From: an uncultured Candidatus Saccharibacteria bacterium | GTDB lineage: Bacteria; Patescibacteriota; JAQUNI01 | Direction: 5' to 3' | NCBI GenBank assembly: GCA_964555185.1 | Contig: CAZKRD010000001.1 | Coordinates: forward strand, 34,185 to 98,184 | Length of the DNA stretch: 64,000 bases | Part shown: positions 1 to 64,000 of the stretch, one piece after another | How the letters are laid out: every line of letters begins with the position of its first letter | Numbering within the stretch: position 1 is the first letter of the stretch | Made by a program: the position numbers and the translations under genes | The notes under the pieces: model-generated | The model's database searches: none | Told to the model about the DNA's origin: nothing | What the model saw: only the letters and a program-made list of their open reading frames with translations

Positions 1-1086
1 GATGCCAGCAGGTAATTCTTCTAATTCTCTAATTAATGCTGGTATAGAGATCTTTTTTTCTGATTCTGGGCTTTCTTTTGAGTCTGGCACATTTTCTAGA
101 GGAGCGGCTTCTGGTGTTTCTGGTTTTTTTGGAGGTTCTTCTGCGGAGGTTTTTGGAGTTTCTTTTTCCTTTGAGGTTTTGGTAGGAGGAAGGTGTATTT
201 CAACTTGACCTTGTTTTAAGTAAGGGACTGGAAGGATTACGCCTAGATCGAGACCAATTTTTCTGAGTTGTTCACCAATTGTTTCAAGTTGTGCATCAAT
301 TGTTGATTCTGGCTGTTCGGCGTGATTAAAGTCTTCTTCGCTGATATTAAGATAAATATATTGGTTTTCGGGCCAGCTTTCTGATTTAAGCTCTTTTATT
401 TTTTCCAGTATTTGTTCTTGGGGGAATTTTCCCTTTTTTTTGGATTCAATTCTAGCGGCAGGAAAGGTTAGTTGGAATTCACCTTCTTCGGCATAACTTT
501 TTGTTTCCATAAAAACTGGTGAGCAGTCCACTTGTTCCTGAATTTCGTTCGCTTTTTCCTCCGGCACATCTGTATTGAGCCAGACAATCACGGATTTGCC
601 TTCACCAATTTTTTCTAATTCTTTTACCAATTTTTGATACGGGAACTCTTTTGGTTTTTCTGATTCTGAAGATTTAGTTTCGGGTTTTTCCTCTGTTGAT
701 TTTTTTGATTCTTCCGGGGCTTGTTCTTTTGGGAGTTCTATCCGTCTGGCGCTTCTTGGATTTAACCAAAAGAAGCGTCTTGTTGAGCGATCAGGGAGTT
801 GTATGGTGGCTCTATTGTAGCCCTTGCTTCTGCCGTCCGCATAAAAATTTAGGAATGTTGCTTCTTCTGTTCTTCTGCCGGTCACGGCTATTACTTTGTC
901 TCCTGGTTTAAGGGTTTTTAATTCATCCGGAACCTCTTCTCCAAATTCGGGTGTTTTTTCTTCTGATTTTTTTTCTTCTGGGCTTTCTTCTTCTGCTAAT
1001 TTTGATTCATCTGTCCTTGCAAGCATGTCATCAACTTGAGATATTGTTTCTTCTCTCTTAGCAATCATTTCATCAAGTTCAGACAC
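1..1086 (-). CDS. Hypothetical K/E-rich protein; 3' end runs off the left window edge. Start is uncertain: GTG at 1086 or ATG at 1068.
   Basis: Hand translation of the minus strand from about 1095 down to position 1 gives one stop-free frame (...SELDEMIAKREETISQVDDMLARTDESKLAEE...KPGDKVIAVTGRRTEEATFLNFYADGRSKGYNRATIQLPDRSTRRFFWLNP...). It is missing from the ORF track because it has no in-window stop and no early ATG. No family recognised. Confidence 0.45.
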   Translation of the reverse strand, partial: MSELDEMIAKREETISQVDDMLARTDESKLAEEESPEEKKSEEKTPEFGEEVPDELKTLKPGDKVIAVTGRRTEEATFLNFYADGRSKGYNRATIQLPDRSTRRFFWLNPRSARRIELPKEQAPEESKKSTEEKPETKSSESEKPKEFPYQKLVKELEKIGEGKSVIVWLNTDVPEEKANEIQEQVDCSPVFMETKSYAEEGEFQLTFPAARIESKKKGKFPQEQILEKIKELKSESWPENQYIYLNISEEDFNHAEQPESTIDAQLETIGEQLRKIGLDLGVILPVPYLKQGQVEIHLPPTKTSKEKETPKTSAEEPPKKPETPEAAPLENVPDSKESPESEKKISIPALIRELEELPAGI

Positions 1087-1146
1087 TGCTTCGTCAAATA
1101 TGTTTTTTTTTGCTGGCTTTGCTCTATCATTTTTAGTAGGAGGTTA

Positions 1147-1722
1147 TTATGTCTTTTTTTTTTTTTTTTTTTCTTCTGATTCTTTCGGTGCTTGTTCTTT
1201 TGGTAGTTCTGGCTTTTCTTTTTCCGTTCCTGTATTTGAATCAGGTGTTTGCATTCTTTTTTTTATCCTTTCAAGCCTTTCTTTGTCTCTTTTTCCTTCT
1301 CCATGATCAATAATTGCACTAACACTACAATGGGGTTTTTCTTCTCCGGTATCAGTCTTTGTAATAACTTCTTCTTGGTCATATCGGATGGAGACTTGCA
1401 TTTCTAATTCTTTAATAAATTCTAGAATACCTGAAGGTTCCACAAATTGCACTAAATCTGGGTGAATATTAATAACAGCATTTTTTTGATGATCATCATC
1501 TGATGCTTCCCATCTTTTTAAAATTTCTTTTATTCCTTCAATTTTTTGTTTGGCTTCTTCCGCAGTGATTGTTGGTTTTTTTTCTTTTTCTGGTTTGGAG
1601 GCTTCGTGGTCATCTTCTGGGTTTGGCCTGCTGTCTCTTTTGATTTTTTGCCGCCGCCTTTTTTCTCTGGATTCATCCTTTATTTCCGGGGGCTTATTTT
1701 TTTCTCGTTCTTCTGCTGGCAT
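1147..1722 (-). CDS. Hypothetical acidic/basic K/E-rich protein; C-terminal KKKKKK is encoded by a 19-A homopolymer and ends in tandem TAA TAA.
   Basis: 191-aa ORF. The 19-T run at 1154-1172 on the plus strand encodes a C-terminal lysine tract on the minus strand, followed by TAA TAA. Low-complexity ends with a more globular-looking middle (NAVINIHPDLVQFVEPSGILEFIKELEMQVSIRYDQEEV). Confidence 0.5.
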   Translation of the reverse strand: MPAEEREKNKPPEIKDESREKRRRQKIKRDSRPNPEDDHEASKPEKEKKPTITAEEAKQKIEGIKEILKRWEASDDDHQKNAVINIHPDLVQFVEPSGILEFIKELEMQVSIRYDQEEVITKTDTGEEKPHCSVSAIIDHGEGKRDKERLERIKKRMQTPDSNTGTEKEKPELPKEQAPKESEEKKKKKKT

Positions 1723-1733
1723 TTATTTTAAGT

Positions 1734-2063
1734 TTATTTTTCTTTTTCTATTTTATTCCTAATTTGTTCTGCATCTTGAACAATGTCCTGCTTAAAACGG
1801 AGGATTTCGGCCATTCTAATTTCTTCAAGGTTTTTAACTTTCGCGGTCAGGAACTTGTCTACTTCTTGGGGAGAAGGATTTTTCTTGAGCAGTTGATCAA
1901 ATTTCTTTTTGTCCGCTTCGGTAAGCGCATCTAAGATCTGGAGGTTAATTCGGTCTAAAACGGTTTCTGCCATTTTGGAGATCAGCGCTGTTTTGTCTTT
2001 TTCTGGAAGATTTTCTAAGCCTAAGAGTTTGATGATATCTTTTTCTAATATTCTGATGTCCAT
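1734..2063 (-). CDS. Small hypothetical helical protein, possibly DUF5663-like; start placed at the internal ATG.
   Basis: ORF 1734..2117. The likely start is M19 (MDIRILEKDIIKLLGLENLPEKDKTALISKMAETVLDRINLQILDALTEADKKKFDQLLKK). The similarity to small CPR helical proteins is from memory only. Confidence 0.4.
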   Translation of the reverse strand: MDIRILEKDIIKLLGLENLPEKDKTALISKMAETVLDRINLQILDALTEADKKKFDQLLKKNPSPQEVDKFLTAKVKNLEEIRMAEILRFKQDIVQDAEQIRNKIEKEK

Positions 2064-2180
2064 ATATTTTTTATTTTTAATTTTAGGGCAATAGGACTTG
2101 TTTGTATTATAGCACAAAAAACCCCAGAATAAAAATAACAGCCAGTTTGCAGTGAATAGTTTTTGCCTATAAGGCGGCTG

Positions 2181-2534
2181 TTATTTGTTGTCCTCTTTTT
2201 TTTCCTTCTTTTTCTCTTTTTCTGGCTCTGGTTTTGTTTTGGGCTTTTCTTCTTTTTGTTCCTTTCCCTTCTTTTGAGCAAATTTATTGATTTTAGGGGC
2301 TTTGATTACAGCTTCTGAAACCAAAAGATTATGGACAGTATCAGAAGGTTTGGCGCCTTTTTCCAGCCAATATTTGATCCTTTCTTTTTTAAGGCCGATC
2401 TTTTTCTTGATTGGGTCTAAAAAGCCCAGGATTTCAATAAACCGCCCTTTGATTGGGGCCGAGGCCTCGGCAACTACAATGCGGAAAAAGGGCCGGTTCC
2501 GTTTACCTCTTCTGGTTAAGCGAATTTTTAGCAT
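2181..2534 (-). CDS. rpsP: 30S ribosomal protein S16 with a lysine/glutamate-rich C-terminal tail.
   Basis: N-terminus MLKIRLTRRGKRNRPFFRIVVAEASAPIKGRFIEILGFLDP matches the S16 consensus (MVKIRLAR.G.KKRPFY.IVVAD.R..RDGRFIE..G..NP). The tail is ...KEQKEEKPKTKPEPEKEKKKEKKEDNK. Confidence 0.9.
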   Translation of the reverse strand: MLKIRLTRRGKRNRPFFRIVVAEASAPIKGRFIEILGFLDPIKKKIGLKKERIKYWLEKGAKPSDTVHNLLVSEAVIKAPKINKFAQKKGKEQKEEKPKTKPEPEKEKKKEKKEDNK

Positions 2535-2596
2535 TTTGAGTCAGTTAGTAGATTAAGATTTCTATTACTTTACTTTAAATTAAAGTAAAAAGCAAG

Positions 2597-5083
2597 TTAT
2601 TTTTCCAGTTTCATTGAGAGTAGTTTTGAGACCCCGTCTTTACCCATCGTAACGCCGTACAAGACTCGGGCCTGTTTCATTGTTTCCCGGTTATGGGTGA
2701 TTGCGATTAGTTGGATTTTTCGGGAGAGTTGTTTCAAAATTCTGGCAAAGCGGACAGAGTTGGCTTCATCCAGGGCGGCATCCACTTCGTCTAAGATGCA
2801 GAAAGGAGGCTGGCTTTGTTTTAAGATACTGAAAATTAAAGCAAGGCCGACCAGTGATTTTTCGCCGCCGGAGAGCATAGAGAGATTTTTCAGTCTCTTG
2901 CCGGGCGGCGAGGCGCTGATCACAATGCCTTCTTCTTGGTTTTGCGCCAGAGAGGCGCGGCCGCCAGCAAAAAGCAGGCGGAAGTATTTTTTAAAGGAGA
3001 AGTTGATTTGTTGAAAAGACTGATTAAGGCGGAAAGAGATTGTTTTGTTTAATTTTTTGATCAGTTTGTTTAGGGCCAGCGAAGCTTTTTCCAGATCTTG
3101 GGCCTGTTGGTTTAGGAAATCAAATCTTTTTTGAGTCTTTTCGTATTCTTTGATTGTCTCCGGGTCGATTGATCCGATCAGTTCTAATTCCCGCTTGAGA
3201 CGATTTATTTTTTGTTCACATTTGCCCTCCTGCTCCGGCACTTTGATTCTGTCCAAATCTATTTTGTTCCAAGCGAGGCCTAAAGTCTTTCTTGCTTCGG
3301 ATTCCAGGTTCTGTTTTTGGAAAAGGATTTGAGCGCTTTCAATGTTTAGGCCTTCCAAGGTTTTTTTCTCGACAGCAAGCTCGTCCTCTCTTTTTCTTAA
3401 ATTTCTTTCCAAGCCAAAGACCTTTTCCTTGCTCTGTTCTTGGACTTTTAAAGAATCTTCGATTTGCTTTGTGATTATTCGGCTTTGTCTCTCTAGTTTT
3501 TCCAGTCGCGCCTTTAGGGCTTTTAGCTCAAGGTTTATTTCCTCCACTTCCTTTTTTTGATCCGGGGCTTTGATTTTGCTTTTTTTCGCCAGGAACTCAA
3601 TCTTATTTTCAAAGATTCTTTTTTGGTATGCTAGAAAAGCGGCTTTTTCGCCTTGGATTTGTTTTTCCGCCTGGAGCTTGCTTATTTCAAGCTCCAGATT
3701 CTCTTTCTCGTTGGCTAGATTTTTTAGTTTGAGCAAGATTCTCTTGCCCGAGGGGGAGTCGCTTGGCGCTTTCAGTCTTTCAATTAAACCTTTTAGCTCA
3801 TCATAGATGTTCTGAAGTTTGGTTTTTAGTTTTGCCGCGTCTATCCCGCGCTCAAAGGTTTTCAGAATGGTTTGGTGTTTTGCGAGCAGTTTGTTTAGGT
3901 CGGCTTCTATTGTTTGATCCTCGGGTTTTTGGTGTCTTTTCTGTAAGTCTTCTTTTTGTTCATTTATTTTTAAAAGTTCTTTTTGTCGATTTTTGAGTTT
4001 TTGGGCAAGACGGGTTTTGTTTTTTTCGATTGTCTTTATTTCCTGGTTTAACTTTTGGATTTCTGCTTCCAGCTCCCTGCTTTGAGCAAAAATCTGCTCG
4101 CGCGGTTTAAAATTTTGATTGAGGGCTTCGAGCCGGCCTTCTAGGATAGCGATGTTTTTCTGGATTTCATTTTCCTTCCCGTTGAACTCATTTTTTTTAA
4201 GATAGAGATTTTGCCAGATCTCCTGTGCTTTTTTGCGGCTTCTTTCTTGTTTTTGGAGCAGGGCTTTGAGATTGGAGATTTTGTTTTCCAGGGAGATTGC
4301 TTTTTCTTCCTTGACCCTTTTTCCGCTTTGGACTTTTTGCTGTTTCTTCGCTACGGAATCAATTTTTTGGCTGTACCAGGTTTTTTGGAAGGCTTTTAAT
4401 TTTTTTTCTGTTTTTTCTCGGGCGGCGGCGCGCAAAGCCTGCCTTTTCAATCGTTTTAAGTGCGGCTCGATCTCGGAAGTTAAACCCAAAACCTGGACTA
4501 TGTTTTCTTCTGTGGCTTTAAGCTTATTTTCTGCTTCCCGTTTTTTTAATTCCAGGTGCTTGGCGCCAGAGGCCTCCAAAAAGAGCTCTCTTTTCTCTTG
4601 CGGGCCCAAATCTACGATTTTATCAATCATCCCCTGGCCAATCACGCTGTATGTCTTTTGGCCGGCGCCTGTTTGGGTCAAGAATTGTTCAATGTCTTTT
4701 AAACGGACAGAGGCGCGGTTTAAGAAAAATTCTCCTTCGCCATTGCGGTAGAACCTTCTTTTCAAGGTGATTTCGGGGAAATCCAGGATCCTGTTTTTGG
4801 GAGCCTTCTTGCTTTTGGCTGAAATTCTATCAAGATGCAAAGCAACCTCGGCGCGGCCTAAGCTTTTCTTGGACTGAGAACCGGCAAAGATCACGTCTTC
4901 ACCTTTCTTGCTGCGGAGGGATTTTTTAGACTGTTCCCCTAAAACCCAGCGGATCGCGTCAGCGATATTTGACTTGCCCGAACCATTCGGGCCGACAATC
5001 GCTGTGATCCCTCTGTCAAATTCAAGCACCGTGCGGGAAGCAAAGGATTTAAAGCCGGTTAGAGTTAGTTTCTTGAAAGTCAT
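2597..5083 (-). CDS. smc: Chromosome segregation ATPase SMC, short form (828 aa) with no recognisable hinge.
   Basis: N-terminal Walker A (GPNGSGKSNIADAIRWVLGEQ). C-terminal ABC signature and Walker B (LSGGEKSLVGLALIFSIL...ILDEVDAALD). Long coiled-coil middle. It sits next to rnc, as smc does in Bacillus. Confidence 0.8.
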   Translation of the reverse strand: MTFKKLTLTGFKSFASRTVLEFDRGITAIVGPNGSGKSNIADAIRWVLGEQSKKSLRSKKGEDVIFAGSQSKKSLGRAEVALHLDRISAKSKKAPKNRILDFPEITLKRRFYRNGEGEFFLNRASVRLKDIEQFLTQTGAGQKTYSVIGQGMIDKIVDLGPQEKRELFLEASGAKHLELKKREAENKLKATEENIVQVLGLTSEIEPHLKRLKRQALRAAAREKTEKKLKAFQKTWYSQKIDSVAKKQQKVQSGKRVKEEKAISLENKISNLKALLQKQERSRKKAQEIWQNLYLKKNEFNGKENEIQKNIAILEGRLEALNQNFKPREQIFAQSRELEAEIQKLNQEIKTIEKNKTRLAQKLKNRQKELLKINEQKEDLQKRHQKPEDQTIEADLNKLLAKHQTILKTFERGIDAAKLKTKLQNIYDELKGLIERLKAPSDSPSGKRILLKLKNLANEKENLELEISKLQAEKQIQGEKAAFLAYQKRIFENKIEFLAKKSKIKAPDQKKEVEEINLELKALKARLEKLERQSRIITKQIEDSLKVQEQSKEKVFGLERNLRKREDELAVEKKTLEGLNIESAQILFQKQNLESEARKTLGLAWNKIDLDRIKVPEQEGKCEQKINRLKRELELIGSIDPETIKEYEKTQKRFDFLNQQAQDLEKASLALNKLIKKLNKTISFRLNQSFQQINFSFKKYFRLLFAGGRASLAQNQEEGIVISASPPGKRLKNLSMLSGGEKSLVGLALIFSILKQSQPPFCILDEVDAALDEANSVRFARILKQLSRKIQLIAITHNRETMKQARVLYGVTMGKDGVSKLLSMKLEK

Positions 5084-5213
5084 AAGAAGTAATCACCAAT
5101 AACCAAGAAACAATAACCAGACAAATTCCAATAACCAAGTTCCAATTCGTTAGATAATTTGGTTATTCATTTTTTGCTGGTAGGTAGATTGATTATTAGT
5201 TTGTCCAGTGATT

Positions 5214-6152
5214 CTATTGGATAATCTCTTCCACTTTCACTTGGGCGACGCCCGTGCCCAGGGGTGCGATTTTTTTAAAGGCAGGGACATTGAGATCAAT
5301 AATCCTGCCTGGCACAAAAGGACCATAGTCATTAACCGTCACGATTACCTGTTTGTTGTTTTGGAGGTTGGTGACCCGCAAGATGGCGCCCTTTGGCCAC
5401 TTCGTTGCGGCACAGGTTAACTTGTCGCCGTAGCGGTAAAAGCTGGCAACGCCGCGGTAGGCCTCTCCGACCACAATCTTGGTTCCTTCGAGGATAATCT
5501 TGTCCTGCGGTTTTTCCAGGATCTCTTCTTTTTGGAGAATCCTTTGGTTCTCCTTGCCGTCCCGATAAACAATTTGATAGCTCTCCTCTTTGATTCCTTT
5601 TCTGCCCTCCTGGGCGATTTTGGTTGTGCCCCAATTCAAGGTATTGTCTTTTTTATTGATCGTTTGAAAAGGGATCGGAAGGCTTTTCTTGATTGTGCCG
5701 AATTTGACGCGGGTAACTATGATTTCCATATCGGTAAATAGGAATTTGGAAAGACGATAATTTATTTCATCATCAGGGCCCAAGATTACCCCAGTATCGG
5801 CTAAGACTTCTCCCGTGGTTTTTTGGAAGGTGTTAAAGCTTTTCGCTTTGCCGTCAGCTAAGATCGTGATCGGGGTGGCCCGTTCAATAATAATCCGGTC
5901 GTAAGCTTGCTCTAGAGGATCAGGGTAGATTCGGTCTTCGCGGTTTAGGGAGAGCCCGAGCTCAAGCAGGATTTCGGAGACAAGGGATTTGTTGGTTTTG
6001 ATTTTAAAATAGAGGCCGTTGTCAACAATTGTGATTTCTCTTGAAGTTTCTTTTGCCGATTCTTTTGCTTTTGAATCTCCGGGAATAAAAATAGTAGGTA
6101 TAAAAAAACACAGTAACAAAAATAGACTGATTTTGTTTTGATCTGATTGCAT
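5214..6152 (-). CDS. Secreted cell-wall protein with a C-terminal RlpA-like double-psi beta-barrel (G5/DUF348-type linker; Rpf/lytic-transglycosylase-like).
   Basis: Start taken at the internal M (MQSDQNKISLFLLLCFFIPTIFIPG, a signal or anchor). C-terminal ...GEAYRGVASFYRYGDKLTCAATKWPKGAILRVTNLQNNKQVIVTVNDYGPFVPGRIIDLNVPAFKKIA matches the RlpA/DPBB motif. Confidence 0.65.
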   Translation of the reverse strand: MQSDQNKISLFLLLCFFIPTIFIPGDSKAKESAKETSREITIVDNGLYFKIKTNKSLVSEILLELGLSLNREDRIYPDPLEQAYDRIIIERATPITILADGKAKSFNTFQKTTGEVLADTGVILGPDDEINYRLSKFLFTDMEIIVTRVKFGTIKKSLPIPFQTINKKDNTLNWGTTKIAQEGRKGIKEESYQIVYRDGKENQRILQKEEILEKPQDKIILEGTKIVVGEAYRGVASFYRYGDKLTCAATKWPKGAILRVTNLQNNKQVIVTVNDYGPFVPGRIIDLNVPAFKKIAPLGTGVAQVKVEEIIQ

Positions 6153-6245
6153 TGTTTCCCAAAAACTTGCTTTTTGGCTGCCCGCTGAACTAAGAAGGTG
6201 CCGCGGGCTTTGCCCCCCCCTGGGGGGGCTCCTGTCCAATGAAGA

Positions 6246-6929
6246 TTATTTGTATTGATCAAGGGCCGCCTCGGCTGCTGCTACCTGGGCTGTCTGTTTG
6301 GAGCTGCCTGTTCCTTTAGCAATCAGTTTTTTCTCAAGATAGACGCCGACAATAAAATGCTTGTTATGGTCAGGTCCGCTTTCTTTTAAGACCTGGTATT
6401 CGGGAGTAACCCCTTCTCGTTCCTGGGTTAATTCTTGAAAGTGGGATTTAGGGTCGATATATAGTTTTTCTTTGAGGATCCGAGGCAGTTTGACTAGGAT
6501 ATTTTTTTCAATGAATTTTTGGGCAACCTTGTATCCCTGGTCTAGATAAATCGCGCCAATTAAGGCCTCGAAGGCGTTGCCCAAGATGTATTCCCGCGCC
6601 TTGCCTGTGTCTTTCTTCTCCCCGCGGGAGAGATAGAGGAATCCATCCATCTCTAGGCTTTTGGCCATTTTAGCAAGCATTTTACTGTTGACTAGGCTGG
6701 AGCGCCAGTTTGTCATTTCGCCCTCCGGGTTGTCATAGTGGTGGTAGAGGTAGGCGGTAACCACAAGCTCTAAAACCGCGTCGCCTAAGAATTCCAGTCT
6801 TTCATTGTGGCCTAACTCAAAGTTATGGTTTTCGTTGATATAGGAGCGATGGACCAGGGCCTGTTTTAAGAGTTTCTGGTCCTTGAATGTAAGGCCCAAG
6901 GTTCGTTCAAGTTTAGAGAAGTCTTTCAT
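6246..6929 (-). CDS. rnc: Ribonuclease III.
   Basis: MKDFSKLERTLGLTFKDQKLLKQALVHRSY...ERLEFLGDAVLELVV carries the RNase III signature, and a dsRBD follows at the C-terminus. The ORF-track start at 6977 is a TTG; ATG at 6929 is preferred. Confidence 0.9.
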   Translation of the reverse strand: MKDFSKLERTLGLTFKDQKLLKQALVHRSYINENHNFELGHNERLEFLGDAVLELVVTAYLYHHYDNPEGEMTNWRSSLVNSKMLAKMAKSLEMDGFLYLSRGEKKDTGKAREYILGNAFEALIGAIYLDQGYKVAQKFIEKNILVKLPRILKEKLYIDPKSHFQELTQEREGVTPEYQVLKESGPDHNKHFIVGVYLEKKLIAKGTGSSKQTAQVAAAEAALDQYK

Positions 6930-7065
6930 AGTGTTAAATTCCCTGCCTACGCTCACGAGCTTCGGCAGGCGAGGCAAATTTCAAACACTCGCCTTGCGGC
7001 TTGGCTCGCCTAAGCTAGGCGAAGCGGGTGCCTGTAATTTGACATTTGTAATTTTAGAGGATTAT

Positions 7066-7509
7066 TTAATTTTCACTTTTATCTTCTTTTTTCGCTTCAA
7101 TCATCTTACGGTAAATAGTGCCTAAGACGCCGTTGATGAATTTGCCGGAAGAGGACCCGCCAAAAGCCTTGCCCAGCTCAATCGCTTCGTTGATTGCCAC
7201 TTTAGGCGGGACATCATTGTCTAATTTTAATTCGTAGATCCCGATTCGCAGGATATTGCGGTCAACAGTGGTGATCTGGTCCAAGGGCCATTCCGGGGCG
7301 TACTCTTCGATCATTTTGTCTATTTTCTCGCGGTTTTTTAAGACTCCGCGGACTAGATTTTTGACAAAATCAAAATCAGAAACACCAGGGGCGAATTCTT
7401 CGACATTGTGTTGAATGATTGCGGGGATAATTTGATCTTCTTGTCCTCCAAAGTCCCATTCGTAAAGACATTGCATTGCGATCGTGCGGAGGAGGTGTCG
7501 ATTAGGCAT
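7066..7509 (-). CDS. nusB: Transcription antitermination factor NusB.
   Basis: [20 protein letters not shown]...[32 protein letters not shown] is typical NusB. Confidence 0.85.
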
Positions 7510-7557
7510 ATTTTTGAATCATTTGTGGTTTCTATGATTGAAGAAAGAAGGTGCTTT

Positions 7558-7788
7558 TTAAGAGCCGCTTTTCTGCTTCTTTTTCTTTTTCGCTTTCTTT
7601 TTCCTTTCTTTCGCTTCTAGATCTAAAATTGTCCGCCCGCGGTAAACACCGCAAAAAGGACAGGCAATATGAGGAGGAATGCTTTTTTTGCAGCTTGGAC
7701 AGGGCACGAGCGCTGTTCTTTTGATTTTTTTCGCTGTTCTTCGTTTGTTCCGCCGCGCCCGCGTGGTTTTCTTTTTGGGGACAGCCAT
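7558..7788 (-). CDS. rpmF: 50S ribosomal protein L32 with a K-rich tail.
   Basis: MAVPKKKTTRARRNKRRTAKKIK...CPSCKKSIPPHIACPFCGVYRGR matches the L32 consensus including the zinc-ribbon cysteines. Confidence 0.85.
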   Translation of the reverse strand: MAVPKKKTTRARRNKRRTAKKIKRTALVPCPSCKKSIPPHIACPFCGVYRGRTILDLEAKERKKKAKKKKKQKSGS

Positions 7789-7930
7789 AAGAATTTTATT
7801 TAAGAGATTTTACGGTTTTATCGTAGCCCAGATTTGTCAAAATGTCAAAGTAGGATATGAATCTTGAATCTTGAATCATGCCACCAATTCCGAGTGGTCA
7901 CCCAGTAAGGGTGAAATTATGAAATCTGAT

Positions 7931-7960
7931 TTGCCTTAAGTTCTGATATTGTGTTATACT
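7931..7960 (+). promoter_or_regulatory. Candidate sigma-70 promoter for rny: TTGCCT, 18-nt spacer, extended -10 TGtTATACT.
   Basis: ttgcct at 7931-7936 and tatact at 7955-7960 with a TG two bases upstream. It lies about 120 nt upstream of the rny start. Confidence 0.4.
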
Positions 7961-8077
7961 AGGATTGAAGTATTAACAAGATTAAATAGATGATAATTAT
8001 AAATAGCTCTCAAAATTGGATCTTTTTTTACCGATTTTAAAAAGGGGCTATTTAGATTTATCTTATGAATCAAAACA

Positions 8078-9601
8078 ATGAACAATATAATAATTTCGTC
8101 TTTCGCGGCAATAATTTTTGGTTTTGTTGGCGGTTATTTTTTACGAAGATTTTTAGCTCAAAAAAAACAAGATTCTGTCGAGGCTAAGGCCAAAGCTTTA
8201 TTAGAGGAAGCCAAGACCCAGGCCCGGGAGCTAACTTTGGGCGCCAAAGACAAGGCCTTAAAATACACAGAGGAGGCCAAGCGTGAAGAGACACAGCGAC
8301 GAAAGGAGCTTGTCGCCTCAGAACACAGGTTAGCGAGAAGAGAGCAGTTTTTAGATCAAAGATTAAATGACCTAGAGAAGAAACAAAGGTATCTTGGCAG
8401 AGAGCAAAGTCAAGTAAAAGAGGTAAAGCGCGAGGTGCTTGAAATTAAAAAGAAACAGCTTAGAACCCTAGAGCGGGTGGCCAATCTTTCTCTTGCCGAG
8501 GCAAAGAAGGTTCTTTTGGAGATGACTGAAGATGATATGAAAGAACGTTTGATCAAGAGAATCAGGAAGCTGGAGCAGACAGAACAGGAAGAGGTAGATA
8601 GGAAAGCAAAGGGAATTTTGTCTCTTGCGATTCAGAGGTGCGCTTCTTCCCATGCCTCTGAATCCACGGCCACTACCCTGTCTTTACCGTCGGATGAGAT
8701 GAAAGGTCGGATCATTGGGCGGGAGGGCCGCAACATCAATGCGATTGAGAAGCTGACTGGTGTTGAAATCGTGGTTGATGACACGCCGGAGACAATTGTT
8801 ATTTCCGGTTTCTCGCCGATCCGGCGGCAGGTGGCGAAAAAGGCCCTAGAGAGACTGATTGTTGACGGCCGGATTCATCCAGCCAGGATTGAGGAGGCGA
8901 TTTCGGAAGCGAAAAAGGAGATTGCGCGGGATATGAAAGAGGCAGGCGATAACGCTTGTTATGACACCGGGGTTGCCGGCTTGCCTCCTAAATTAATCCA
9001 GCTTTTAGGGAGACTGAAATACCGGACCAGCTATGGCCAGAATGTTCTTCAGCACTCAATTGAGGTTTCTCATCTCTCAAGACTGTTGGCGGAAGAGCTA
9101 GGCGCTGATTCAGCGCTTGCCAAGAAAGCGGGTCTTTTGCATGATATCGGCAAGGCAGTGGATCATGAAATCAAAGGCACCCATATTGAGATCGGCAAAA
9201 GTATTTTAAACAAATTCGGTGTTCCCGAAGAGATTATCAAAGGGATGCAGTCTCATCATGAGGACACGCCCCATTCTTCTTTGGAATCCTTACTTGTGAC
9301 GACAGCGGACGCAATCTCTGGGGCGCGGGTCGGGGCGCGTAAAGACACTTACGAAGATTATTTGAATCGTTTGGAGGATTTAGAGGCGATTGCTAACAAC
9401 TTCCCCGGGGTAGAGAAGACCTATGCGATTCAGGCGGGTCGGGAGATAAGGGTCTTTGTTACGCCAGAAGAAATTGACGATCTAGCCTCGGCAAAGCTTT
9501 CCCGCAAGATTGCGGACAAAATTGAGGAGGAGCTGAAATACCCAGGTGAAATCAAGGTTTCTGTCGTGCGCGAAACCAGGGCTGTAGAGTTTGCGAGATA
9601 A
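8078..9601 (+). CDS. rny: Ribonuclease Y.
   Basis: N-terminal TM helix, coiled coil, KH domain (GRIIGREGRNINAIEKLTGVEIVVDD) and HD domain (LLHDIGKAVDHE...HHED). 507 aa is typical. Confidence 0.9.
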   Translation: MNNIIISSFAAIIFGFVGGYFLRRFLAQKKQDSVEAKAKALLEEAKTQARELTLGAKDKALKYTEEAKREETQRRKELVASEHRLARREQFLDQRLNDLEKKQRYLGREQSQVKEVKREVLEIKKKQLRTLERVANLSLAEAKKVLLEMTEDDMKERLIKRIRKLEQTEQEEVDRKAKGILSLAIQRCASSHASESTATTLSLPSDEMKGRIIGREGRNINAIEKLTGVEIVVDDTPETIVISGFSPIRRQVAKKALERLIVDGRIHPARIEEAISEAKKEIARDMKEAGDNACYDTGVAGLPPKLIQLLGRLKYRTSYGQNVLQHSIEVSHLSRLLAEELGADSALAKKAGLLHDIGKAVDHEIKGTHIEIGKSILNKFGVPEEIIKGMQSHHEDTPHSSLESLLVTTADAISGARVGARKDTYEDYLNRLEDLEAIANNFPGVEKTYAIQAGREIRVFVTPEEIDDLASAKLSRKIADKIEEELKYPGEIKVSVVRETRAVEFAR

Positions 9602-9735
9602 GTTCAAAGTTCAGAATTGAGTTTAAAGTTAAAAGTTGATTAGAGAGTGTTGTTGAGTGTAAAGCGCTGGGGGCTTGTAACTTTAGACTTTGAATTATAA
9701 TTTTTAACTTTGCACTTTGAATTTTTAACTATATC

Positions 9736-10524
9736 ATGACCATCTTATTCTTTGGCGATATTATGGGCCGGACCGGCCGCGAGGCAATTAAAGAAATTCT
9801 GCCCCGCTTGAAGGAGGAAATAAGGCCGGATTTAATTATCGCCAATTGCGAAAATCTGGCCCACGGCAAAGGGGTTACCGCTAAAGTTGTTCAGGAAATG
9901 GAGAAAGCCGGGATTGAGGTTTTTACTTCCGGCAATCATATCTGGAAGCAAAAACAGGCCCAGGACCTGCTCCAGGCAAAAGACAGCCCTATTTTGCGGC
10001 CGGCTAATTATCCGCCAGACGTGCCGGGTAGAGGATATCTGATTTTAGAAGTAGGGACCAAGAAGGTCGCGGTGATCAATCTTGTCGGCCGGGTCTTTTT
10101 TCAGGAAGACTTTGACTGCCCTTTTCGCAAAGCTGATGAGATTTTAAAGGAATTAGAAGCGGAAAAATTAGCGGCAGTAATTGTTGATTTTCACGCCGAG
10201 GCCTCGTCAGAGAGCGTGGCTTTGGGCTGGTACTTAGACGGCCGGGTTTCGCTGGTGGCAGGCACCCATACCCACATCCAAAGCGCGGATCAGCGGATTT
10301 TGCCCCGCGGCACTGCTTATATTACAGACATTGGCCTGGTTGGCGCCTATAATTCAGTGATCGGCGTGGATAAGGATTTGGCCCTGCAGGGGTTCTTGAC
10401 CCAAATGCCGGTTCAGTTTAAGGTCGCGGAGGGCGAAGCGATCGTGAACGCGATTGTTTGCAAGATTGACACCAAGACCGGGCAGGCACGGAAGATTGAG
10501 CGGGTGCGGGAGCTTGTCGCTTAA
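9736..10524 (+). CDS. ymdB: YmdB-like metallophosphoesterase (2',3'-cyclic-nucleotide phosphodiesterase, TIGR00282 family).
   Basis: MTILFFGDIMGRTGREAIKEILPRLKEE...IANCENLAHGKG...GNHIWKQK. It sits immediately downstream of rny, as in Firmicutes. Confidence 0.8.
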   Translation: MTILFFGDIMGRTGREAIKEILPRLKEEIRPDLIIANCENLAHGKGVTAKVVQEMEKAGIEVFTSGNHIWKQKQAQDLLQAKDSPILRPANYPPDVPGRGYLILEVGTKKVAVINLVGRVFFQEDFDCPFRKADEILKELEAEKLAAVIVDFHAEASSESVALGWYLDGRVSLVAGTHTHIQSADQRILPRGTAYITDIGLVGAYNSVIGVDKDLALQGFLTQMPVQFKVAEGEAIVNAIVCKIDTKTGQARKIERVRELVA

Positions 10525-10539
10525 AAAGTCCTTAAATCC

Positions 10540-10569
10540 TTGACACGGTATTGGCTTTGTGCATAGTTT
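10540..10569 (+). promoter_or_regulatory. Candidate promoter for hup: TTGACA, 18-nt spacer, TAGTTT, with a roughly 110-nt leader.
   Basis: ttgaca at 10540-10545 and tagttt at 10564-10569. A tgcTAAGAT extended -10 alternative follows, but its spacing is poor. Confidence 0.3.
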
Positions 10570-10680
10570 ATGCTAAGATGAGCGTAAAGCAAGTGATAAC
10601 TGTTTATTTCAAATATTAATAATATTAATAAACCTTAAGTGGGGAGATAAGAAATTATCTTTTCAAGAGGCGTTAAAAAA

Positions 10681-10971
10681 ATGAAGAAACAAGAATTCGT
10701 AGAGAAGCTCGCCAAAAAGACGGATATGTCCAAGAGCCGGGCACAGGAAGTGCTTGAAGCTTTTGAGGAAATCATCACAAAGGCCCTGGTTGAAGGCGGC
10801 GAAGTGGCCTTGACTGGGTTTGGCGCTTTCTCGGTCTCTCATCGTAAAGCCCGCACCGGCGTCAATCCGCAACAACCCTCCCAGAAGATTCAGATTCCAG
10901 CGGTTGATGTCCCTAAATTCAAGGCTGGGAAGAGCTTGAAGGACGCAGTGAAGAAGCAAACCTCTCAATAG
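10681..10971 (+). CDS. hup: DNA-binding protein HU.
   Basis: MKKQEFVEKLAKKTDMSKSRAQEVLEAFEEIITKALVEGGEVALTGFGAFSVSHRKARTGVNPQ has the HU/IHF fold signature. Confidence 0.9.
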   Translation: MKKQEFVEKLAKKTDMSKSRAQEVLEAFEEIITKALVEGGEVALTGFGAFSVSHRKARTGVNPQQPSQKIQIPAVDVPKFKAGKSLKDAVKKQTSQ

Positions 10972-10989
10972 AGTTTTTCAGCACACAAT

Positions 10990-11030
10990 AAAACCTCGGA
11001 TTAAAAGCGAGGTTTTATTGTTTTGTTTTT
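10990..11030 (+). terminator. Rho-independent terminator after hup.
   Basis: aaacctcgg-attaaaag-cgaggttt hairpin followed by ttattgttttgttttttt. Confidence 0.7.
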
Positions 11031-11107
11031 TTAACCCCTCTCCGGGGGAGAGGATTTTTCAAATTGACCCCGGGCTTGAAATTTGCTATATTTTACCTGT
11101 GTTTCCG

Positions 11108-11181
11108 CGGGGTATAGTGTAAGGGCAGCACGAGTCCTTTGGGAGGATTTAGTCCCAGTTCGAATCTGGGTACCCCGACCA
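11108..11181 (+). tRNA. tRNA-Pro(TGG), CCA encoded.
   Basis: Hand-folded cloverleaf. Acceptor CGGGGTA/TACCCCG, D-arm GTGT...GCAC, anticodon stem AGTCC/GGATT with loop TTTGGGA (anticodon TGG), T-arm CCCAG-TTCGAAT-CTGGG, discriminator A, then CCA. Confidence 0.8.
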
Positions 11182-11251
11182 GATAGATTTTTCAGAGAAA
11201 GAAGGAAACTCGATCCCTGCCGGCGTTGAGGCTTCGGCAGAGACAGGCGCG

Positions 11252-13048
11252 CTACTTTGTTTTCCTAATAGATCTCGTTACTTTGTATAAAAGCAGAGAA
11301 TCTTGACCATACAGCTTCTTGAATCTCGCATCAAACATATCTTTTTTAGCCTTCCATTCATGTATAGACATCGGATCAAGTAAAATATATTTCACGTTGT
11401 ATTTTTTTAAGATATCCAAATTATCTGGATTTGTATAAAAAGCCTTCGCATCTCTTTCTCTTGGAGCATAATCGATACCTTTTGTCCAAAGCCAACCAGG
11501 ATACCCCACTAATACAGGTCTGCCGGCTAACGAAGAAACCAGATTCAAATGCGTACTACTGGTCATTATTTGTGCATCTTTTTCAACATTTTGACGAATA
11601 TATGCAGCCATATCTATTGCGTCTTTATTGAAAGTCGTTGGAATTTTATCGACAGGAACTGCATATCTGGGAATAATATCGATTATTCCCGAGTGAACCG
11701 CTAGAACAAAAAATACCAACAACGAGATTATCCCTAACTTCCTGTGAAATTTTATCAGATACATAAACAGGAATACCAAAACCGGGGCAACAAAGAATTG
11801 GAAATATACAAGCAGTTTGTTGTTGTCATAATCCCATGGTTGGAATTTAAATAATTGAACGAGAGCAAAAAACATTATACCTGATAATATAAAGAACTTG
11901 AGGTTTTTGTGTTTAATTTTTTTTCTGAAACCCCAAAAAGCGGCAAAAATAAATAGTGGGAGAATTATCCCAAAGTTAACCCAGAGAAATCTTGTATACG
12001 AAATTATTGTTTCCCAGAAGCTTGGATCGCTGTCCGGATACTTCACAGATCCGATTGTTGGATCGGTCATCCAACCCCATCTGGGTTGGATAAATGAATT
12101 CTGCCCGGAAATGATATTTTCCTTTCCTATAACAAGATAAAGAACTGCCGGCATAGAAAGTATTGCCGCGAATATTAAAATCAAAACAGCTTTTTTGAAC
12201 ATTTCGCGGTCTTTTTTGTACAAATGGAATATTGCAAACAAAATCAGAGTAAAGCCCATAGCCATAAACGAATGGTAATGCGCCAAGAGAGAGAAACCCA
12301 ATATGACAATAAGGGAATAAAAAAACTTTTTTTTCTTCGTTTCCTGGAAACGTAAAAGAAGATAGAAGAAAAGCGTAAAAACAAAAAAGCCCAACAAGAA
12401 GGATCTTTGATGAACCAAAGCCAAAGTTAACGGTGCTCCCCAGGCAATATTTTGCTGAGGATATTGGGCATCCCATTTCGTAACAGTTGAAATATTATTA
12501 TCAACCAAATAATCAGAAAATTCCGATAGAGACATTGATTGGCCGATCCATTGATCGGTGATCAATGAATAGGCGCCAAAGCCGGAACCCAAGAAAAATA
12601 TCAGCAAAGCAGCCAATGCTGCCCATTTTTTTTTGAGAAACTTTTTGTAAATCAAAAAAGTTAAAATAGTGCTTGCTATAGCAAAAAGCATGGCAGGAAA
12701 ATGAAAGGCAAATCTTAGATTGCCCACGATTTTAAATAAAAATCCGCTTATCCAATTTATGAAAAAGCTGTATTTTATAGACGTTCCGGTAAATATAGGT
12801 TCATTCAGATCAAAGAGACTGGTATATCCGAATTTGGTTACCTGGGTAAGATGAAACGGGATGTCTCCGTAACCCAATATGGCAGTCTTCATATTCCCAA
12901 CTGCATCGTAAAGCAGTGTTTTTGAAAGCAAAAGTCCGTGCAATAAAATAAAGAGGATTAAAATCCCGTAAACTATCAATTTTTCTAAAATTTTAGAAAT
13001 TCCTCTCATATGAGTCGCATCTAAGGGGGAAGAATTCCCCTTGGCCAA
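11252..13048 (-). CDS. Large polytopic membrane protein, possibly a GT-C-fold glycosyltransferase (PMT/ArnT/YfhO-like). Function not established.
   Basis: 598 aa with more than 12 predicted TM segments. A large extracytoplasmic C-terminal domain (…YIRQNVEKDAQIMTSSTHLNLVSSLAGRPVLVGYPGWLWTKGIDY…) resembles GT-C enzymes. Alternative start at M14 (13009). Confidence 0.35.
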   Translation of the reverse strand: MAKGNSSPLDATHMRGISKILEKLIVYGILILFILLHGLLLSKTLLYDAVGNMKTAILGYGDIPFHLTQVTKFGYTSLFDLNEPIFTGTSIKYSFFINWISGFLFKIVGNLRFAFHFPAMLFAIASTILTFLIYKKFLKKKWAALAALLIFFLGSGFGAYSLITDQWIGQSMSLSEFSDYLVDNNISTVTKWDAQYPQQNIAWGAPLTLALVHQRSFLLGFFVFTLFFYLLLRFQETKKKKFFYSLIVILGFSLLAHYHSFMAMGFTLILFAIFHLYKKDREMFKKAVLILIFAAILSMPAVLYLVIGKENIISGQNSFIQPRWGWMTDPTIGSVKYPDSDPSFWETIISYTRFLWVNFGIILPLFIFAAFWGFRKKIKHKNLKFFILSGIMFFALVQLFKFQPWDYDNNKLLVYFQFFVAPVLVFLFMYLIKFHRKLGIISLLVFFVLAVHSGIIDIIPRYAVPVDKIPTTFNKDAIDMAAYIRQNVEKDAQIMTSSTHLNLVSSLAGRPVLVGYPGWLWTKGIDYAPRERDAKAFYTNPDNLDILKKYNVKYILLDPMSIHEWKAKKDMFDARFKKLYGQDSLLLYKVTRSIRKTK

Positions 13049-13129
13049 TAATGGGGTTCATTTTTATTTTTTAAGCCCTCATTCTTCATCAGTAATTTTC
13101 AGGTCTTTAATTTTGTTCGACCGATTTTG

Positions 13130-13262
13130 CATATATAGAAATAAGTTGTCATTGCCCGTAGGGGTAGGTCTTGCTTGCCTTGCCCCGCTTAGCCTGCGAG
13201 GCGGACGGTAGGCAGATGTCTACCCTGCCCGGGCGACCACGCGGGGTCGCCCCTACATTTAG
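13130..13262. repeat. Family C: GC-rich hairpin element (cccgtagggg ... ggggtcgcccctac), copy 1.
   Basis: Shares termini with the copies at 17011-17160 and 53247-53340. Much higher GC than its surroundings. Confidence 0.6.
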
Positions 13263-13264
13263 TT

Positions 13265-13915
13265 TTATGAGATTTCTTGATTTCTTTTTAAGAAAACAAA
13301 AAGCGCCATTTCTGTGATCAAGTAAGACCTGCCTATCTTTTCAGATTTGATTTGCCCATTGGCAATTAACCGTCGGACTAGAGCAGTACTCACTTTGAGA
13401 ACACGGGCGGCTTCGGATACAGAATAGACTTTTCGCTTTGCCTGCTTTAAGTAGGTTAAGAACGCTTCTTGGGCTATCCGATGCAGTCTGCCAATTTTAA
13501 AAGCCGCTATCCTGCCCGAAGCAATTAGCTTTATGGCAGTCAAACGGCTTATTTCAAGTTCTTTTTGGAGATTCTTAATATCCAGAAGGGGCTTAACTTT
13601 TTTTTGGTTGGTGAATTTGAGGATTTCCTGTTCTGGGATCCGGTAGAGAGCGCCTACTTTGAGGCTTTTAATTCTTTTTGTTTTTAAGAGTTTCCGGACA
13701 GTGATATGACTGACCTTAAATAAGGAAGCGACCCTTTCAATAGTGTAGAACTTTTGCTTTAAGGAATAGTTAAAGGCTGCCTCTTGAGAGAGGTAGAGAA
13801 AGCGGCCTTTTTGGATAGTTTTAATCCGCCCTTTTTTTATTTGGGCGCGAATCGTCATCTCATTGACCTTGAGAATTTTGGCAGCCTTTTTAATTTTTAA
13901 GAGATGACGAATCAT
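13265..13915 (-). CDS. Protein of four tandem excisionase/MerR-type HTH_17 DNA-binding domains.
   Basis: Four roughly 50-aa repeats, each with a helix-turn-helix and a G(R/A)hhhI wing: ...AAKILKVNEMTIRAQIKKGRIKTIQKGRFLYL; ...VASLFKVSHITVRKLLKTKRIKSLKVGALYRI; ...ELEISRLTAIKLIASGRIAAFKIGRLHRI; ...AARVLKVSTALVRRLIANGQIKSEKIGRSYLI. Confidence 0.6.
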   Translation of the reverse strand: MIRHLLKIKKAAKILKVNEMTIRAQIKKGRIKTIQKGRFLYLSQEAAFNYSLKQKFYTIERVASLFKVSHITVRKLLKTKRIKSLKVGALYRIPEQEILKFTNQKKVKPLLDIKNLQKELEISRLTAIKLIASGRIAAFKIGRLHRIAQEAFLTYLKQAKRKVYSVSEAARVLKVSTALVRRLIANGQIKSEKIGRSYLITEMALFVFLKRNQEIS

Positions 13916-14332
13916 TATTGGGAAGTTGTCGAAAATAAAAAATCTATCGCAATATCAATATATACGACCTAAAATAGGATATCCACAAAGATGGAAGTTT
14001 AACTGACATCCAATTTCATCGTTTATTTTCTGCTTATTTTAGCTAAATATCTCGGTATTGAAATTGTTAAATTGTTGACATAAAACTTAAATATAATATA
14101 CATAGATTATAACATCTTATATGAAAATAGACAAAATAAGATTAAACTCTTTCAGATTTTTTTAAGATCAAAATAAAAACCACCTTTTTCTTAGCGGTTT
14201 TTTGAAGGAGAATAATCACTGCTCCCCTAGTTTGGGGATTATTGCATTTTTGAAATTGACCTTAAGCTTAAAATCTGGTAAATTTTATAGTAGTTTCTCT
14301 TTTTTAAAAAATAAAGATCCCAAGTTGTTCTT

Positions 14333-14403
14333 GCGGGATTAGTATAGTGGTAGTACGTCACCCTTCCAAGGTGAAGGCGCCAGTTCAATTCTGGTATCCC
14401 GCT
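14333..14403 (+). tRNA. tRNA-Gly(TCC), no encoded CCA.
   Basis: Acceptor GCGGGAT/ATCCCGC, D-arm AGTATAGTGGTAGTAC, anticodon loop CTTCCAA (anticodon TCC), T-arm CGCCAGTTCAATTCTGG. Confidence 0.75.
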
Positions 14404-14477
14404 CAATCTATTTTGATTAAAACCAAAAAACACCTGCTACTTTCATTTTAAAGAGGTGTTTTTTGTTTTTATAAAAA

Positions 14478-15317
14478 CTATTTTTTGGTAGGCTTTTTAG
14501 ACTTTTCTTTTTTTTTGGGCTTTAAAGCTTTTTTGATTTTTCCAATGATTTCCTCGGTGGTGAAATTAGCTTTGACCAAATAATCCTGGGCGCCTAAAGC
14601 TTCTCCTTTTTGAATATCGGTTTCTTGTCCGAGATTGGTTAAGAGGATGACCGGGATCCTGGCGATCTGTTTTGAAGCGCGCATTTGCTTCAAGACCTCA
14701 AACCCGTCGATTCCGGGCAGAATGATATCAAGGAGGATTAAAGCCGGCTTTTCTTTTTCAATTTTCCGTAATCCCTCTTGCCCGTCAATCGCGGTGGTTA
14801 CGTCAAAACCCTCTTTCCGCAATTTAGTAACACAGAGGTCTCTTAAGATTTCATCATCCTCGATTAAGAGAATCTTGGTGCCACCACTGTTTTTGGTAGG
14901 CTTTGTTTCCCCTTTTTTGGTATCTGGGCCGATGTCATTTAAGTGCGCTTCTATTTTGAGAATAATGTCTTCAGGGGTTAGATCAGATTTAACCATATAG
15001 TCTCGCGCTCCCAGGGAATATATTTTTTCTTCATTGGGTTCGGAGCTGGAAATGACAATCACTGGTATTTTGGAGATGGTTGGATCATTTTGGATCTCCT
15101 CTAGGACCTCGTAACCATTTTTTTCCGGAATCACGATATCCAAAAGGACCAGGTCTGGTTTGGTTGCTCTGATTTTGCGCAGGCCCTCTTTGCCGTCATG
15201 GGCACTGATTGTTTTGTAGCCTTCTTTGGTTAATTTTTTCCCCATCAGCACCAGGAGATCTTTTTCATCTTCAATAATCATAATTTTAGTTTTTTTGGAG
15301 GTATTGTTTTGAGCCAT
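14478..15317 (-). CDS. Response regulator with two tandem receiver (REC) domains and no output domain.
   Basis: Two CheY-like modules: IMIIEDEKDLL...DLVLLDIVIPEKNG...VIVISS and ILLIEDDEILRDL...ALILLDIILPGIDG...VILLTN. K-rich tail. Confidence 0.8.
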   Translation of the reverse strand: MAQNNTSKKTKIMIIEDEKDLLVLMGKKLTKEGYKTISAHDGKEGLRKIRATKPDLVLLDIVIPEKNGYEVLEEIQNDPTISKIPVIVISSSEPNEEKIYSLGARDYMVKSDLTPEDIILKIEAHLNDIGPDTKKGETKPTKNSGGTKILLIEDDEILRDLCVTKLRKEGFDVTTAIDGQEGLRKIEKEKPALILLDIILPGIDGFEVLKQMRASKQIARIPVILLTNLGQETDIQKGEALGAQDYLVKANFTTEEIIGKIKKALKPKKKEKSKKPTKK

Positions 15318-15388
15318 ATGTTTTGATTTAAATTTTTATTATCTTTAAGGTCCCAGGGAAAACCTGATGATTTTTTGGGGTATTTATT

Positions 15389-16801
15389 TTAAGCCAAGGG
15401 AAGGCTGAAGTGGAAGGTTGACCCCTTGTTTTCTTCGCTTTCTGCCCAGATTCGGCCTTTGTGTTTTTCGATGATGTTTTTAGCAATAAAGAGGCCCAAG
15501 CCCGAACCTTCGGTTTGCATCCGGATCGCGTTGTCGGCTCTAAAGAATTTAGTGAAAAGGTGGTGCTGCTGTCTTTTGGGGATGCCCATACCAGTGTCTT
15601 CAATACTTACGATTAGCTGTGATTTTTCCACTCTTAAGGAAATTTTTATTTTTCCTCCCGAAGGAGTGTAGGTTGTCGCATTGTTGATAATGTTCTGAAG
15701 CACGACATGGATTTTAGATGGATCCATCTTGATTTTGGGCAGAGGTTTGGGGGGCTTTTGAAAAGTTAGGGTTGTATTTTTTTCCTCCAGAGAGTAACGG
15801 AATTCGTTGATCGTGCGGGCAACAAGGTCTTCCAGCGAGGCGGAGACAAATTTGTATTGGAACCGGCCTTCTTCAATCCGGGAGATGTTGAGCAGATCGT
15901 TAACCAGGTGAATCATTCTTTCATTGGAGCGGTAGCCTTTGGCTAAGATGCTTTTTTGCTCTCCGGTCATTTTGCCGATATCGCCGTCTAGGAGCATTTT
16001 AATACTCCATTTCACTGCCGACAAAGGCGTCCTTAGTTGGTGGGAGACAATCGAGATCAGTTCAGATTTCATTTTGTCCACTTCTTTTTCCCTGGTGATG
16101 TCGCAGATGATTTTGACCGTGCCTAAAATCTCTTTTTTCTTTTTGATTGGCGCGTTGGTAACCTGCAGAATCATTTTCTGGGGTTTTTGGATTTTGATTT
16201 CTGCTGTGGAGAAGTGCTCTAAATCTTTGCCCGCCTTCAAGATTTCACGCAGATTCTTGTAGGAGGGGTGAGCCAGGCTGCTGATCGTGGCAGTCATGAC
16301 TTTGTTTTCTTTCACGCCCAGTATTTTTTCTGCTTGCTGGTTTAAGAAAATGATTTGATTCTTCTTATCCAGAATAATAATACCGTCAATCAAGCTGTTT
16401 AGGATCCCTTTTGTTTTGTCTTTAGATGCAAAAGTGGAACTGAAAGCGGGTTTTTTTTGGATTTTGAAGACAAGCCAGGAGGTGATCGCGCTCGCTCCTA
16501 AGAAATAGATCAAAAGCATCCATGTTTCTAAGGGATCGGGATAGGCGAGTCCTTTGCGGAAAAGGTGGACGGTGATCAGGCCGTAGCCCAAGATGCTGAT
16601 TGAGGCTGTGAAGATGCAGACCTTGTAATTATAGAGAAGGCTGGTTAGGGCAAGCAAGACAAAGTAGCCCAAGATCGTGGAGGATTGGTGGCCGGTGAAA
16701 TAGACAACGACCGCGATTAAAGAGGCGACAGCCCCGCAGAGGATATAGATCGCAAGCGAGGTTTCGATTTTTTGAGTTTTATTTTTTACCTGCTTAGACA
16801 T
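15389..16801 (-). CDS. Sensor histidine kinase (TM region, PAS, HisKA, HATPase_c).
   Basis: N-terminal TM helices. PAS-like ILNSLIDGIIILDKKNQIIFLN. H-box SHQLRTPLSAV. G-boxes DTGMGIP...GSGLGLFIAKNIIEKHKGRIWAES. Confidence 0.85.
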   Translation of the reverse strand: MSKQVKNKTQKIETSLAIYILCGAVASLIAVVVYFTGHQSSTILGYFVLLALTSLLYNYKVCIFTASISILGYGLITVHLFRKGLAYPDPLETWMLLIYFLGASAITSWLVFKIQKKPAFSSTFASKDKTKGILNSLIDGIIILDKKNQIIFLNQQAEKILGVKENKVMTATISSLAHPSYKNLREILKAGKDLEHFSTAEIKIQKPQKMILQVTNAPIKKKKEILGTVKIICDITREKEVDKMKSELISIVSHQLRTPLSAVKWSIKMLLDGDIGKMTGEQKSILAKGYRSNERMIHLVNDLLNISRIEEGRFQYKFVSASLEDLVARTINEFRYSLEEKNTTLTFQKPPKPLPKIKMDPSKIHVVLQNIINNATTYTPSGGKIKISLRVEKSQLIVSIEDTGMGIPKRQQHHLFTKFFRADNAIRMQTEGSGLGLFIAKNIIEKHKGRIWAESEENKGSTFHFSLPLA

Positions 16802-16896
16802 TTATTTTAATCTGCGCTGGAAAGTTAAGAGATTGCATCCAATTGATTGAATTATAGCATATTTTTTGGTTACAACAAATTTGTGGTATAATTAGA

Positions 16897-17160
16897 AGTG
16901 AGGAGAAAGTGAAATTCCTTTTCACTTTATCCGAGCAAGAATTTCAAGCTTGCTTATAATTAGAAGTGAGGAGAAAGTGAAATTCCTTTTCACTTTATCC
17001 GGGATTATTGCAATGGCCCGTAGGGGCGGACCCATGCTCGCCTCGCTGGCGAAGCGGGTGTCCGCCCGTTGTTGGTAAACCAAGAGTAGGGCGACCACTC
17101 ACCTACGCCAAGGCTCTGGCGGGCGGGCACGGGGTCGCCCCTACGAATTGTTACATCCAA
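16897..17160. repeat. Composite family-C repeat: two 47-bp direct repeats (tataattagaagtgaggagaaagtgaaattccttttcactttatccg) followed by a GC-rich hairpin element with CGTAGGGGCG inverted termini.
   Basis: Direct repeats at 16897-16943 and 16965-17011, separated by the palindrome agcaagaatttcaagcttgct. GC-rich body at 17023-17150 ends in ggggtcgcccctacg. Related copies at 13130-13262 and 53190-53345. Confidence 0.7.
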
Positions 17161-17193
17161 GAGCGACCGTTATTATTTAAACCTTAACTCTTT

Positions 17194-18747
17194 ATGATAT
17201 CAAAAGACCCCAAACCCTTAGTGCTTGTGATTCTTGATGGTTGGGGCATAAATAAAAATAAAGAAGGCAATGCCGTGGCCCTGGCCAAAACCCCGGTTTT
17301 TGATGATTTGTGGTCTCGCTATCCCCACTCGGAGCTCAAAGCTAGTGGTTCTGCCGTGGGTCTGCCGAAAAAGCAGAGCGGTAATTCAGAAGCAGGACAT
17401 ATGAATATCGGCGCGGGCCGGGAGATTAAACAGGACGCAGTGGTGGTTAATGAATCTATTGCTGACCGCACTTTTTTTAAAAACCCCGCCTTTATTCAGA
17501 CGATTAGATCGGTTAAAAAAAACAAGAGCCGGCTGCATTTAATGGGGCTTTTAACCGGCACTCAAAGCGCTCACGCGAATCAGAGCCACCTTTACAGTTT
17601 CCTATCCTTGGCCAAAAAGGAAGGTTTAAACGAGGTCTATTTGCATTTATTTACTGATGGCCGAGATTCCACGCCTACTGCCGGTCTTCACTATTTGAAG
17701 GATTTACTCAAAGAGATTAAAAGGTTAGGTTTGGGCAGGATAGCGACGATTACTGGACGTTATTACGCAATGGATCGGATCAAGAAATGGGAACGGACAC
17801 AAGCCGCATATCAAAATCTCACTTTAGGCAATGGTGAGCAAGTACAGGATGTTGTTCAAGCTGTTAAGAATTATTACGCCCGCGGGATTACGGATGAGTT
17901 TATTCCACCGACCGTAATCAGGAAGTCCCCCCTTATCCTGATTGATGATAAAGATGGAGTGATTTTTTTTAACTTGAGAACAGACAGGGCTAAGCAAATT
18001 ACTCAAGCTTTTGTCCAAGAACGATTTAAGGGCTTTAAGAGAAAGAAAGTCTTAAAGGATTTGTGTTTTAGCATTATGACCGAGTTTGGTCCGGAATTGG
18101 GCGAGGTTTTAACTGCTTACCCGGGCCGGGTGCACGGTCATACCCTGCCGGTCGTGATTGGCAAGTGCAGTGCCTACAAACAGCTTTATATCGCGGAATC
18201 CGAGAAATTCCCCCATGTCACCTATTTTTTAAACGGCGGTTTCAGCAAAGTGGTGGATCGCGAGAGGCGGATGGTCATCCCCTCGCTCGCGGTCAAGAGC
18301 TATGCTCAAAAGCCGGAAATGAGAGCCAAGGAGCTGACCAGCAGGATTGTTAAGTTTTTAAAAAACAATTCTTACAATTTTATTGTGGTCAATTATGCCA
18401 ATCCTGACATGGTCGGGCATACCGGCGATTTGAAAGCGGCGATTGTTGCCCTTGAGTTTCTGGACCAGCGCTTAAAAGAATTAATGCGAGCAGTAAATAA
18501 GCGTCGAGGGACAATGGTTGTGACCGCTGATCACGGCAATGTTGAGGAAATGATTGATCCAAAAACTAAGGAAGTCCTAACCGCCCACACAGCCAATCCG
18601 GTTCCCTTTATTTTGGCTTCAACTTCTGAAGGTTCGCTTCGACTCCAAAAAGAGGGTAAACTTGCCAATATCACGCCAACCATTTTGGATTATTTGGATT
18701 TAGAAAAGCCGAAAGCAATGAAAGAGAAGAGTCTAATTATTGCTTAA
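17194..18747 (+). CDS. gpmI: 2,3-bisphosphoglycerate-independent phosphoglycerate mutase.
   Basis: VLVILDGWGIN...SGNSEAGHMNIGAGR and the C-terminal metal-binding region TADHGNVEEM. 517 aa. Confidence 0.9.
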   Translation: MISKDPKPLVLVILDGWGINKNKEGNAVALAKTPVFDDLWSRYPHSELKASGSAVGLPKKQSGNSEAGHMNIGAGREIKQDAVVVNESIADRTFFKNPAFIQTIRSVKKNKSRLHLMGLLTGTQSAHANQSHLYSFLSLAKKEGLNEVYLHLFTDGRDSTPTAGLHYLKDLLKEIKRLGLGRIATITGRYYAMDRIKKWERTQAAYQNLTLGNGEQVQDVVQAVKNYYARGITDEFIPPTVIRKSPLILIDDKDGVIFFNLRTDRAKQITQAFVQERFKGFKRKKVLKDLCFSIMTEFGPELGEVLTAYPGRVHGHTLPVVIGKCSAYKQLYIAESEKFPHVTYFLNGGFSKVVDRERRMVIPSLAVKSYAQKPEMRAKELTSRIVKFLKNNSYNFIVVNYANPDMVGHTGDLKAAIVALEFLDQRLKELMRAVNKRRGTMVVTADHGNVEEMIDPKTKEVLTAHTANPVPFILASTSEGSLRLQKEGKLANITPTILDYLDLEKPKAMKEKSLIIA

Positions 18748-18805
18748 AGGAAAAAGATAAAAACAAAATTTAAAAATATATAGTTTTGCATTTTGCATTA
18801 ATGTT

Positions 18806-20530
18806 ATGTTCAAAGACAGTGAACTAAAAAAAATCCTTTTAAGGGATAAGGTGGTAAGACCGGATAAGATTCGCAAGGCCGAACAGCAGGCCAAGAAGGA
18901 TAAAATCAACTTGGCTTCGGAATTGGTTAAGCAAGGCGCGGTTTCAGAGCAGGAATTGGTGGAGGTTTTCTCTGAAAATTCGAAGATCCCTTACGTCAGT
19001 CTAAAGAACAAGAGGATCCCTCGCGATGTCCTGCTTTTGATTCCAGAGCCGATCGCCCGCAACCATCAGGTGATTGCTTTTGAAAAAGAACGTAATAAGT
19101 TAAAACTGGCGATGGTTGATCCGAGTGACCTTCAGACTATTGAGTTCATTAAAAAGAAAACGGGTTTTCAGATTGAAGCTTCCCTGGTGACCGCTTCCGA
19201 TGTGGCGGAGGTTTTGAAGCAGTATCGCAAGAGCTTAAAGACAGAATTTTCCGAGATCGTTGAGGAGGTGCCGAAAGCGAAGGGAGAGGAGGAATTAAGA
19301 GAGATGGCGCAGAGACTGCCCGTGGTCAAGATCGTGGATACGTTTTTAGAGTATGCGATTTACGAAAACGCTTCGGATATTCACATCGAACCGTTGGAGA
19401 AAGAGATTATCGTCCGTTATCGGGTGGACGGCATATTGCGGGATGTGATGAATCTGCCCAAGAAAGTGCTGTCCGGGGTGGTAGCGCGGATTAAGGTGCT
19501 TTCTGATCTTAGGATTGATGAGCATCGTCTTCCTCAAGACGGACGTTTTAAGATCGAGACTGATGAATACAAAATTTCCTTTCGGGTATCTGTGATCCCT
19601 GTTTTTGACGGCGAGAAGATAGTGATGCGTTTGCTGTCAGAATCCACGAAACCTTTGAATTTAGAGGAATTGGGCTTACGCAAAAACGCGCTTAAAGTGG
19701 TTCAATTAAACATCAAGAGGCCGCACGGGATGATCCTTGCTACCGGCCCTACCGGTTCGGGTAAGACCACCACCCTTTACAGCATCTTGAATATTCTAAA
19801 TACGGTCAAGGTCAATATTTGTACGATTGAGGATCCGATCGAATATCACCTGTCTCGGATTAATCAGAGCCAAGTAAAACCCAAGATCGGCTATGCTTTT
19901 GCCAATGGTTTGCGGGCGCTCTTGCGCCAGGACCCGGATATTATTATGGTTGGCGAGATTCGCGACCGCGAGACCGCCGAGATGGCTGTTCATTCCGCGC
20001 TTACCGGTCACCTGGTTCTCTCTACTCTGCATACCAACAACGCAGCCGGAGCGATTCCGCGCCTGATTGATATGCACATCGAGCCGTTTTTGGCCGCTTC
20101 AACCCTGAATGTCCTGATCGCCCAGAGACTGGTCCGCCGGATTTGTGCTAATTGTATTGAAAGTTATCACCTGGATAAGAAAATGTGGAAGAATGTGGGC
20201 GGGCAGGTCAATCTCAAAAAACTTTTAGCGATTTTAGCCAAAGAAGGAGTGATTGTTTCTTCTAAGGCCAGGCCCGGTTCTTTGTTGTTTTACCGGGGCC
20301 GTGGTTGTTCGCAATGCAATGACACCGGTTATAAGGGTCGGATTGCCACCCTTGAGGTTTTAGAGGTGAGCGAGGAGATTCAAAAACTGACCGTGCAGAA
20401 GGCGCCGACAGAAGTGATTGAAAGACAGGCGATTGCCGAAGGGATGGTAACGATGCTGGAAGACGGTTTTTACAAAGCTAAGATGGGCATCACTACGATT
20501 GAAGAGGTTTTAAGGGTAACCCAGGAATAA
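18806..20530 (+). CDS. pilB: Type IV pilus assembly ATPase PilB (GspE family).
   Basis: T2SSE_N domain. Walker A GPTGSGKTTTLYSIL, Asp box, His box. C-terminal tetracysteine CANC...CSQCNDTGYKGR. Confidence 0.9.
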   Translation: MFKDSELKKILLRDKVVRPDKIRKAEQQAKKDKINLASELVKQGAVSEQELVEVFSENSKIPYVSLKNKRIPRDVLLLIPEPIARNHQVIAFEKERNKLKLAMVDPSDLQTIEFIKKKTGFQIEASLVTASDVAEVLKQYRKSLKTEFSEIVEEVPKAKGEEELREMAQRLPVVKIVDTFLEYAIYENASDIHIEPLEKEIIVRYRVDGILRDVMNLPKKVLSGVVARIKVLSDLRIDEHRLPQDGRFKIETDEYKISFRVSVIPVFDGEKIVMRLLSESTKPLNLEELGLRKNALKVVQLNIKRPHGMILATGPTGSGKTTTLYSILNILNTVKVNICTIEDPIEYHLSRINQSQVKPKIGYAFANGLRALLRQDPDIIMVGEIRDRETAEMAVHSALTGHLVLSTLHTNNAAGAIPRLIDMHIEPFLAASTLNVLIAQRLVRRICANCIESYHLDKKMWKNVGGQVNLKKLLAILAKEGVIVSSKARPGSLLFYRGRGCSQCNDTGYKGRIATLEVLEVSEEIQKLTVQKAPTEVIERQAIAEGMVTMLEDGFYKAKMGITTIEEVLRVTQE

Positions 20531-20621
20531 GTTAAAAGTTAAAAGTGCAAAGTTGAGTTCAAAGTTCAAAGTTTTAGATTTTTAATTTTGAACTTTGAAC
20601 TTTGAATTTTGAACTAGAAAC
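20531..20621. repeat. Family B dyad spacer (caaagtt words): gttcaaagttcaaagtt...aactttgaactttgaa between pilB and pilC.
   Basis: Imperfect long inverted repeat built from tandem caaagtt-type words. Related spacers at 9600-9735, 29155-29262, 40764-40879 and 49795-49842. Confidence 0.6.
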
Positions 20622-21842
20622 GTGCCTTTATATACTTACACAGCCCGGGATAAGCAGGGCAATATTAAACAAGGCGAAATCAACCTCGGATCCGAGCGCA
20701 AGCTAGCTCACTGGCTTTATGCCCAAGGTTATTTATTGACCAAATTTGAAGAGAAAGGAGGCAGAGGCAAGAGCGCTTTTTGGGACAAAATTCGCTTGCG
20801 ATTAGGCTATATTTCCCTAATTGACAGGGTCCTGTTCACTCGTTATCTAGAGGTGATGTTGAAAGCAGGGCTCTCTCTGGTTAAGGCCCTTCATATTTTA
20901 GCCGAGCAGACCGAGAATCGGAAATTAAAAAAGGTGATCGAAACCCTGGGCAGTGATTTGGAAGCGGGCTCCACCCTTCATCAGGCAATGAAAAAGCACG
21001 ATGATGTTTTTTCCGAGTTGTATGTGAGTGTTATCAAGACAGGAGAGGCTTCAGGGACCTTGGATAAGTCTTTAGATCAATTAGCGACTCAATTGAAAAA
21101 AGACCGCGACTTGGTCAAAAAAGTCACTGGGGCGATGATTTATCCTGCTTTGATCTTTTTAGGGATGGGCGGGCTTGGTTTTGTGATGATGACTTTTGTT
21201 CTCCCTAAATTAACCAGTATTTTCGAGGAGTTTGACACTACCCTCCCCTTGCCGACCAGGATTTTGATTCTGGTCAGCAATTTTATGGCCGTTCACAGCC
21301 TTTGGATTATTGCTGCTCTTGTTATTTTTGGTTTCCTGCTGGTTAGATTTGTCCGTTCAAAGACCGGGCATAAAATTTTTCACTTTCTTTATTTAAGGAT
21401 TCCTGTAATCAGCGGAATCGTAAAGAAGTTTAACATTGCCCGCTTTGTCCGCAATTTAGGTTCTCTTTTGGCTTCCGGCCTGCCGATCTTGAGAGCGCTG
21501 GAGATTGTTGCTGATGCTTTAGGAAATGTTTATTACAAAAAAGCGGTCAAGGTTTCAATCGAAGATGTGGGCAGGGGACTTTCTCTAGGCAAAACTTTAG
21601 CCCAAGATTCCCTCCTTTTCCCTCCTGTGGTCACCCAGGTGATCCAAGTGGGGGAAGAAACCGGTTCGTTAGATGAGATCTTGGGGCGCCTGGCTACGTT
21701 TTATGAAGAGGATATTGATCAGACTATGAAAAATATTTCCACAATCATTGAACCGATCTTGATGTTGATTATGGGCGGAGCAGTGGGAGTAATGGCTGTT
21801 TCGATTATCCTGCCGATCTATTCTTTGACTGGCAGTATGTAG
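20622..21842 (+). CDS. pilC: Type IV pilus platform protein PilC (GspF family).
   Basis: MPLYTYTARDKQGNIKQGEIN... with two T2SSF repeats and three TM segments. 406 aa. Confidence 0.85.
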   Translation: MPLYTYTARDKQGNIKQGEINLGSERKLAHWLYAQGYLLTKFEEKGGRGKSAFWDKIRLRLGYISLIDRVLFTRYLEVMLKAGLSLVKALHILAEQTENRKLKKVIETLGSDLEAGSTLHQAMKKHDDVFSELYVSVIKTGEASGTLDKSLDQLATQLKKDRDLVKKVTGAMIYPALIFLGMGGLGFVMMTFVLPKLTSIFEEFDTTLPLPTRILILVSNFMAVHSLWIIAALVIFGFLLVRFVRSKTGHKIFHFLYLRIPVISGIVKKFNIARFVRNLGSLLASGLPILRALEIVADALGNVYYKKAVKVSIEDVGRGLSLGKTLAQDSLLFPPVVTQVIQVGEETGSLDEILGRLATFYEEDIDQTMKNISTIIEPILMLIMGGAVGVMAVSIILPIYSLTGSM

Positions 21843-21878
21843 TTTTTTAAAAACCTATGATCAAGAGGAGAATTATAT

Positions 21879-22346
21879 ATGTTTAGCTATTATCAAAGAG
21901 GGATCAGTCTGGTTGAGCTTTTAATCGTGATCGCGATTATTGTCGCTGTTTTGGGGGTGAGCATCCCTGCCTGGCGGGCTTTTGCTCCTCGTTTTAAATT
22001 GAACAGTGAAACCGAAAGAGTGGTGGAGGAACTGCGCCTGGCCCAGCAGAAAACGGTTTCGGAGCAGATTGTTTATGTTTTAGAGTTTGACAAGGAAGCA
22101 GAGAGCTATACCCTGATCCGTTTTAATCCAGACCCAGAGAATCCCGGTGAATACATCCCCGAGACATTAAAGACCGAAACCCTGGATCCAGAGATTGAAA
22201 TTAAAGAGCTGTATGATCTCACAGAGCCGGAGATAAGGTTTACGGCAGCGGGCGGGGTGGCAGAAGCGGGCCAGATTGAACTTGTAAATCAGAAGGGAGA
22301 TACAAAACTGATTGATGTCCGGCCGTCAGGGTTTATCAACTATTAG
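21879..22346 (+). CDS. Pseudopilin / minor pilin with a prepilin-type N-terminal cleavage/methylation domain.
   Basis: MFSYYQRG|ISLVELLIVIAIIVAVLG follows the G-[FI]-[ST]-L-[IV]-E prepilin motif. Confidence 0.7.
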   Translation: MFSYYQRGISLVELLIVIAIIVAVLGVSIPAWRAFAPRFKLNSETERVVEELRLAQQKTVSEQIVYVLEFDKEAESYTLIRFNPDPENPGEYIPETLKTETLDPEIEIKELYDLTEPEIRFTAAGGVAEAGQIELVNQKGDTKLIDVRPSGFINY

Positions 22347-22352
22347 AATTAA

Positions 22353-22775
22353 ATGATTTTTACAAAACAAAACAAAAGAGGTTTCACCTTAGTTGAGGCG
22401 ATGATTGCCCTGACCATTTTTGTGATTGGTATTCTGGCTGTTTTGCAGTTTTTGCCAATGAGCACCAAACTGGCTGCCCGAGCGAGGTTGAAAAGCCAAG
22501 CGATTTTCTTGACCCAGGGTAAAATGGAGGAATATCTGGCAAAGTCTTATTTGGAGCTTACGACCGGCGTGGTGGAAATACGCGCCCCTCAAGTTTCTGA
22601 TACGACAAGCCAGCTTTATTATTTTGAGACCGAGGTGGAGATAGATTATGTTGACGAGAACCTGGTTGAGGTTTTCGAGGATCAGGGGATGAAAAAGATC
22701 GAGATTACCACCTACTGGACAGAAAGAGGAACGGAAAAGCAGGATAAATTAGTGACCCTGGTGAGCAGGTATTAA
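22353..22775 (+). CDS. Pseudopilin / minor pilin (PilV/GspI-like).
   Basis: MIFTKQNKRG|FTLVEAMIALTIFVIGILAV is a prepilin motif. Confidence 0.7.
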   Translation: MIFTKQNKRGFTLVEAMIALTIFVIGILAVLQFLPMSTKLAARARLKSQAIFLTQGKMEEYLAKSYLELTTGVVEIRAPQVSDTTSQLYYFETEVEIDYVDENLVEVFEDQGMKKIEITTYWTERGTEKQDKLVTLVSRY

Positions 22776-22805
22776 AAAATTTCGCTTTAGCAGAAATTAA
22801 TTAAA

Positions 22806-23447
22806 ATGTATTTGAATTCAGATCCTAAAACCTCCGCCTTCGCCAAAGGCGGACGAGCGGACAGGCAAATTTCAAACCACACCCGCCAGAGGGGCTTCAC
22901 TTTGATTGAGGTTTTGGTTGCGGTTGCTATTGGCACTTTGATTATTTTGTTGACGTATGTCTCGTATGATCTTGTGATCCGTCTGACCGAAAGAGAGAGC
23001 AGGAAAATTGAACTTGTCCAAAACGGACGGGTGGCTTTGGATCGGATCACTCGGGAAATCCGGCAGTCTGATGATCTGGTAACCATTCTGCCGGAGACAG
23101 CAGACGATCCTCTAGACCCGCCCCCTGCCGAGATTATGTTTCAAGATGGCCATAGTTTGGATCCAATCAGCTATCTCCGTTATTATTTGGACGAAAATTT
23201 TCTTCATCGCGAGGTCTCTCATTATTCTTTTGACAGCGATCCAGAGATATGGGTTTATTGGGGTGCTGAAGATGAATTTGGCACCCCTGCTTCCCAGATG
23301 GTTGATCAGGATGACATTATTGCTGAATACATTGAGGATTTAATCTTCTGGGGCGGAGACCGGTTAGTGAGTATCCGTTTTTCCACTTCTTCCGGTGATG
23401 AGCAGGTAGAGTTTTTGACTAAGGTTTGCGGCAGAAACCTATGGTAG
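22806..23447 (+). CDS. Pilin-like protein with an unusually long 30-aa leader before RG|FTLIEVLVAVAIGTL. The true start is uncertain.
   Basis: The prepilin motif lies at residues 29-45. The leader-coding DNA (22830-22890) is GC-rich and shares the motif ggcaaatttcaaac with the rnc leader at 6976. Confidence 0.55.
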   Translation: MYLNSDPKTSAFAKGGRADRQISNHTRQRGFTLIEVLVAVAIGTLIILLTYVSYDLVIRLTERESRKIELVQNGRVALDRITREIRQSDDLVTILPETADDPLDPPPAEIMFQDGHSLDPISYLRYYLDENFLHREVSHYSFDSDPEIWVYWGAEDEFGTPASQMVDQDDIIAEYIEDLIFWGGDRLVSIRFSTSSGDEQVEFLTKVCGRNLW

Positions 23448-23486
23448 AATTAAAGAATTAGCGAGTTAACGAGTTAAAGAATTATT

Positions 23487-24704
23487 ATGAACAAGGGTTT
23501 TGCCTTAATATCAGTGATTTTAATCCTAGGAGTACTTTTACTCATCGGTACCGCCTTTTTCACTTTGGTCAGTTTTGAGAATAAGATTTCTTTAAGCCAG
23601 GAATCTACTTTCGGCACCTATTACCTCGCCGAAGCTGGTATCAATGAAGTTATTTACAAATTACGAAATGATTCAGTCTGGCAGGATGAATTTGAAGACG
23701 GTACGATTGACCGCGGCTTCACCAGAACAGATGATTTGGTCGAGAGCGGGTCTTATCAAGTCAGGATAGTTTCTACAGACCCTGGCGAGGCGGACATAGT
23801 ATCAATTGGCAGATTAGACCTTCACGGCTCGATTGCCCAGAGAGTGGTTAAAACCAAGGTGATTAAAGCGGTTAACCCCAATCCCCTAGCTGATATGACT
23901 ACCTACACGGATGAGGATACCAATATCAATTTAAGTTTTGTCACAGTGGAGACCGGTAGTATATTTGCTAACGATGATTTAAATTTGTTTGCCTGGAGCA
24001 GAGCGGATATTTTAAACGGCCAAGCAATGGCGGCTGATCAGATTAATCTCCGCGGCACCTCTACTTTAAATGCTTCTGGCGGCTGCTTCGCGACTAATTG
24101 TCCGTCCGATTGTTCTTCTTGCAATCCCGCTCCGGACCATGTTGCTATGCCAATGCTTGATTTTGATTCGGATGACGAGAATTCCTATAAAAGCAAAGCA
24201 GGAGCGGTTTACACCGAGGCCGAATTTAAGGATCTTTTGGATAATAATAATCCTCTGGTTTTAGATCGCGATGTTACTTATGTCGAGGGCGATGTCAGGA
24301 TTAAGCGGGGGCACTCTCTGATCTTGAGCGGGATTTTGGTGGCGGATGGCAACATCACTTTTGGCGAATGGGCCGGAAGCAGTCATATTGAAATTAATCA
24401 CACACCAGGCAAGGGTTCGGGTTTAATTTCCAAAAACTCCATTGAGTTTATGATGCAGCCCTGGGCTGATGACATTAATATTGAGGGAGTGCTCTATGCG
24501 ATGGATCGGGTCCGGATCAGAGACATAGCCTTTATCGGCAATTTTTCTTTAACCGGCGCGATTGTGGCGCGGGAGCTTACTTTTTTTGATCTTTGGGGCA
24601 ACAGCACTCTTAATTATGATGATGATACCCTAGTCAAAACCCTTTTTGGCCCGCCGGCTGACGCGCCCGTGGTCACAATTGAACATTGGGAGGAAGAATA
24701 CTAG
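23487..24704 (+). CDS. PilX-like minor pilin / pilus tip-associated protein (PilX_N-type N-terminus).
   Basis: MNKGFALISVILILGVLLLIGTAFFTLVSFENKISLSQES matches the PilX N-terminal pattern. Large variable C-terminal domain. Confidence 0.5.
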   Translation: MNKGFALISVILILGVLLLIGTAFFTLVSFENKISLSQESTFGTYYLAEAGINEVIYKLRNDSVWQDEFEDGTIDRGFTRTDDLVESGSYQVRIVSTDPGEADIVSIGRLDLHGSIAQRVVKTKVIKAVNPNPLADMTTYTDEDTNINLSFVTVETGSIFANDDLNLFAWSRADILNGQAMAADQINLRGTSTLNASGGCFATNCPSDCSSCNPAPDHVAMPMLDFDSDDENSYKSKAGAVYTEAEFKDLLDNNNPLVLDRDVTYVEGDVRIKRGHSLILSGILVADGNITFGEWAGSSHIEINHTPGKGSGLISKNSIEFMMQPWADDINIEGVLYAMDRVRIRDIAFIGNFSLTGAIVARELTFFDLWGNSTLNYDDDTLVKTLFGPPADAPVVTIEHWEEEY

Positions 24705-24853
24705 GTTAATTTTCAATTTTCAAGTACCAATGTACTAATCAATTTTCAATTTTCAAGTATCAATTTTCAATAACCAATGACTAAATGTTCAAACTGTTTG
24801 AAAATTAAATCTATTCGAACCTTCGGATTTGATTGAAAATTGAGATTTGAAAA
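24705..24853. repeat. Family A intergenic repeat (caattttcaa... aatgttcaaactgtttgaaaattaaatctattcgaa...), copy 1.
   Basis: Near-identical to 29395-29530 and 44407-44550, and in inverted orientation to 42171-42310. Contains the palindrome TTCAAAC-T-GTTTGAA. Confidence 0.75.
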
Positions 24854-25912
24854 TTGAAAATTATATTTATGCGTGCTTTCGGTCTGGATTTATCAGACGC
24901 CAGTTTAAAATTAATTGAATTGAAGAAAGAAGGACAAAACATTGAATTGGCCAATTTTTGTGACTTGCCGCTTGCCGAAGGGGTGATTGTCAAAGGGAGG
25001 ATCGTGAAAGAAGATTTGTTAGCAACCTCGATTAAGGAAGTTTTAAAAAAAGCGCAAAAAGGAAAAGTTAAGAACCGGTTTGTTGTCTCTTGCGTACCTG
25101 AATCTGAATCATTTGTCCGGATTATTAGTCTCCCCAACCTGCCCGAGGAGGAGCTTCCCCAGGGCGTGCGCTGGGAATTTGAACAGCATATCCCTCTTTC
25201 CTTGAACCAGGTTTATTTAGATTGGCAGAAAATTGAATCAGAAGAGGAGGAAACCAAGGTTTTAGTTATCGCTTCGCCTAAGAAGCTGATTGATGCTTAT
25301 ACCAGCGCCCTGAAAAGAGGCGGCTTGATCCCCTGGGCTGTCGAGGCGGAATCAGCCGCCACTGCCCGCAGTTTAATCAAGGAGGGAGATCCGGCTTGTT
25401 TTTTGCTGGTGGATATTGGTTTTAGCCGGACCGGCCTAATTATTTATGATCATGAGACACTGCAGTTTACTTCTGCGGTTGAACCCTTTGGCCAGTCTTT
25501 TACCGATAAATTAACCGAAGATTTAAAAGTGGGCCTGAAAGAGGCAGAGAGCCTCAAGAGAACCTATGGTTTAAGCAGCAGGAAGAAGGGGCCTTCGGAG
25601 AAGGTTCACAAATCCCTCTTGCCCCTGGTTCAATTTTTGGCCAAAGAAATTAGAATCGCGCTCAAGTTTTACTCGGAGCATTTTCCCAGAGGTCAAGCGG
25701 TCAAAAAGATTGTCTTATCCGGCGGCGGATCTAAACTGAAAGGCCTAGTACCTGAACTGAAAGCGATCCTGAAAGCGGACGTTACTTTGGGCAACCCTTG
25801 GGTTAATATTCTGGATCCAGACCATAGATATCTGCCCGAGATCAGCCGTAAGGACTCCTTAAGCTACGCGACAGCGATCGGCTTGGCCTTGCGGGGTGTG
25901 GAAGGAGTGTAA
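24854..25912 (+). CDS. pilM: Type IV pilus assembly protein PilM (actin-like ATPase).
   Basis: FGLDLSDASLKLIELKKEG...VDIGFSRTGLIIY...LSGGGSKLKGL. Alternative start at M6 (24869). Confidence 0.8.
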   Translation: MKIIFMRAFGLDLSDASLKLIELKKEGQNIELANFCDLPLAEGVIVKGRIVKEDLLATSIKEVLKKAQKGKVKNRFVVSCVPESESFVRIISLPNLPEEELPQGVRWEFEQHIPLSLNQVYLDWQKIESEEEETKVLVIASPKKLIDAYTSALKRGGLIPWAVEAESAATARSLIKEGDPACFLLVDIGFSRTGLIIYDHETLQFTSAVEPFGQSFTDKLTEDLKVGLKEAESLKRTYGLSSRKKGPSEKVHKSLLPLVQFLAKEIRIALKFYSEHFPRGQAVKKIVLSGGGSKLKGLVPELKAILKADVTLGNPWVNILDPDHRYLPEISRKDSLSYATAIGLALRGVEGV

Positions 25913-25931
25913 CAATTTTTTAAGATTTTTT

Positions 25932-26474
25932 ATGATTACGATCAATCTTCTGCCTAAAAAAAATATTCGCCAATTGAAATTGGTGAGATTAAGAGGTTTT
26001 ATTTTAAAAAGAGTTATTATCCTCTCTGTTTTTGGTCTTCTGGCGGTTTTGGCGTTAGGGGCCTTGGATTTTATGCTAAGACGGAACTTGGAGGCTTTGA
26101 ACGCTGAATTAGAGGCCAAGATGAGCGAGGCGGATACTTCTCACTCTTTGGCTTTACAAGGAAAAATTGATCGCTTTAACCAAAATCTGGAAAAAGTCGC
26201 CAAATTACAAGAGAATCACGTTCCTCTAAATCCTTTTTTGGTCGAGCTTGCCCGGATCACCCCTGCCAAAGTAAGTTTGACTTCTTTAAAGATTTTTAGA
26301 GCAGAGGCGGGCGGCGAATTGACAGGCAAAGCAGAGAGGAGGGATGATCTGTTGGAGTTCCAAGAGAATCTTAATGAAAGCGATTTTTTTGAGAGCATAG
26401 AGTCTCCCCTTTCTAACCTGACCAGCAGAGAAAATGTTGATTTTCGCTTAAAATTCAAGATCAAGAATAAATAA
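25932..26474 (+). CDS. pilN: PilN-like pilus assembly protein.
   Basis: MITINLLPKK... with a single TM helix and a coiled coil. Follows pilM in the standard pilMNO order. Confidence 0.65.
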   Translation: MITINLLPKKNIRQLKLVRLRGFILKRVIILSVFGLLAVLALGALDFMLRRNLEALNAELEAKMSEADTSHSLALQGKIDRFNQNLEKVAKLQENHVPLNPFLVELARITPAKVSLTSLKIFRAEAGGELTGKAERRDDLLEFQENLNESDFFESIESPLSNLTSRENVDFRLKFKIKNK

Positions 26475-26476
26475 TA

Positions 26477-27049
26477 ATGAATAAACTTTCTCCCAAACAA
26501 AACTTTTTAATCTTTATCCTTGTAACTTTAGCTTTCTGGACGGTTTTTGGTCTGCTGGCGTATTATTTTCTCGCTTCAGACATTAAGAGATTGAGCAAAG
26601 AAGTCTTTTTAAAAAAAGCAGACTTGCTCCAATTGGATTACAATGCGCGCAACATTGATTATTTCCGGGAGGATTATCAAAAGCTGGAGCAGGACGGACT
26701 GCGTCTGGAACATGCAGTTTTGTCAGAAAGCGAGACGATTGTTTTTATTGAAAGGCTGGAGCAGATTGCCGCAGACCATAATGTGACCCAGGAAATTGAG
26801 CTTTTCGAGACAGAAACCAAAAAGGATAAAAAAAGCGAGAAGAAGGGAGAGGCAGAAGAAATTGATTTAGCCGGTCTCAAGCCTCTTACTTACCGCTTGG
26901 GGCTTGCCGGCAATTTTTTTGATTTAGTAAGATACATTCAAGCCTTGGAGAATTTAGATAATTATACTAATTTGAATTTCATCAACTTAACAATCCAGGA
27001 GGAGAGCGGAGTTTTGGGCGTGATTGAGGCCGAGGTCTATGTTGAATAA
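26477..27049 (+). CDS. pilO: PilO-like pilus assembly protein.
   Basis: N-terminal TM helix, coiled coil and a C-terminal PilO-like domain. Position in the pilMNO order. Confidence 0.55.
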   Translation: MNKLSPKQNFLIFILVTLAFWTVFGLLAYYFLASDIKRLSKEVFLKKADLLQLDYNARNIDYFREDYQKLEQDGLRLEHAVLSESETIVFIERLEQIAADHNVTQEIELFETETKKDKKSEKKGEAEEIDLAGLKPLTYRLGLAGNFFDLVRYIQALENLDNYTNLNFINLTIQEESGVLGVIEAEVYVE

Positions 27050-27075
27050 AAGCCAGCCGTAGAGGTTTTAAATTT

Positions 27076-27357
27076 ATGAAAGTTGAGATAAAAATTAAAC
27101 CCCTGGTTTCTTTATTGCGGAAACATCACCGTTTCCTTGCTTTTTGCGGAGTGATGCTTATTATTTTATTTGTTGGTTTGATTGTGGTCCGTTTTGTTAA
27201 TACTATTTTGACGCCGGAAGATTCAGGCGAGCTTGATGATGGAGTCAAAGAATTGCGCGTGGATATGCGTCTCTATCGCGAAGTGATCGGTCGGATGAAC
27301 AAGGATCAGGATGCTTCTGCTGCTAGTATTGATGGTTTGGAAAATCCTTTTAGGTAA
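27076..27357 (+). CDS. Small single-TM protein ending the pilus operon (PilP-like position).
   Basis: 93 aa with one TM helix. RBS aggtttt present. Confidence 0.4.
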   Translation: MKVEIKIKPLVSLLRKHHRFLAFCGVMLIILFVGLIVVRFVNTILTPEDSGELDDGVKELRVDMRLYREVIGRMNKDQDASAASIDGLENPFR

Positions 27358-27364
27358 ATTAGGT

Positions 27365-27418
27365 AAAATAAAAACACCAAAAAGCTTTATTTGTCATTTT
27401 TTGGTGTTTTTTATTTGT
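27365..27418. terminator. Bidirectional terminator between the convergent pilus operon and the anti-sigma gene.
   Basis: aaaaacaccaaaaa-gctttatttgtc-atttttggtgtttttt is a stem flanked by A- and T-runs. Confidence 0.6.
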
Positions 27419-27982
27419 CTAAAAAAGAATACTTTCTATCGTGATTATTTTGGAGCCGTCAATTAATATATATTCTACTAGTTGAAAGCCGTTATCCTCT
27501 TGAAATATTTTATAGTTGCCTTGTTTTTTAAGCTCCGCCACTTCTAAGAGGTTAGAGTTAAAGTCGAGTAGGTCATTGTTTGCCTGGTTTGCTTGCGGGA
27601 CAGAGTTAGGCTGACCATTTAATACCCTGCTCCATGCTTGTTTGAGATTATTGTTAGTGGCCAAGGCGATCAGCAAAAGAAAAGAGGCAGCCAGGGGTAT
27701 GGTTTTCAAGGCCCAGGGCTTGGGGATCGGATTTTGCCTGATTTTTGAGACATTTTCTTTTAGAAGGTTCGCTTCTTTGTTTAGGTTAATGTGGTTGCTA
27801 ACAAGGGCCTTAAAAAGTTTTTGGCCGAAATTTTTTGGCGCTTTGGGCGTGACTGTAATCAGGCGAGCGCAAAAACCCAAAAGAGAGTTTTTGTAAATCA
27901 AAGCCCTGCCCTTTTTCGAGAGCATCTTTTCAATCTGGGAGAGGAGGTCTTTGTTATCCAAATTGCGTTTTTGCATGGTCAT
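27419..27982 (-). CDS. Putative anti-sigma factor (single TM), cognate to the upstream ECF sigma.
   Basis: Cytoplasmic N-terminus, a TM helix (TIPLAASFLLLIALA) and an extracytoplasmic C-terminal domain. It sits immediately downstream of the ECF sigma on the same strand. Confidence 0.5.
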   Translation of the reverse strand: MTMQKRNLDNKDLLSQIEKMLSKKGRALIYKNSLLGFCARLITVTPKAPKNFGQKLFKALVSNHINLNKEANLLKENVSKIRQNPIPKPWALKTIPLAASFLLLIALATNNNLKQAWSRVLNGQPNSVPQANQANNDLLDFNSNLLEVAELKKQGNYKIFQEDNGFQLVEYILIDGSKIITIESILF

Positions 27983-28017
27983 TGTTTTCTATTATTTAAA
28001 ACGAAAGACGGGCAAGA

Positions 28018-28584
28018 TTACTGCAGTTTTCTGTATTTTTTGTGCAGAGCGCGGAGCGCGCGGCAGAGATTAGAAGCCACGGTTTTTTCCGAAGACCCTA
28101 GGGTCTCCGCGATCTCCTTGTTTTTTCTCTCGGCAAAGAAGCGCAGGGTGATTGTTTCCTTTTGGACCCTTGGCAGTTCCTCGACTAGTTTCTGCAGTTT
28201 TTGGAATAATTCCTTGCGCTGTATTTGTTCTTGGGGCAGGATTGCTTGGGATCTGATTTCAGGAATATCCTCTAAATCAATGAACTTCCTTTTCTCACTG
28301 CTTTTATAATAATCGATTATTGTGTTGCGGGCAATCCGAAAGAGCCAGCTGCCAAAGTTTGCCCCTTTCTGCCAGTGGAATCTGGATAAGTTCTTAAGCG
28401 CTTTAAAAAAAACATCGGAAACCAGGTCTTCCGTGTCTATCTTATTTCCCACCCGCCAAACAACAAAGCGGTAGATTTTGGGGAAATAGAAATTATAGAG
28501 CCGAGCAAAGCTTCGAGGATCTTTCTGTGCCTTTTTAACTAACTTTTTTTCTTGGTTTCTGTTGAGCATATTCCTTGTGATCAA
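28018..28584 (-). CDS. ECF-type RNA polymerase sigma factor (sigma-70 regions 2 and 4).
   Basis: Region 2 FARLYNFYFPKIYRFVVWRVGNKIDTEDLVSDVFFKALKNLSRF. Region 4 ETITLRFFAERKNKEIAETLGSSEKTVASNLCRALRAL. Confidence 0.8.
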   Translation of the reverse strand: MITRNMLNRNQEKKLVKKAQKDPRSFARLYNFYFPKIYRFVVWRVGNKIDTEDLVSDVFFKALKNLSRFHWQKGANFGSWLFRIARNTIIDYYKSSEKRKFIDLEDIPEIRSQAILPQEQIQRKELFQKLQKLVEELPRVQKETITLRFFAERKNKEIAETLGSSEKTVASNLCRALRALHKKYRKLQ

Positions 28585-29079
28585 TCTATTCTAGCACAAG
28601 TTTTGCAGAAAATAAAAAACCGCGCAAGAGAAGCTATTTTGCTTTTAGCTTTAGCGCGGTAAAATGAGCATTTCTATTATTAGTAATAGATTTTTTGTGA
28701 GAGTATCATTGACATTCTAGAAAGCGCTCCTTGGCCTGCATTTTCGTCCCATCCCTTCAGAGTTTCAATCTTTTCAAGGGTTGGTATAAGATCAAATGGG
28801 CTAGATTTATGTGGTTTACGCAACAGACTTAGTAGTCTTTTGAATCCCCTAATAAACATCTCTATCACCCCTCATGTCTTGAGTGTTACAAAATACTTCA
28901 ACTCATTAGTAATATCGGTATAAAGCGCAATAAGTACTATCTTTTTTACTTTGTAAGATATAAACGAAATACATGATAAAATTACAACACTTGCTCTTTT
29001 TCGTTTCTAGTTAGGTTATGAATTCTTTATTTAGAGTGCTTGCACTCCGAAGCTCCGAACGAAGTGAGGAGCGAAGGGG

Positions 29080-29152
29080 TGGACCCAGCGAGATTCGAAC
29101 TCGCGACCTCGCGCATGCCATGCGTGCGCTCTACCAACTGAGCTATGGGCCC
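29080..29152 (-). tRNA. tRNA-Ala(GGC), G3:U70 present, no encoded CCA.
   Basis: Reverse complement is GGGCCCATAGCTCAGTTGGTAGAGCGCACGCATGGCATGCGCGAGGTCGCGAGTTCGAATCTCGCTGGGTCCA. Anticodon loop ATGGCAT (GGC). Acceptor carries the G3-T70 wobble identity pair. Confidence 0.75.
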
Positions 29153-29264
29153 AAAATAATTAAAAGTTTAAAGTGCCTGCCTTGCCGGTAGGCAGGCAAA
29201 GTTCAAAATTTTTAACTTTAAATTCAACCTTTAACTTTGAATTTTGCACTTTAAACTAAATTAG

Positions 29265-29336
29265 TGGGTCTGGTAGGATTCGAACCTACGACTGACTCGT
29301 TATGAGCGAGCTGCTCTACCACTGAGCTACAGACCC
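29265..29336 (-). tRNA. tRNA-Met(CAT), elongator or Ile-lysidine type, no encoded CCA.
   Basis: Reverse complement is GGGTCTGTAGCTCAGTGGTAGAGCAGCTCGCTCATAACGAGTCAGTCGTAGGTTCGAATCCTACCAGACCCA. Anticodon loop CTCATAA. It lacks the initiator three-G:C anticodon stem. Confidence 0.75.
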
Positions 29337-29339
29337 GGG

Positions 29340-29640
29340 TTTTCAATTTTTAATGGTTCGACTATACTCACCACCTTGAGCTTGCCGAAGGGTTTACTAA
29401 TCAATTTTCAATTTTCAAGTACCAATTTTCAATCAATTTTCAATAACCAATGACTAAATGTTCAAACTGTTTGAAAATTAAATCTATTTGAAAATTGGGA
29501 TTTGATTGAACATTGGTCCTTGTAAATTGGTAATTCAAACAATATTTTCAAGTACCAATGGTTCGACTATGCTTACCACCCTGCTTACCATCCTGAGCTT
29601 GCCGAAGGGTTTTTAAACAATTTCCAATGTTTTAATGTTT
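29340..29640. repeat. Family A repeat, largest copy: a full A unit (29395-29530) flanked by two ggttcgactat...gagcttgccgaagggttt sub-units (29353-29395 and 29562-29615).
   Basis: Direct sequence identity with 24705-24853 and 44407-44555, and with 42171-42367 in reverse. Confidence 0.75.
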
Positions 29641-29645
29641 AATTT

Positions 29646-30581
29646 TCACTTCAGTTTAAATCTTCTGAATCTTAGTTGTTTATAGGTCAGAGTCCAGGCT
29701 GTGGATTCAAAGGCCGAGATTAGGCCTGCTGTTACAGCCGCGATTGCAAGTGAAGCAGTAATGATCAAAACCAGCATCACCGGTATGGTCAGGTAGTGGA
29801 GAATCAGCCAGAGAATAATGGCAACAAGCGCGAGCGGGATCAGGAGAATCAGGAAGACCAGGATATAGCCGCAGGAAAGGATTAGGCTTGAGATCGCGAG
29901 CAGGATATGGATGATAATCGTGGGGATCAGGTTTTGGGTCAAGAGCTTATAGGATGCGGCAATAGAGGAAGCGAGCCCTTTGTCTTCTAAAACAATTAGG
30001 ATTACTCCGTACCTTAAAACAAAAAGAGCGACCATAATCAGAATAAATGCAATCAGGCCGCCAACAAAAGCCAAGATAATTGAGGTCAAGATTTTTGCTT
30101 TGAAGACAAGCAGGCCGACAGAAGGACCCAGGAAGACAGCGATAATTACTATTATTGCTAAACCAAAGAGGAAATCAATACTTAAAGTCCGCCAGAAAAA
30201 TTTAGAGCCAACTTTAAGACTTTCGCGGACATTGAGTTTCTGCTTCTTTTTGGTTACTACCTGGTTGACCGCGCAGATTAAGCCTGCTTGAGAAAGACAA
30301 CCCAGGATTACAAAAACAAGGATGATCAGAGTTAAAGCGAAAGCTCCGATAGCTATCCGGAGCGGATGTCCTGCAAAGAAATCAAGAACGCTAGACAGAA
30401 ACCCCTTGAGGTCTAGATTGACCAGGGAGGAATCTTGAATATTAATTCTGAAGCGGGGCGAGAGGTTATTCAAGAGCATTATTCCGGCGCTAAAAAAACC
30501 TAAAACCCAGAGATATTTGTGATACCAGACTATTTTAAGGGATTTTAAGACAGTGTTAAGATAATCTATTTTTGTTTGCAT
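29646..30581 (-). CDS. Hypothetical polytopic membrane protein.
   Basis: 311 aa with 8 or more TM helices. No family recognised. Confidence 0.5.
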   Translation of the reverse strand: MQTKIDYLNTVLKSLKIVWYHKYLWVLGFFSAGIMLLNNLSPRFRINIQDSSLVNLDLKGFLSSVLDFFAGHPLRIAIGAFALTLIILVFVILGCLSQAGLICAVNQVVTKKKQKLNVRESLKVGSKFFWRTLSIDFLFGLAIIVIIAVFLGPSVGLLVFKAKILTSIILAFVGGLIAFILIMVALFVLRYGVILIVLEDKGLASSIAASYKLLTQNLIPTIIIHILLAISSLILSCGYILVFLILLIPLALVAIILWLILHYLTIPVMLVLIITASLAIAAVTAGLISAFESTAWTLTYKQLRFRRFKLK

Positions 30582-32478
30582 GAGCAGATAGGGGTTCGAC
30601 TTTGTTTTTTATTTTTTTGGCTGGCTTTTTATCCTTTTTTGTTCTCAAGCGGGCCGGCCCCATTAGCTTTTCAAAGGCTTCCCGTTCAATCGTTTCCTCG
30701 CTGATCAGTTTTTGGGCAATCAGTTCTAATTTGCCGCCTTTTTTCTCAATCACTTCTTTCGCTTTTTTTAGGGCTTCGGCAATAAAACGTTTCACTTCTT
30801 CGTCAATTTCGCTCGCCACTTTTTCGCCATAATTGCGGTGTTCAGAAATAGTCCGGCCTAAAAAAACCAATTCATCTTTTTCACCAAAGGTCATTGGGCC
30901 TAAAGCTTCACTCATCCCGTATTCAGTGACCAGTTTGCGGGCGAGCTGGGTCGCTTCTTGAAGGTCATTGGTCGCGCCGGTTGTTAATTCGTTAAATATC
31001 TTTTTTTCGGCAGCATGGCCGGCTAAAAGCACGGCCAGTTCATCCAAAAATTCTGATTTAGTATGCAGTTTTTTGTCTTCTAAAGGCAACTTCAGGGTAT
31101 AGCCAGCGACGCGGCCGCGGGCGACAATAGAGATTTTGTGTACAGGGTCAGCATGAGGCAGGGTATGGGCAACCAGGGCGTGGCCTGCTTCGTGATAGGC
31201 CGTGATTTTTTTCTCTTTTTTTGATAGCAGATGACTTTTGCGCTCTGGTCCTAAAAGCACCTTTTCAATCGCGGATAAGAAGTCTTTTTGGCCCACTCTT
31301 TTTTTGTTTTTGCGGGCAGCCGCGATTGCCGCTTCATTAACCAGATTAGCGAGATCAGCGCCAGAGAAGCCAGGCGTCCTTTCCGCCATTTCGCGCAGGT
31401 TCACATCAGACAAAAGTGGTTTTCCCTTGATATGAACTTTTAAGATAGCCTGGCGGTCATCAATATCAGGGAGATCCAAAATCACGCGGCGGTCAAAGCG
31501 TCCAGGACGCAGTAGGGCCGGATCTAGGACATCAGGCCGGTTAGTCGCGGCAATGATGATTACGTTGGCGTTCTGTTCAAATCCGTCCATTTCAACCAGG
31601 ATTTGATTCAGGGTTTGTTCGCGCTCATCATGGGACCCGCCCAAGCCTGCGCCGCGCTGTCTTCCGACTGCGTCAATTTCGTCTAAGAAAACGATCGCCG
31701 GCGCGGCCTTTTTCGCTTTTTGGAAAAGTGATCTAACCCGACTAGCTCCGACTCCGACAAACATCTCCACAAACTCGGAGCCGGACATATGAAAAAAGGG
31801 CACATTGGCTTCGCCAGCCACGGCGCGGGCCAAGAGCGTCTTGCCTGTGCCGGGAGGGCCGATCAGCATCGCGCCTTTGGGAATTTTGGCTCCAATTGCT
31901 AAGTATTTGCGCGGGTGGCGCAGGAAGTCCACCACTTCTCGCAGTTCTTCTTTTGCTTCTTTACAGCCAGCAACGTCTAGGAAGGTAGTCCTTTTTTGCT
32001 TGGGGTCTTCGGGTTTAGCTTCGCGGGCGCGATCCTGGCCAAAAGACATTGCGGTCCGGTTGCCGCGCTGGACGCCGCGGAACATAAACCAGATAAAACC
32101 GCCGATCAGGAGAATAGGCAGTAAAAAAGGCAGGATCGTATTGAGCCAGAGTTTGCTTCCAGATAAGTCCTTAACCTTAATATCAACCCTGTCTGTTTTT
32201 TCTTGGGAAACGCCAAGCGAGGCTAAGGAATCAAAAAAGGAGACTCCAATTTCCTTTTGGGCTTCTTGTAAAGAACCGTCATTAAGTTCAATTTTGAGCC
32301 TGTCTTCCTCGATTTCAATCGCTTTGACTCTTTCCTTTTTAATTTCCTGGGCTAGCGTGGTCAGAGAGACGGTTTCTTTCTTTTCTAATTCCGGATTATT
32401 GTAAAGGGAAAAGATGCCGGCAATCGCCAAAAAGACGATAAAGGCAAGGATCAGATTTTTAACTATTTTTTTCATCAT
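30556..32478 (-). CDS. ftsH: ATP-dependent zinc metalloprotease FtsH.
   Basis: AAA module [23 protein letters not shown] with [13 protein letters not shown] zinc motif. N-terminal TM helices. Confidence 0.95.
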
Positions 32479-33422
32479 TGTTTCTTGTTTAAAAACAAGC
32501 GAATTCTACCATCTTTTTTGAGAATTTGCAATCCGCGCGGCAGATTCTTTTTTTTGTTGCCGAAGCTAGTTGCGAGCATATTTACCGTTTCTTCAATATG
32601 GACAGCGTAGATGTCTTGGAGGCTGCCCGAGAGGTTAAAAATCGCTTGGCGCAGGGTTTCCCTTTTTAGCGCGCGGGGCAGGGCTTGCCATGATTTTAAA
32701 GGGAGGTTTGCAGGATTTTTGGCAATGAATTCCCGGGCTCTAGCAGTAAGGTATTGATTTGTTTCTTGGGCAAGCAGAGCCAGATTTAGGATGCTCTTTT
32801 TGAAATTGGGATTATATTCTCGGGTTAAAAGAGGGATCAGTTCATGGCGGATCCGGTTGCGGGTAAAGGCAGGATCTAAATTTGTTTTATCCAGGCAGAA
32901 AGGGAGCTTGTTTTTTTTAAGGTAGGCAAGGATTTTTTGATGTGAGCAGGCAAGAAGCGGCCTGATAATTCTGTTGTTTTGGTAACGGATCCCAGAGAGG
33001 CCAGCAAGCCCCGCTCCCCGCAAAAGGTGTAAAAGAATGGTTTCGATCTGATCATCTTGACTGTGGCCAGTGGCGATTTTTTGTGCCCCTTTTTGTTTCC
33101 TGACTGTTTCTAGAAATTGATAGCGCGCTTTTCGCGCCTCTTCTTCGCTTTTGGGTTTATGGTCAAGTTTTTCATCAACGAGAGACAGGTTGAGCCTGCG
33201 GGCGAACTTTTGAACAAAGCAGTTGTCTTGATCGCTCTCTTTTCCGCGCAAGCCATGGTTTAGGTGGGCCAAGATAATCTCAAACTCCAATTCTTTTTGG
33301 AGAGATTTTAAAAGATGAGCAAGACAAACAGAATCCGGCCCGCCAGAGAGAGCAATGATCACGGTGTTCCCGGGTTTTAGGAGTTTATTTTCTTGGAGAG
33401 TGTCTTTGACTTTACTAAGCAT
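32475..33422 (-). CDS. tilS: tRNA(Ile)-lysidine synthetase.
   Basis: PP-loop SGGPDSVCLAHLL. Overlaps the ftsH start by ATGA. An alternative upstream start at 33476 would absorb the hairpin spacer. Confidence 0.8.
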   Translation of the reverse strand: MLSKVKDTLQENKLLKPGNTVIIALSGGPDSVCLAHLLKSLQKELEFEIILAHLNHGLRGKESDQDNCFVQKFARRLNLSLVDEKLDHKPKSEEEARKARYQFLETVRKQKGAQKIATGHSQDDQIETILLHLLRGAGLAGLSGIRYQNNRIIRPLLACSHQKILAYLKKNKLPFCLDKTNLDPAFTRNRIRHELIPLLTREYNPNFKKSILNLALLAQETNQYLTARAREFIAKNPANLPLKSWQALPRALKRETLRQAIFNLSGSLQDIYAVHIEETVNMLATSFGNKKKNLPRGLQILKKDGRIRLFLNKKQ

Positions 33423-33556
33423 ATTTAAAAAATCCAAATGCCAAAATCCAAATGCCAAATCAATAACCAATGTCAAATTTCAAATGACAAATTAATTTGA
33501 CATTAAGTTATTTGTAATTGATTTGACATTTGATATTTGAAATTTGGAATTAATAA
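33423..33556. repeat. Family B dyad spacer of the ccaaatg/gtcaaat type between rpsA and tilS.
   Basis: ccaaatgccaaaatccaaatgccaaatc ... gatttgacatttgatatttgaaatttgg form imperfectly complementary arms around a palindromic core. Confidence 0.55.
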
Positions 33557-34801
33557 TCAAGACTTTCTGGTTGGTTTCTTGGGTTTAGCTTTAGGCTTGG
33601 CTTTAGATTTAGGCTTGGCTTTAGCTTGAGCTTTAGGTTTAGCTTTAGATTGAGGCTTGGCTTCTTCTTCTTCAAGCGCCTTAATCGACAGACCGAGCCG
33701 GTGTTCCTCTGGTTCAATCGAGAGGATTTTGAATTTTCTCTTTTGCCCCACATTGAGCAGGTCTTCAAGTTTTTTCTTATCTCCTGAAGTGATTTCAGAG
33801 ATATGGGCCAGGCCGTGAATATCGCGATCCAATTGGACAAAGGCGCCAAAGGGCGAGAGTTTAGTAATTTCACCTTCTACTATTTTTCCTATTTTATACT
33901 TCCGCGCTTTTTTCTCCCAAGGGTCTTTTTTTAAGGCTTTTAAGGAGAGAGAGATCCGCGAGGAGTCAATGCTGATAATTTTTGCTTTAACCTTGTCTCC
34001 CATTTTGATTACGTCTTCTGGATTTTCAATCCTTTTCCAGGCCAATTCTGAAATATGGATCAGGCCCTCTAGGCCGTCAAAACGGATAAAAGCGCCAAAA
34101 TCAACAACGCCGGTGATCTCTCCGGAAACGATATTGCCCACTTTTAATTTTTCAATAATCTTCTTTTGCTTTTCCGCCGAGGCCTGTTTTTCGGAAATGA
34201 TCAGACGGTCTTCTTCCTGGTTTGAGTCAATGATTTTTACTTTCAATGTCTCGTTGATTAGGTTATTGAGTTTAGCTAAGATTTTGTTTCTATCTGCGCC
34301 TTCGACTCTAGGATAATGTTTGTGGTGCAGTTGGGAGACCGGGAGGAAGGCGGGGATTCCTTTGATTTGAGTTATTAAGCCCCCTTTATTGGCTTGATTG
34401 ACTTTAACCTCAATCGTTTCTTCTTTTTTGATTATTTCATTGATTTCGCGCCAAGCCGCTTCTCGGTGGGCCTTTTTTGAGGAGAGCTCCATCTTGCCTG
34501 CTTCATTTTCTATTTCTAAAACCGTGGCCGTTATTTTGTCGCCTAATTTGATTTTTTTCTCGGGATCCTCGTAAAGTTCAGGGCCGCGAATTACGCCTAC
34601 GCCAATTCCGGCGATGTCTACTTCGATTTCATTTTTGGAAACAGAAATTGCCTTTCCCTCAATCATGTCGTCTATTTGAGGGATTTTAAAAAGAGCGCCC
34701 TTTTTTTTCAGCAGTTTCTCCATGTCCGTTCCTTGTTTGGTTTTGGCCTCCTCTTGTTTCTTGATTAATTTGCTTAAATTTTTGCTTAAATCTTTATTCA
34801 T
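33557..34801 (-). CDS. rpsA: 30S ribosomal protein S1-like (four S1 domains) with a C-terminal AKPK repeat tail.
   Basis: Repeated S1 motifs (GDKVKAKIISID..., GNIVSGEITGVVDFGAFIRF..., GDKITATVLEIEN...). The tail is KAKPKAQAKAKPKSKAKPKAKPKKP. Confidence 0.8.
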   Translation of the reverse strand: MNKDLSKNLSKLIKKQEEAKTKQGTDMEKLLKKKGALFKIPQIDDMIEGKAISVSKNEIEVDIAGIGVGVIRGPELYEDPEKKIKLGDKITATVLEIENEAGKMELSSKKAHREAAWREINEIIKKEETIEVKVNQANKGGLITQIKGIPAFLPVSQLHHKHYPRVEGADRNKILAKLNNLINETLKVKIIDSNQEEDRLIISEKQASAEKQKKIIEKLKVGNIVSGEITGVVDFGAFIRFDGLEGLIHISELAWKRIENPEDVIKMGDKVKAKIISIDSSRISLSLKALKKDPWEKKARKYKIGKIVEGEITKLSPFGAFVQLDRDIHGLAHISEITSGDKKKLEDLLNVGQKRKFKILSIEPEEHRLGLSIKALEEEEAKPQSKAKPKAQAKAKPKSKAKPKAKPKKPTRKS

Positions 34802-34894
34802 ACAAGGGTATTGTAGTCATAAAGCGGCTTGTTGTCAAATGCTTTATTTCGTGTTAAACTTGTGGTAGTTTCTATCTTACTTAATGTCCAACCT

Positions 34895-35533
34895 ATGATT
34901 ATTACCTGGTTTGGTCAATCCTGCTTCAATATTCAAGACAAAAACTTGACTCTGCTGACCGATCCTTTTGGACTGGCTACAGGCTTAAAGCCGACCAAGG
35001 CCAAGGCGGACGTGGTTACAGTAAGTCACGCGCATAACGACCATAACTACTTAAACGGCGTGATGGGTAACCCGTTTGTAATCAATGAACCCGGAGAATA
35101 CGAGGTGAAGGGTGCATATATCCTCGGCATCCCCTGTTTCCATGATCAAAAAGAGGGCCGAGAGCGCGGGACGAACATTATTTACCGTTATTCGATTGAA
35201 GGGATGACCCTGGTTCATTTAGGGGACTTGGGACACCTGCTTTCGGAGGAGATCATTCACCGTTTGGGTAATGTAGATATCCTTTTCGTGCCGGTGGGTG
35301 GTGTTTACACCTTGGCTGTTGACAAGATCCCAGAGTTGATTAGCCAGATTGAGCCCCGATTAGTGATTCCAATGCATTACAAGCTGCCGGGCTTGAAATT
35401 TTCCTTGGAGCCTCTTTCTAGGTTCTGTGGAGAGATGGGGATTTCCTCTGGATCCAAGCTTCCGAAGTTAAAGATCAAGAAGAAGGACTGTTTGAGCGAG
35501 AAAACCGAAATCAAAATTCTAGAAAAACATTAG
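34895..35533 (+). CDS. UPF0173-type metal-dependent hydrolase (metallo-beta-lactamase fold).
   Basis: MIITWFGQSCFNIQDKNLTLLTDPF...VTVSHAHNDH has the HxHxDH motif. Confidence 0.75.
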   Translation: MIITWFGQSCFNIQDKNLTLLTDPFGLATGLKPTKAKADVVTVSHAHNDHNYLNGVMGNPFVINEPGEYEVKGAYILGIPCFHDQKEGRERGTNIIYRYSIEGMTLVHLGDLGHLLSEEIIHRLGNVDILFVPVGGVYTLAVDKIPELISQIEPRLVIPMHYKLPGLKFSLEPLSRFCGEMGISSGSKLPKLKIKKKDCLSEKTEIKILEKH

Positions 35534-35648
35534 AGATTTAGAGATTTTTTTCAGGATTGATTTTTTATCCGCCGAAGCTTTAGCTTCGAGGAATTTCGCT
35601 TCATCAAAAGAACAAAAGATACCATGGACTTAGAGTTCATAGAGTTTC

Positions 35649-36266
35649 ATGTTGCTTAAAGAAAGTGAATCTTTTAGGAAAAAATTAGCCTTTTTTTTAG
35701 TGGCAGTAAGCGGCTTAGGGGTATTTATTTTTTGGCTTTTAACCGTTGATTTTGAAATTAAGGGGGTGGAGCTGCCTCCCAGCCGGTCAGACTTTGGCCA
35801 GGTTTTAGAATCAAAGAAAGCTTTTCAAAAGGCCCAGAGCAGCCTGGAACAGGCAAAAGAGGAGCTAATACCAGAAGAGTCTGGCAGTCAGATTATTGTC
35901 GAACGGGAAGTGGGGCAAACTCAAGAAAAGATGGGCTTGCGGGTCACTTGCTTTAATTTTGTTTTTAAACAAGAGGAAACTTGGGTTTATTTGGGCTTAG
36001 AGAATCGTAATCAGAATCGTGTGCTTTTGCGTGCTTCTTCGGAAGATCAGATCAAAATTATTCAAGACAACCAGGAATTCTTCGAGCTTAATAAAGAGAA
36101 GTTCCTTGATTATCCCCTCCCTGACATCATTGAAGGCCAAGAAGAAATAACGGGCACTCTGCATTTTAAGGGCCTTAATCCGGAAAAGTCTTTAATGCTG
36201 TTTATTTCCGGCGTGAAAATTGAAGGAGAGCAGGAACATTTTAACTTTTTATTTAAAATTGACTGA
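35649..36266 (+). CDS. Hypothetical membrane-anchored protein.
   Basis: N-terminal TM helix (LAFFLVAVSGLGVFIFWLL) and an extracytoplasmic domain. No family recognised. Confidence 0.45.
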   Translation: MLLKESESFRKKLAFFLVAVSGLGVFIFWLLTVDFEIKGVELPPSRSDFGQVLESKKAFQKAQSSLEQAKEELIPEESGSQIIVEREVGQTQEKMGLRVTCFNFVFKQEETWVYLGLENRNQNRVLLRASSEDQIKIIQDNQEFFELNKEKFLDYPLPDIIEGQEEITGTLHFKGLNPEKSLMLFISGVKIEGEQEHFNFLFKID

Positions 36267-36296
36267 TGATCCTGTCAATTCTTATCATCAATCCAA

Positions 36297-38738
36297 ATGG
36301 AAATCGGCTATATCAAAAAACGTTGTATCACGGAAGAGATGGAGGAGTCTTATTTGGATTACGCGATGAGCGTGATTATTGACCGCGCCCTCCCTGATGT
36401 CCGAGACGGTCTGAAACCAGCCCACCGGCGGATTTTAGTGACCTTGAATGATTTGGGCCTAAAACCAAGGGGTCGTTTTCGCAAGTCAGCCAAAATCTGC
36501 GGCGATGTTTCTGGTAATTATCACCCGCACGGCGAAGCGATTGTTTATCCCTCAATGGTTCATCTGGCCCAGACCTTTAAGATGCGCTATCCGCTGGTTG
36601 ACAGCCAGGGCAACTTTGGCTCGATTGACGGCGATCGGCCGGCGGCGATGCGTTACACGGAAGCGAGAATGAAGGTTTATACCGAGGAGACCCTAAAAGA
36701 CCTCTATAAAGATACGGTTGATTGGCGCGATAATTATGACGGCACCAGACGCGAGCCTGTGGTTCTGCCCGGTCTTTTCCCTGCTTTGATTTTAAACGGT
36801 ACGATCGGGATTGCGGTTGGGATGGCGACAAACATTCCGCCTCATAATTTGGGCGAGGTAATTGATGCCTTGATTTATTTGATTGGTCATCGGGAGAAAG
36901 CAACCGTGGAGGACCTGATGCGCTATATCAAGGGTCCGGACTTTCCGACCGGAGGCCAGATTTACGACCAAAAAGAAATCAAGCAAGCTTATGCTTTAGG
37001 CAAGGGTTCGATTGTGATGCGCGCCCGGACCCAAATCCTGGAATCAAGGCCCGGGGGCTATGAAATTACGGTTACGGAACTCCCCTATCAGGTTAACAAA
37101 GCTACTCTAATCGAGAAGATTGCGGAGTTAGTGAAGAATAAGAAAATCCAGGGGATTCGCGATATCCGCGATGAGTCTGACCGTCAAGGCATCCGTTTGG
37201 TCATTTTTTTGAAAAAAGACGCTTATCCGCAAAAGGTTTTGAATCGCCTTTTTGTCTTAACCCAGTTGCAGTCAACTTTTCACGTTAATATGCTCGCCCT
37301 GGTGGACGGGATTCAACCCCGGGTTCTGCCCCTAGAACAGATGTTGGAGTGTTATTTAGACCATCGTTTTGAGGTTGTCAGCCGGCGCAGCGAGTTTGAA
37401 CTAGCCGAGGCGCGCTCGCGCGAGCATATTTTAGAAGGGTTAAAGAGAGCTTTGGATAAACTTGATCAAGTGATCACCACGATCCGCAAGAGCAGGGATA
37501 AAGAGTTGGCCCAGAATAATTTGATTAAAAAATTTAAATTCACGGACAAACAAGCAGCCGCTATTTTAGAGATGCGCTTGTCCAGCTTAGCCGGCCTGGA
37601 GCGCAAGAAGGTTTTAGATGAACTGAGTGAGAAAAAGTCCTTAATCGCTAAACTTAAAGGCATTCTGGCTTCCAAGAAAAGGATTTGGGGAGTGGTCAAA
37701 AAGGAATTAGAAGGACTGAAGGAAAAGTATGCTGACCCTCGCCGGACCCGTGTTTTTAAGCGCAAGGTCAGTGAATTTTCGGAAGAGGATTTGATTGCGG
37801 ATGAAGAGACGATTATTACTCTAACCCGCGGCGGCTATATCAAAAGGATGCAAACTGATGTCTACCGTGCTCAAAGCCGGGGTGGCAAGGGGGTTAGCAG
37901 TCAGAAGGTCAAAGAAGAAGACGTGGTTGACTACTGCTTTACCACGACCACTCACTCTAATTTGTATTTCTTTACGGACCAAGGCCGGGTTTTCCAGATT
38001 AGGACCTACGAGATTCCAGAATCAAGCCGCACGGCTCGCGGCCAGCTGATCGTGAATTTTATCCAGATCGGGGCAGACGAGAAAGTAACCGCGGTAGTGG
38101 ACATTCCGAAAAAACACAAATTTCGCTATTTGGTAATGGCAACTAGAGGCGGAGTGGTGAAGAAAACCAAATTAGAGGAGTATGCTAACGTGCGTCCTTC
38201 TGGTCTGGTTGCGATCCGTCTGCGGAGAGGAGATGTCTTGGAATGGGTAGAGCCTTCCACTGGTTTTGATGAGGTGATTTTAGCAACCAAGGCCGGTCAG
38301 GCGATTCGTTTTTTGGAAAAAGACGCCCGGCCAATGGGAAGGGCCGCTGCCGGAGTGAAAGGGATTGCTTTGCGTGAAGGCGACCAAATGATTGCGATGG
38401 AAATTATTCCGCGCAAGTATTCGATTATCGGCTTTCAGGTCTTGGTGGTGACAGAGAACGGTTATGGCAAACGGACGCCATTAAAATTTTACAAAGTGCA
38501 GAAACGGGGCGGTAAGGGTTTGAAAACCGCGAAAGTAACCGCCAAAAACGGTAATCTGGTCGCGATGAAGCTATTAGGCAAGGAAGAGAGGGATTTGATC
38601 CTGGTTTCGTCCCGCGGTCAAATCATCCGCATTCCAGCCGGAAGCATTTCCGAGCAATCAAGAGCGACCCAGGGGGTAACCCTGATGCGCTTTAAGGATA
38701 AGGATAAGGATAAGGTAGCGAACGTGACTTGGGTCTAA
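36297..38738 (+). CDS. gyrA: DNA gyrase subunit A.
   Basis: SYLDYAMSVIIDRALPDVRDGLKPAHRRIL...YHPHGEAIVY has the active-site Tyr region. C-terminal beta-pinwheel repeats. 813 aa. Confidence 0.9.
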   Translation: MEIGYIKKRCITEEMEESYLDYAMSVIIDRALPDVRDGLKPAHRRILVTLNDLGLKPRGRFRKSAKICGDVSGNYHPHGEAIVYPSMVHLAQTFKMRYPLVDSQGNFGSIDGDRPAAMRYTEARMKVYTEETLKDLYKDTVDWRDNYDGTRREPVVLPGLFPALILNGTIGIAVGMATNIPPHNLGEVIDALIYLIGHREKATVEDLMRYIKGPDFPTGGQIYDQKEIKQAYALGKGSIVMRARTQILESRPGGYEITVTELPYQVNKATLIEKIAELVKNKKIQGIRDIRDESDRQGIRLVIFLKKDAYPQKVLNRLFVLTQLQSTFHVNMLALVDGIQPRVLPLEQMLECYLDHRFEVVSRRSEFELAEARSREHILEGLKRALDKLDQVITTIRKSRDKELAQNNLIKKFKFTDKQAAAILEMRLSSLAGLERKKVLDELSEKKSLIAKLKGILASKKRIWGVVKKELEGLKEKYADPRRTRVFKRKVSEFSEEDLIADEETIITLTRGGYIKRMQTDVYRAQSRGGKGVSSQKVKEEDVVDYCFTTTTHSNLYFFTDQGRVFQIRTYEIPESSRTARGQLIVNFIQIGADEKVTAVVDIPKKHKFRYLVMATRGGVVKKTKLEEYANVRPSGLVAIRLRRGDVLEWVEPSTGFDEVILATKAGQAIRFLEKDARPMGRAAAGVKGIALREGDQMIAMEIIPRKYSIIGFQVLVVTENGYGKRTPLKFYKVQKRGGKGLKTAKVTAKNGNLVAMKLLGKEERDLILVSSRGQIIRIPAGSISEQSRATQGVTLMRFKDKDKDKVANVTWV

Positions 38739-38793
38739 AGGTAAGTCAAAAATTAAATATCAAAGATACAGATTAAAAGTTAAACATTGGAGA

Positions 38794-38820
38794 ATGCCGG
38801 GCAGGATGCCCGGTTTTTTG
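38794..38820. terminator. GC-hairpin terminator after gyrA.
   Basis: gccgggcaggatgcccggc followed by ttttttg. Confidence 0.7.
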
Positions 38821-38835
38821 AAATAAAAAAGATCT

Positions 38836-39303
38836 CTAGAGAAAAAAGAGATCTTGAGCGCAGTAAAGGGCCGGATTTGCCAGGAATTTAAAAGCATGAA
38901 TAACTACTAGAACTTCAGCCGTCAGACAGATGCCTCCCAGTAGGCCTGTGGGAAATTCGTCTTCCAGTTGATACATCATAGTGAAGAAGGCGAAAGCATA
39001 AGCAGCCATTATCACAATAAATATCCACCCTTCACCTAAGAGATAAAGAAAGTGGATAGAGAGCGCAACCAGTAGTATGTAGAGCGGGCTTAAACAAATT
39101 TTGACCCAGGGCAGAAAATGGCCGATGACAAAGCTCAATCCTATACCACCGAGGGTGAAAATAAGTAGAAAGTTCGCTGTCATAACAAAGCTATAGCGGA
39201 GAGACAATGAAAAGAGCAGACCAAGGCCCAAAGCTGTGATAACAGCAGTAGAAATCACGAATTGCTTCTCGCCTGCTTCCATCCAGTATTCTGAATCTCT
39301 CAT
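38836..39303 (-). CDS. Hypothetical small membrane protein (4 TM).
   Basis: Start at the internal M (MRDSEYWMEAGEKQ...). Hydrophobic. Follows a similar membrane-protein gene. Confidence 0.45.
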   Translation of the reverse strand: MRDSEYWMEAGEKQFVISTAVITALGLGLLFSLSLRYSFVMTANFLLIFTLGGIGLSFVIGHFLPWVKICLSPLYILLVALSIHFLYLLGEGWIFIVIMAAYAFAFFTMMYQLEDEFPTGLLGGICLTAEVLVVIHAFKFLANPALYCAQDLFFL

Positions 39304-39329
39304 CTTCAGTCTCCTTTCAGAATTTTTGG

Positions 39330-39782
39330 TCAGGATATTCGTTTTACCGCCTCTATAATAAGAACGATCAACAAAAACTCGATCCCAACCCCAAATAACC
39401 ATCTGGCTTTTAATGGACTGTCAGGTCCGAGGTAGTAGGTGGGGGAATAGATAGTCAGGAACATGCCACCTAATAAGCAGATTAGGGCCACGCCATCCAG
39501 GACATCTGGCCAGGGCGAAAGGCGGCAGCCAATGATCATAATACAACCACAGGCTAAGATGAAAGCTCCCAAAAAAGTCAGGGCCTTTCTGGAAAATAGA
39601 GAGGCAACCACGGAAACCACGATAGCACCAAGAGTCGTGAAGAGGGCAGCATAGATACAATTCTCCAGTGTGAGAACTTTGGTTATTAAAGGAACAAAGA
39701 ATGTGCCTAGCGCTACAATGGTAGCTAGGCCCGTAGCGATCAGGACTATGTTGTTATCTAATCTTTGCTTTAATCCAGCCAT
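39330..39782 (-). CDS. Hypothetical small membrane protein (4 TM).
   Basis: 150 aa and hydrophobic. Confidence 0.45.
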   Translation of the reverse strand: MAGLKQRLDNNIVLIATGLATIVALGTFFVPLITKVLTLENCIYAALFTTLGAIVVSVVASLFSRKALTFLGAFILACGCIMIIGCRLSPWPDVLDGVALICLLGGMFLTIYSPTYYLGPDSPLKARWLFGVGIEFLLIVLIIEAVKRIS

Positions 39783-39821
39783 TATTAGGTCTCCTTTCCT
39801 TTCTCGGTGTTCGATGTGAGC

Positions 39822-40166
39822 TTAATCTATCCGTTTACAACCTTCAAAATGAACCTTGTTGTCATTAAATACTTTGACAACCTTGTATCTTCCTTTTGTA
39901 TATATTTCCTTGTTTTTAATAAAATGGGTTGCTTCTAAAATAATAATGCTTGCTTTTGGCCGTGAAAGCTGTTGATTGCCTTTGGTTTCGACAAGAGGGA
40001 TTTCACCATGCAGCCAGTAATTGCGCTGTTCTTTTTTTAAGAAAGGGTAGATTCTGCCTGTTTTCAAATTTGCCGGGATGCATTCCGCCCTCTTGCGTCT
40101 GCCTTTTTTGAATTCTGCTATGTTGCGCAGAGCAAGATCTGGATTGAACTCAACTTTAATACCCAT
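39822..40166 (-). CDS. Hypothetical basic 114-aa protein downstream of clpP.
   Basis: MGIKVEFNPDLALRNIAEFKKGRRKRAECIPANLKTGRIYPFLKKEQRNYWLHGEIPLVE... No family recognised. Confidence 0.45.
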   Translation of the reverse strand: MGIKVEFNPDLALRNIAEFKKGRRKRAECIPANLKTGRIYPFLKKEQRNYWLHGEIPLVETKGNQQLSRPKASIIILEATHFIKNKEIYTKGRYKVVKVFNDNKVHFEGCKRID

Positions 40167-40187
40167 GGTTTTAGTGTGGGGTTGATT

Positions 40188-40763
40188 TTACTTCTTAATC
40201 ACTTTGTCTACGATTCCGTATTTTACTGCTTCTTGGGCAGTCATATAAAAGTCGCGGTCTGTGTCTTTTTCGATTTTCTTTAAGGCCTGGCCAGTATGCT
40301 TGGCCAAAATTTTGTTGATCCGGTCTTTAACTTTCAGGATGTGCTCGGCTCGGATCGCAATGTCCGTGGCCTGGCCTTCTGCTCCGCCCATTACTTGGTG
40401 GAGCAGAATTTCGGAATTGGGCAGGGCAAAACGTTTGCCAGGAGTGCCGGAAGTGAGGAGCGCGGCCCCCATCGAGCTAGCCAGACCAATGCAGATTGTG
40501 GAAACATCGGGTTTAATGTATTGAATCGTGTCGTAGATAGCAAAGCCGGATGTGACTGAACCGCCGGCTGTATTGATGTAGAGATGAATCTCTTTATCCT
40601 GATCTTCCGAAGCCAGGAACAGAAGCTGGGCAATCACTGTATTGGCGACAGCATCATTGATTGTGTTGCCCAAGAAAACAATCCGTTCCTTTAAGAGCCG
40701 GGAGTAGATATCAAAAGCTCGCTCTCCGGAGTGTGATTTTTCAATGACAGTTGGAATCAACAT
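40188..40763 (-). CDS. clpP: ATP-dependent Clp protease proteolytic subunit.
   Basis: [20 protein letters not shown]...[11 protein letters not shown]...HQVMGG carries the Ser/His/Asp triad context. Start at the internal ATG (40763). Confidence 0.9.
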
Positions 40764-40879
40764 ATAGTTCAAAGTTAAAAGTGCAAAATTCAAAGTTGAA
40801 TTCAAAGTTCAAAGTTAAGTTTTTTTAATGATTTGGGTCTTAGATTGCAACTTTTAACTTTGCACTTTGAACTTTTAAC
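40764..40879. repeat. Family B dyad spacer between nrnA and clpP (gttcaaagttaaaagtgcaaa ... tttgcactttgaacttttaac).
   Basis: Near-perfect inverted arms of about 21 nt flanking a 60-nt core. Confidence 0.6.
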
Positions 40880-41830
40880 TTATTTTTGGATCACCCACTT
40901 CCCTTTTTTACGCGCTAGGCGCCCTTTGATCGTAAAGCCGGAAGCTAGTGGGTGTCCCCCGCCTCCGTAGCGGGCAGCGATTTTAGCGACATCGACTCCC
41001 CGCCCTTTTTCCGAACGCAAACTTGCTTTGATCTTGTTTTTTTCTTGTTCCGAGAGCAGCATGGCGTATTTAGTGCCTTCAGCGGTATTGATGATGCTGA
41101 CCACGCCGTCCAGGTCCTCTGGTTTGGCCCCGAGTTCTTCAAAATCCTTTTGGGTAATAGCAGACAGAGTGACGCCCTTTTTCTTATCTTGGAGGGTGCG
41201 GGTAAGCGCTCGCCCCCAGATTTTTAAGGCGGGCAGGGATTTATTCTGATAGGTTTGCTGGGCGATTTTGTTCAAGTTTGCTCCTTGCTTCATTAGATCA
41301 GCGGCTACTTCCAGGGTCTGGGGCAGGGTGTTGGCGTGTTGAAAACTGCCTGTGTCCGTAAAAATTCCAGTCAGAAGGCAGTTGGCAATCTTGTGGTCCT
41401 GGATATTTAGTTTTTGAATCAGAAAATAGAGTATTTCGGCCGTAGAAGAAGTTTTGGTTTCAACCAGATTCAGATTACCAAAGGGCTTTTTTTGGGGATG
41501 ATGGTCGATATTGATCAGGGCCCTGTATTGAAGGTGGGACCATTTCAAGCCAATCCTTTTTTTATCCCCGGCATCCAAGGCGATAATAATATCAAATTTT
41601 TTCCCGGGAAGCTCATTCACGATTTTATCAGAAGCAGGCAAGAAAGAGAGATTTTTGGGGACAGGATCAGGAGAAAAACAGACGACCCTCTTCTTCATCT
41701 TTTTTAAAGCCAGAGCCAAAGCGAGCATTGATCCCACGCCGTCGCCGTCAGGATTTTCATGAATAGCAAGCAGAAAAGAGGAAAATTTCTTCAATATTTT
41801 CAAGACAAGGTTAAGGTCTTTTTTTGACAT
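40880..41830 (-). CDS. nrnA: DHH-family phosphoesterase NrnA (nanoRNase / pAp phosphatase).
   Basis: HENPDGDGVGS...INIDHHPQ are DHH motifs, followed by a DHHA1 C-terminal region with GGGH. Confidence 0.8.
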   Translation of the reverse strand: MSKKDLNLVLKILKKFSSFLLAIHENPDGDGVGSMLALALALKKMKKRVVCFSPDPVPKNLSFLPASDKIVNELPGKKFDIIIALDAGDKKRIGLKWSHLQYRALINIDHHPQKKPFGNLNLVETKTSSTAEILYFLIQKLNIQDHKIANCLLTGIFTDTGSFQHANTLPQTLEVAADLMKQGANLNKIAQQTYQNKSLPALKIWGRALTRTLQDKKKGVTLSAITQKDFEELGAKPEDLDGVVSIINTAEGTKYAMLLSEQEKNKIKASLRSEKGRGVDVAKIAARYGGGGHPLASGFTIKGRLARKKGKWVIQK

Positions 41831-42170
41831 TTTGATCTAAGAGTTTATTGATCCTTTCTGCTTTTTCTTGAGAAGTGTCAACACTAAAGTGAAGTTTGGG
41901 GATCTTTCTTAAATGGAGGCGGGAACTAAGGAGGGATTGTAGCTTAATCTTATTTCTTTGTAAAGTTTTCACAATTAAGCTTCTTTTATCTTCAGGTAGA
42001 ACCGAAATCCAAATGCGAGCTTGGGACAGATCTCGAGAAGTGACAACTCGAATTATGGTCGTAAGAGTATTAGGCGGCAGATCGATTTCTGTCAAAATCG
42101 CATTTGCCAGTTCCTTTTTAATCAGGCTGTTAAGTTTTGCAATACGGTAGGACATGGGGTTAATTTTCAA
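41811..42170 (-). CDS. rbfA: Ribosome-binding factor A.
   Basis: RIAKLNSLIKKELANAILTEI...TIIRVVTSRDLSQARIWISVL. Downstream of infB, as in the canonical operon. Confidence 0.8.
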   Translation of the reverse strand: MKINPMSYRIAKLNSLIKKELANAILTEIDLPPNTLTTIIRVVTSRDLSQARIWISVLPEDKRSLIVKTLQRNKIKLQSLLSSRLHLRKIPKLHFSVDTSQEKAERINKLLDQNVKKRP

Positions 42171-42367
42171 TTTTCAAATCTCAATTTTCAATCAAATCCG
42201 AAGGTTCAATGATTTAATTTTCAAACAGTTTGAACATTTCATCATTGGTTATTGGAAATTGATTAGTAAATTGGTACTTGAAAATTGAAAATTGATTGTA
42301 AACCCTTCGGCAAGGTCCAAGCGGTGAGCATAGTCGAACCATTGAAAATCGTCAATTGAAAATTTCC
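42171..42367. repeat. Family A repeat, inverted copy, with an adjacent ggttcgactatgctcaccgcttgg...gccgaagggttt sub-unit.
   Basis: Reverse complement matches 29395-29615. Confidence 0.7.
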
Positions 42368-44128
42368 CTACAGGGTTTGCTTTTCCTTTTCCACCTTATA
42401 GAATTCCAAGATATCCCCTACTTCTATTCTTATTTCACCGATGAATCTAATACCCGCTTCCTGGCCGGCTTTTACTTTTCCTACTTTTTGCTTAGCTGAC
42501 TGCAATTCTCCTAAAACCCCTTCGCCCAAAAGCTCCCCTCCTCTCTTGACTCTGATTTTACTGTTTGTTTCCACTATACCTTGGGTTACCCTGCCGCCGA
42601 CGATCATCCGGTCTTTCTCGGTCCTAAAGATGGCCAAGACTTCCAATTTGGCGATTTCTTTGATTTTGATTTGGGGTTTCAGCATTTCCAGAAGGCCTTT
42701 TTTGATGCTGTCAGTCAACTCATAAATAACCTGATAGGTATGGATCTCAACCCCTAGTTGTTTGGCCAGCTTTGTCGCTACCGTACTTGGCTCGACCCTA
42801 AAGCCGATTAGTTTTGAATTGGTGATGTGGCTTTTGATCACGTCTGATTCAGTGATTCTGCCGGTTCCTTCACTGACAATATAGGCGGCAACCTTTTTAG
42901 ATTTCAATTTGGCTAGATTCTCAAGGATTGCTTCTCTCGAGCCGTGGGTGTCTGTCTTAATGATTAAATTCAATTTTTTAATTTTGGGATTTAGGGCTTT
43001 TTTGTTGATTTGATTCAAGACCTCCCTCTCTTTCTGATTCCTTGTTTTGTTTGTTTTTTTAGAATGTTTAGCTGTAGTCTGGACTAGACTGCCGACCGGC
43101 GGGATTTCGGAGAAGCCGATGATTTTGACTGGGGTGGAGGGGCCGGCCCGCTTGATCATTTTGTCTTGATAGTCCTCCATTCTTTTAATCTTACCGTTAA
43201 TGCTAGCGGCTGTGACCAGATCCCCTATTCGTAGAGTACCTGATTGGATTAGGATCGTCGCTTCCGGTCCTCTTTGCGAAGAAAGGTGGGATTCAATCAC
43301 CGTGCCGAATACGGGCTGTTTGAGCGGGGCCTTTAACTTTTCCATTTCAGCAATGAGCAGAATGAGATCAAGAAGCTCATCTACCCCCTGTCCTGTTTTA
43401 GCCGAGATTTCCTGGAGCGGCGTCTTCCCTCCCCATTCTTCGATCTGAATGTTTACAGAAGCGAGTTCTTGTTTGACTTTATCTGGTTTTGCCTCTGGCT
43501 TGTCTATTTTGTTAAGCGCGACGATCAGCGGAATTTTTGCTTTGTGAATATGTTTGATTGCTTCCTTGGTTTGGGGCTGGACCCCGTCATCAGCGGCAAT
43601 AACCAGGATCGCGATATCAGTGAGGTGCGCTCCTCGCTCGCGCATTGCTTTAAAGGCCTCGTGGCCGGGCGTATCAATAAAAGTAATGACTTGACCATTG
43701 TGCTTTACTTGATAGGCGCCGATGTGTTGAGTGATGCCGCCGGATTCTTGGCTGATTGTGTCTGTTTTACGCAGATAATCAAGAAAGGTTGTTTTGCCAT
43801 GATCAACGTGGCCCATCACGGTTACTACCGGGGGCCGTGGTCCTAATTTCCCGGAGACTTTTTCGCCTTTTTCCTTCTTTTTTTTCGGGATCGGAGCTTT
43901 GGCCTCGGAGTTTGTCTTCTGTTTTGATTGAAAGACCGCCTCGTAACCTAGATCCTCGGCAATCACCGCCGCGGTTTCCTGGTCGATTTCTTCATTGATC
44001 GTGACATAAATGTCATTTTGGATCAACTCTTTAATCACCCGGGGCGTTGGCAAATCTAAAATTTGGGCCAAGTCTTTGACCCTGATCGTAGCGGGAATTA
44101 CTATTTTTTGGGGAGTCTGGTTAATCAT
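42368..44128 (-). CDS. infB: Translation initiation factor IF-2.
   Basis: G domain [16 protein letters not shown]...DTPGHEAF...NKID and a C-terminal beta-barrel. Confidence 0.95.
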
Positions 44129-44160
44129 TATTCAAAATTTATGGTTCAAGATTCATTTCC

Positions 44161-44406
44161 CTATTTTTTCTTAATAATTTGATAGACAAGGGCAACGATC
44201 AAAAAAACAGCGCCGACCCAGAAACAGCCCAGGATGAATTTCACTAGTCCACCCAAGCCCGCGAAAACCAGAATAAGAGCGAGGATAATCAGGCCTAAAA
44301 GCCAGCGCAGGGGGACGGGTAGATAGTCGGCGAAAATACCCGAAACATTATAGACGGGTTCTTTAAGGTATTTTTTCACTCCTTTTTTAATTTGCCTTCT
44401 GGGCAT
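44161..44406 (-). CDS. Small hypothetical two-TM membrane protein.
   Basis: 81 aa with hydrophobic segments. Confidence 0.4.
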   Translation of the reverse strand: MPRRQIKKGVKKYLKEPVYNVSGIFADYLPVPLRWLLGLIILALILVFAGLGGLVKFILGCFWVGAVFLIVALVYQIIKKK

Positions 44407-44555
44407 GGGAGGGGGTTAATTTTCAATTTTCAAGTACCAATTTTCAATCAATTTTCAATAACCAATGACTAAATGTTCAAACTGTTTGAAAATTAAATCT
44501 ATTCGAAAATTGGGATTTGATTGTAAATTGAAAATTGTAAATTGAAAAATTTTCT
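44407..44555. repeat. Family A repeat, copy 4.
   Basis: Identical core to 24705-24853. Confidence 0.75.
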
Positions 44556-45425
44556 TCAGAATGTTCTCGTTTTCCCTACGATCACCCTTAATTTTTGGGG
44601 GACAGCCTGGATTATAACCGGGGTGCGGCCTGCGTTTTGGTTGTCAGCGATAATCGAGAACGGCTTTTTCCCGACCGAGTTTACTTCCACTTTTTTGGCT
44701 TTAAAGATCGATGTTCTAGGCAGGGAGTGATAGGCCTCGCTGCTGGCCAGCTTCAGGTTTTTAGTCAGAGAAAATTTGTGATATTTGCTAGTAATAAATA
44801 TGTTCAAGAGTCCGTCTTCCGGGTTCGCGCGCGGTGATGTTTCAGGATGGGAGGATAGATTGACAAAAGCCGCTTGGAAGAGATCCAATCGGATTTGAAA
44901 TTTCTGATCCAGGTTCAAGACAACCTCGCGGGGGTGATAGTGGAGGGCGCGGAAAAGCGAGGGGTTGCCATTTTTATCTAAATCCTGTTTCCGTCCGCCA
45001 AAGCCGATTAGGGCGCGGGTCAAGAAATACTGACGGTTGACTTTGCCCAAGTCAATCAATTTGACGATTCTTGAAGAGATGGTGTCGCAAGCCGCCTCGC
45101 CGATTTGGGCGCCTAATGCTTGGCCGATTGAGTTAGGTTTGGAGATGGGGATCAGCCCCAAAGTAATTTCAGAAAGCGGCTTTTTATTTTGGGTCAGGAT
45201 TGTATTTGAGATTTTTTTAAAGGTGTGATCATTGCCCACCGCGACGATTGTAACTTTTTCTTCTTTTAATCCTTCTAAAACAATTTCCTCCATATTGCGC
45301 AGGAGCCGTACTCTATTGGTTTCTCCGGCGATGTCAAGGTCAGCCAGTTTGATTTCAATCCGGTCAAGGATTTTGCGGTATTTTGGCTTTTCCAGGAATG
45401 AGTCGTAAATATAATAATACATCAT
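44556..45425 (-). CDS. Diacylglycerol-kinase-catalytic-domain (YegS/BmrU-like) lipid kinase family protein, with a degenerate glycine motif.
   Basis: TIVAVGNDHTF stands in place of the GGDGT nucleotide loop. The overall size and layout of about 290 aa fit the DAGK_cat family. Confidence 0.4.
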   Translation of the reverse strand: MMYYYIYDSFLEKPKYRKILDRIEIKLADLDIAGETNRVRLLRNMEEIVLEGLKEEKVTIVAVGNDHTFKKISNTILTQNKKPLSEITLGLIPISKPNSIGQALGAQIGEAACDTISSRIVKLIDLGKVNRQYFLTRALIGFGGRKQDLDKNGNPSLFRALHYHPREVVLNLDQKFQIRLDLFQAAFVNLSSHPETSPRANPEDGLLNIFITSKYHKFSLTKNLKLASSEAYHSLPRTSIFKAKKVEVNSVGKKPFSIIADNQNAGRTPVIIQAVPQKLRVIVGKTRTF

Positions 45426-45519
45426 TAAAAGTCAAAAATTAAAAGTGGTCTTGTTTCTTTTTTAGAAATTAAGCCTTGGGTCTAAATTGAGGAGTTTGAT
45501 TTGATCTCCGGCGTTTGTT

Positions 45520-45906
45520 TTAATTTTCCGCTTCTTCTACTTTGATTTCGGTTTCTTGGCCTTCTTGGCTTGGCATCTGACATTGACCACGCAAGATCGC
45601 GCCGGGCGAGATCGAAATGATTTTGGCTGCGATATCGCCTTCCACCTGTCCGGTTTCGGTAATTTCCAGTGCTTCTTCTGCGGTTACATTCCCCTTGACC
45701 TTGCCGGCAATAACGATGTTTAAGGCCTTAATATTGGCGGAAATCATTGCCTGTTCGCCCACAGCCAGGTTTTGGGTCGTTTGGATGTTGCCGGCAACCT
45801 GGCCGTCAATCCGGACATTGCCTTGAGAAGAGAGCTCCCCTTCTACTTTGACGGACGGCCCGACAATAGTTTCTGCTTGATTTTCTTCTTGTTTTTTGTC
45901 GCTCAT
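45520..45906 (-). CDS. Bactofilin (polymer-forming cytoskeletal protein).
   Basis: Repeating beta-helix motif: GNVRIDGQVAGNI...IAGKVKGNV...GQVEGDIAA. Confidence 0.7.
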   Translation of the reverse strand: MSDKKQEENQAETIVGPSVKVEGELSSQGNVRIDGQVAGNIQTTQNLAVGEQAMISANIKALNIVIAGKVKGNVTAEEALEITETGQVEGDIAAKIISISPGAILRGQCQMPSQEGQETEIKVEEAEN

Positions 45907-45962
45907 AGAGTTTTTAAATAGAGATTTAATGTAGGGGGTTTTTGGATCGCCTAAGAAACCTG

Positions 45963-46418
45963 CTACCCCCTTTTGTTAATTGCTTCTAATTCTTCTTTGG
46001 TTAGTTGATATTTCGATTGACCGCCGAAAACAGGCTTGGCATAGATGCGGTCGCCTGTGCTACTGTGGAGATTAGATATTACCACGCCGCTTTTATGTCG
46101 ATCAAGAAGAGCGATTGAAAAGCTTTGATCTCCGCCCTCGTCGGCAAAAGGATTAAACCGGACAATGTTGACCTTCTGGACAGTGAAGTCTAATTTTTCT
46201 TCTAGTTTTTTTACCGAATCTTTTAGGGCTCGAATTTTATCTTGAACTGTTTTTAAGTTCTTGTTTTGGGAATTCAAAATTTCCTCCAGATTGCTCCCCT
46301 GCGCTTGGCCTAAGAGCTCTTTGTTTGCCCGGTGGGTTTTATAAAGCGTATAATGCAGGTAAGAAACCCAAGCCAAAAGGACAACTGTGATTCCAACCAG
46401 GATCAAGGTAAAAATCAT
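45963..46418 (-). CDS. DUF4446-like membrane-anchored protein.
   Basis: N-terminal TM helix followed by ...VNIVRFNPFADEGGDQSFSIALLDRHKSGVVISNLHSSTGDRIYAKPV. Family assignment from memory. Confidence 0.4.
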   Translation of the reverse strand: MIFTLILVGITVVLLAWVSYLHYTLYKTHRANKELLGQAQGSNLEEILNSQNKNLKTVQDKIRALKDSVKKLEEKLDFTVQKVNIVRFNPFADEGGDQSFSIALLDRHKSGVVISNLHSSTGDRIYAKPVFGGQSKYQLTKEELEAINKRG

Positions 46419-46576
46419 TTAAAGGATTTGAGTTCATTAGATAATTCATTATATCCTTTGTTTGGCCTGTTTGTCAATTTTGGTTTGTTTGACATTTAGA
46501 GTGATTTGTGATATGTTTAGAAGCTGTGAAGTTTGGTAATGTTTGGAATATAGGTAACCAGGAGGAGGTGTGATTG

Positions 46577-47005
46577 ATGAGAAGAATAGTATCTGCTGTT
46601 GGTGTTCTACTCTGCTGCTGGATTGTTCTTAGTTGTGATTGCCCCAGTCCTGTTGTTGGCAATCCAAGGGGCCATAGATTTGAATTTATCAACAAGACCT
46701 ATGGCGTTGGAGCTATTAATGTTCACGTTATTGCTATGGGTGATGGCAAAAGTTTCTGGATACGCGGGTTGAAATATGGCTATATGGATAGTGTAGAAGT
46801 TCAGGCCGATCTCTTTGAGACTTATGATATAATTTACATTATCCCGGCATACCAGAATGGCCATCAATGGTTTGAACTTCGCCACTATGACTGGGATAAT
46901 TATATTGTTCCTGAGAGTGGTGAGTATGGGATCATCGAAATGATCAGCCCAGAAGGTGTCAATAGGTATGATTGGGAGGAATGGACAGAGATTGATCCTC
47001 CTTAG
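46577..47005 (+). CDS. Small secreted lipoprotein, hypothetical.
   Basis: Signal peptide with a lipobox-like LSC (MRRIVSAVGVLLCCWIVLSC|D). RBS aggagg is present. The G+T-rich codon usage is atypical for this window. Confidence 0.5.
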   Translation: MRRIVSAVGVLLCCWIVLSCDCPSPVVGNPRGHRFEFINKTYGVGAINVHVIAMGDGKSFWIRGLKYGYMDSVEVQADLFETYDIIYIIPAYQNGHQWFELRHYDWDNYIVPESGEYGIIEMISPEGVNRYDWEEWTEIDPP

Positions 47006-47089
47006 GCGCTAGCCAGATTGGTTAGCGTTTTTTTATTTTGAATAAAAAGTATGTTATAATGATTTTGTGCAACCAGTATCTAATAATTT

Positions 47090-47446
47090 ATGAGCAGTAA
47101 AAATCATTTTAAAAAACACAAAAGCCGCAAGTTCCGCAAGGCCAAAATAAAATCCCCTCAAAAGAATTATTGGGAGGGTGTGGCCAGTGATCCGGAAGAG
47201 AAAGGTGAACTTGATCGAGTTCCCGAAAGACAGAAACAAAACAGAGAGAAGATTATTAAAGCCCCCCTGTCCAAAGAAGAGCCAGAGGCAAAGACAGAAA
47301 ACAAAGATATTGCTTCAGATTGCAAAAAGGTCTTGACAACTTTTTTGGGGTTTGCTATACTATTATTAGTACTGTGGATAATTAAAATCAAAACTTCTCT
47401 TTTCGATATCGCAGTAGATTACTTTTACAAAATTTTTGCTCTTTGA
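47090..47446 (+). CDS. Hypothetical basic protein with a C-terminal TM anchor.
   Basis: 118 aa with a K-rich N-terminus and a C-terminal hydrophobic helix. Confidence 0.35.
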   Translation: MSSKNHFKKHKSRKFRKAKIKSPQKNYWEGVASDPEEKGELDRVPERQKQNREKIIKAPLSKEEPEAKTENKDIASDCKKVLTTFLGFAILLLVLWIIKIKTSLFDIAVDYFYKIFAL

Positions 47447-48332
47447 TCTTTGAGTGATAATTAGAGTGTCACTCAAACCCTAAAAACAAAAAAGAAAAAA
47501 ACAAAAAGACACGGACGAGTAATGGAAGATAAAACAAAAAGAAAAACAAAAATTATAAAAAACAATTTGCATTTATCCTATTAGGTGTTTGACTTAATAG
47601 GAGGAAGGGCCCTTCCAAGGTTTCGTTTTATGACTGGGCATTTTAGGGGCTAATGGTCGGAAGTTTTTTGTTTATCCAGAATATTTTTTGATTTTAAATA
47701 ATTTAGCCAGTAATCGTAATTTTCCTGTTTCAGGTTCAACCTGAACTGTCACCCCTTGGAATAACCACCCCTTGGAATAATTGAGTCCCCTCTTCTTCAT
47801 TTAAATAATTAAACGTTCTGGGTAAATCATTTTTTGGTTTCAGTTGGTCTTTATTAATCTTGATGTTTTCAAGTTGATCAGGGAATATATTTTTTATTTT
47901 TAAGCCTCCTATAAAATTAAAAATAAAGACACTCCTGATTGGTTAATGCAAATCTCGTTCGGTTTGCAACTCGCCTCAAATTTTGGGTCAATTTCGAGTT
48001 GTCGTGAAATTTGAAAACTGTTTCAGTATTTTTGTGAGGAGATTTTATTTTTTTACTTGTTTGTCGCGAGAAGAAAAAGAATTCTTAAATCCACTATTTT
48101 TATTTACTCGCCGCTCACTGTTAAGACCATGGGTCTTGCCGTGTGATCCCACCGTGAATTCGGAAATACCCTCTGTCCGGTAGGCAGGCTTTGATCGTCC
48201 CTCGACAAGCTCTGGACTCGCTCGTAATGACATTTTGTGAGTTTCCAGATTCACGGATTCCACTTTTGACAATTCATTTGTTTTTTGTTTTTATTTTCAA
48301 GAACCCCTTTAGAACAATTGAGGTAATGGATG

Positions 48333-49757
48333 TTATACATTATATTGACTGTCTTGTAAAGAGGTTAAGGTCCAGATAAAGCCCAAGACAAGCCAAAAGA
48401 TCAATATACCCTGTTGAAGATCATAAAAGTAATGATCAAAAAGCCCGATCAAGCAATAGGCAATAAGAACCGCAGATAAAGTCAAACTTTCAAGTTTGTT
48501 CTTGGAGATTTTAAATCTAAGATAAAAGGTTAAGTAAAGAAAGGTGAGGAAAATTAACAGTCCGGGCAGGCCTATCTCCGCGGCATAAGCAAGGTAGATG
48601 TTATGGACTGGTTGAAAGCGCCAGCCGGGGAAATCAAAACCAAGATAAGAAGAGAGCGCGGGGACAAAGTTTCCGATTCCAATCCCCAAGAGAGGATTTT
48701 TAGAAATGATCAGCAAGCCAAGCTTGTTAAGCAGGATGCGGTTAGAGAGAGCAAAATCTGAATCAGGGGAATCAGTAACTCGCGACCGGGCGGCCAGTTC
48801 AGGCCAAAACAAAACTGATAAAATAATTATCGTGATCATTAAACTTACTATAAGAGGGAAGTAATTTTTTAAAAGAGAATTTTTGAAAATATAAATCAGA
48901 AGCAATCCCAAGATGATTGCGAAACCGAACCAGGCGGTGCGTGAAAAGGTAAGGATCAAGACAAAAACAAAAAATAGGACAGTAAGGATCAATCCACTTT
49001 TCAAAAATAATTTTTGCAGAGACGATTTCTGGCTCGGGCGGAAAATTTTTTGATAGAGCAAAAAGCAAAGCGGAATAACAAAGATCAAGAATCCAGCCAG
49101 AAGGTTGGGGTGGGGAAGCGTGCCATAGCCGCGGATTATTTTTTGACCCTGGACTACGATCTTCGCCACGCCGACAAGTTCTGGCGAGAGATCAGTCTCG
49201 CCGAAGATTTTTAAACCCAGCGAGTGTTGCTTCCAGTATTGGGAAGCAGCAATTACACCTTGAATCAGGCCGCTGAAAATTAGGCTCAAATAAGCCAAAA
49301 AACGGGGTCTTTGTTTTGAAAAATTTTTAACCACAAAAACAAAAAGCAGAATTGCTTCTGAAAGTTTTAAGAGGCGATAGAGGCCAACCTTCAGGTTTGG
49401 GCTTTGGGGCACAGAGAGCAGAGACCAGAGGACGAGGCCAGCTAATAACCAATAACCTACAATCTTCAATCCGCAGTCCCTGGTCCTTGATTTTCTTTGT
49501 TCGGTTTTTTTAAGAAGGGACAATTCTCCAAGCCAAAAGAGAAGAGCAATTCCAAAAATAATATCAGAGAGATATAAACTGATTGCGGTCCATTCATTAA
49601 ATTGCCCCGCGATCGGATCAAAAGAAAAAATATGCCGCTTCTGCCAGGGGAGGACAACGAGGAAGATAAAAAAAGAAAGATATTTTAATTTGGCGAGAAT
49701 GATTTTAATTTTTTCTTTTGACATATGGTGAAAGTAAAATTCTTTAAATTCTACCAC
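48333..49757 (-). CDS. O-antigen ligase / Wzy-like polytopic membrane protein.
   Basis: About 12 TM helices with a large periplasmic loop, the pattern typical of the Wzy_C/O-antigen ligase family. Confidence 0.45.
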   Translation of the reverse strand: MVEFKEFYFHHMSKEKIKIILAKLKYLSFFIFLVVLPWQKRHIFSFDPIAGQFNEWTAISLYLSDIIFGIALLFWLGELSLLKKTEQRKSRTRDCGLKIVGYWLLAGLVLWSLLSVPQSPNLKVGLYRLLKLSEAILLFVFVVKNFSKQRPRFLAYLSLIFSGLIQGVIAASQYWKQHSLGLKIFGETDLSPELVGVAKIVVQGQKIIRGYGTLPHPNLLAGFLIFVIPLCFLLYQKIFRPSQKSSLQKLFLKSGLILTVLFFVFVLILTFSRTAWFGFAIILGLLLIYIFKNSLLKNYFPLIVSLMITIIILSVLFWPELAARSRVTDSPDSDFALSNRILLNKLGLLIISKNPLLGIGIGNFVPALSSYLGFDFPGWRFQPVHNIYLAYAAEIGLPGLLIFLTFLYLTFYLRFKISKNKLESLTLSAVLIAYCLIGLFDHYFYDLQQGILIFWLVLGFIWTLTSLQDSQYNV

Positions 49758-49845
49758 GCCAGCAATTTACAAGCAATGGAGTTTTATAATATACTGAATA
49801 CAAACAAACTTTAAACTTTGCACTTTGAATTTTGAACTGAATCCC

Positions 49846-49919
49846 GCCCCTGTAGCTCAGCTGGATAGAGCAGCGCACTCCTAACGCGCAGGTCACACGT
49901 TCGAATCGTGTCAGGGGCA
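49846..49919 (+). tRNA. tRNA-Arg(CCT), no encoded CCA.
   Basis: GCCCCTGTAGCTCAGCTGGATAGAGCAGCGCACTCCTAACGCGCAGGTCACACGTTCGAATCGTGTCAGGGGCA. Anticodon loop CTCCTAA, with one A:C mismatch in the anticodon stem. Confidence 0.7.
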
Positions 49920-50071
49920 CAAGGTACATAATCTAGATTTTTTATTTGGGTTTTGATATAATAATTACAAAACAAAAAGCCAAATCTGAATCAGGAGGGA
50001 TTTGGCTTTGTTTGGTCCTTTTCAAACTTACTTATCTAATCCTGTAACTGGCAACACAAGGAGGAATGGTT

Positions 50072-51556
50072 ATGATTGAGCGATATACAGACGGGAAGAT
50101 TGTTGAAATCTGGTCCGATTCACACAAACTGTCTCTTTGGCAAAAGACAGAACTGGCAGTGATTGAGGCGATGGCCAATTTGGGGCGGATTGAAAGAGGG
50201 GTCTACAGCCGCATCCGTGAGGCCTTGGATGGTAATCCCATAGATATAGAATGGTGGAAACAAAGAGATCAAGAAATTCATCATGATCTTAATGCTTTCC
50301 TTGATGAGCGTGCGCGTTTCTTGGGCGCTGATCTAGAGCAATATTGGCATCAGGGACTCACTTCTTATGATACAGAAGAGCCTGCTTTTGCCAGAATGCT
50401 TCGATCATCACTGCACAGGGTCGAAGCCCATTACGGCAATTTAGTAGAAGCTTTAAAAGAGAAGGCGTGGCAGTATCGTTATGTGATTATGATCGGTCGC
50501 ACCCATGGCCAGGCCGCTCAATTGCAAAGCGCTGGCAAGAGGTTCTTGTGCTGGCTTCAAGATCTTGCTGTAGATGAGGTGAGTTTATTGAAAGCAGGGA
50601 GGAACCTCAAATATTCTAAACTCTCTGGCGCAATTGGCAATTATGGAGGCCTTGATCCTGATTTAGAGAAAGAGGCTTTGCGTGTCTTAGGATTCGAGCC
50701 TTTCTATGGTGCAACTCAAATTATGCCTCGTGAGATGTGCGCACCTTTGGCTCAAGTGCTTTGCCAGCTGGTTTGTACTTTAGACAAAATTGCAGTTGCA
50801 ATACGGTTAGGCGCGAGAAGTCCGCATCCGATCTATCAGGAGCCGTTTGGCCAAAAACACAAAGGCTCTTCTGTTATGCCTCAGAAGAAGAACCCGATCC
50901 GTAGCGAGCAAGTTGAAGGTATGGCTAATATGGCTAAGGCGTATTTGCGGATGATCATGGATAACATCCGCACCTGGGAAGAAAGAGCAATTGAACAGTC
51001 TTGCGTAGAAAGGGTTGCTTGGCCTGATCTTTTCCATATTGTTGTCCATGTGCTCAAAAGAATGGAAAAGGTGCTTCAGGGCTTAGTGATTTATCCTGAC
51101 AATATGCTCTGGGAGATCCATGAAAGCCGAGGATGTTATGCTTCTTCCGAGGCCAAGGAGTTTCTGAAGCGAGAGGGAGTAGAATATGGTCTTAGCGCTG
51201 AAGACGCCTACCGGATTGTGCAGCTTGCTGCTTTTATTGCTTTCGAACCAGGTGATCGTTTGCGAGATTTGCGCACAGACCTGCCTATTTCTCTAGTGGA
51301 AGCAGACCATCTACTTTTAGCTTTCCCGCAGATGCCCAAATCCCCTGATGTTTCTCTATGTTATATTATCAGGGAGGGCCTCTTGAGTATTTCAGAAGAG
51401 CTTGCCGCCACAGAGGAGGAAATAAAAAGGTGGGTAGAGATTTTAGAGAAGATTTTCACTGAACAGGAAAAACGTGATGATTGGAATCGGCTTTTTTTGC
51501 CCTCTTATCTCTTGCGTAATGAGGAAAAACTCTACCAAGAGATTTTGAGTCTATAA
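50072..51556 (+). CDS. purB: Adenylosuccinate lyase.
   Basis: Fumarate-lyase signature GSSVMPQKKNP and a PurB-like N-terminus ERYTDGKIVEIWSD. RBS aaggagg at 7 nt. Confidence 0.8.
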   Translation: MIERYTDGKIVEIWSDSHKLSLWQKTELAVIEAMANLGRIERGVYSRIREALDGNPIDIEWWKQRDQEIHHDLNAFLDERARFLGADLEQYWHQGLTSYDTEEPAFARMLRSSLHRVEAHYGNLVEALKEKAWQYRYVIMIGRTHGQAAQLQSAGKRFLCWLQDLAVDEVSLLKAGRNLKYSKLSGAIGNYGGLDPDLEKEALRVLGFEPFYGATQIMPREMCAPLAQVLCQLVCTLDKIAVAIRLGARSPHPIYQEPFGQKHKGSSVMPQKKNPIRSEQVEGMANMAKAYLRMIMDNIRTWEERAIEQSCVERVAWPDLFHIVVHVLKRMEKVLQGLVIYPDNMLWEIHESRGCYASSEAKEFLKREGVEYGLSAEDAYRIVQLAAFIAFEPGDRLRDLRTDLPISLVEADHLLLAFPQMPKSPDVSLCYIIREGLLSISEELAATEEEIKRWVEILEKIFTEQEKRDDWNRLFLPSYLLRNEEKLYQEILSL

Positions 51557-51573
51557 TTAAGGAGGAATGGATT

Positions 51574-52086
51574 ATGGCTAAAGTTGCGGTTGTTGTAGGT
51601 AGTAAGAGTGACCTTGAGATAGTAAAAGAGTCTGGAATGTTAGAGGTGTTTAACGAAATGGGCGTGCCTATAGAGGTATCGATCATTTCCGCGCACCGTA
51701 ACCCAGATACACTACCGAACTATTGCCAGAAGGTTCTTAAGAGAAATGATGGCCGGGTGATTTTCATTGCCATTGCTGGAATGGCTGCTGCCCTGGCAGG
51801 CGCGATTGCCGCCCATGCCCGGAAAACGTCAGTGATTGGCGTACCTTTGCCTTCCCGAGAAAAACCAGAAGCGGAAGATGCTTTGTACGCTATGCTTCAA
51901 ATGCCCAAAGATGTTCCGGTGGCTGTGCCTGGAATAGGGAAGTCTGGATTATACAAGGCCGCCATCTTGGCTTGCCAGATTTTGGCCCTGACGGATTCAG
52001 ACTATTGGCTCGCACTAGATGGTTTTATTAAAGATCATCATAAAGAGCCCCAGATTGATATTTCGTTATCAGAAGAGGAGGAGTGA
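51574..52086 (+). CDS. purE: Phosphoribosylaminoimidazole carboxylase catalytic subunit / N5-CAIR mutase.
   Basis: MAKVAVVVGSKSDLEIVKE...SAHRNPD...GMAAALAG is the PurE fold signature. RBS aaggagg. Confidence 0.85.
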   Translation: MAKVAVVVGSKSDLEIVKESGMLEVFNEMGVPIEVSIISAHRNPDTLPNYCQKVLKRNDGRVIFIAIAGMAAALAGAIAAHARKTSVIGVPLPSREKPEAEDALYAMLQMPKDVPVAVPGIGKSGLYKAAILACQILALTDSDYWLALDGFIKDHHKEPQIDISLSEEEE

Positions 52087-52089
52087 ACA

Positions 52090-53115
52090 ATGGGAGCAAA
52101 GATTCCAGAAGCAATTCAGGAAACAGCGTTAAGCCGTAAGCTTGCTGCTGCCGGTCTTAATCGAGTTTATCAAGGTAAGGTCCGGGATACTTGTGCCGTA
52201 CCAAGTAATGACAAACTTCTACTGGTTGTTGCTTCAGGTCGTTTGAGTATTTTTGACTTTGTGTTGAATTGCCAGGTGAAAGATAAAGGTCAAATCTTGA
52301 CTGCTCTAACCATCTTCTGGCTGACCACTGTATTGAAAGATACAATACATCACTTGATCGCTTTCGGTGCAGGCATTGATGCGTATTTACCTCCTGACTT
52401 GAGAGGAAATCCAGAGTTGCAAGCCAGAGCCGTGGTGGTCAGAAAACTTGAGATAATATCAGTTGAATGCGTGGTCAGAGGTTGTCTTACGGGTTCGGGT
52501 TGGCGATCCTATCGAATGGATGGCACTGTTTGTGGTCAGAGCTTGCCACCTGGTTTGCATGATGGATCAAGACTAGATAAGCCTATTTTTACACCAACGA
52601 GCAAGGCAGTATTTGGTCATGATCAGCCCATGACTAGGGAGCAGGTAAGGCAGAGACATACAGAAGAGCTAGAAGATTTTAGTTTGGCATACTATAACAC
52701 AGCACGTAGTTATGCTGAAGAACACGATGTCATCATCGCTGATACTAAATTTGAGTTTGGCCGTTTAGACGACGGATCACTCTCTGTTCTTGCTGATGAG
52801 GTAATTACCCCTGATTCATCGCGTTTCTGGGACCGAGAAGAATGGGAAATAGCCCAAAAAGAACAGAGAGCACCTCAAGGTTATGATAAAGAGCCTGTGC
52901 GTCAAGAGGGCAAGGGAGTTGAAACGCCTTTTTCCGGTTTAACTGGTATTCATAGTCTTGATGCGCAGGATGAAGAGCATATCATATTTGTACATCAATG
53001 GAGGGTTCCAAAAGAGGTTCTTTCCGCCACTAGAAAACGTTACCGCACGATCTTTGAACGTTTAACTGGGAGGTCTCTTGAAAGCTTCCAGAGAGATGTG
53101 ATGCACATTGGCTAG
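52090..53115 (+). CDS. purC: Phosphoribosylaminoimidazole-succinocarboxamide (SAICAR) synthase, long form.
   Basis: YQGKVRDTCAV...LLLVVASGRLSIFDFVL...IADTKFEFG are PurC motifs. Confidence 0.8.
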   Translation: MGAKIPEAIQETALSRKLAAAGLNRVYQGKVRDTCAVPSNDKLLLVVASGRLSIFDFVLNCQVKDKGQILTALTIFWLTTVLKDTIHHLIAFGAGIDAYLPPDLRGNPELQARAVVVRKLEIISVECVVRGCLTGSGWRSYRMDGTVCGQSLPPGLHDGSRLDKPIFTPTSKAVFGHDQPMTREQVRQRHTEELEDFSLAYYNTARSYAEEHDVIIADTKFEFGRLDDGSLSVLADEVITPDSSRFWDREEWEIAQKEQRAPQGYDKEPVRQEGKGVETPFSGLTGIHSLDAQDEEHIIFVHQWRVPKEVLSATRKRYRTIFERLTGRSLESFQRDVMHIG

Positions 53116-53189
53116 ATATCGCCACAGAGCATTTTAGACACACATAGGCACCAATTTATCTTTGAACGGTGCCTTTTTTATAATTCGCA

Positions 53190-53345
53190 GTGAGCCTGCC
53201 TGCCGGTAGGCAGGGTAGGCAGGGAGAAAGTGAAATTCCTTTTCACTTTATTCGGGATTATTGTCATTACCCGTAGGGGCAACCCTTGTGGTTGCCCGTC
53301 TGTGGCATTTGTTTAGCCGACAATGGGCAACCACAAGGGTTGCCC
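53190..53345. repeat. Family C element, copy 3: cctgcc/ggcagg hairpin, agaaagtgaaattccttttcacttt hairpin, then a 25-bp perfect inverted repeat (gtaggggcaacccttgtggttgccc) around a 27-nt loop.
   Basis: The perfect inverted repeat is visible directly at 53268-53344. Confidence 0.7.
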
Positions 53346-53494
53346 CTACAAAACCGTCCCAGACTAGGTGATATTATTGGCGCATTTAAATCAATGACAA
53401 CCTGTAGTTACATCCAAAATTAAGAATTTCGAGCTTGCTTGATTTGTCTGAATTTTGCTATATTTAAAGAATGAGAATAAGATACTAGAAACAA

Positions 53495-54148
53495 ATGACC
53501 CTGCCTTCAGAAATTGAAAAAAAATTAAAACAAAAAAGTCACAAAACAATCATTGGCGTGGATGAGGCCGGGCGCGGGCCTTGGGCCGGTCCTGTGGTCG
53601 CGGCTGCTGTTTTTTTGCCGGATCGTGCTCAAAATCGCGTTTCCGATATTCTTTTGGACAGGATTACTGATTCCAAAAAAATAAGCGAAAAGCTGCGGGA
53701 GGAACTTTTTGATTTAATCTGTGAACAAGGGGAGTATGGGATTGGAATTGTAAGTCCTTTTCTTGTTGATAGATTAAATGTTTTGGGCGCTACTTTTCGG
53801 GCGATGCAAAAAGCGGTTTTGGAATTGTCTCGAGTTCTTCCTGTAGAGATTAGTTATGTTTTGGTTGATGGTAATTTAGAAATTCCCAGACTCTCTTATT
53901 TCCAGAGTCCCGTAGTCCACGGCGATTCTCTGGAGCGACTAATCGCGGCCGCTTCGATTGTCGCTAAAGTAACCCGCGATCGCTTGATGCTGAAATTAGA
54001 CAAGAAATATCCCCAGTACGGTTTTGCCCAGCACAAAGGGTATGGTACAATGGGACATAGAGAAGCATTATTACAGTATGGGGTATGTCCGGTGCACAGA
54101 ATGAGCTTTAGGCCAATTCGGGAGATTGATCAAATTTATAATTCTTAA
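53495..54148 (+). CDS. rnhB: Ribonuclease HII.
   Basis: IGVDEAGRGPWAGPVVAAAVFL is the DEAGRG active site. VDGN..., ASIVAKVTRD. Confidence 0.9.
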   Translation: MTLPSEIEKKLKQKSHKTIIGVDEAGRGPWAGPVVAAAVFLPDRAQNRVSDILLDRITDSKKISEKLREELFDLICEQGEYGIGIVSPFLVDRLNVLGATFRAMQKAVLELSRVLPVEISYVLVDGNLEIPRLSYFQSPVVHGDSLERLIAAASIVAKVTRDRLMLKLDKKYPQYGFAQHKGYGTMGHREALLQYGVCPVHRMSFRPIREIDQIYNS

Positions 54149-54284
54149 TTTCTAATTTTTAATTAATGCTTAATTTGTAATGATTTAATTTTCAAAAAAT
54201 CAAAACGCGTGATAGGTTTGAAAATTAAAAATTAGGTTATTAAAAATTGATTAAAAACTAAAAATTAAAAATTTATTCAAATTC

Positions 54285-54827
54285 ATGCCAAGAATAGAGG
54301 GTTTTATCAAACCAGAAAAAGTTTTAGACCGCGTGGAGCTTTCAGAGAGAGCCCAGGTCGCTGACTTGGGCTGCGGCGCGGGGTTCTTTAGCTTAACCGC
54401 GGCTACCTTTGTCGGCGAGACCGGCAAGGTCTATGCGGTTGACATCCAGCAATCAGCTCTGTCCGCAGTAGACGACAGGGCTCATTTGCAGGGGTTAGAA
54501 GATGTGATCAAACTGGTCTGGGCTGATCTAGAGGTTTTGGGGAGCACTAAAATCAAAAAGAACTCCATTGATCTCGCGATTGTCGTCGATGTCTTGTTTC
54601 AAAATGAAGGACCAGAGAAGATTTTACGAGAAGCCCAAAGGATGGTTAAACCAGGCGGCAAGATTCTAATTATTGACTGGAAGACAAAAAAACTGCCCTT
54701 GGGACCATTGCCGGATAATAGGATTTCAGAGCACAAAGTAAAACAGCTCGCCGAGGGTTTAGACTTGAAGCTAGTTGATTCCTGGGATCCCAGCCCCTAT
54801 CATTATTCTCTGGTCTATAAAAAGTAA
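54285..54827 (+). CDS. Class I SAM-dependent methyltransferase.
   Basis: VADLGCGAGFFS motif I and KPGGKILIID. Confidence 0.7.
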   Translation: MPRIEGFIKPEKVLDRVELSERAQVADLGCGAGFFSLTAATFVGETGKVYAVDIQQSALSAVDDRAHLQGLEDVIKLVWADLEVLGSTKIKKNSIDLAIVVDVLFQNEGPEKILREAQRMVKPGGKILIIDWKTKKLPLGPLPDNRISEHKVKQLAEGLDLKLVDSWDPSPYHYSLVYKK

Positions 54828-54874
54828 CCTCTTGATTTTTTAAATCAAGAGGTCATTGCGAGCGATTTCGTTCC

Positions 54875-55255
54875 ATGATTATTAGAGACAAAAGGAAAAT
54901 TGGCGAGCTGGGTGAAAATTTGGCTTGCCAGTATTTAAAGAGAAAAGGTTACAAAATCATTGGCCGTAATTTCAGGAAAACAGGGGGAGAGATTGACATT
55001 ATTGCCCGCGATCAGAAGAATGGAATTTTGGTTTTCGTTGAAGTTAAAACAAGAACCGGCAATGCCTTTGGTCAGCCGCAGGAAGCGGTTGATTTTTTTA
55101 AACAAAGGAAACTTAAAAAAGCCGTTTTTGCTTATCTCAATCAAAAGAGGAGTGATTGCGATTTCCAGATTGATGTTATTGCCATTCTTTTAAATTACAA
55201 GATAAGAAAGGCGCGGATTAAACACTATCAGAATGTTGTGGAAGAGAGTTGGTGA
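54875..55255 (+). CDS. yraN: YraN-family (UPF0102) endonuclease.
   Basis: GELGENLACQYLKRKGYKIIGRNFRKTGGEIDIIARD...VFVEVKTR. The rnhB-yraN neighbourhood is common. Confidence 0.8.
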   Translation: MIIRDKRKIGELGENLACQYLKRKGYKIIGRNFRKTGGEIDIIARDQKNGILVFVEVKTRTGNAFGQPQEAVDFFKQRKLKKAVFAYLNQKRSDCDFQIDVIAILLNYKIRKARIKHYQNVVEESW

Positions 55256-55425
55256 TTTTGCTTTACTTGATTTTTTTTATATGCTATTCTAAAAGAGTGA
55301 ATAATGGTGGTTAAGATTAGAGCCTTTCCTGTCCGGAAAGGTATTTTTGTAAAAATAGGAACGAGCGAGTCACGAGTAGGCCTCTTATCTAGGGGTGATC
55401 CCGCGTGCTCGCCCGAAATAAATCC

Positions 55426-56745
55426 ATGTTAACCAAAGAATTTGACGCGGCAATTAATCAAATCTGTGATGAGAAAAGTATTGATCGCGAGGTCGTGATC
55501 AAAACAATTGAGGCGGCATTGGCCGCGGCTTATCGTAAGGATTACGGCAAGCCTGATCAGAATATTAAGACTCAATTCAATCCCAAAACAGGCAATTTTG
55601 ATATTTTTGATGTTAAGGAGGTTGTGGCCGAGGAAGAGGAGATTACTGATTCGCGCAAGCAGATTGTGCTCTCGGAGGCAAAAAAGAAAAAGAAGAGCGT
55701 CAAGGTGGGAGAAGAAATAAAAGCCAAGATTAAGCCCCCGGGAGACTACGGCCGGGTCGCGGCCCAGACCGCAAAACAGGTGATCGTCCAAAGGATCAGG
55801 GAGGCGGAAAGAAATGCCCTATTCCAGACCTTCAAGAAGCGCGAGGGCGAACTGGTTATCGGCGTGATCCAGCGGATTGAGGGCAATACCATCTTTGTTG
55901 ACTTGGGCCAGACCACTGGTTTTATTCCGATTTCCGAACAGGTATCAGGCGAGAATTATCAGATCAACCAAAGACTAAAAGTCTATATCAGCGAAGTGCG
56001 CGAGGGGTCTAAGGGTCCGGAAGTGGTATTATCCCGCACCCATCCAGAGATGATTAAAATCCTTTTCAGTTTGGAAGTGCCGGAGGTGAACGCGGGCACG
56101 GTGGAGATTAAGACCGTAGCTCGAGAGCCGGGATTAAGGAGTAAGATCGCGGTCAAAAGCAGTGATCCAGAAGTTGATCCGATCGGGGCTTGCGTGGGCC
56201 AGCGCGGCTCCCGGGTCCAGGCCGTGATCAATGAGATCGACGGCGAAAAGATTGACATTATTGAGTGGGCGAAAGACCCGGCTAAATTTATTAGCAACGC
56301 TTTAGCGCCCGCCAAAGTGGTTAACGTGGAAGTTGGTAAAGAAGATAATACAGCCAGGGTATTGGTCGAGCCGGATCAACTCTCTTTGGCGATCGGCAAG
56401 GAGGGACAGAATGTCCGTTTGGCTGCTAAATTGACAACTTGGAAGATAGATGTTAAACCAGTGCCCGTAAAGGAAGAAGAAAAGGTTGAAGTAAAGAAGG
56501 TCAAAGAGGAGAAGGAAGCAAGGAAGGAGACGGTGCAAAAAGTCAAAAATCAACCTTCGAGTCCTGAGCCTCAGGTCGAGGGAAAATCAAAAGTCAAAAA
56601 TGCCTCGCCTACCGGGAGGCAGGCAAATAAAAAATCAAAAATAAAGAAAGTAGAGAAAAAGACAGTAAAGAAGGAGAAGAAAAAGGATAAGAGGATTAAA
56701 AAAGGACCTTCTAAAGAAAAAAAGGAAAAGGAGAACAAGAAGTAA
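55426..56745 (+). CDS. nusA: Transcription termination/antitermination factor NusA with a long K/E-rich tail.
   Basis: N-terminal domain MLTKEFDAAINQICDEKSID..., S1 and KH domains (GACVGQRGSRVQAV). The tail is about 100 aa of KE repeats. Confidence 0.85.
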   Translation: MLTKEFDAAINQICDEKSIDREVVIKTIEAALAAAYRKDYGKPDQNIKTQFNPKTGNFDIFDVKEVVAEEEEITDSRKQIVLSEAKKKKKSVKVGEEIKAKIKPPGDYGRVAAQTAKQVIVQRIREAERNALFQTFKKREGELVIGVIQRIEGNTIFVDLGQTTGFIPISEQVSGENYQINQRLKVYISEVREGSKGPEVVLSRTHPEMIKILFSLEVPEVNAGTVEIKTVAREPGLRSKIAVKSSDPEVDPIGACVGQRGSRVQAVINEIDGEKIDIIEWAKDPAKFISNALAPAKVVNVEVGKEDNTARVLVEPDQLSLAIGKEGQNVRLAAKLTTWKIDVKPVPVKEEEKVEVKKVKEEKEARKETVQKVKNQPSSPEPQVEGKSKVKNASPTGRQANKKSKIKKVEKKTVKKEKKKDKRIKKGPSKEKKEKENKK

Positions 56746-56901
56746 AATGATTTTTGATTTTTTCAGCTAGTCAGAGTATATTTTTAAGATAAGAATTAAC
56801 CACGAAAGTACAAATTTCAAGAGACTAAAAGGCATTTTTGACTTTTGATTTTTGCCTGCCCGCCAAAGCCTTGGCGAAGGCGGGACTTTTGATTTTCTAT
56901 T

Positions 56902-58878
56902 ATGCTGCCTGTAATTGTTTCTGGCTTGGTTGCCGTGCTTGCTTTGCTTTTTGCTCTGCTTTTTGCTTTGCGAATCGGACGGCAAAAAACGGGCAATAAA
57001 AAAATGCGCGAAATCGCGCGCGCGATTCATGACGGCGCGATGGCCTTTTTGCACAAGGAGTATAAGATTTTAATTATTTTCGTGATTGTTTTTGGTTTTG
57101 TTCTTTACATCACTTTGGGTTTGGAAACTACGATCGCTTTTCTCTTGGGCGCGTTTTTTTCCGCGCTCGCGGGCAATATTGGGATGCGGATTGCGACCAA
57201 AGCCAATGTCCGGACAGCAAGAGCCCTGAAAAAAGGGATCAAGGAGGGATTGATTTTAGCCTTTTCTTCCGGTTCGGTGATGGGGCTTTCGGTTGTAGGT
57301 TTAGGTTTAGCCGGGATTAGCGTACTTTATTTAATTGTCCGCGATCCGAATATTATTTACGGTTTTGGTTTTGGCGCTTCTTCAATTGCCTTATTCGCGC
57401 GGGTGGGCGGCGGCATCTACACGAAAGCGGCTGATGTGGGCGCGGATTTAGTCGGCAAGGTAGAAAAAGGGATTCCAGAGGATGACCCGCGCAACCCGGC
57501 GGTGATCGCGGATAATGTCGGAGACAATGTCGGAGACGTGGCGGGCATGGGCGCGGATCTTTTCGAGTCTTATGTTGATTCGATCATCGCAGCGATGGTG
57601 ATTGGTGTTTTTGCTTTTTCCAGTTTCCTGCAGGCAGACGCGGTGGTTTTACCCTTGCTTTTGGCGTCGGTTGGGATTATTGCCGCTATCTTGGGAAATC
57701 TGGTTGTGTTTTTAAGTCGGGGCGCGCGCAACCTGCATAGCGTTTTAAACCGCGGTATTTACGCGGCCGCTGTTTTTATGATCATCGGTTCTTATCTTGT
57801 GATTAAGGTTTTCCATTATTTTGACGACATCAGAGTATTCTACGCTTCTTTGGTTGGCGTGATCGGCGGCGTGGTGATCGGCTGTATTACTGAATACTAT
57901 ACTTCAGACAAACACAAACCAACCCGAAGACTGGCCCAGATTTCCAAGACCGGTCCGGCACCGAACATTATTCGGGGTTTGTCTTTGGGGATGATCAGCA
58001 CGATTGTGCCGGTTCTGGTCGTAGCGGCGGCGATCTGGCTCAGCTTTTGGCTGGCCGGGCTTTACGGTATCGCGATCGCGGCCGTAGGAGTGCTTTCGAC
58101 CTTAGGAATCACACTGGCCGCTGACACCTATGGTCCGGTTGCGGACAATGCGGCAGGGATTGCGCAAATGGCGGGAATGGGCAAGAAAGTGCGGGAACGG
58201 GCAGAGAACTTGGACGCTGTCGGCAATACGACCGCGGCGATCGGCAAGGGTTTCGCGATTGGCTCGGCCGCTCTAACCGCGCTCGCCCTTTTTGCCAGCT
58301 TCACGGGCATTGTTGGTTTGAAATATATTAATATTGCCGAGCCCAAGGTGATCGCGGGGATGTTTATTGGCGGCTGTTTGCCTTTCCTTTTCTCCGCTTT
58401 GACGATGAAAGCAGTGGGAGAAGCGGCTTACGATATGGTTTCAGAGGTGCGGCGTCAGTTTAAGGAAATCACTGGTTTGCTTTCTGGACGCGCAAAGCCT
58501 GATTATCAACGTTGTATCTCAATTTCAACCGCGGCCGCTCTTCGCAAGATGATTTTGCCTGGGATCACGGCGATCGGTGTTCCGGTTGCGGTTGGTTTCT
58601 TAATGGGGCCGGCGGCCTTGGGCGGACTTTTGGCTGGTTCGGTAGTTACCGGTTTCCTGCTTGCGGTGATGATGGCGAATGCCGGCGGCGCTTGGGATAA
58701 TGCCAAAAAATACATCGAAAAAGGCAATCTCGGCGGTAAGGGCTCTTTCGCCCATCGGGCGGCAGTCGTTGGAGACACGGTCGGTGATCCGTTTAAAGAC
58801 ACCTCTGGCCCTTCGCTTAATATTTTGATTAAACTAATGGCAATCGTGGCGATTCTTTTAGCTCCTCTGATTGTTTAG
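56902..58878 (+). CDS. hppA: Membrane-bound proton/sodium-translocating pyrophosphatase.
   Basis: GGIYTKAADVGADLVGKVE...DNVGDNVGDVAGMGADLFESY and the C-terminal VGDTVGDPFKDTSGPSLN. About 16 TM helices. Confidence 0.9.
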   Translation: MLPVIVSGLVAVLALLFALLFALRIGRQKTGNKKMREIARAIHDGAMAFLHKEYKILIIFVIVFGFVLYITLGLETTIAFLLGAFFSALAGNIGMRIATKANVRTARALKKGIKEGLILAFSSGSVMGLSVVGLGLAGISVLYLIVRDPNIIYGFGFGASSIALFARVGGGIYTKAADVGADLVGKVEKGIPEDDPRNPAVIADNVGDNVGDVAGMGADLFESYVDSIIAAMVIGVFAFSSFLQADAVVLPLLLASVGIIAAILGNLVVFLSRGARNLHSVLNRGIYAAAVFMIIGSYLVIKVFHYFDDIRVFYASLVGVIGGVVIGCITEYYTSDKHKPTRRLAQISKTGPAPNIIRGLSLGMISTIVPVLVVAAAIWLSFWLAGLYGIAIAAVGVLSTLGITLAADTYGPVADNAAGIAQMAGMGKKVRERAENLDAVGNTTAAIGKGFAIGSAALTALALFASFTGIVGLKYINIAEPKVIAGMFIGGCLPFLFSALTMKAVGEAAYDMVSEVRRQFKEITGLLSGRAKPDYQRCISISTAAALRKMILPGITAIGVPVAVGFLMGPAALGGLLAGSVVTGFLLAVMMANAGGAWDNAKKYIEKGNLGGKGSFAHRAAVVGDTVGDPFKDTSGPSLNILIKLMAIVAILLAPLIV

Positions 58879-58889
58879 ATTTTTTAAGT

Positions 58890-60164
58890 ATGGAAATTAA
58901 AATCAAAAAACTCCCCCGTTCACAAATTGAGCTTTTGATTGAAGTTGAACTTCGCGAAATTAAGCCTTATTTGGATAAGGCGGCTTCAGTGATTTCAGAG
59001 AGAATTAAAATCGCTGGCTTTCGGCCGGGCAAGGCCCCGTTAGCGGTTGTGGAGAAGCGGGTAGGTAAAACTCAAGTTTGGGAAGAGGCGGCGAAACAGG
59101 GTCTGCCTCGCTTTTTAGAAAAGGCGCTGGAGCAGCATAAAATTGAGGTTTTAGGCCGGCCCCAGATCAGTGTTATAAAGCTGGCCCCTGATAATCCTTT
59201 AATTTTCAAGGCAATGGTTGCTGTGATCCCGCCGGTTGATTTGGGTGATTACAAAAAGATCAAAGTTAAAAAACCATTGGTCAAGAAACTCAAACCAAGG
59301 GAGGTCGATAAAGTCTTAAAGCGGCTGCAGAAGATGCGCGCCAAGGCAGTAACCGTTTCCCGAGGAGCACAAAAAGGAGACCGCGTCGAGATTGATTTTA
59401 AGACGTATTTGAAGAATAATTTGATTGCCGGCGGCGTAAGCCGCAACCACCCCTTTATTTTAGGCGAGGGTCAGTTTGTGCCCGGGTTTGAGGATAAGCT
59501 TGTTTCAATGCGGGCAAAGGAAGAGAAAGAGTTCCAAATCAAGTTTCCGCGCGATTATTTTAAGAAGAATCTGGCCGGCCGTCTGGTCCGTTTTAAGGTC
59601 AAGGTGAATCTGGTCCAAAAACTGGAGTTGCCGGAAATCAATAACCAGTTTGCCAAGACTTTGGGTCCCAAATTTGGTTCGCTAGGCGAGCTCAAAAGGA
59701 AGCTAGAAATAAATTTAAAAACGGAAGCAGAGGCGCGGGTTCGTGAGAAGTATGAGCTGGCTGTTTTAAACCAAGTTGCCTCTCGGGCGAGAGTAGAAAT
59801 CCCGGCTGTTTTAATCAAGTCGGAACAGGATAAAATGTTGAAGGAAATTCAAGAGAGCATTGAAAAACAGGGAGGCAGGTTTGAAGATTATTTAAAGAGT
59901 ATTCAGAAGACGGCTGACGAGCTGAAAGGTTCTTTTGAGCAACAGGCCCGTAAAAGGATGAAGACCAGTCTGGTCTTAAGGGAGATCGCGCGTAAAGAAA
60001 AGGTCAAGGTGCCGGCAAAACAAATCGAATTAGAGATCAATAAAGCCCTGAAATTATACCCCGATCTGCCGGAGGCCAAGAAGCGCTCCCGCAGTCCAGA
60101 GTACAGGGAATACATCAGAGGGATGTTGAGGAACAGGAAAGTGATTAAGATGCTTTGTGATTAA
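58890..60164 (+). CDS. tig: Trigger factor.
   Basis: MEIKIKKLPRSQIELLIEV...GFRPGKAP, an FKBP-like middle and a C-terminal arm domain. Confidence 0.85.
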   Translation: MEIKIKKLPRSQIELLIEVELREIKPYLDKAASVISERIKIAGFRPGKAPLAVVEKRVGKTQVWEEAAKQGLPRFLEKALEQHKIEVLGRPQISVIKLAPDNPLIFKAMVAVIPPVDLGDYKKIKVKKPLVKKLKPREVDKVLKRLQKMRAKAVTVSRGAQKGDRVEIDFKTYLKNNLIAGGVSRNHPFILGEGQFVPGFEDKLVSMRAKEEKEFQIKFPRDYFKKNLAGRLVRFKVKVNLVQKLELPEINNQFAKTLGPKFGSLGELKRKLEINLKTEAEARVREKYELAVLNQVASRARVEIPAVLIKSEQDKMLKEIQESIEKQGGRFEDYLKSIQKTADELKGSFEQQARKRMKTSLVLREIARKEKVKVPAKQIELEINKALKLYPDLPEAKKRSRSPEYREYIRGMLRNRKVIKMLCD

Positions 60165-60244
60165 ATCTTCAAATTCTGATTAGGGATTTGACATTTTTAG
60201 CTTTGGAATTTGAAATTTGGGGTTCAGCTCTTGGGGATAATTTT

Positions 60245-60273
60245 CTTGACAGCACCAAGACCCCATGCTAAGC
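60245..60273 (+). promoter_or_regulatory. Candidate promoter: TTGACA, 17-nt spacer, extended -10 tgcTAAGCT.
   Basis: ttgaca at 60245-60250 and taagct at 60268-60273 with tgc upstream. Confidence 0.4.
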
Positions 60274-60450
60274 TCTTAATTAGTTTTTCCAGGATTTAAA
60301 GATATTTGATGAGGCCCGAAGAAGCTTTGTTTCAAGAAGCTCAAAAAGGGCTCTATTTACTCGTTTAAAGAGGAGTGAATTATCAGAGTATCCGTTAAAA
60401 CGTTTACTGAAAATCAGTCAGAGGAGCTTGGGGATTCTTTAGAGCCGCCA

Positions 60451-61743
60451 TTGGCAGAAACCGGCGGGAAAAGGGTTTTTCTTGAGAATAAACAATTGAA
60501 TAATCCGAAGAAAAAATTCCTTTCTTTTTTCGCACCCGCTCGCCTGAAGAAATCCATTCTTTTTTTAGGAAGAGCGGCAAAAAAGGTAGAAAGGGGTTTT
60601 ATTTTTATCAAAAATATTGTTGAGAAATTTTTTCCTTTGATCCCTCGTTATGCTATGCATTTGGCGATTTTGATTGTCGCTTTACTGGTGATTTTTAACA
60701 ACCTAAGCGGCAGAACGGATCAGAATAAAGGGGAAGAAAGAGAAGGGACGAGCATTTTATTTGCCGGTGTTTTGAGCAGCGGCAATTTTCGTTTAGTTGA
60801 AGGCCGCGCTAATCCCGCTGATTTACCGCAGGGCATTGGCGGGTTCAGATCGCAGGTTTTAAATACGGTTTTAGCGAGCGACGATAACACCGATTCAGCG
60901 GAAGGAATAGAAGAGGGGCCGGCTTTGGCTACGATTTCCGGGGTCGCTCTGATCCCTTTGGCAATTTTAGAGCAGGAGATAGAGGCCGGCCCGCTTGAAG
61001 AAGAGCGGAAGGAGACAATAGAGCATGTTGTCAGCGCGGGCGAGTCAATCAGCACGATCGCGGCTTCTTATGGGGTGACCGCGGCTACTGTGCTTTCGGC
61101 CAATGATCTGTCCGAAACAACCTATATCAAACCCGGAGACAAATTGGAGATTCCGCCTGTATCCGGTGTGCTATACACGGTCAAACCGGGAGATACCTTG
61201 GGTGTAATTGCCAAGACCTACAAAGGGGATTTGGATCAGATTATGGAGTATAATGATCTGGACAGTGAGGATAGTATTCAGATCGGTCAGGTCCTAATGA
61301 TCCCGGGAGGCAAAATTCCGCCGCTGCCGGCTAAAACCCCTTCCAAGTATGCTGTCCAGTATCCGAACAATCAAACTTCGGTCGGAAAGGCAGGGTGGAG
61401 ATGGCCGGCCGCTTCCCGTAAAATCAATCAATATTACAGTTACCGCCACCACGGCGTGGACATCGGCGCCGCCACTGGTTCGCCGATTTACGCGGCGCGA
61501 GGAGGAACAGTTGTCTTTGCCGGCTGGCGCTCTGGTTATGGAAAAACCATTATCATCAGCCATCCCAATGGGACCCAGACCCTCTATGCTCACCTTTCCG
61601 GCTACAAAAGAACATCAGGCAGTGTAGCTTCGGGGGAGCTTGTTGGTTATGTCGGTTCTACTGGCTGGTCTACTGGCTCCCACCTGCATTTTGAGATCCG
61701 GACATCAAGGGGTACGGTTAACCCCTTAAATTACATTAGATAG
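60451..61743 (+). CDS. LysM-domain M23 family metallopeptidase (start uncertain; the TM anchor begins near 60652).
   Basis: Two LysM repeats (VSAGESISTIAASYGV..., VKPGDTLGVIAKTY...). M23 motifs HHGVDIGAATGSPIYAA...GYGKTIIISHPNGTQTLYAHL and the C-terminal HLHFE. Confidence 0.8.
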   Translation: MAETGGKRVFLENKQLNNPKKKFLSFFAPARLKKSILFLGRAAKKVERGFIFIKNIVEKFFPLIPRYAMHLAILIVALLVIFNNLSGRTDQNKGEEREGTSILFAGVLSSGNFRLVEGRANPADLPQGIGGFRSQVLNTVLASDDNTDSAEGIEEGPALATISGVALIPLAILEQEIEAGPLEEERKETIEHVVSAGESISTIAASYGVTAATVLSANDLSETTYIKPGDKLEIPPVSGVLYTVKPGDTLGVIAKTYKGDLDQIMEYNDLDSEDSIQIGQVLMIPGGKIPPLPAKTPSKYAVQYPNNQTSVGKAGWRWPAASRKINQYYSYRHHGVDIGAATGSPIYAARGGTVVFAGWRSGYGKTIIISHPNGTQTLYAHLSGYKRTSGSVASGELVGYVGSTGWSTGSHLHFEIRTSRGTVNPLNYIR

Positions 61744-61873
61744 TTTTCATTGACAATTTAGTAAAAATAGTATATAATATGAATCTTAGTAAATAAAGTG
61801 GGAGTACTTTTAGGTCGACCTTTACTTTATTTGCTTTTTCAAGATTTTTAAGTAACGCTAAGTTTGACAAAGT

Positions 61874-62200
61874 ATGGCAAAAGAACAGGACTTGGAGTTC
61901 CTCGAATTCGTGGTCAAGGCGCTTGTGGACAATCCTTCTAAAGTAAAAGCCGTTCGTTCAGTTGATGAAATGGGCGTGCTGATTACTCTAGAGGTAGACC
62001 CTGCTGATATGGGTCAAGTTATCGGACGCAACGGCCAAACCGCTTCTTCGATCAGAACTCTGTTGCGAGTTGTCGGGGCGAAAAACAATGCCCGGGTTAA
62101 CCTTAAGATTCTAGAGCCGGAAGGTTCAGAAAGAGGTCCAGGCAGAGAACGCGCTCCTCGCAGTCAATCTACTGATGTAGTTGACGATTTGAAACTGTAA
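61874..62200 (+). CDS. KH-domain RNA-binding protein (UPF0109/YlqC-like).
   Basis: ...GVLITLEVDPADMGQVIGRNGQTASSIRTLLRVVG carries the GxxG KH motif. It sits upstream of trmD as YlqC does in the rpsP-ylqC-rimM-trmD layout. Confidence 0.75.
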   Translation: MAKEQDLEFLEFVVKALVDNPSKVKAVRSVDEMGVLITLEVDPADMGQVIGRNGQTASSIRTLLRVVGAKNNARVNLKILEPEGSERGPGRERAPRSQSTDVVDDLKL

Positions 62201-62230
62201 GGCTTTTCTTTAAGGAAGCTTTCAGAAGAC

Positions 62231-62267
62231 AACCAAAGCCGCTTGAATTTTCGGGCGGTTTTTGGTT
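62231..62267 (+). terminator. Candidate Rho-independent terminator after the KH gene.
   Basis: aaccaaagccgcttgaattttcgggcggtttttggttt is a short GC stem followed by a T-run. Confidence 0.45.
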
Positions 62268-62270
62268 TAA

Positions 62271-62400
62271 TAGTCTTGTAACCTATAACGTATAACCTAT
62301 AACCTATAACATAATAACCTATAACCTGTAACTTGTAACCCAAGAATGATATTCTTTGTTTTTCAAAAAACTTGCGTTACAGGTTACAAGTTACACGCTA
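62271..62400. repeat. Family B dyad spacer of the taacctat type, with the nested palindrome aagaatGATattctt, upstream of trmD.
   Basis: About 8 tandem taacctat-like words, then an inverted arm gttacaggttacaagttac. Confidence 0.6.
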
Positions 62401-62406
62401 CAAGAT

Positions 62407-63081
62407 ATGACTTTTGACATTTTGACAATTTTTCCTAAGATATTTAACTCATATTTTAATGAGGGTATTTTAGGTCGAGCAAGAAAAAAAGGCTTAATTA
62501 AAATGAATATTCATAATCTTCGTGATTTTACTCGTGACAAGCATAAGACCACAGACGATCTGCCTTATGGCGGCGGTCCGGGCATGGTGATGAAAGTGGA
62601 GCCAATCTTCCGGGCGCTAAAGGCGATCATTCCAGAGAGGATCGGTCCTCGCGGTTTAAAGGGCGGCCGCAGGGTAAAGTCTAAAATCATCCTTCTTTCT
62701 GCCCGGGGCAAAACCTTTGATCAAAAAAAAGCGCGAGAATTATCACGGATTGATAGGTTGGTTTTAATTTGCGGCAGATACGAAGGCGTGGACCAGAGAG
62801 TAGGGGATTTTTTAGTTGATAACGAGCTGTCAATCGGCAGCTTTGTTTTAAGCGGGGGAGAGCTGCCCGCGATGCTTATCGTGGACACTGTGTCTCGATT
62901 GGTCCCCGGCGTTTTAGGGAACAAAGAATCTTTAGGCGAAGAATCTTTTTCTGTTGGCTTTAATAAAGAATATCCGCATTATACTAGGCCGCGTGAATTC
63001 CATGGTTTTAAGGTGCCTAAAGTTCTTTTTTCCGGCGATCACGAGAAGATAAAGAAGTGGCGCAAAAAACATCAGAAATAA
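62407..63081 (+). CDS. trmD: tRNA (guanine37-N1)-methyltransferase.
   Basis: MTFDILTIFPKIF...LPYGGGPGMVMK...ICGRYEGVDQR...SIGSFVLSGGE. Confidence 0.9.
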   Translation: MTFDILTIFPKIFNSYFNEGILGRARKKGLIKMNIHNLRDFTRDKHKTTDDLPYGGGPGMVMKVEPIFRALKAIIPERIGPRGLKGGRRVKSKIILLSARGKTFDQKKARELSRIDRLVLICGRYEGVDQRVGDFLVDNELSIGSFVLSGGELPAMLIVDTVSRLVPGVLGNKESLGEESFSVGFNKEYPHYTRPREFHGFKVPKVLFSGDHEKIKKWRKKHQK

Positions 63082-63134
63082 AAAGGCCGCCTTTTATGTT
63101 AACAAGGCGGCAAGGGCTGGCTCGAGAAAGTAAT

Positions 63135-63410
63135 TCAGTATCTCTGTTCCCTTTGGCGAGCCTTTTTGTCCTTTCGGTGGTAAAAATACCACACAAAGAA
63201 TATTATCAAAGGGACAATAGGCGCTTCAATTATGAGCGCTTTTTTGAATGCCTTTCCCTGTGGGTCCGGCCTTCCGCGGTAGCGCGGATCCTGATCCTCG
63301 CGAGATACAGCGATCATAACCAGTATCCCTGATATGAGTATCATAGTGATGCTCCAGCCAAAAACTCGGCCGAAGTAATCCTGACTTGTGTATGATTTTT
63401 TTCGTGCCAT
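63135..63410 (-). CDS. Small hypothetical two-TM membrane protein.
   Basis: 91 aa and hydrophobic. Confidence 0.35.
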   Translation of the reverse strand: MARKKSYTSQDYFGRVFGWSITMILISGILVMIAVSREDQDPRYRGRPDPQGKAFKKALIIEAPIVPLIIFFVWYFYHRKDKKARQREQRY

Positions 63411-63601
63411 TTTTCCCTCCTCCTTGATATCATGCCCTATGTCATAGCTATTATTCCACTTCAGTTTTCGGATTTTACATTATATCACAATAAATCTATT
63501 TTGTCAATTCTTTGCATAAACTAATATAATCTGGACAAGTATTTGAAAGGGTAGTAGAATATAATTAGCTTTTACAAATTAAATAAAAACAAACAAAAAT
63601 T

Positions 63602-64000
63602 ATGTCCAAAAAAGCAAAAATTATTCTAGGGATTGTTTTGGGTCTAGTCGGCCTGTTTATCCTCCTCTTTATTGGCGCTGTTGTTTTGAGCCTGGCTTAT
63701 AGGAGTGCGGGCGTAGACACGGAATCCTATGGCAGAGACAAGAGTTACGCGCCCACGTCAAGCGAGAGTCTTTTTGAAGCAGACGATTTGGGCGCTTCGC
63801 CTGAATTAGCAATGGAAGCCCCAGTTTCAGCTGTTGATAAGAGTTTAGGGTCTGAACCAAATTCTTCTACAACAGTAGATGTTTCCGAAAAGAAGATTAT
63901 CCGCACTGGAGAATTAGATATGATGGTTGAGGGCGTGGATCAGACGGTTTCAGATCTAACTTCTATGGCCGAACGGGCCCAAGGCTTTATTCAGAGCGCT
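63602..64000 (+). CDS. DUF4349-like secreted/membrane-anchored protein, partial (continues past the window end).
   Basis: MSKKAKIILGIVLGLVGLFILLFIGAVVL anchor, then ...KIIRTGELDMMVEGVDQTVSDLTSMAERAQGFIQSA resembles the DUF4349 pattern. The open frame runs to the window edge. Confidence 0.4.
   Translation, partial: MSKKAKIILGIVLGLVGLFILLFIGAVVLSLAYRSAGVDTESYGRDKSYAPTSSESLFEADDLGASPELAMEAPVSAVDKSLGSEPNSSTTVDVSEKKIIRTGELDMMVEGVDQTVSDLTSMAERAQGFIQSA

What the first reader, a model, noticed from the sequence alone, without database searches (positions are those of the whole stretch)
13265..14332. Protein made of four tandem excisionase-type HTH_17 domains, next to a family-C repeat and a 415-bp AT-rich gene-free spacer before tRNA-Gly
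Four consecutive 50-aa helix-turn-helix/wing repeats with no other domain is an uncommon architecture. Candidate roles are a multivalent DNA-bending protein, a nucleoid protein, or a remnant excision module. Its position at a tRNA gene, a classic integration site, is suggestive. The long AT-rich non-coding stretch at 13916-14332 is suggestive too, but no integrase is present.
Basis: partly seen in the sequence, partly recalled or inferred. Interest (0 to 1): 0.6.

Follow-up and report, generated by a model that had tools for sequence, protein, structure and literature searches.

The report
Four-module winged-helix DNA-binding protein gene
This is a real, vertically inherited chromosomal gene for a very basic protein made of four linked excisionase/BldC-type DNA-binding modules, preceded by an unusually conserved control region; it is not a leftover of a mobile element at the tRNA gene.

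Summary
ORF 13265-13915 (-) encodes 216 aa made of four gap-free HTH_17/excisionase-type winged-helix modules. Upstream lies a 417-bp, 26% GC spacer reaching tRNA-Gly(UCC). Downstream lies a GC-rich repeat.

The mobile-element reading fails. The window carries only housekeeping genes, with no integrase found and no att-like tRNA repeats. The gene sits on the tRNA's 5' side, and the HK-RR-tRNA-Gly-spacer-gene order recurs in a genome with dS of about 0.4.

The gene is under purifying selection (dN/dS 0.11-0.23), and the protein has pI 10.9. Single modules superpose on BldC and the RdfS excisionase. Sister lineages have five modules, and metagenomes hold many uncharacterised arrays of 2-10 modules.

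New points:
- The 235 bp upstream of the gene are three to four times better conserved than its synonymous sites.
- That region is duplicated in some relatives and carries a DnaA-box-like 9-mer.
- In relatives the gene is tightly followed by genes for secreted or anchored proteins.

Best reading: a single-chain equivalent of Xis/BldC/RdfS head-to-tail filaments, acting as an architectural regulator. This is a new variant of a known kind, of moderate interest.

The parts
13265..13915 (-). CDS of the 216-aa protein made of four HTH_17 modules (pI 10.9, net charge +37)
   Evidence: Under purifying selection, dN/dS 0.11-0.23. The start codon position is shared by all orthologues.
13754..13909 (-). 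Module 1 (aa 3-54). It lacks the C-terminal helix and is followed by the conserved linker AAFNYSLxQKF.
13601..13756 (-). Module 2 (aa 54-105)
13439..13594 (-). Module 3 (aa 108-159), the best conserved module (SRLTxxKLIxSGxIAAFKIG)
13280..13435 (-). Module 4 (aa 161-212)
13916..14150 (-). Constrained promoter and leader region of the gene
   Evidence: 84-86% identical to L004 and L021 and 75% to L024, while synonymous sites of the CDS differ by 43-65%. The module is duplicated in L047, L044, L048 and L049.
14106..14134 (-). Distal promoter-like element: TTGTCT, 17 nt, TATAAT, with TG (extended -10)
   Evidence: Consensus scan. The core ATGTTATAATCTATGTA is identical in five loci. It is the only such site in the window.
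13999..14019 (-). Possible 6-codon upstream ORF ATGAAATTGGATGTCAGTTAA (MKLDVS*)
   Evidence: ATG, a GAT codon at position 4 and the stop are kept in register in L004, L021, L024 and L047. Most genes here lack a Shine-Dalgarno sequence. This is a weak inference.
13979..13987 (+). DnaA-box-like 9-mer ATATCCACA (consensus TTATNCACA). It overlaps the -35 of a proximal promoter-like element at 13957-13985 (-).
   Evidence: It sits at a conserved position, -72, in L004, L021 and L024. A perfect TTATNCACA occurs in 5 of 8 independent leaders against 0.23 expected.
13931..13968 (-). Invariant block GTCGTATA..ATATTRCGATAG + T-run: a weak 6-bp hairpin followed by T-rich sequence, ending 16 nt before the ATG
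   Evidence: Present in window, L004, L021, L024, L047, L020 and L048. L043 has an unrelated, stronger hairpin plus T-run at the same place.
14175..14202 (-). Terminator-like hairpin on the gene's strand, upstream of its promoter; probably an insulator against read-through
   Evidence: A G-U to G-C change in L004 keeps the stem.
14256..14284 (+). Promoter-like element for tRNA-Gly, divergent from the HTH gene
   Evidence: Conserved in L004.
14333..14404 (+). tRNA-Gly(UCC), a syntenic neighbour and not an attachment site
13146..13262 (.). GC-rich palindromic MITE-like element ('family C'), inserted just after the stop codon
   Evidence: Absent at the same site in L004.

Best explanation
The ORF is a functional, vertically inherited chromosomal gene. 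The host is probably a small-genome, CPR-like bacterium from marine sediment. The protein is extremely basic and consists only of four covalently linked Xis/BldC-type winged-helix modules; sister lineages have five. Each module has kept its own identity since an old duplication, and each retains the helix and wing motifs of the family.

The protein most likely lays its modules consecutively along roughly 35-45 bp of DNA. In that mode it would be a single-chain counterpart of the head-to-tail filaments that free-standing Xis, BldC and RdfS monomers form. It would distort the DNA and act as an architectural transcription regulator.

Its most probable targets are its own promoter and leader and the adjacent cell-envelope gene. 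The leader is unusually constrained and carries a DnaA-box-like site overlapping a proximal promoter.

Shown: the domain composition, the fold of single modules, purifying selection, synteny, the constraint on the leader, and the enrichment of the 9-mer. Inferred: DNA binding, the head-to-tail mode, autoregulation, input from DnaA, and a link to envelope genes.
For: - Domain composition: four HTH_17/excise matches and nothing else.
- Structure: AlphaFold2 model with pLDDT 86 and pTM 0.66, with four beta-alpha-alpha-beta-beta(-alpha) units and no linkers.
- Fold matches: a single module superposes on BldC-DNA complex chains (6ama, prob 1.0, rmsd 1.7 A over 50 aa), on the RdfS excisionase (8dgl) and on the two-module regulator TraN (4p0z). 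Profile-sequence hits reach Pukovnik Xis 4j2n at E=0.003; the BldC chains 6ama/6amk appear only at non-significant E of 0.6-0.7.
- Charge: pI 10.9, net +37.
- Repeat history: modules are 21-35% identical to each other but 40-81% identical to their orthologous modules.
- Selection: dN/dS 0.11-0.23.
- Leader constraint: 75-86% identity against pS 0.43-0.65 in the CDS. The leader is duplicated in relatives.
- 9-mer: TTATNCACA in 5 of 8 independent leaders against 0.23 expected, with none of 2000 shuffles reaching 5.
- Precedents: BldC binds four 9-bp direct repeats head-to-tail and distorts the DNA (PMC5859096). RdfS and TraN bind their own promoters (PMC11963761; PMC10877727).
- Neighbours: the downstream gene starts between a 4-bp overlap and 15 bp after the stop in six relatives, and about 200 bp after it in L048. 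In all seven it encodes a protein with an N-terminal signal or anchor.
Against: - No binding site could be identified. The leader shows no significant periodic direct repeats.
- The relative orientation of the modules could not be inspected, because the tools do not return model coordinates. Whole-model similarity to TraN is poor (TM 0.4, rmsd above 10 A).
- In the window itself the downstream gene is a different, PMT_2-like membrane protein. It is separated from the HTH gene by more than 200 bp and a MITE-like insertion, so operon coupling is not shown here.
- dN is 3-4 times that of neighbouring genes while the leader is conserved. This sits awkwardly with a simple protein-operator pair.
- A net charge of +37 would suit a non-specific nucleoid protein equally well.
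Confidence: 0.55

Rival explanations
1. The protein is a general nucleoid-associated protein. It would coat or bend AT-rich DNA genome-wide with little sequence specificity and be highly expressed from a strong, conserved promoter.
For: - pI 10.9 and net charge +37.
- Four DNA-binding modules and no sensor or effector domain.
- A near-consensus extended -10 promoter conserved across lineages.
- One copy in the 64-kb window.
- Xis and BldC relatives read AT-rich narrow minor grooves (PMC5859096).
Against: - Each module keeps a distinct, lineage-conserved recognition helix, which suggests a composite specific site.
- One related genome carries at least three paralogues, each next to other genes. 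This looks like a set of local regulators rather than one global protein.
- An HU gene is already present nearby.
- There is no expression evidence.
Confidence: 0.2
2. The gene is a domesticated or decaying recombination directionality factor (excisionase) left by an element that once integrated at tRNA-Gly.
For: - Profile names point this way: TIGR01764 'excise' and PHROG excisionase families.
- The gene is adjacent to a tRNA gene.
- The AT-rich flank has a lower GC content than its surroundings.
Against: - No integrase or phage or plasmid gene was found in the window.
- No repeat of either tRNA end exists in the window.
- The gene is on the 5' side of the tRNA.
- The same HK-RR-tRNA-spacer-gene order occurs in a genome at dS about 0.4, and tRNA-Gly also adjoins the gene in L024.
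- The gene is under purifying selection.
- No multi-module match exists in 50,697 phage or 72,556 plasmid records.
- Known RDFs have a single module.
Confidence: 0.04
3. The conserved AT-rich region is a replication origin or a DnaA-titrating cluster, and the protein is an origin-associated factor.
For: - DnaA-box-like 9-mers recur in the leaders of this gene family.
- The region is AT-rich and gene-free.
- Relatives carry duplicated modules that each contain a box.
Against: - The window's spacer holds only one box, and it has one mismatch. DnaA boxes do not cluster there.
- GC skew is positive across the whole 64 kb with no inflection at 14 kb.
Confidence: 0.04
4. The tandem winged helices bind RNA or another protein rather than DNA. 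The precedents are the four winged helices of SelB and the winged-helix repeats of UFL1/DDRGK1.
For: - The best full-length Foldseek hits are tandem winged-helix proteins: UFL1/DDRGK1 (8b9x) and the SelB C-terminal fragment (1lva).
- The protein is very basic.
Against: - Those matches have TM scores of about 0.16 and rmsd of about 17 A, so they reflect only the repetition of a small fold.
- Sequence profiles place every module in the DNA-binding HTH_17/excise family.
- Single modules fit BldC at 1.7 A.
Confidence: 0.05

Closest known systems
BldC of Streptomyces (founder of the BldC family of MerR-like winged-helix regulators; PDB 6ama, 6amk; PMC5859096)
   Same: The single-module fold is the same (Foldseek prob 1.0, rmsd 1.7 A over 50 aa). 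Neither protein has a dimerisation or effector domain. BldC occupies up to four consecutive 9-bp direct repeats head-to-tail and distorts the DNA. Four linked modules would reproduce that stoichiometry.
   Different: BldC is a 68-residue single module that oligomerises on DNA. Here four diverged modules (21-35% identical) sit in one chain. The NCBIfam BldC model scores 17.8 bits against a cut-off of 77. The host lineage is unrelated, and no AATTNNNN(C)-type repeat array was found upstream.
Excisionases that form filaments: lambda Xis, mycobacteriophage Pukovnik Xis (4j2n) and the ICE excisionase RdfS (8dgl; PMC11963761)
   Same: They belong to the same domain family by sequence profile and fold. 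They work by cooperative head-to-tail assembly on DNA with indirect readout, and RdfS binds its own promoter.
   Different: Those proteins are single-module, are encoded next to an integrase inside a mobile element, and act at att sites. None of these features is present here.
TraN of plasmid pIP501 (PDB 4p0z; PMC10877727)
   Same: It is a monomeric protein made of two excisionase/MerR-like winged-helix domains in one chain. It acts as a sequence-specific repressor and regulates its own expression. Foldseek prob 1.0. This is the nearest characterised precedent for covalently linked modules.
   Different: TraN has two modules, not four, and a different inter-module geometry (TM 0.4, rmsd above 10 A). 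It is plasmid-borne within a type IV secretion operon. There is no detectable sequence match in plasmid records.
Uncharacterised tandem HTH_17 arrays in metagenomes
   Same: They are built from the same modules repeated 2-10 times with no other domain. At least 125 of the 156 proteins examined have two or more modules. One example, P0012, has 8 Pfam HTH_17 stretches. Phage metagenomes hold forms of 115-190 aa whose aligned lengths suggest two or three modules.
   Different: None has a described function or a paper in the searched library. The close family of this gene (4-5 modules, at least 37% identity) comprises only 11 sequences, from metagenome contigs and metagenome-assembled genomes.

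Membership tests
HTH_17 / excisionase-family DNA-binding domain (Pfam PF12728, TIGR01764) | Profile match above the curated cut-off | tested here: met
   PF12728: 120.7 bits against 27, in 4 stretches. TIGR01764: 115.4 bits against 28.8, in 4 stretches.
HTH_17 / excisionase-family DNA-binding domain (Pfam PF12728, TIGR01764) | Winged helix-turn-helix fold (beta-alpha-alpha-beta-beta wing) | tested here: met
   The AlphaFold2 secondary structure shows this pattern in all four units. Foldseek matches BldC and RdfS at prob 0.99 or higher.
Recombination directionality factor (Xis-type excisionase) | Encoded in a mobile element next to a tyrosine or serine integrase | tested here: not met
   The genes scanned in the 64-kb window gave only housekeeping Pfam families and no integrase.
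Recombination directionality factor (Xis-type excisionase) | Element bounded by att repeats, typically a duplicated tRNA 3' end | tested here: not met
   The 23-24-nt 3' and 5' ends of tRNA-Gly occur only once in the window, even allowing 3 mismatches. The gene lies 5' of the tRNA.
Recombination directionality factor (Xis-type excisionase) | Patchy, horizontally acquired distribution | tested here: not met
   The HK-RR-tRNA-Gly-gene synteny is conserved in L004, and tRNA-Gly adjoins the gene in L024. Selection is purifying.
BldC family | NCBIfam NF033787 match above cut-off; small single-module protein | tested here: not met
   17.8 bits against a cut-off of 77. The protein has 216 aa and four modules.
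BldC family | Head-to-tail binding to direct repeats with DNA distortion | not testable with these tools
   This needs footprinting or a structure with DNA. No repeat array was detected in the leader.
Classical MerR regulators | N-terminal wHTH plus a coiled-coil dimerisation helix and an effector-binding domain | tested here: not met
   Pfam MerR scores 19.5 bits (cut-off 28.2) and MerR_1 19.9 bits (cut-off 21.6). The model shows no long coiled coil or C-terminal domain.
TraN-like two-domain conjugation regulators | Two wHTH domains in the TraN arrangement, encoded in a type IV secretion operon of an Inc18-type plasmid | tested here: not met
   TM 0.40 and rmsd 13 A to 4p0z. No plasmid match. 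The context is chromosomal.
MADS defence system protein MAD1 / magnetosome protein MamR | Equivalog score above cut-off and partner genes nearby | tested here: not met
   MADS1 scores 40.5 bits against 80 and MamR 60.7 against 100. The PADLOC mad1 hit covers the generic HTH only. No partner genes are nearby.

The most novel reading that the evidence does not exclude
Tandem Xis/BldC-type winged-helix arrays are a distinct, unstudied class of single-chain 'pre-assembled filament' DNA architectural proteins. In this lineage a 4-5-module member is expressed from a DnaA-box-bearing, ultra-constrained leader. Together with that leader it forms a portable control cassette that sits in front of fast-changing cell-surface protein genes of small-genome (CPR-like) bacteria. 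That arrangement would couple envelope or host-contact gene expression to replication status.
Probability: 0.15. Interest if true: 0.65.

Novelty: new variant of a known kind. Interest (0 to 1): 0.42.

Why it matters
Xis, BldC and RdfS have shown that tiny winged-helix proteins gain specificity and bend DNA by assembling head-to-tail. A natural protein in which four or five such modules are fused and individually diverged would be a fixed-stoichiometry version of that filament.

It could show how composite, long DNA sites are read by indirect readout. It could also serve as a scaffold for designed DNA binders.

For the biology of small-genome uncultivated bacteria, it points to a lineage-specific regulator with three notable features. 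Its control region is more conserved than its coding sequence. That region carries a DnaA-box-like motif. The gene is repeatedly paired with surface-protein genes, the class of genes thought to mediate host attachment in these organisms.

It also corrects a tempting misannotation: 'excisionase next to a tRNA' does not here indicate a mobile element.

Tried and rejected
- **Integration-site reading.** I searched the window for copies of the tRNA-Gly 3' and 5' ends, allowing up to 3 mismatches, and found none. Integrase-sized and neighbouring ORFs scanned with Pfam gave only housekeeping families.
- **Phage or plasmid origin.** tblastn against phage records found only a single-module match in Thermus phage P23-77. 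Nothing was found in plasmids.
- **Structured RNA in the spacer.** Rfam found nothing but the tRNA. The leader's folding energy is ordinary (z = -0.49). Five-sequence alifold gives almost no covariation.
- **Operator array.** Tandem Repeats Finder and a k-mer autocorrelation found no conserved periodic repeats. The only signal, at lag 8, comes from AACAATTT x2, which L004 does not share.
- **Origin of replication.** There is one imperfect DnaA box, no cluster, and no GC-skew inflection.
- **Conserved partner gene.** The window's 598-aa PMT_2-like membrane protein is unrelated to the downstream proteins of the relatives. The window holds no homologue of those proteins.
- **Wider sampling.** Genome and metagenome scans with the family alignment returned no close orthologue beyond a contig already found, plus distant matches that are almost all single-module genes.
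- **False positive.** P0017 (2605 aa) from the representative search is a cadherin-repeat protein and not a family member.
Full report
**1. What is there**

The region holds one ORF on the minus strand, 13265-13915, of 216 aa. Pfam HTH_17 matches it at E=3e-35 (120.7 bits; cut-off 27) in four separate stretches. TIGR01764 'excisionase family DNA-binding domain' matches at 1.1e-33, also in four stretches. Every other hit is a weaker generic helix-turn-helix model laid over the same stretches.

The four units align to one another without gaps at a period of about 53 residues. A repeat HMM built from the family places them at aa 3-54, 54-105, 108-159 and 161-212, with essentially no linkers.

tRNA-Gly(UCC) is at 14333-14404 on the plus strand. 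Between it and the gene lie 417 bp at 26% GC; the window averages about 43%.

Immediately after the stop codon sits a GC-rich, palindromic element at about 13146-13262. It shares a core with copies near 16970 and 53223. It is missing from the same site in a related genome, so it is a MITE-like insertion.

**2. The gene is real, and it is not mobile-element debris**

Exactly the same protein is encoded on a 707-kb scaffold of a metagenome assembly and on shorter contigs from the same study. That sample accession appears in a paper on marine microbial genomes.

Genes within 6 kb encode a PAS histidine kinase, a double-receiver response regulator, iPGM, a type II/IV secretion ATPase, HU, YmdB, RNase Y and NusB. 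Further ORFs across the 64 kb encode RNase III, type IV pilus proteins, TilS, S1, NusA, trigger factor, purine enzymes and RNase HII. No integrase, transposase or phage gene was found.

Neither end of tRNA-Gly is repeated anywhere in the window, even with three mismatches allowed. The gene lies on the 5' side of the tRNA.

A 75%-identical orthologue (P0002) sits on a 118-kb JGI contig in the identical order HK, RR, tRNA-Gly, spacer, gene. A 67%-identical orthologue (L024) is also preceded by a tRNA. That tRNA is truncated by the contig end and has a different sequence; I read its anticodon loop as UCC.

Nei-Gojobori estimates give dN/dS of 0.11-0.23 for the gene. Four neighbouring genes give 0.09-0.13. 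The gene's dN of 0.144 is three to four times that of most neighbours (up to eight times for T2SSE). It is therefore a fast-evolving but clearly selected gene.

tblastn finds no multi-module relative in 50,697 phage records or 72,556 plasmid records. The 'remnant excision module at an integration site' reading is rejected. The tRNA adjacency is ordinary vertical synteny.

**3. The protein**

An AlphaFold2 model built on an 11-sequence family alignment has mean pLDDT 86 and pTM 0.66. It shows four beta-alpha-alpha-beta-beta(-alpha) units. Module 1 lacks the last helix and is followed by a conserved AAFNYSLxQKF segment.

With Foldseek against the PDB, a single module superposes on three proteins:
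- BldC in its DNA complex (6ama; prob 1.0, rmsd 1.7 A over 50 residues, TM 0.76 on the target);
- the ICE excisionase RdfS (8dgl);
- the two-module plasmid regulator TraN (4p0z).

Profile-sequence search of the PDB finds mycobacteriophage Pukovnik Xis (E=0.003). BldC appears only at a non-significant E of 0.6-0.7.

The best full-length hits are UFL1/DDRGK1 and SelB. Both are tandem winged-helix proteins, but the TM scores are about 0.16, so they reflect only repetition of a small fold.

The protein has pI 10.9, with 50 Lys+Arg against 13 Asp+Glu. Modules are 21-35% identical to each other but 40-81% identical to the corresponding module of orthologues. The duplication is therefore old, and each module has its own conserved sequence, including the second helix and the K-I-G-R wing motif.

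**4. The family**

The word-indexed search of 5.8 billion proteins found only five relatives. An exhaustive HMMER search of 1.84 billion cluster representatives found 213 proteins at E<=1e-3. The close family is small: 11 sequences at 37% identity or more, with four modules (212-217 aa) or five (263-280 aa; the extra module is N-terminal). They come from metagenome contigs and metagenome-assembled genomes.

Beyond that, of the 156 proteins examined, at least 125 carry two or more modules and 67 carry three or more, up to ten. Pfam confirms pure arrays; P0012, for example, has eight HTH_17 stretches and 321 bits. One hit, P0017, is a false positive made of cadherin repeats.

Viral predicted structures include proteins of 115-190 aa that align over 100-190 columns, lengths consistent with two or three modules.

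Full-text searches for HTH_17 or PF12728 returned no paper describing such arrays. The architecture is therefore recurrent but uncharacterised. The nearest studied precedent for covalently linked modules is TraN. It is a monomeric two-module repressor that also controls its own expression (PMC10877727).

**5. The spacer is the more unusual part**

The region upstream of the gene was aligned across loci. The 235 bp next to the start codon are 85.6% identical to L004, 84% to L021/L023 and 75% to L024. Synonymous sites of the adjoining CDS differ by 43%, 65% and 64% in the same comparisons. The non-coding DNA is therefore several-fold more constrained than silent coding positions.

The near-invariant blocks are these:
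- A near-consensus extended -10 promoter, TTGTyT-17-TGTTATAAT (window 14106-14134, minus strand). It is the only such site in the window.
- A 9-mer, ATATCCACA (13979-13987), one mismatch from the DnaA-box consensus TTATNCACA. It overlaps the -35 of a second promoter-like element.
- The block GTCGTATA..ATATTRCGATAG followed by a T-run (13931-13968). This is a weak hairpin ending 16 nt before the ATG. It recurs in L047, L020 and L048. L043 has an unrelated, stronger hairpin plus T-run at the same place.

The whole module is present two or three times in tandem upstream of the orthologues in L047, L044, L048 and L049.

A perfect TTATNCACA occurs in 5 of 8 independent leaders. Composition-matched shuffles give 0.23 on average, and none of 2000 shuffles reached 5.

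A 6-codon upstream ORF (13999-14019: MKLDVS*) keeps its ATG, a GAT codon at position 4 and an in-register stop in five lineages. Most genes in this window lack a Shine-Dalgarno sequence, so its absence there carries no weight. I treat the upstream ORF as a weak lead.

Several alternative explanations were tested and failed:
- The leader does not fold better than shuffles (z = -0.49) and shows almost no covariation.
- Rfam finds nothing in it.
- It has no conserved periodic repeats.
- It is not an origin: there is one imperfect box, no cluster, and no skew inflection.

The constraint therefore acts most plausibly at the DNA level, through promoters plus protein-binding sites. A leader-termination element is also possible.

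**6. Neighbours in relatives**

In six related loci the next gene begins between a 4-bp overlap and 15 bp after the stop codon (L020, L021/L023, L043, L044, L047, L049). In L048 the gap is about 200 bp. In all seven the next gene encodes a protein with a basic N-terminus followed by a hydrophobic signal or anchor.

These proteins have no Pfam family on record: L020 and L021 were scanned here with no hit, L043, L047 and L048 carry none in the precomputed annotation, and the truncated products of L044 and L049 were not searched. Those of L043, L047 and L048 are homologous (44-54% identical) and also carry a C-terminal anchor. L020 and L049 share 49% identity over their N-terminal ~100 residues, all that the truncated L049 product provides.

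In L043 and L048 a further three-module HTH_17 gene follows. One genome (GCA_964648435.1) holds at least three family members.

In the window the downstream gene differs. It is a 598-aa polytopic PMT_2-like membrane protein, more than 200 bp away and beyond the MITE-like insertion. The window holds no homologue of the relatives' surface proteins. The pairing with envelope genes is suggestive but not shown to be functional.

**7. Mechanism proposed**

BldC monomers bind 9-bp direct repeats head-to-tail, four of them at the smeA promoter, and strongly distort the DNA (PMC5859096). RdfS forms helical filaments, reads long sites with little sequence consensus, and binds its own promoter (PMC11963761). 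TraN shows that two such modules can work as one chain.

The most economical reading is that this protein is a fixed-length, single-chain version of such a filament. Four diverged modules would contact roughly four consecutive half- to full-turn segments of DNA, about 35-45 bp, giving a long composite site and a bend. That would suit an architectural repressor or activator.

Autoregulation through the constrained leader is inferred by analogy with RdfS and TraN. DnaA input is inferred from the enriched 9-mer. None of the binding steps has been shown.

The main rival is a non-specific nucleoid protein, which the charge and the strong promoter would suit equally well.

**8. Verdict**

The feature is not an artefact, and it is not a mobile-element remnant.

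It is a new variant of a known kind: Xis/BldC-type winged-helix modules in a 4-5-module single chain, within a small lineage-specific family.

Three side results are new here: a leader more conserved than the coding sequence, a recurrent DnaA-box-like motif, and recurrent pairing with surface-protein genes. Interest is moderate.

Noticed in passing
window 13146-13262; also about 16970-17110 and 53223-53370: A GC-rich palindromic element bounded by GTAGGGG...CCCCTAC, with a shared core CCCGTAGGGG. It is present in at least three copies in the window and absent from the orthologous site in L004, so it is a recently inserted MITE-like repeat. L020, L025 and L048 carry other GC-rich palindromic insertions between the leader and the ATG.
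   Followed up: partly
window 13979-13987; leaders of L043, L044, L047, L048, L049: A DnaA-box consensus TTATNCACA recurs in the upstream regions of this gene family (5 of 8 independent leaders against 0.23 expected). In the window's clade a one-mismatch variant is fixed at position -72. This may mean DnaA-dependent transcription control in a small-genome bacterium.
   Followed up: partly
window 13999-14019 (-): A six-codon upstream ORF (MKLDVS*) whose ATG, fourth codon GAT and stop stay in register in five lineages although the other codons change.
   Followed up: partly
L043 456-3071; L048 5001-9565; L047 831-3340: A recurring cassette: a multi-module HTH_17 gene, then a 400-457-aa protein with N- and C-terminal anchors, then (in L047 and L048) a GIY-YIG gene. 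L043 and L048 continue with a three-module HTH_17 gene, which in L048 is followed by a further membrane protein. One MAG (GCA_964648435.1) has at least three family members.
   Followed up: partly
window 24730-24856, 29397-29529, 42156-42349, 44412-44544; also 9694, 20565-20615, 29221, 40844, 49802: Two families of AT-rich dispersed intergenic repeats (AATTTTCAATTTTCAA... and AACTTTGCACTTTGAA...), up to 139 nt long, in both orientations and often beside tRNA genes and gene starts.
   Followed up: no
window 14478-15317 (-) and 15389-16801 (-): A response regulator made of two receiver domains with no output domain, next to a PAS histidine kinase. The pair is conserved next to tRNA-Gly in L004.
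   Followed up: no
window, 32 gene starts: About three quarters of the confident genes have no Shine-Dalgarno-like motif within 25 nt of the start. The exceptions cluster at 50066-53115.
   Followed up: no
L005, L010, L029, L030, L032, L035: In several Bacillota, Selenomonadales and other metagenome contigs, two single-module HTH_17 genes lie directly adjacent. This could be an unfused counterpart of the tandem arrays.
   Followed up: no

What the first reader, a model, noticed from the sequence alone, without database searches (positions are those of the whole stretch)
16897..17160. MITE-like GC-rich hairpin element family with CCCGTAGGGG/CCCCTAC inverted termini and variable interiors
Three loci share the same ends but have different GC-rich interiors that fold on themselves. 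The interior of 53247-53340 is a perfect 25-bp inverted repeat around a 27-nt loop; the other loci are 13130-13262 and 17011-17160. Three or more related hairpin fragments lie elsewhere (6940-7040, 22830-22880, 56840-56880). They are islands of high GC in an AT-rich genome and always intergenic. Conserved ends with variable cores suit a mobile miniature element, a REP/BIME-like family, or a family of structured small RNAs.
Basis: seen in the sequence. Interest (0 to 1): 0.8.

Follow-up and report, generated by a model that had tools for sequence, protein, structure and literature searches.

The report
REP hairpins from a decayed RayT transposase gene
The GC-rich hairpins are REP sequences, the palindromes handled by RayT (REP-associated tyrosine) transposases, and they still carry leftover codons of a broken RayT gene on their flanks, so they are a new example of a kind described in 2018.

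Summary
The three loci are real. They lie at 13158-13256, 17020-17144 and 53273-53349, and each runs from GTAGGGG to CCCCTAC. They fold far better than shuffled sequence.

The shared "termini" are not transposon inverted repeats. They are the GTAG "foot" plus the GGGC/GCCC stem base of canonical REP units, for example GTAG-GGGCAACC-CTTGT-GGTTGCCC. These units occur singly, as inverted doublets, or in "double-foot" form.

The same units, one of them identical over 25 of 25 bases, encode the hypervariable VGATLVVA...GQPQGIAPT linker of a very large RayT family (PF01797). This family is TnpA_Y1 subclass 2.4, equal to RAYT group 4. Quentin et al. 2018 already reported for this subclass REPs with three G-C pairs at the stem base, double-foot REPs, and in-frame REP insertions inside the gene.

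The 53-kb locus keeps RayT codons beside the hairpin (LGDIIGAFKSMTT; protein profile E=6e-5, DNA profile E=3e-8). The 17-kb and 13-kb loci keep shorter pieces of the same flanks. No intact RayT gene was found in about 106 kb sampled from this 707-kb Patescibacteria-like scaffold.

Two of the loci sit inside a separate 68-nt repeat unit.

Verdict: a new member of a known kind, of modest interest.

The parts
16887..16954 (+). Complete 68-nt repeat unit (short form): TATAATTAGAAGTGAG-GAGAAAGTGAAATTCCTTTTCACTTT-ATCCGAGC-AAGAATTTCAAGCTTGCT. It has two small hairpins.
   Evidence: The same unit, often in tandem, is in contigs L001, L002, L003 and L005; L003 is shown to be the same organism.
16955..17001 (+). 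5' part of a second 68-nt unit. It is interrupted after ...TTTATCCG by the REP/RayT-remnant segment.
   Evidence: It is 40 of 41 identical to 53222-53262.
17002..17019 (+). Left flank GGATTATTGCAATGGCCC. It resembles the RayT codons G-I-I-A just after the HuH motif.
   Evidence: Compare the intact gene L089, GGAATTATTGCAATCG. Shared with the 53-kb locus. Not significant on its own.
17020..17067 (+). REP unit: GTAG + GGGCGGAC ... GTCCGCCC (8-bp stem, 28-nt interior containing GGCGAAGCGGG).
17086..17144 (-). REP unit read on the minus strand: GTAG + GGGCGACC ... GGTCGCCC. On the plus strand it is also footed (GTAGGGCGACC...), giving a 'double-foot' form. Together with 17020-17067 it forms the 125-nt hairpin.
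   Evidence: (z=-5.1).
17145..17162 (+). Right flank GAATTGTTACATCCAAGA. GTTACATCCAA is identical to 53406-53416, the ..(C)SYIQ end of the RayT remnant.
   Evidence: 11 of 11 match, p about 0.009.
13146..13157 (+). Left flank TTGTCATTGCCC, matching the 53-kb locus in 11 of 12 positions (TTGTCATTACCC).
   Evidence: p about 0.012.
13158..13256 (.). Double-foot element GTAGGGG...CCCCTAC. Its 3' part is a canonical REP on the minus strand (13256-13231: GTAG GGGCGACC CCGCGT GGTCGCCC). Its interior carries CGGTAGGCAG.
   Evidence: (z=-2.4).
53180..53194 (+). Start of a 68-nt unit (ATAATTCGCAGTGAG).
53195..53223 (+). 29-nt GC hairpin CCTGCCTGCCGGTAGGCAGGGTAGGCAGG, inserted into the 68-nt unit relative to all other copies. 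It belongs to a second motif class.
53224..53254 (+). 5' module of the 68-nt unit (hairpin AAAGTGAAA/TTTCACTTT), interrupted after ...TTTATTCG.
53255..53272 (+). Left flank GGATTATTGTCATTACCC, resembling RayT codons G-I-I-V-I.
   Evidence: Compare L091, CGGGATTATTGTGATC. The HuH-region DNA profile itself does not hit here.
53273..53349 (.). Inverted REP doublet (REPIN-like). The arms are GTAG-GGGCAACC-CTTGT-GGTTGCCC and its reverse complement, with a 27-nt spacer. It reads VGATLVVAR...ATTRVAPT in the usual RayT linker frame.
   Evidence: (z=-9.3). The arm is identical over 25 of 25 bases to the in-gene REP of the intact RayT gene in L092.
53350..53421 (+). RayT pseudogene remnant reading ..NRPRLGDIIGAFKSMTTCSYIQN, followed by a stop codon. 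It corresponds to helix alpha-C of TnpA_REP.
   Evidence: RayT protein profile: E=6e-5, profile positions 110-141. RayT DNA profile: E=3e-8 at 53367-53402.
53422..53440 (+). 3' module of the 68-nt unit (AAGAATTTCGAGCTTGCTT).

Best explanation
WHAT IT IS. The hairpins are REP (repetitive extragenic palindrome) units of the type that goes with RayT/TnpA_REP transposases of subclass 2.4 (RAYT group 4). Each unit is a GTAG 'guide' tetranucleotide at the foot of a stem. The first four stem pairs are invariant (GGGC/GCCC). The next four pairs vary with compensating changes. Units stand alone, pair up as inverted doublets, or carry a foot at both ends ('double foot').

WHERE THEY COME FROM. In intact genes of this subclass the same units sit in frame between the HuH and Tyr motifs. 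There they encode the hypervariable linker VGAxLVxA...APT. The loci here are non-coding leftovers of that internal gene segment: a REP cluster plus a few flanking codons (G-I-I on the left, GDIIGAFKSMTT..YIQ on the right).

HOW THEY SPREAD (inferred). Several loci share the same truncated flank end points. The most likely history is that an already truncated REP-bearing segment was copied around the genome, while its REP content kept turning over.

MECHANISM (inferred from studied relatives). A RayT enzyme binds the folded single-stranded REP, uses GTAG to select nearby CT/CA cleavage sites, and cuts and rejoins. This moves or duplicates REP units together with variable amounts of flank.

SHOWN VERSUS INFERRED. 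Shown here: REP anatomy, identity with in-gene REPs, RayT coding remnants, and several copies in the scaffold. Inferred: mobilisation by a RayT acting in trans, and any present-day function.
For: (1) Anatomy. GTAG-footed hairpins with a GGG stem base: 5 in the window against 0.01 in shuffles. Ten REP variants align as GTAG + 8-bp stem. Four stem pairs are invariant and four covary; 98.8% of cells are paired, there are 13 double-sided changes, and 0 of 500 shuffles reach this.

(2) The gene family. At least 8000 proteins are PF01797, named 'REP element-mobilizing transposase RayT' by sources. They carry NHFH, WQRN and YIxNNP motifs and a variable VGATLVVA..GQPQGIAPT/ATTRVAPT linker.

(3) DNA of intact genes. 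The linker is encoded by GTAGGGGCAACCCTTGTGGTTGCCC and similar units. One arm is identical over 25 of 25 bases to the 53-kb arm.

(4) Coding remnants. The only significant RayT match in the window adjoins the 53-kb hairpin (protein E=6e-5; DNA E=3e-8).

(5) Shared flanks. The 17-kb and 53-kb left flanks match in 40 of 41 positions, and both share GTTACATCCAA on the right. The 13-kb locus shares TTGTCATTNCCC. Loci L101a and L101b, just outside the window, share CGGGWTTATTG..TCATT and TACATYCAAAATT.

(6) More copies in the same 706,972-bp scaffold: L098:12224, L101:19748-19856 and L101:21660-21839. That gives 11 GTAGGGGC feet at 6 loci in about 106 kb sampled.

(7) Literature. PMC6006769 describes, for subclass 2.4, three G-C pairs at the stem base, double-foot REPs, and in-frame REP insertions of variable length between HuH and Y. 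PMC8266576 gives the GTAG-guided CT/CA cleavage on either side of the REP.
Against: - No intact RayT gene was found in the window or in about 42 kb of further sequence from the same organism. A present-day enzyme is therefore unproven.
- The HuH-side homology is short. A DNA profile of the HuH region does not hit the loci.
- Flank similarities for the 13-kb, L101a and L101b loci are individually weak (p about 0.01-0.035, uncorrected).
- One copy, L098:12224, shows no RayT-derived flank.
- REP units for the covariation count were partly chosen because they form hairpins, which inflates the percentage paired.
Confidence: 0.8

Rival explanations
1. Independent decay in place. Each locus is the remains of a separate full-length RayT gene copy that eroded where it stood. 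The REP-bearing fragment was never copied as such.
For: The 53-kb locus clearly contains gene remnants. Subclass 2.4 genes occur in more than one copy in some genomes, with a mean of 1.5 per genome.
Against: Independent erosion should not give the same truncation end points. Yet GGGATTATTG starts the homology at the 17-kb, 53-kb and L101a loci, and TACATCCAA ends it at the 17-kb, 53-kb and L101b loci. Six loci in about 106 kb would imply dozens of former gene copies in a 0.7-Mb genome.
Confidence: 0.15
2. A classical MITE: a miniature element with terminal inverted repeats, moved by a DDE transposase and flanked by target-site duplications.
For: The ends are conserved and inverted, the interiors vary, and the locations are intergenic.
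Against: The bases flanking the three loci are not duplicated (ccc|...|attt, ccc|...|gaat, ccc|...|aaaa). The 'terminal repeats' are the GTAG foot plus the stem base of REP units that also occur singly (L098:12224) and inside RayT genes of other phyla. No DDE transposase is linked to them.
Confidence: 0.03
3. A family of structured small RNAs or cis-regulatory RNA hairpins (terminators or mRNA stabilisers), maintained for an RNA function.
For: The hairpins are very stable and their stems covary. REPs in other bacteria can act as RNA elements (abstract of PMC3733652).
Against: No Rfam family matches. There is no terminator-like T tract and no enrichment of promoter or terminator patterns. The loci lie between divergent, tandem and convergent genes alike. 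Covariation is equally expected for a hairpin recognised as single-stranded DNA. The same units are translated inside RayT genes.
Confidence: 0.08
4. Chance similarity, or a simple segmental duplication of one locus.
For: There are only three copies in the window. The 17-kb and 53-kb loci share a 58-nt flank.
Against: Footed hairpins: 5 observed against 0.01 expected. The interiors are unrelated between copies. There are further copies outside the window. The same units occur in thousands of RayT genes.
Confidence: 0.01

Closest known systems
REP sequences of TnpA_Y1 subclass 2.4 (= RAYT group 4), including 'double-foot' REPs and REP insertions inside the tnpA_REP gene (Quentin, Siguier, Chandler & Fichant 2018, PMC6006769)
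   Same: GT[AG]G foot. Three G-C pairs at the stem base. Double-foot forms (GTAG...CTAC). [quoted passage not shown] The flanking gene remnant matches this subclass (GDIIGAFKSxTT); the family retrieved has NH[F]H, WQ and YIxNNP motifs.
   Different: Here the gene is gone except for a few codons, so the REPs are 'orphaned'. The host is a Patescibacteria-like genome of about 0.7 Mb, a group not named in that paper's taxonomic summary as read here. Two copies are embedded in an unrelated 68-nt repeat unit.
REPINs of Pseudomonas fluorescens and relatives (Bertels & Rainey 2011, PMC3116915; PMC3337134)
   Same: Two REPs in inverted orientation, separated by a short spacer, form one long hairpin (the 53-kb locus and L101:19748-19856). 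They are thought to be the unit mobilised in trans by a RAYT.
   Different: Classical REPINs go with single-copy group 2/3 RAYTs and number in the hundreds, with near-identical copies. Here the REP type is that of group 4, copies are few and very heterogeneous, and they carry gene-derived flanks.
E. coli REP/BIME and TnpA_REP (structure 4ER8; Messing 2012, PMC3479197; Corneloup 2021, PMC8266576)
   Same: GTAG guide tetranucleotide at the 5' foot of a GC-rich palindrome. The probable mechanism is binding of the folded single strand and cleavage at nearby CT/CA.
   Different: E. coli REPs have a bulged stem and belong to subclass 2.2. No biochemical data exist for this system.
GTAG-tagged palindromic repeat families, including intragenic REPs (Di Nocera et al. 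2013, PMC3733652)
   Same: GTAG tag, frequent head-to-head dimers, and occasional in-frame location inside genes.
   Different: That survey covered cultured phyla. This sequence family (GTAGGGGCNNNC...) was not matched to any of its named families here.

Membership tests
REP sequences (GTAG type) | 5' GT[AG]G tetranucleotide directly at the foot of a stem-loop | tested here: met
   At least nine units begin GTAG+GGGC.... 5 observed against 0.01 expected in the window.
REP sequences (GTAG type) | GC-rich palindrome of about 20-40 nt whose stem is maintained by compensating changes | tested here: met
   8-bp stems, 98.8% of cells paired, 4 of 8 pairs covary, 0 of 500 shuffles reach this. Caveat: units were partly chosen because they form hairpins.
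REP sequences (GTAG type) | High copy number, mostly extragenic | tested here: inconclusive
   11 GTAGGGGC feet at 6 intergenic loci in about 106 kb sampled from a 706,972-bp scaffold. The rest of the genome could not be read.
REP sequences (GTAG type) | Cognate tnpA_REP/RAYT gene in the genome (REPtron) | tested here: inconclusive
   Only a pseudogene remnant at 53350-53421. No intact gene in the sampled sequence.
REP sequences (GTAG type) | Binding and cleavage by the cognate Y1 enzyme on single-stranded DNA | not testable with these tools
   Needs biochemistry. The mechanism is taken from PMC8266576.
Subclass 2.4 / RAYT group 4 REP type | Three consecutive G-C pairs at the stem base; 'double foot' forms; REPs inserted in the gene between HuH and Y | tested here: met
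   GGG/CCC is invariant. Double-foot forms are at 13158-13256, 17086-17144 and L101:19748-19856. In-gene REPs were seen in L088, L089, L092, L094 and L097. Definition.
TnpA_Y1 subclass 2.4 gene (is the 53-kb locus a gene?) | HuH motif NH[IFV]H, WQ, and Y motif YIxNNP in one open frame | tested here: not met
   The profile aligns only positions 110-141 of 205. The HuH-region DNA profile does not hit. The three segments lie in three frames. It is a remnant, not a gene.
REPIN | Two REPs in inverted orientation with a short spacer, folding into one hairpin | tested here: met
   53273-53349 has 25-nt arms and a 27-nt spacer, z=-9.3. L101:19748-19856 is similar.
REPIN | Population of many near-identical copies tied to a single-copy group 2/3 RAYT | tested here: not met
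   Copies are heterogeneous in sequence and length. The associated gene type is group 4.
MITE | Target-site duplication flanking terminal inverted repeats | tested here: not met
   The flanks of the three loci are not duplicated.

The most novel reading that the evidence does not exclude
The REP-bearing linker inside a RayT gene may act as the 'nursery' of the genome's REP population. Segments cut out of the gene, carrying a few codons on each side, would seed new loci. This orphaned population would then persist, and keep exchanging REP units, in a 0.7-Mb Patescibacteria-like genome that may no longer encode the enzyme. A related possibility is that the 68-nt unit hosting two copies is a deletion derivative of the same element (junctions ATCC-GAGC-AAGAATTTC, ATCCAAAATT-AAGAATTTC and ATCCAAGAGCGACC).
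Probability: 0.2. Interest if true: 0.45.

Novelty: new member of a known kind. Interest (0 to 1): 0.25.

Why it matters
It explains an odd-looking feature: GC-rich hairpins with the same ends and different middles. They are ordinary REP biology, so they should not be annotated as new small RNAs, MITEs or short ORFs. Several spurious ORFs such as 17008-17187 and 53286-53423 are read from them.

It also gives a small, tractable example of how in-gene REPs of subclass 2.4 RayT genes relate to free REPs. The copies here still carry gene-derived flanks. That bears on the open question of where REP populations come from, and whether they can outlive their transposase in a highly reduced genome.

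Tried and rejected
- Pfam and NCBIfam scans of the short ORFs over the loci found nothing.
- The first homologue search, with a frame-stitched 62-aa translation, found no candidates.
- Rfam gave nothing relevant, either at gathering thresholds over the window or at permissive E-values around the loci.
- A scan of genome contigs for the 21-mer of the 68-nt unit gave 0 hits. The organism has no close representative there: its GpmI is at most 50% identical to Patescibacteria and Parcubacteria MAGs.
- A viral-contig scan for RayT relatives gave only one locus.
- I tested whether the 5' module of the 68-nt unit (..ATTCCTTTTCACTTTAT..) is the decayed MPNHFH (HuH) coding region. A DNA profile of that region from seven intact genes does not hit it, so this is not supported.
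- Promoter and terminator consensus scans over the three loci showed no enrichment.
- A look-up of the ORF 1147-1722 product failed, probably because the called start differs.
- I considered that the three 'fragments' (6.9, 22.8 and 56.8 kb) belong to the same family. This is rejected because they lack the GTAGGGG/CCCCTAC feet. They do share other short GC motifs with the interiors of the 13-kb and 17-kb loci.

Full report
1. THE OBSERVATION

The exact 10-mer CCCGTAGGGG occurs three times in the window, at 13155, 17017 and 53270. Each is followed 80-125 nt downstream by CCCCTAC, at 13250, 17138 and 53343.

The segments fold much better than dinucleotide shuffles. The z-scores are -9.3 (53215-53355), -5.1 (17011-17150) and -2.4 (13140-13262). 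The 53-kb element has perfect 25-nt arms (53273-53297 and 53325-53349) around a 27-nt spacer. All three loci are intergenic.

One of them, 22830-22866, lies inside the leader of a pilin-like ORF. The window is 43% GC, with 104 GC-rich islands mostly inside genes. The loci are therefore conspicuous only against the AT-rich spacers.

2. WHAT THE 'TERMINI' ARE

Each arm is itself GTAG followed by a short palindrome:
- GTAG-GGGCAACC-CTTGT-GGTTGCCC (53 kb, both strands)
- GTAG-GGGCGACC-CCGCGT-GGTCGCCC (13256-13231, minus strand)
- GTAG-GGGCGGAC...GTCCGCCC and GTAG-GGGCGACC...GGTCGCCC (17 kb)

Hairpins with a GT[AG]G foot and a GGG stem base number 5 in the window against 0.01 in shuffles.

I aligned ten such units, from this organism and from intact genes elsewhere. 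They share GTAG plus an 8-bp stem. Four pairs (GGGC/GCCC) never vary and four covary. In all, 98.8% of cells are paired, there are 13 double-sided changes, and 0 of 500 shuffles reach this. The caveat is that units were partly chosen because they form hairpins.

This is the anatomy of REP sequences. The long hairpins are inverted REP doublets (REPIN-like) or 'double-foot' REPs.

3. LINK TO A TRANSPOSASE GENE

Next to the 53-kb hairpin one frame reads GQPQGLPLQNRPRLGDIIGAFKSMTTCSYIQN, then a stop. This reminded me of RayT-type proteins, so I built a composite query from memory. It retrieved at least 8000 real proteins. They are PF01797 Y1_Tnp, which sources name 'REP element-mobilizing transposase RayT'. 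They include members labelled Peregrinibacteria and Falkowbacteria.

These proteins carry NHFH, WQRNYYEH and YIxNNP motifs. Between HFHGII and GDIIGAFKSITT they have a linker of very variable length. It is made of VGATLVVAQN, GQPQGIAPT, ATTRVAPT and AGTRPAPT pieces.

A profile of 120 such proteins was searched against the six-frame translation of the window. It gave one significant hit, 53277-53420 (E=6e-5, profile positions 110-141). It found no intact gene.

I then read the DNA of seven intact genes. The linker is encoded by the same REP units. One of them, in L092, is identical over 25 of 25 bases to the 53-kb arm. The flanks also match: GGAATTATTGCAATCG in L089 against GGGATTATTGCAATGG at 17 kb, and ATTGGCGCATTTAAATC, which is identical in L089 and at 53 kb.

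A DNA profile of the GDIIGAFKSITT region hits 53367-53402 at E=3e-8. A profile of the HuH region does not hit the loci. The 53-kb locus reads in three different frames and lacks both catalytic motifs. It is therefore a pseudogene remnant.

4. WHAT IS ALREADY KNOWN

Quentin et al. 2018 (PMC6006769) define TnpA_Y1 subclass 2.4, which equals RAYT group 4 of Bertels et al. 2017. Its motifs are NH[IFV]H, WQ and YIxNNP. It has a variable insertion between beta3 and alphaC. Its REPs have three G-C pairs at the stem base. It has 'double foot' REPs, with GT[AG]G at one end and C[TC]AC at the other. Uniquely, it has REP sequences inserted in frame inside the tnpA_REP gene between HuH and Y.

Every structural feature of the present hairpins fits that description. 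For studied RayT enzymes, the GTAG motif and the hairpin are bound as single-stranded DNA. Cleavage occurs at CT/CA sites on either side of the REP (PMC8266576).

5. COPIES AND FLANKS

The window comes from a 706,972-bp scaffold, ENA ERZ23486238 BAEC19-1 scaffold_1. Its GpmI is at most 50% identical to Patescibacteria and Parcubacteria MAGs.

In the roughly 17 kb read beyond the window there are three more REP loci:
- a single REP at L098:12224, upstream of the 16S rRNA gene
- a double-foot element at L101:19748-19856
- a cluster of three REPs at L101:21660-21839

Contig L003 is 100% identical to part of L101 over 2112 nt, so it comes from the same organism; I take the other SDBT01 contigs (L001, L002, L005) to do so as well because they belong to the same metagenome assembly and carry the same 68-nt unit. 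In total there are 11 GTAGGGGC feet at 6 loci in about 106 kb. No intact RayT gene was found.

Flanks are shared beyond the hairpins:
- 17 kb and 53 kb match in 40 of 41 positions on the left, and share GTTACATCCAA on the right.
- 13 kb shares TTGTCATTNCCC.
- L101a shares CGGGWTTATTG..TCATT.
- L101b ends in TACATTCAAAATT, against TACATCCAAAATT at 53 kb.

Individually the p-values are 0.01-0.035. Shared truncation end points fit copying of an already truncated segment better than independent decay of full genes. This step is an inference.

6. THE 68-NT UNIT

The first 100 nt of the finding's span is a tandem duplication of a 68-nt unit: TATAATTAGAAGTGAG-GAGAAAGTGAAATTCCTTTTCACTTT-ATCCGAGC-AAGAATTTCAAGCTTGCT.

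The same unit occurs in the SDBT01 contigs L001, L002, L003 and L005, alone or in tandem, without any hairpin insert.

At 17 kb and 53 kb the REP/RayT segment sits at the same point inside the unit, after TTTATYCG. The right junctions are:
- ATCC-GAGC-AAGAATTTC (short form)
- ATCCAAAATT-AAGAATTTC (53 kb)
- ATCCAAGAGCGACC (17 kb)

These junctions suggest the short form could be a deletion derivative, but this is not proven. The unit has no Rfam match and no sigma-70 consensus. At five of six loci it lies upstream of, and co-oriented with, a gene.

7. VERDICT

The 'REP/BIME-like' option is correct. The MITE and small-RNA readings are not supported.

The element type, including its in-gene location and double-foot form, was described in 2018. 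What is new is only the instance: orphaned, flank-carrying copies in a very small Patescibacteria-like genome.

Confidence is about 0.8 that these are subclass 2.4-type REPs derived from a RayT gene linker. It is about 0.5 that they were spread by a RayT enzyme acting in trans. Interest is 0.25.

Noticed in passing
window 16887-16954, 16955-17001, 53180-53254 + 53422-53440; L001:599-674; L002:2428-2501; L003:6412-6576; L005:1714-1857: A 68-70-nt dispersed and tandem repeat unit with two small hairpins. The first hairpin pairs a GGAG (Shine-Dalgarno-like) with ATCC and encloses a GTG codon. At 5 of 6 loci the unit lies upstream of, and co-oriented with, a gene. There is no Rfam or sigma-70 match. 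Function is unknown; it may be a deletion derivative of the RayT-remnant element.
   Followed up: partly
window 6942-6969, 13206-13215, 29176-29196, 48178-48187, 53195-53223: A second class of short GC hairpins, CCTGCC..GGCAGG, carrying CGGTAGGCAG. It occurs 3-4 times against 0.05 expected. One copy (53195-53223) is an insertion into the 68-nt unit. One sits just beside tRNA-Ala.
   Followed up: partly
window 22830-22866 (ORF 22806-23447) and 56603-56628 (nusA 3' end): GC-rich hairpin sequences lie in frame inside coding regions. One encodes ..TSAFAKGGRADRQ.. in the leader of a pilin-like protein, just before GFTLIEV. The other encodes ..ASPTGRQAN.. in the lysine-rich tail of NusA. They look like in-frame insertions of REP-like elements.
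   Followed up: no
window 56840-56896: A 31-nt GC hairpin (TGCCTGCCCGCCAAAGCCTTGGCGAAGGCGG, 56853-56883) is flanked by a perfect 13-nt direct repeat, GACTTTTGATTTT (56840-56852 and 56884-56896). It looks like an insertion with a target-site duplication. It shares GGCGAAGGCGG, inverted, with 22834.
   Followed up: no
window about 24.7, 29.4, 42.2, 44.4, 54.1 kb and about 9.6, 20.5, 29.2, 40.8, 49.8 kb: Two families of AT-rich dispersed intergenic repeats, AATTTTCAATTTTCAAG... (up to 139 nt, in both orientations) and AAGTTCAAAGTT.../AACTTTGAACTTT.... Several lie next to tRNA genes.
   Followed up: no
L098:12224-12290 and L098:12540 onward; L098:14284-14724: Just beyond the window end, a single REP lies upstream of the 16S rRNA gene. 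A LAGLIDADG homing-endonuclease ORF lies about 1.7 kb into the rRNA operon, probably in an rRNA intron.
   Followed up: no
proteins P0003, P0008, P0016, P0023; L088:3001-3729: Some intact RayT genes have the in-gene REP units amplified 3-5 times (linkers of 100 aa or more). One has a further tandem 5-codon repeat (APTAFR/APTTFR). This shows ongoing expansion of the linker.
   Followed up: no

Follow-up and report, generated by a model that had tools for sequence, protein, structure and literature searches.

A dispersed hairpin module in a Patescibacteria genome appears to be a lineage-specific non-coding repeat rather than a new peptide gene

Introduction

When a small hairpin recurs letter for letter in the intergenic DNA of a streamlined genome, does it carry a tiny gene, does it attenuate transcription, or does it matter for the structure that it forms? 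The question was raised by one such module upstream of gpmI in the window, i.e., the whole stretch of 64,000 nucleotides analysed here, to which all positions refer. An initial annotation had placed a conserved hairpin there, preceded by a TATAAT box and overlapping a candidate ORF with a Shine-Dalgarno (SD) motif, and had left several readings side by side: a leader peptide or attenuator, a toxin-like small hydrophobic peptide, or a conserved RNA or DNA stem. The results presented below point to the last of these. The module belongs to a real, previously undescribed and lineage-restricted repeat of a familiar general kind, which is very probably non-coding and selected for its structure.

The repeat unit and its edges

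The 28-mer GAGAAAGTGAAATTCCTTTTCACTTTAT occurs in three exact copies on the + strand of the window (16903-16930, 16971-16998 and 53224-53251) where shuffled sequence leads one to expect 0.00, and the last copy confirms that the same module stands near 53221, as had been stated. It is this exact repetition that constitutes the signal, rather than one 9-bp hairpin; a lone hairpin of that size is unremarkable, about 3 being expected per 64 kb.

Alignment places each module within a unit of 68-70 nt, which consists of TATAATT, 6-10 variable nt, GA, GGAG with the stem-loop, (A/T)TCC, GA(G/A), CAAGAATTTCAAGCTTGCT and the next TATAAT. With all copies aligned, the core reads GA, GGAGAAAGTGAAATTCCTTTTCACTTT, (A/T)TCCGA(G/A), CAAGAATTTCAAGCTTG(C/T)T. 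A perfect TATAAT opens every unit, the base of the hairpin follows 9-10 nt downstream, and the 3' end is provided either by the TATAAT of the following unit or by a final TAT(A/T)(A/T)T. This dispersed 68-70-nt repeat had gone unnoticed in the initial annotation.

Upstream of gpmI, unit 1 (16887-16954, + strand) is complete with 68 nt and matches the nhmmer unit profile with E = 1.5e-23. Unit 2 (16955-17001, + strand; hairpin core 16974-16996, GTG at 16977) is truncated after TCCG by a GC-rich element and matches profile positions 1-47 with E = 1.4e-12. The tandem duplication of 47 bp described earlier is real insofar as the segments 16887-16933 and 16955-17001 are identical, but its period is 68 nt; likewise, the upstream TATAAT exists, but the first one (16887-16892) lies just outside the range 16897-17011 that had been given for the module. 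The 21-nt linker AGCAAGAATTTCAAGCTTGCT between the duplicated segments turns out to be a conserved part of the unit. Tandem Repeats Finder did not call the duplication of 68-nt period. Overlapping this linker is the Q box GAGCAAGAATTTCAAGCTTGCTT (16933-16955, + strand), which is conserved in all units of the alignment and could form a second small hairpin, AGCAAG/CTTGCT; in two units, a G-to-A change is paired with a C-to-T change. The second hairpin of the unit comprises 6-7 weak pairs and is not followed by a U tract.

The third unit has a more complicated layout. Its 5' edge (53179-53193, + strand), made up of TATAAT (53179-53184) and TCGCAGTGA, lies directly 3' of the purC terminator, and the TATAATTCGCAGTGA of this edge also precedes an uninterrupted unit at another locus (L052, see below). 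A 29-nt GC-rich insert separates the TATAAT from the module, and the Q box, pushed downstream by a second GC-rich insertion, is found at 53422-53440 (+ strand; 1 mismatch, against 0.07 expected) with a collinear weak nhmmer hit. Because the Q box recurs at this position, the 53k copy is regarded as a whole unit, broken in two places by GC-rich inserts. The profile search revealed no further copies in the window.

The edges were also examined for the features of miniature inverted-repeat transposable elements (MITEs). TTATAAT at both ends of the unit makes a direct repeat that is also partly palindromic; convincing terminal inverted repeats were not seen in the unit, and no clear target duplication can be defined from the unit alignment and the flanks.

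Distribution in the genome

The unit is found between genes at no fewer than six places in this genome, singly or as 2-3 head-to-tail copies, and across six loci with unrelated flanks the units are 90-97 % identical, with 1-3 copies per locus. Besides the two sites in the window, these loci come from a scan of metagenome contigs with a degenerate pattern, which returned 29 hits; four of them carry the module (L051, L052, L060 and L070, all from assembly SDBT01) while the others are chance matches. Since the khpA-trmD spacer of SDBT01 is identical to that of the window, SDBT01 is assigned to the same organism, and the four sites are further loci of the same genome.

The genes around the units have little in common. 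In the window, two units are located near 17k between the divergent hisKA and gpmI, and the single interrupted one near 53k between the purC terminator and rnhB. One unit is found in L051 between an ftsW-like gene and a small ORF followed by L25, and one in L052 between a ydjC-like gene and a convergent gene, the stop codon of which falls within the unit. L060 has two units and a degenerate one between a pnp-like gene and the gene of a 551-aa protein; L070 has two units and a variant between the divergent dnaA and rpmH. The unit is directed toward the start of the next gene in 6 of 7 loci, a bias which is not significant. The window derives from a 707-kb scaffold in a metagenome-assembled genome of Patescibacteria (candidate phyla radiation), and homologues of GpmI all belong to Patescibacteria or Parcubacteria.

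In other samples, short-read assemblies of this organism break off exactly where the hairpin module lies. Such breaks are expected of a multi-copy repeat, which gives the module some practical interest: it is precisely here that metagenome assemblies come apart.

Hairpin fold and terminator-like features

The stem-loop AAAGTGAAA-TTCCT-TTTCACTTT, with a 5-nt loop, pairs over 9 bp without a mismatch at 16906-16928, 16974-16996 and 53227-53249. Extension by GGA...TCC brings the RNA fold to 12 pairs and -13.1 kcal/mol. Thus extended, the first hairpin, H1 (16902-16932, + strand; core 16906-16928), includes both the GGAG and the GTG at 16909, and the copy at 53k (53223-53254, + strand; core 53227-53249) has its GTG at 53230. 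The 151-nt tandem region has a folding z of -3.5 and folds into two independent hairpins only. G-U pairs that extend the stem on the + strand occur in L052, L060b and the 53k copy, and are too few to decide the strand.

An attenuator requires more than a hairpin, and the attenuator reading finds no footing here. No terminator stem with a U tract lies downstream, and the fold offers no alternative pairing. The hairpin does not itself resemble an intrinsic terminator (2 of 9 stem pairs are G-C, and the T tract is absent), no terminator-like site exists on the + strand between 16700 and 17300, and the real terminators upstream of units (53146-53178; also in L052) look different. Moreover, gpmI, rnhB, rpmH and the other genes downstream do not belong to the type controlled by attenuation. 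Searches against Rfam yielded only tRNAs in the window, at gathering as well as permissive thresholds; the best score in the region was 21.7 bits for a microRNA model with a cut-off of 51.

The stem survives in a sister species, the reading frame does not

Only one other species could be compared, a sister in which the orthologous region upstream of gpmI is available (L046 and L047). Its GpmI is 91 % identical to that of the present genome, with 89 % nucleotide identity over the gene and 74 % at 4-fold sites, and two tandem units are present at its gpmI site. Identical RnhB, PurE, KhpA and HU proteins, followed as a way to the rnhB locus of this species, led only to the organism of the window or to regions elsewhere.

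In the first of these (L046 unit a), 6 of the 25 hairpin positions differ, yet the stem is a perfect one of 10 bp, its register shifted by one base: GTGAAA/TTTCAC has become TGGAAA/TTTCCA. The fold energy of L046 unit a is -11.3 versus -8.5 kcal/mol, and 0.06-0.07 % of random mutants with 6 substitutions fold as well. The second copy, L046b, retains a 6-bp core stem only, which 14-24 % of random mutants match and which is not significant alone. The 11 nt GAAATTCCTTT, comprising the loop and adjacent stem bases, are invariant between the two species. Both L046 copies share species-specific changes, and copies within a genome are nearly identical.

The start codon was not preserved. In both L046 copies the GTG has been replaced by TGG and an in-frame TAG lies two codons upstream; the sole start codon in L046 is an ATG, 5 nt after GGAG, which belongs to another frame and would open an unrelated peptide. 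Since L046 retains the stem while start codon and frame are lost, the peptide readings can be dismissed in favour of the structural stem. According to the initial annotation itself, copies which break the frame and keep the stem would indicate a structural element, and the comparison that it had proposed, of peptide-preserving with stem-preserving substitutions in other copies, gave exactly this result. The leader-peptide, attenuator and toxin-like readings are refuted on those terms, and the conserved stem, re-formed through compensating changes, is supported. The target of selection or homogenisation is the stem-loop with its loop sequence, and not the ORF.

The candidate tiny ORF

The candidate VKFLFTLSGIIAMARRGG... 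runs over 33 codons (16977-17078, + strand) and a second one, VKFLFTLFGIIVITRRGN..., over 28 (53230-53316, + strand). Their translations had been given correctly, but the starts had been set at 16965 and 53228 and the GTG 6 nt downstream of the SD motif; the GTG codons are actually found at 16909, 16977 and 53230, 3 nt from GGAG. Both ORFs are judged incidental, the first not being conserved in L046 and varying in length between copies. That the unit nevertheless encodes a translated micro-ORF (a leader peptide, a toxin-like peptide or an upstream ORF) which starts at the GTG after GGAG is highly improbable. In its favour, GGAG precedes a GTG by 3 nt here and an ATG by 5 nt in L046, the 16S rRNA retains CCUCC, and six units would encode the same 16 residues, VKFLFTLSEQEFQ(A/S/T)CL. 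However, C-terminus and length are set by the flanks (16, 19, 28, 31 or 33 codons in this genome, or a later end), SD and start codon are buried within a stem of 12-13 bp, and SD-like motifs are rare in the window, with 5 of 50 genes having one. Substitutions among the units (3 non-synonymous versus 2 synonymous) do not favour a peptide either, and the frame is lost in the sister species, as already mentioned.

Protein searches tell the same story. Scans of all ORFs across the elements found no match in Pfam or NCBIfam, and a search of 5.8 billion proteins returned no relative of the unit translation in any frame. When the unit was translated in six frames and the translations were concatenated, 20 candidates with shared words came up in that collection, none of which scored; a frameshift-corrected translation gave no candidate in a large protein search, and the 53k ORF recovered only three repetitive proteins from a library of 1.8 billion representatives. 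The hairpin repeat is, by all appearances, a lineage-specific repeat of an ordinary kind rather than a new peptide gene.

GC-rich elements at the feet of the hairpin

The units at both window sites adjoin DNA of a very different composition. A GC-rich, GTAG-tagged palindrome of the REP/REPIN-like kind occupies 17002-17159 (+ strand; arms 17019-17042 and 17122-17145) and starts 1 nt after the hairpin foot; a related element at 53255-53421 (+ strand) has perfect 25-bp arms at 53273-53297 and 53325-53349. Together with a copy at 13148-13263, they have common ends (..TTGTCATTnCCCGTAGGGG ... CCCCTAC..GTTACATCC) and unrelated interiors, and a fourth copy, in L089, is found ahead of the 16S promoter, a short way beyond the window. 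With CCCGTAGGGGC...GCCCCTAC, arms of 24-25 nt and several copies, the element resembles REP/REPIN sequences; the AT-rich hairpin of the unit, which has no GTAG tag, does not. Both large copies that adjoin units begin one base past the 3' hairpin foot (TCCG/GGATT). At the 5' foot of the third unit, a small GC-rich hairpin (GCCTGCCTGCCGGTAGGCAGG...; 53194-53222, + strand) has been inserted, which also stands alone at 29174-29198, and L046 carries GCCTGCCTGC at the same 5'-foot position.

The large element is absent from the orthologous gpmI site in L046, and at 53k the unit continues with its Q box on the far side of the insert, so that the element is taken as an insertion. It is a separate entity that entered the unit independently. 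The candidate ORF had been described as reading into the GC-rich element; the two do adjoin, but the independent insertion had been missed.

The 53k element encodes an 18-residue fragment, LGDIIGAFKSMTTCSYIQN (53364-53420), resembling Y1 (tyrosine, HUH-type) transposases. It aligns to the region following the HUH motif of IS200/RAYT-like transposases, e.g., LIDVVGRIKSITTYRYIQG from a Chloroflexota plasmid gene, with a pairwise E of 1e-5; when about 350 kb were searched in six frames, E was 0.3-7, and the link to Y1 transposases is no more than suggestive. A search of about 100 kb of this genome, and of about 350 kb of DNA in all, turned up no transposase gene. A decayed Y1-transposase gene was also considered as the origin of the hairpin, whose ESEIPFHF frame recalls 'EIPxHF', and was rejected: most units have no transposase-like DNA behind them. 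For the GC-rich element only, the idea is weakly retained. A scan of a genome collection with GGGATTATTGN6CCCGTAGGGG recovered one unrelated Chitinophaga REP array, scans of viral collections only an unrelated phage palindrome, and tblastn of plasmids with the element translation nothing meaningful.

The position of the inserts invites a further, doubtful proposal. The AT-rich hairpin might act as a single-stranded DNA landing pad, i.e., a hairpin-guided hot spot at both feet of which REP/REPIN-type palindromes, some of them with Y1 fragments, would insert, the unit being at the same time a portable promoter and leader. If true, the landing pad would be evidence for an active REP/RAYT-like system in reduced Patescibacteria genomes.

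A proposed portable promoter and leader

The native gpmI promoter, an extended -10 box (TGgTATAAT; 16884-16892, + strand), coincides with the 5' edge of unit 1. Relatives whose GpmI is 91 %, 80 % and about 65 % identical have retained its sequence AAATTTGTGGTATAAT ahead of gpmI, and this TGnTATAAT is one of few such sites in the non-coding DNA of the window. The relatives at 80 % and about 65 % keep the promoter and have neither the unit nor the 5' hairpin, which excludes an ancestral leader structure of gpmI. Because these distant relatives have the same promoter without a 5' hairpin, the hairpin is dispensable for gpmI expression, a point against the model set out next.

The best explanation overall, to which we assign a probability of about 0.45, is that of a non-coding repeat unit which may serve as a portable promoter and leader cassette. 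Each unit would bring its own TATAAT, and transcription is predicted to start about 7 nt after it. The RNA would then begin with 2-5 nt followed by a stem-loop of 12-13 bp, in which GGAG and GTG are buried. More tentatively, this 5'-terminal stem-loop could shield the downstream mRNA from decay that depends on the 5' end, and local duplication would have given rise to the tandem copies. The organism encodes RNase Y nearby. Both 5'-terminal stem-loops and SD-like 5' stabilisers are well known from earlier work (Emory 1992; Hambraeus 2002; Agaisse 1996; cited in PMC3997798), and terminal stem-loops, sometimes together with an untranslated SD-like site, stabilise mRNAs of E. coli and B. subtilis.

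A number of observations speak against this promoter-leader model. The internal TATAAT boxes have neither a -35 box nor the TGn extension, whereas the 16S promoter of the organism is canonical (TTGACA-17-TAATAT). In L052, the unit sits in the spacer of two convergent genes, overlapping a stop codon, a place of no obvious use for a promoter. Finally, the GC-rich insert would lengthen the gpmI leader to about 295 nt, and a promoter-like site closer to the gene is present (TTGTTA-17-TATTAT; 17148-17176, + strand), the TATTAT of which is conserved in L046.

Alternative explanations

The main rival, on balance unlikely but compatible with the promoter-leader reading, regards the unit as a selfish or neutral DNA repeat that spreads by transposition or recombination. 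The hairpin would then matter as single-stranded DNA, recognised by a mobile-DNA enzyme such as a Y1 transposase, and any promoter or RNA effect would be incidental. This would account for the scatter of the unit among unrelated flanks, including the convergent spacer where it overlaps a stop codon, and the TTATAAT edges would let the unit recreate its own junction and so favour tandem arrays. Near-identical copies within each genome, together with the changes shared by the L046 copies, are as seen in concerted evolution. GC-rich palindromes placed exactly at the feet of the hairpin (53194-53222 on the 5' side, those starting at 17002 and 53255 on the 3' side) fit a hairpin-guided insertion, one of them holds the Y1-transposase-like fragment, and REP dimers inserting into other palindromic repeats have been documented (PMC3733652). 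Nevertheless, the usual signs of such an element are missing: terminal inverted repeats or a clear target duplication cannot be defined, H1 has neither the GTAG tag nor the GC-rich stem of REPs, the DNA surveyed has no transposase gene, and copy number is low, with at least six loci and not hundreds. The G-U pairs mentioned above favour the + strand, as an RNA would, though they are too few to decide.

Two regulatory alternatives take the conserved hairpin as a signal in its own right. Each unit could be the gene of a small RNA, with its own promoter, a hairpin product of about 55-60 nt and the UUCCU loop as seed. The perfect -10 box before each copy, a loop which together with adjacent bases is invariant between species while the stem changes, and a tandem arrangement like that of other multicopy bacterial small RNAs all lend themselves to this idea. 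It is quite improbable all the same: no terminator follows the unit, the second hairpin being weak and without a U tract, Rfam provides no match, the loop would have few SD-bearing genes to target, and the internal -10 boxes are without -35 and TGn. Distinctly improbable, too, is a double-stranded operator for a dimeric regulator with a small regulon (gpmI, rnhB, rpmH and others). A palindrome just downstream of a -10 box is indeed in the classical position of a repressor site, the same sequence recurs at several promoters, and similar AT-rich phage palindromes resemble operators. However, between the species both half-sites have changed together (GTGAAA to TGGAAA) and their spacing has gone from 5 to 4 nt, as is expected of a folded stem and not of a half-site read by a protein, and the unit in the convergent spacer has no promoter to regulate.

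Significance

For annotation, the outcome is the removal of a false small-protein or toxin gene candidate. Even in streamlined Patescibacteria genomes of about 0.7 Mb, small repeat families persist: here, one is the AT-rich hairpin unit with its -10 box, and the other consists of GC-rich, REP-like palindromes inserted beside it. Should the unit indeed combine a portable promoter with a 5' stabiliser, it would rank with the earliest regulatory modules to be described from this uncultivated phylum.

Comparison with known systems

The BOX elements of pneumococci and the MIRUs of mycobacteria are short dispersed intergenic repeats with a variable tandem number, stem-loop potential and possible effects on the expression of neighbouring genes. 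The unit resembles them in being short, non-coding, dispersed between genes, variable in tandem copies and able to form a stem-loop. It differs from them in copy number, which is far lower, in the perfect TATAAT of every unit and in its sequence, which is unrelated; unlike the ORFs of MIRUs, its period of 68-70 nt is not a multiple of three. In the leader of IS200 tnpA, a stem-loop occludes the ribosome-binding site. The unit likewise has its SD and start codon in a stem and adjoins Y1-transposase-like DNA, but no intact transposase ORF follows, and behind most units transposase-like DNA is altogether absent.

Within the same phylum, TIGR arrays of Patescibacteria and phages are built from units of about 36 nt with two variable 9-nt spacers, in 5-15 copies, and are associated with a Tas gene with a Nop domain (Faure et al. 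2025, PMC12045711). The two have in common that short units, partly palindromic, stand in tandem. An array of the TIGR or CRISPR type was nevertheless rejected as an identity for the repeat, the units of which are 68-70 nt long, identical within an array, present in 1-3 copies and devoid of variable spacers, with no Tas gene adjacent; hisKA, gpmI, purC and rnhB were the neighbours checked for this association. REP and REPIN sequences are mobilised by RAYT tyrosine transposases (Nunvar 2010; Bertels and Rainey 2011; Di Nocera 2013, PMC3733652). In its GTAG tag, inverted GC-rich arms and several copies, the GC-rich element is like the REPs and REP dimers of the GTAG super-family described there, unlike the AT-rich hairpin, which has no GTAG tag, is low-copy and has no RAYT gene that could be found nearby.

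The closest parallels for the proposed function are the 5' stabilisers, i.e., the 5'-terminal ompA stem-loop, the aprE leader and the cryIIIA STAB-SD (cited in PMC3997798); the aprE leader combines a 5' stem-loop with ribosome binding without translation. The unit shares with them a predicted stem-loop near the 5' end and an SD-like GGAG with no conserved gene after it, a likeness of geometry. It departs from them in that its GGAG is paired inside the stem and that the element is repeated and dispersed instead of gene-specific. As to its distribution, the unit falls within the definition of a putative mobile promoter or interspersed modular repeat. Matus-Garcia et al. (2012, PMC3488235) set for the former a length of 50-100 nt, an identity of 80 % or more and a position ahead of genes that are not homologous. 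Like such promoters, it is non-coding, has a -10 box and lies upstream of gpmI, rnhB, rpmH and others. Mobile promoters are an operational and not a mechanistic class (PMC3488235), to which the unit adds features of its own: it also occurs in tandem, carries a selected hairpin and is found once between convergent genes.

Translation signals and the 16S rRNA gene

An SD-like motif lies upstream of only 5 of the 50 genes in the whole window, and three of these five are the adjacent pur genes with starts at 50066, 51574 and 52090. The 3' end of the 16S rRNA is still GGATCACCTCCTT, as read at about 15178-15195 of L089, a contig of the same organism that extends beyond the window. On this contig, the 16S rRNA gene region with a group I intron occupies positions 12537-15190, about 1.5-4 kb past the window end. 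Its promoter is canonical (TTGACA-17-TAATAT), and the intron, which carries a LAGLIDADG ORF, either follows the 16S rRNA gene or interrupts it close to the 3' end.

Neighbourhood of the repeat units

On L070, another contig of this organism, units of the non-coding repeat occupy the dnaA-rpmH spacer. Because a perfect DnaA box, TTATCCACA, adjoins them (about 1600-1610; about 1455-1465 in the minus-strand view), these units sit in the probable replication origin region. Downstream of the units on L060, a further contig of the organism, a 551-aa gene starts with the GC-rich low-complexity stretch PASPPASLSSREAGRGRSGRGRPADKP (6290-6404, minus strand), which looks like an in-frame insertion of a GC-rich palindrome.

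The small hairpin GCCTGCC(T)TGCCGGTAGGCAGGC, which is GC-rich, is also recurrent (window 29174-29198, 53194-53222 and about 48176-48188; 3836-3845 in L046, a sister-species contig with the orthologous gpmI upstream region). One occurrence lies between two tRNA genes, and another adjoins the AT-rich core hairpin of the repeat unit at its 5' foot; the sister species has a half copy at this same position.

Other intergenic repeats of the window comprise two AT-rich families, the AATTTTCAATTTTCAAG-type and the AAGTTCAAAGTT-type (24704-24862, 29397-29529, 42156-42305 and 44412-44548; also 9593-9731, 20529-20616, 40766-40881 and 49797-49839), which are often long imperfect inverted repeats; the AAGTTCAAAGTT-type is also present in SDBT01 contigs. 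The khpA-trmD spacer contains short tandem TAACCTATAACC-like repeats together with an inverted copy (62279-62408), and the corresponding array of the sister species (L094) is shorter.

Palindromic elements here and in other organisms

GC-rich palindromic elements tagged with GTAG (window 13148-13263, 17002-17159 and 53255-53421; L089 12215-12285) form a REP/REPIN-like family in a host genome of 43 % G+C, with conserved ends and unrelated interiors. The copy at 53k has perfect arms of 25 bp and contains an 18-residue stretch similar to the part of Y1 (IS200/RAYT-like) transposases that follows the HUH motif.

Pattern scans also returned palindromes from elsewhere. In more than 30 viral contigs from IMG/VR (L002-L039), the palindrome AAAGTGAAAC-N4-GTTTCACTTT is conserved together with its context; this motif, probably an operator or terminator of phages, has no relation to the window element. 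A chance match, in an uncultured Chitinophaga contig (L001 5700-6500), is an array of about 14 CACCCCGT(A/T)AGGGGTG palindromes that adjoins an IS200/RAYT-like gene and resembles a REP cluster with its transposase gene alongside.
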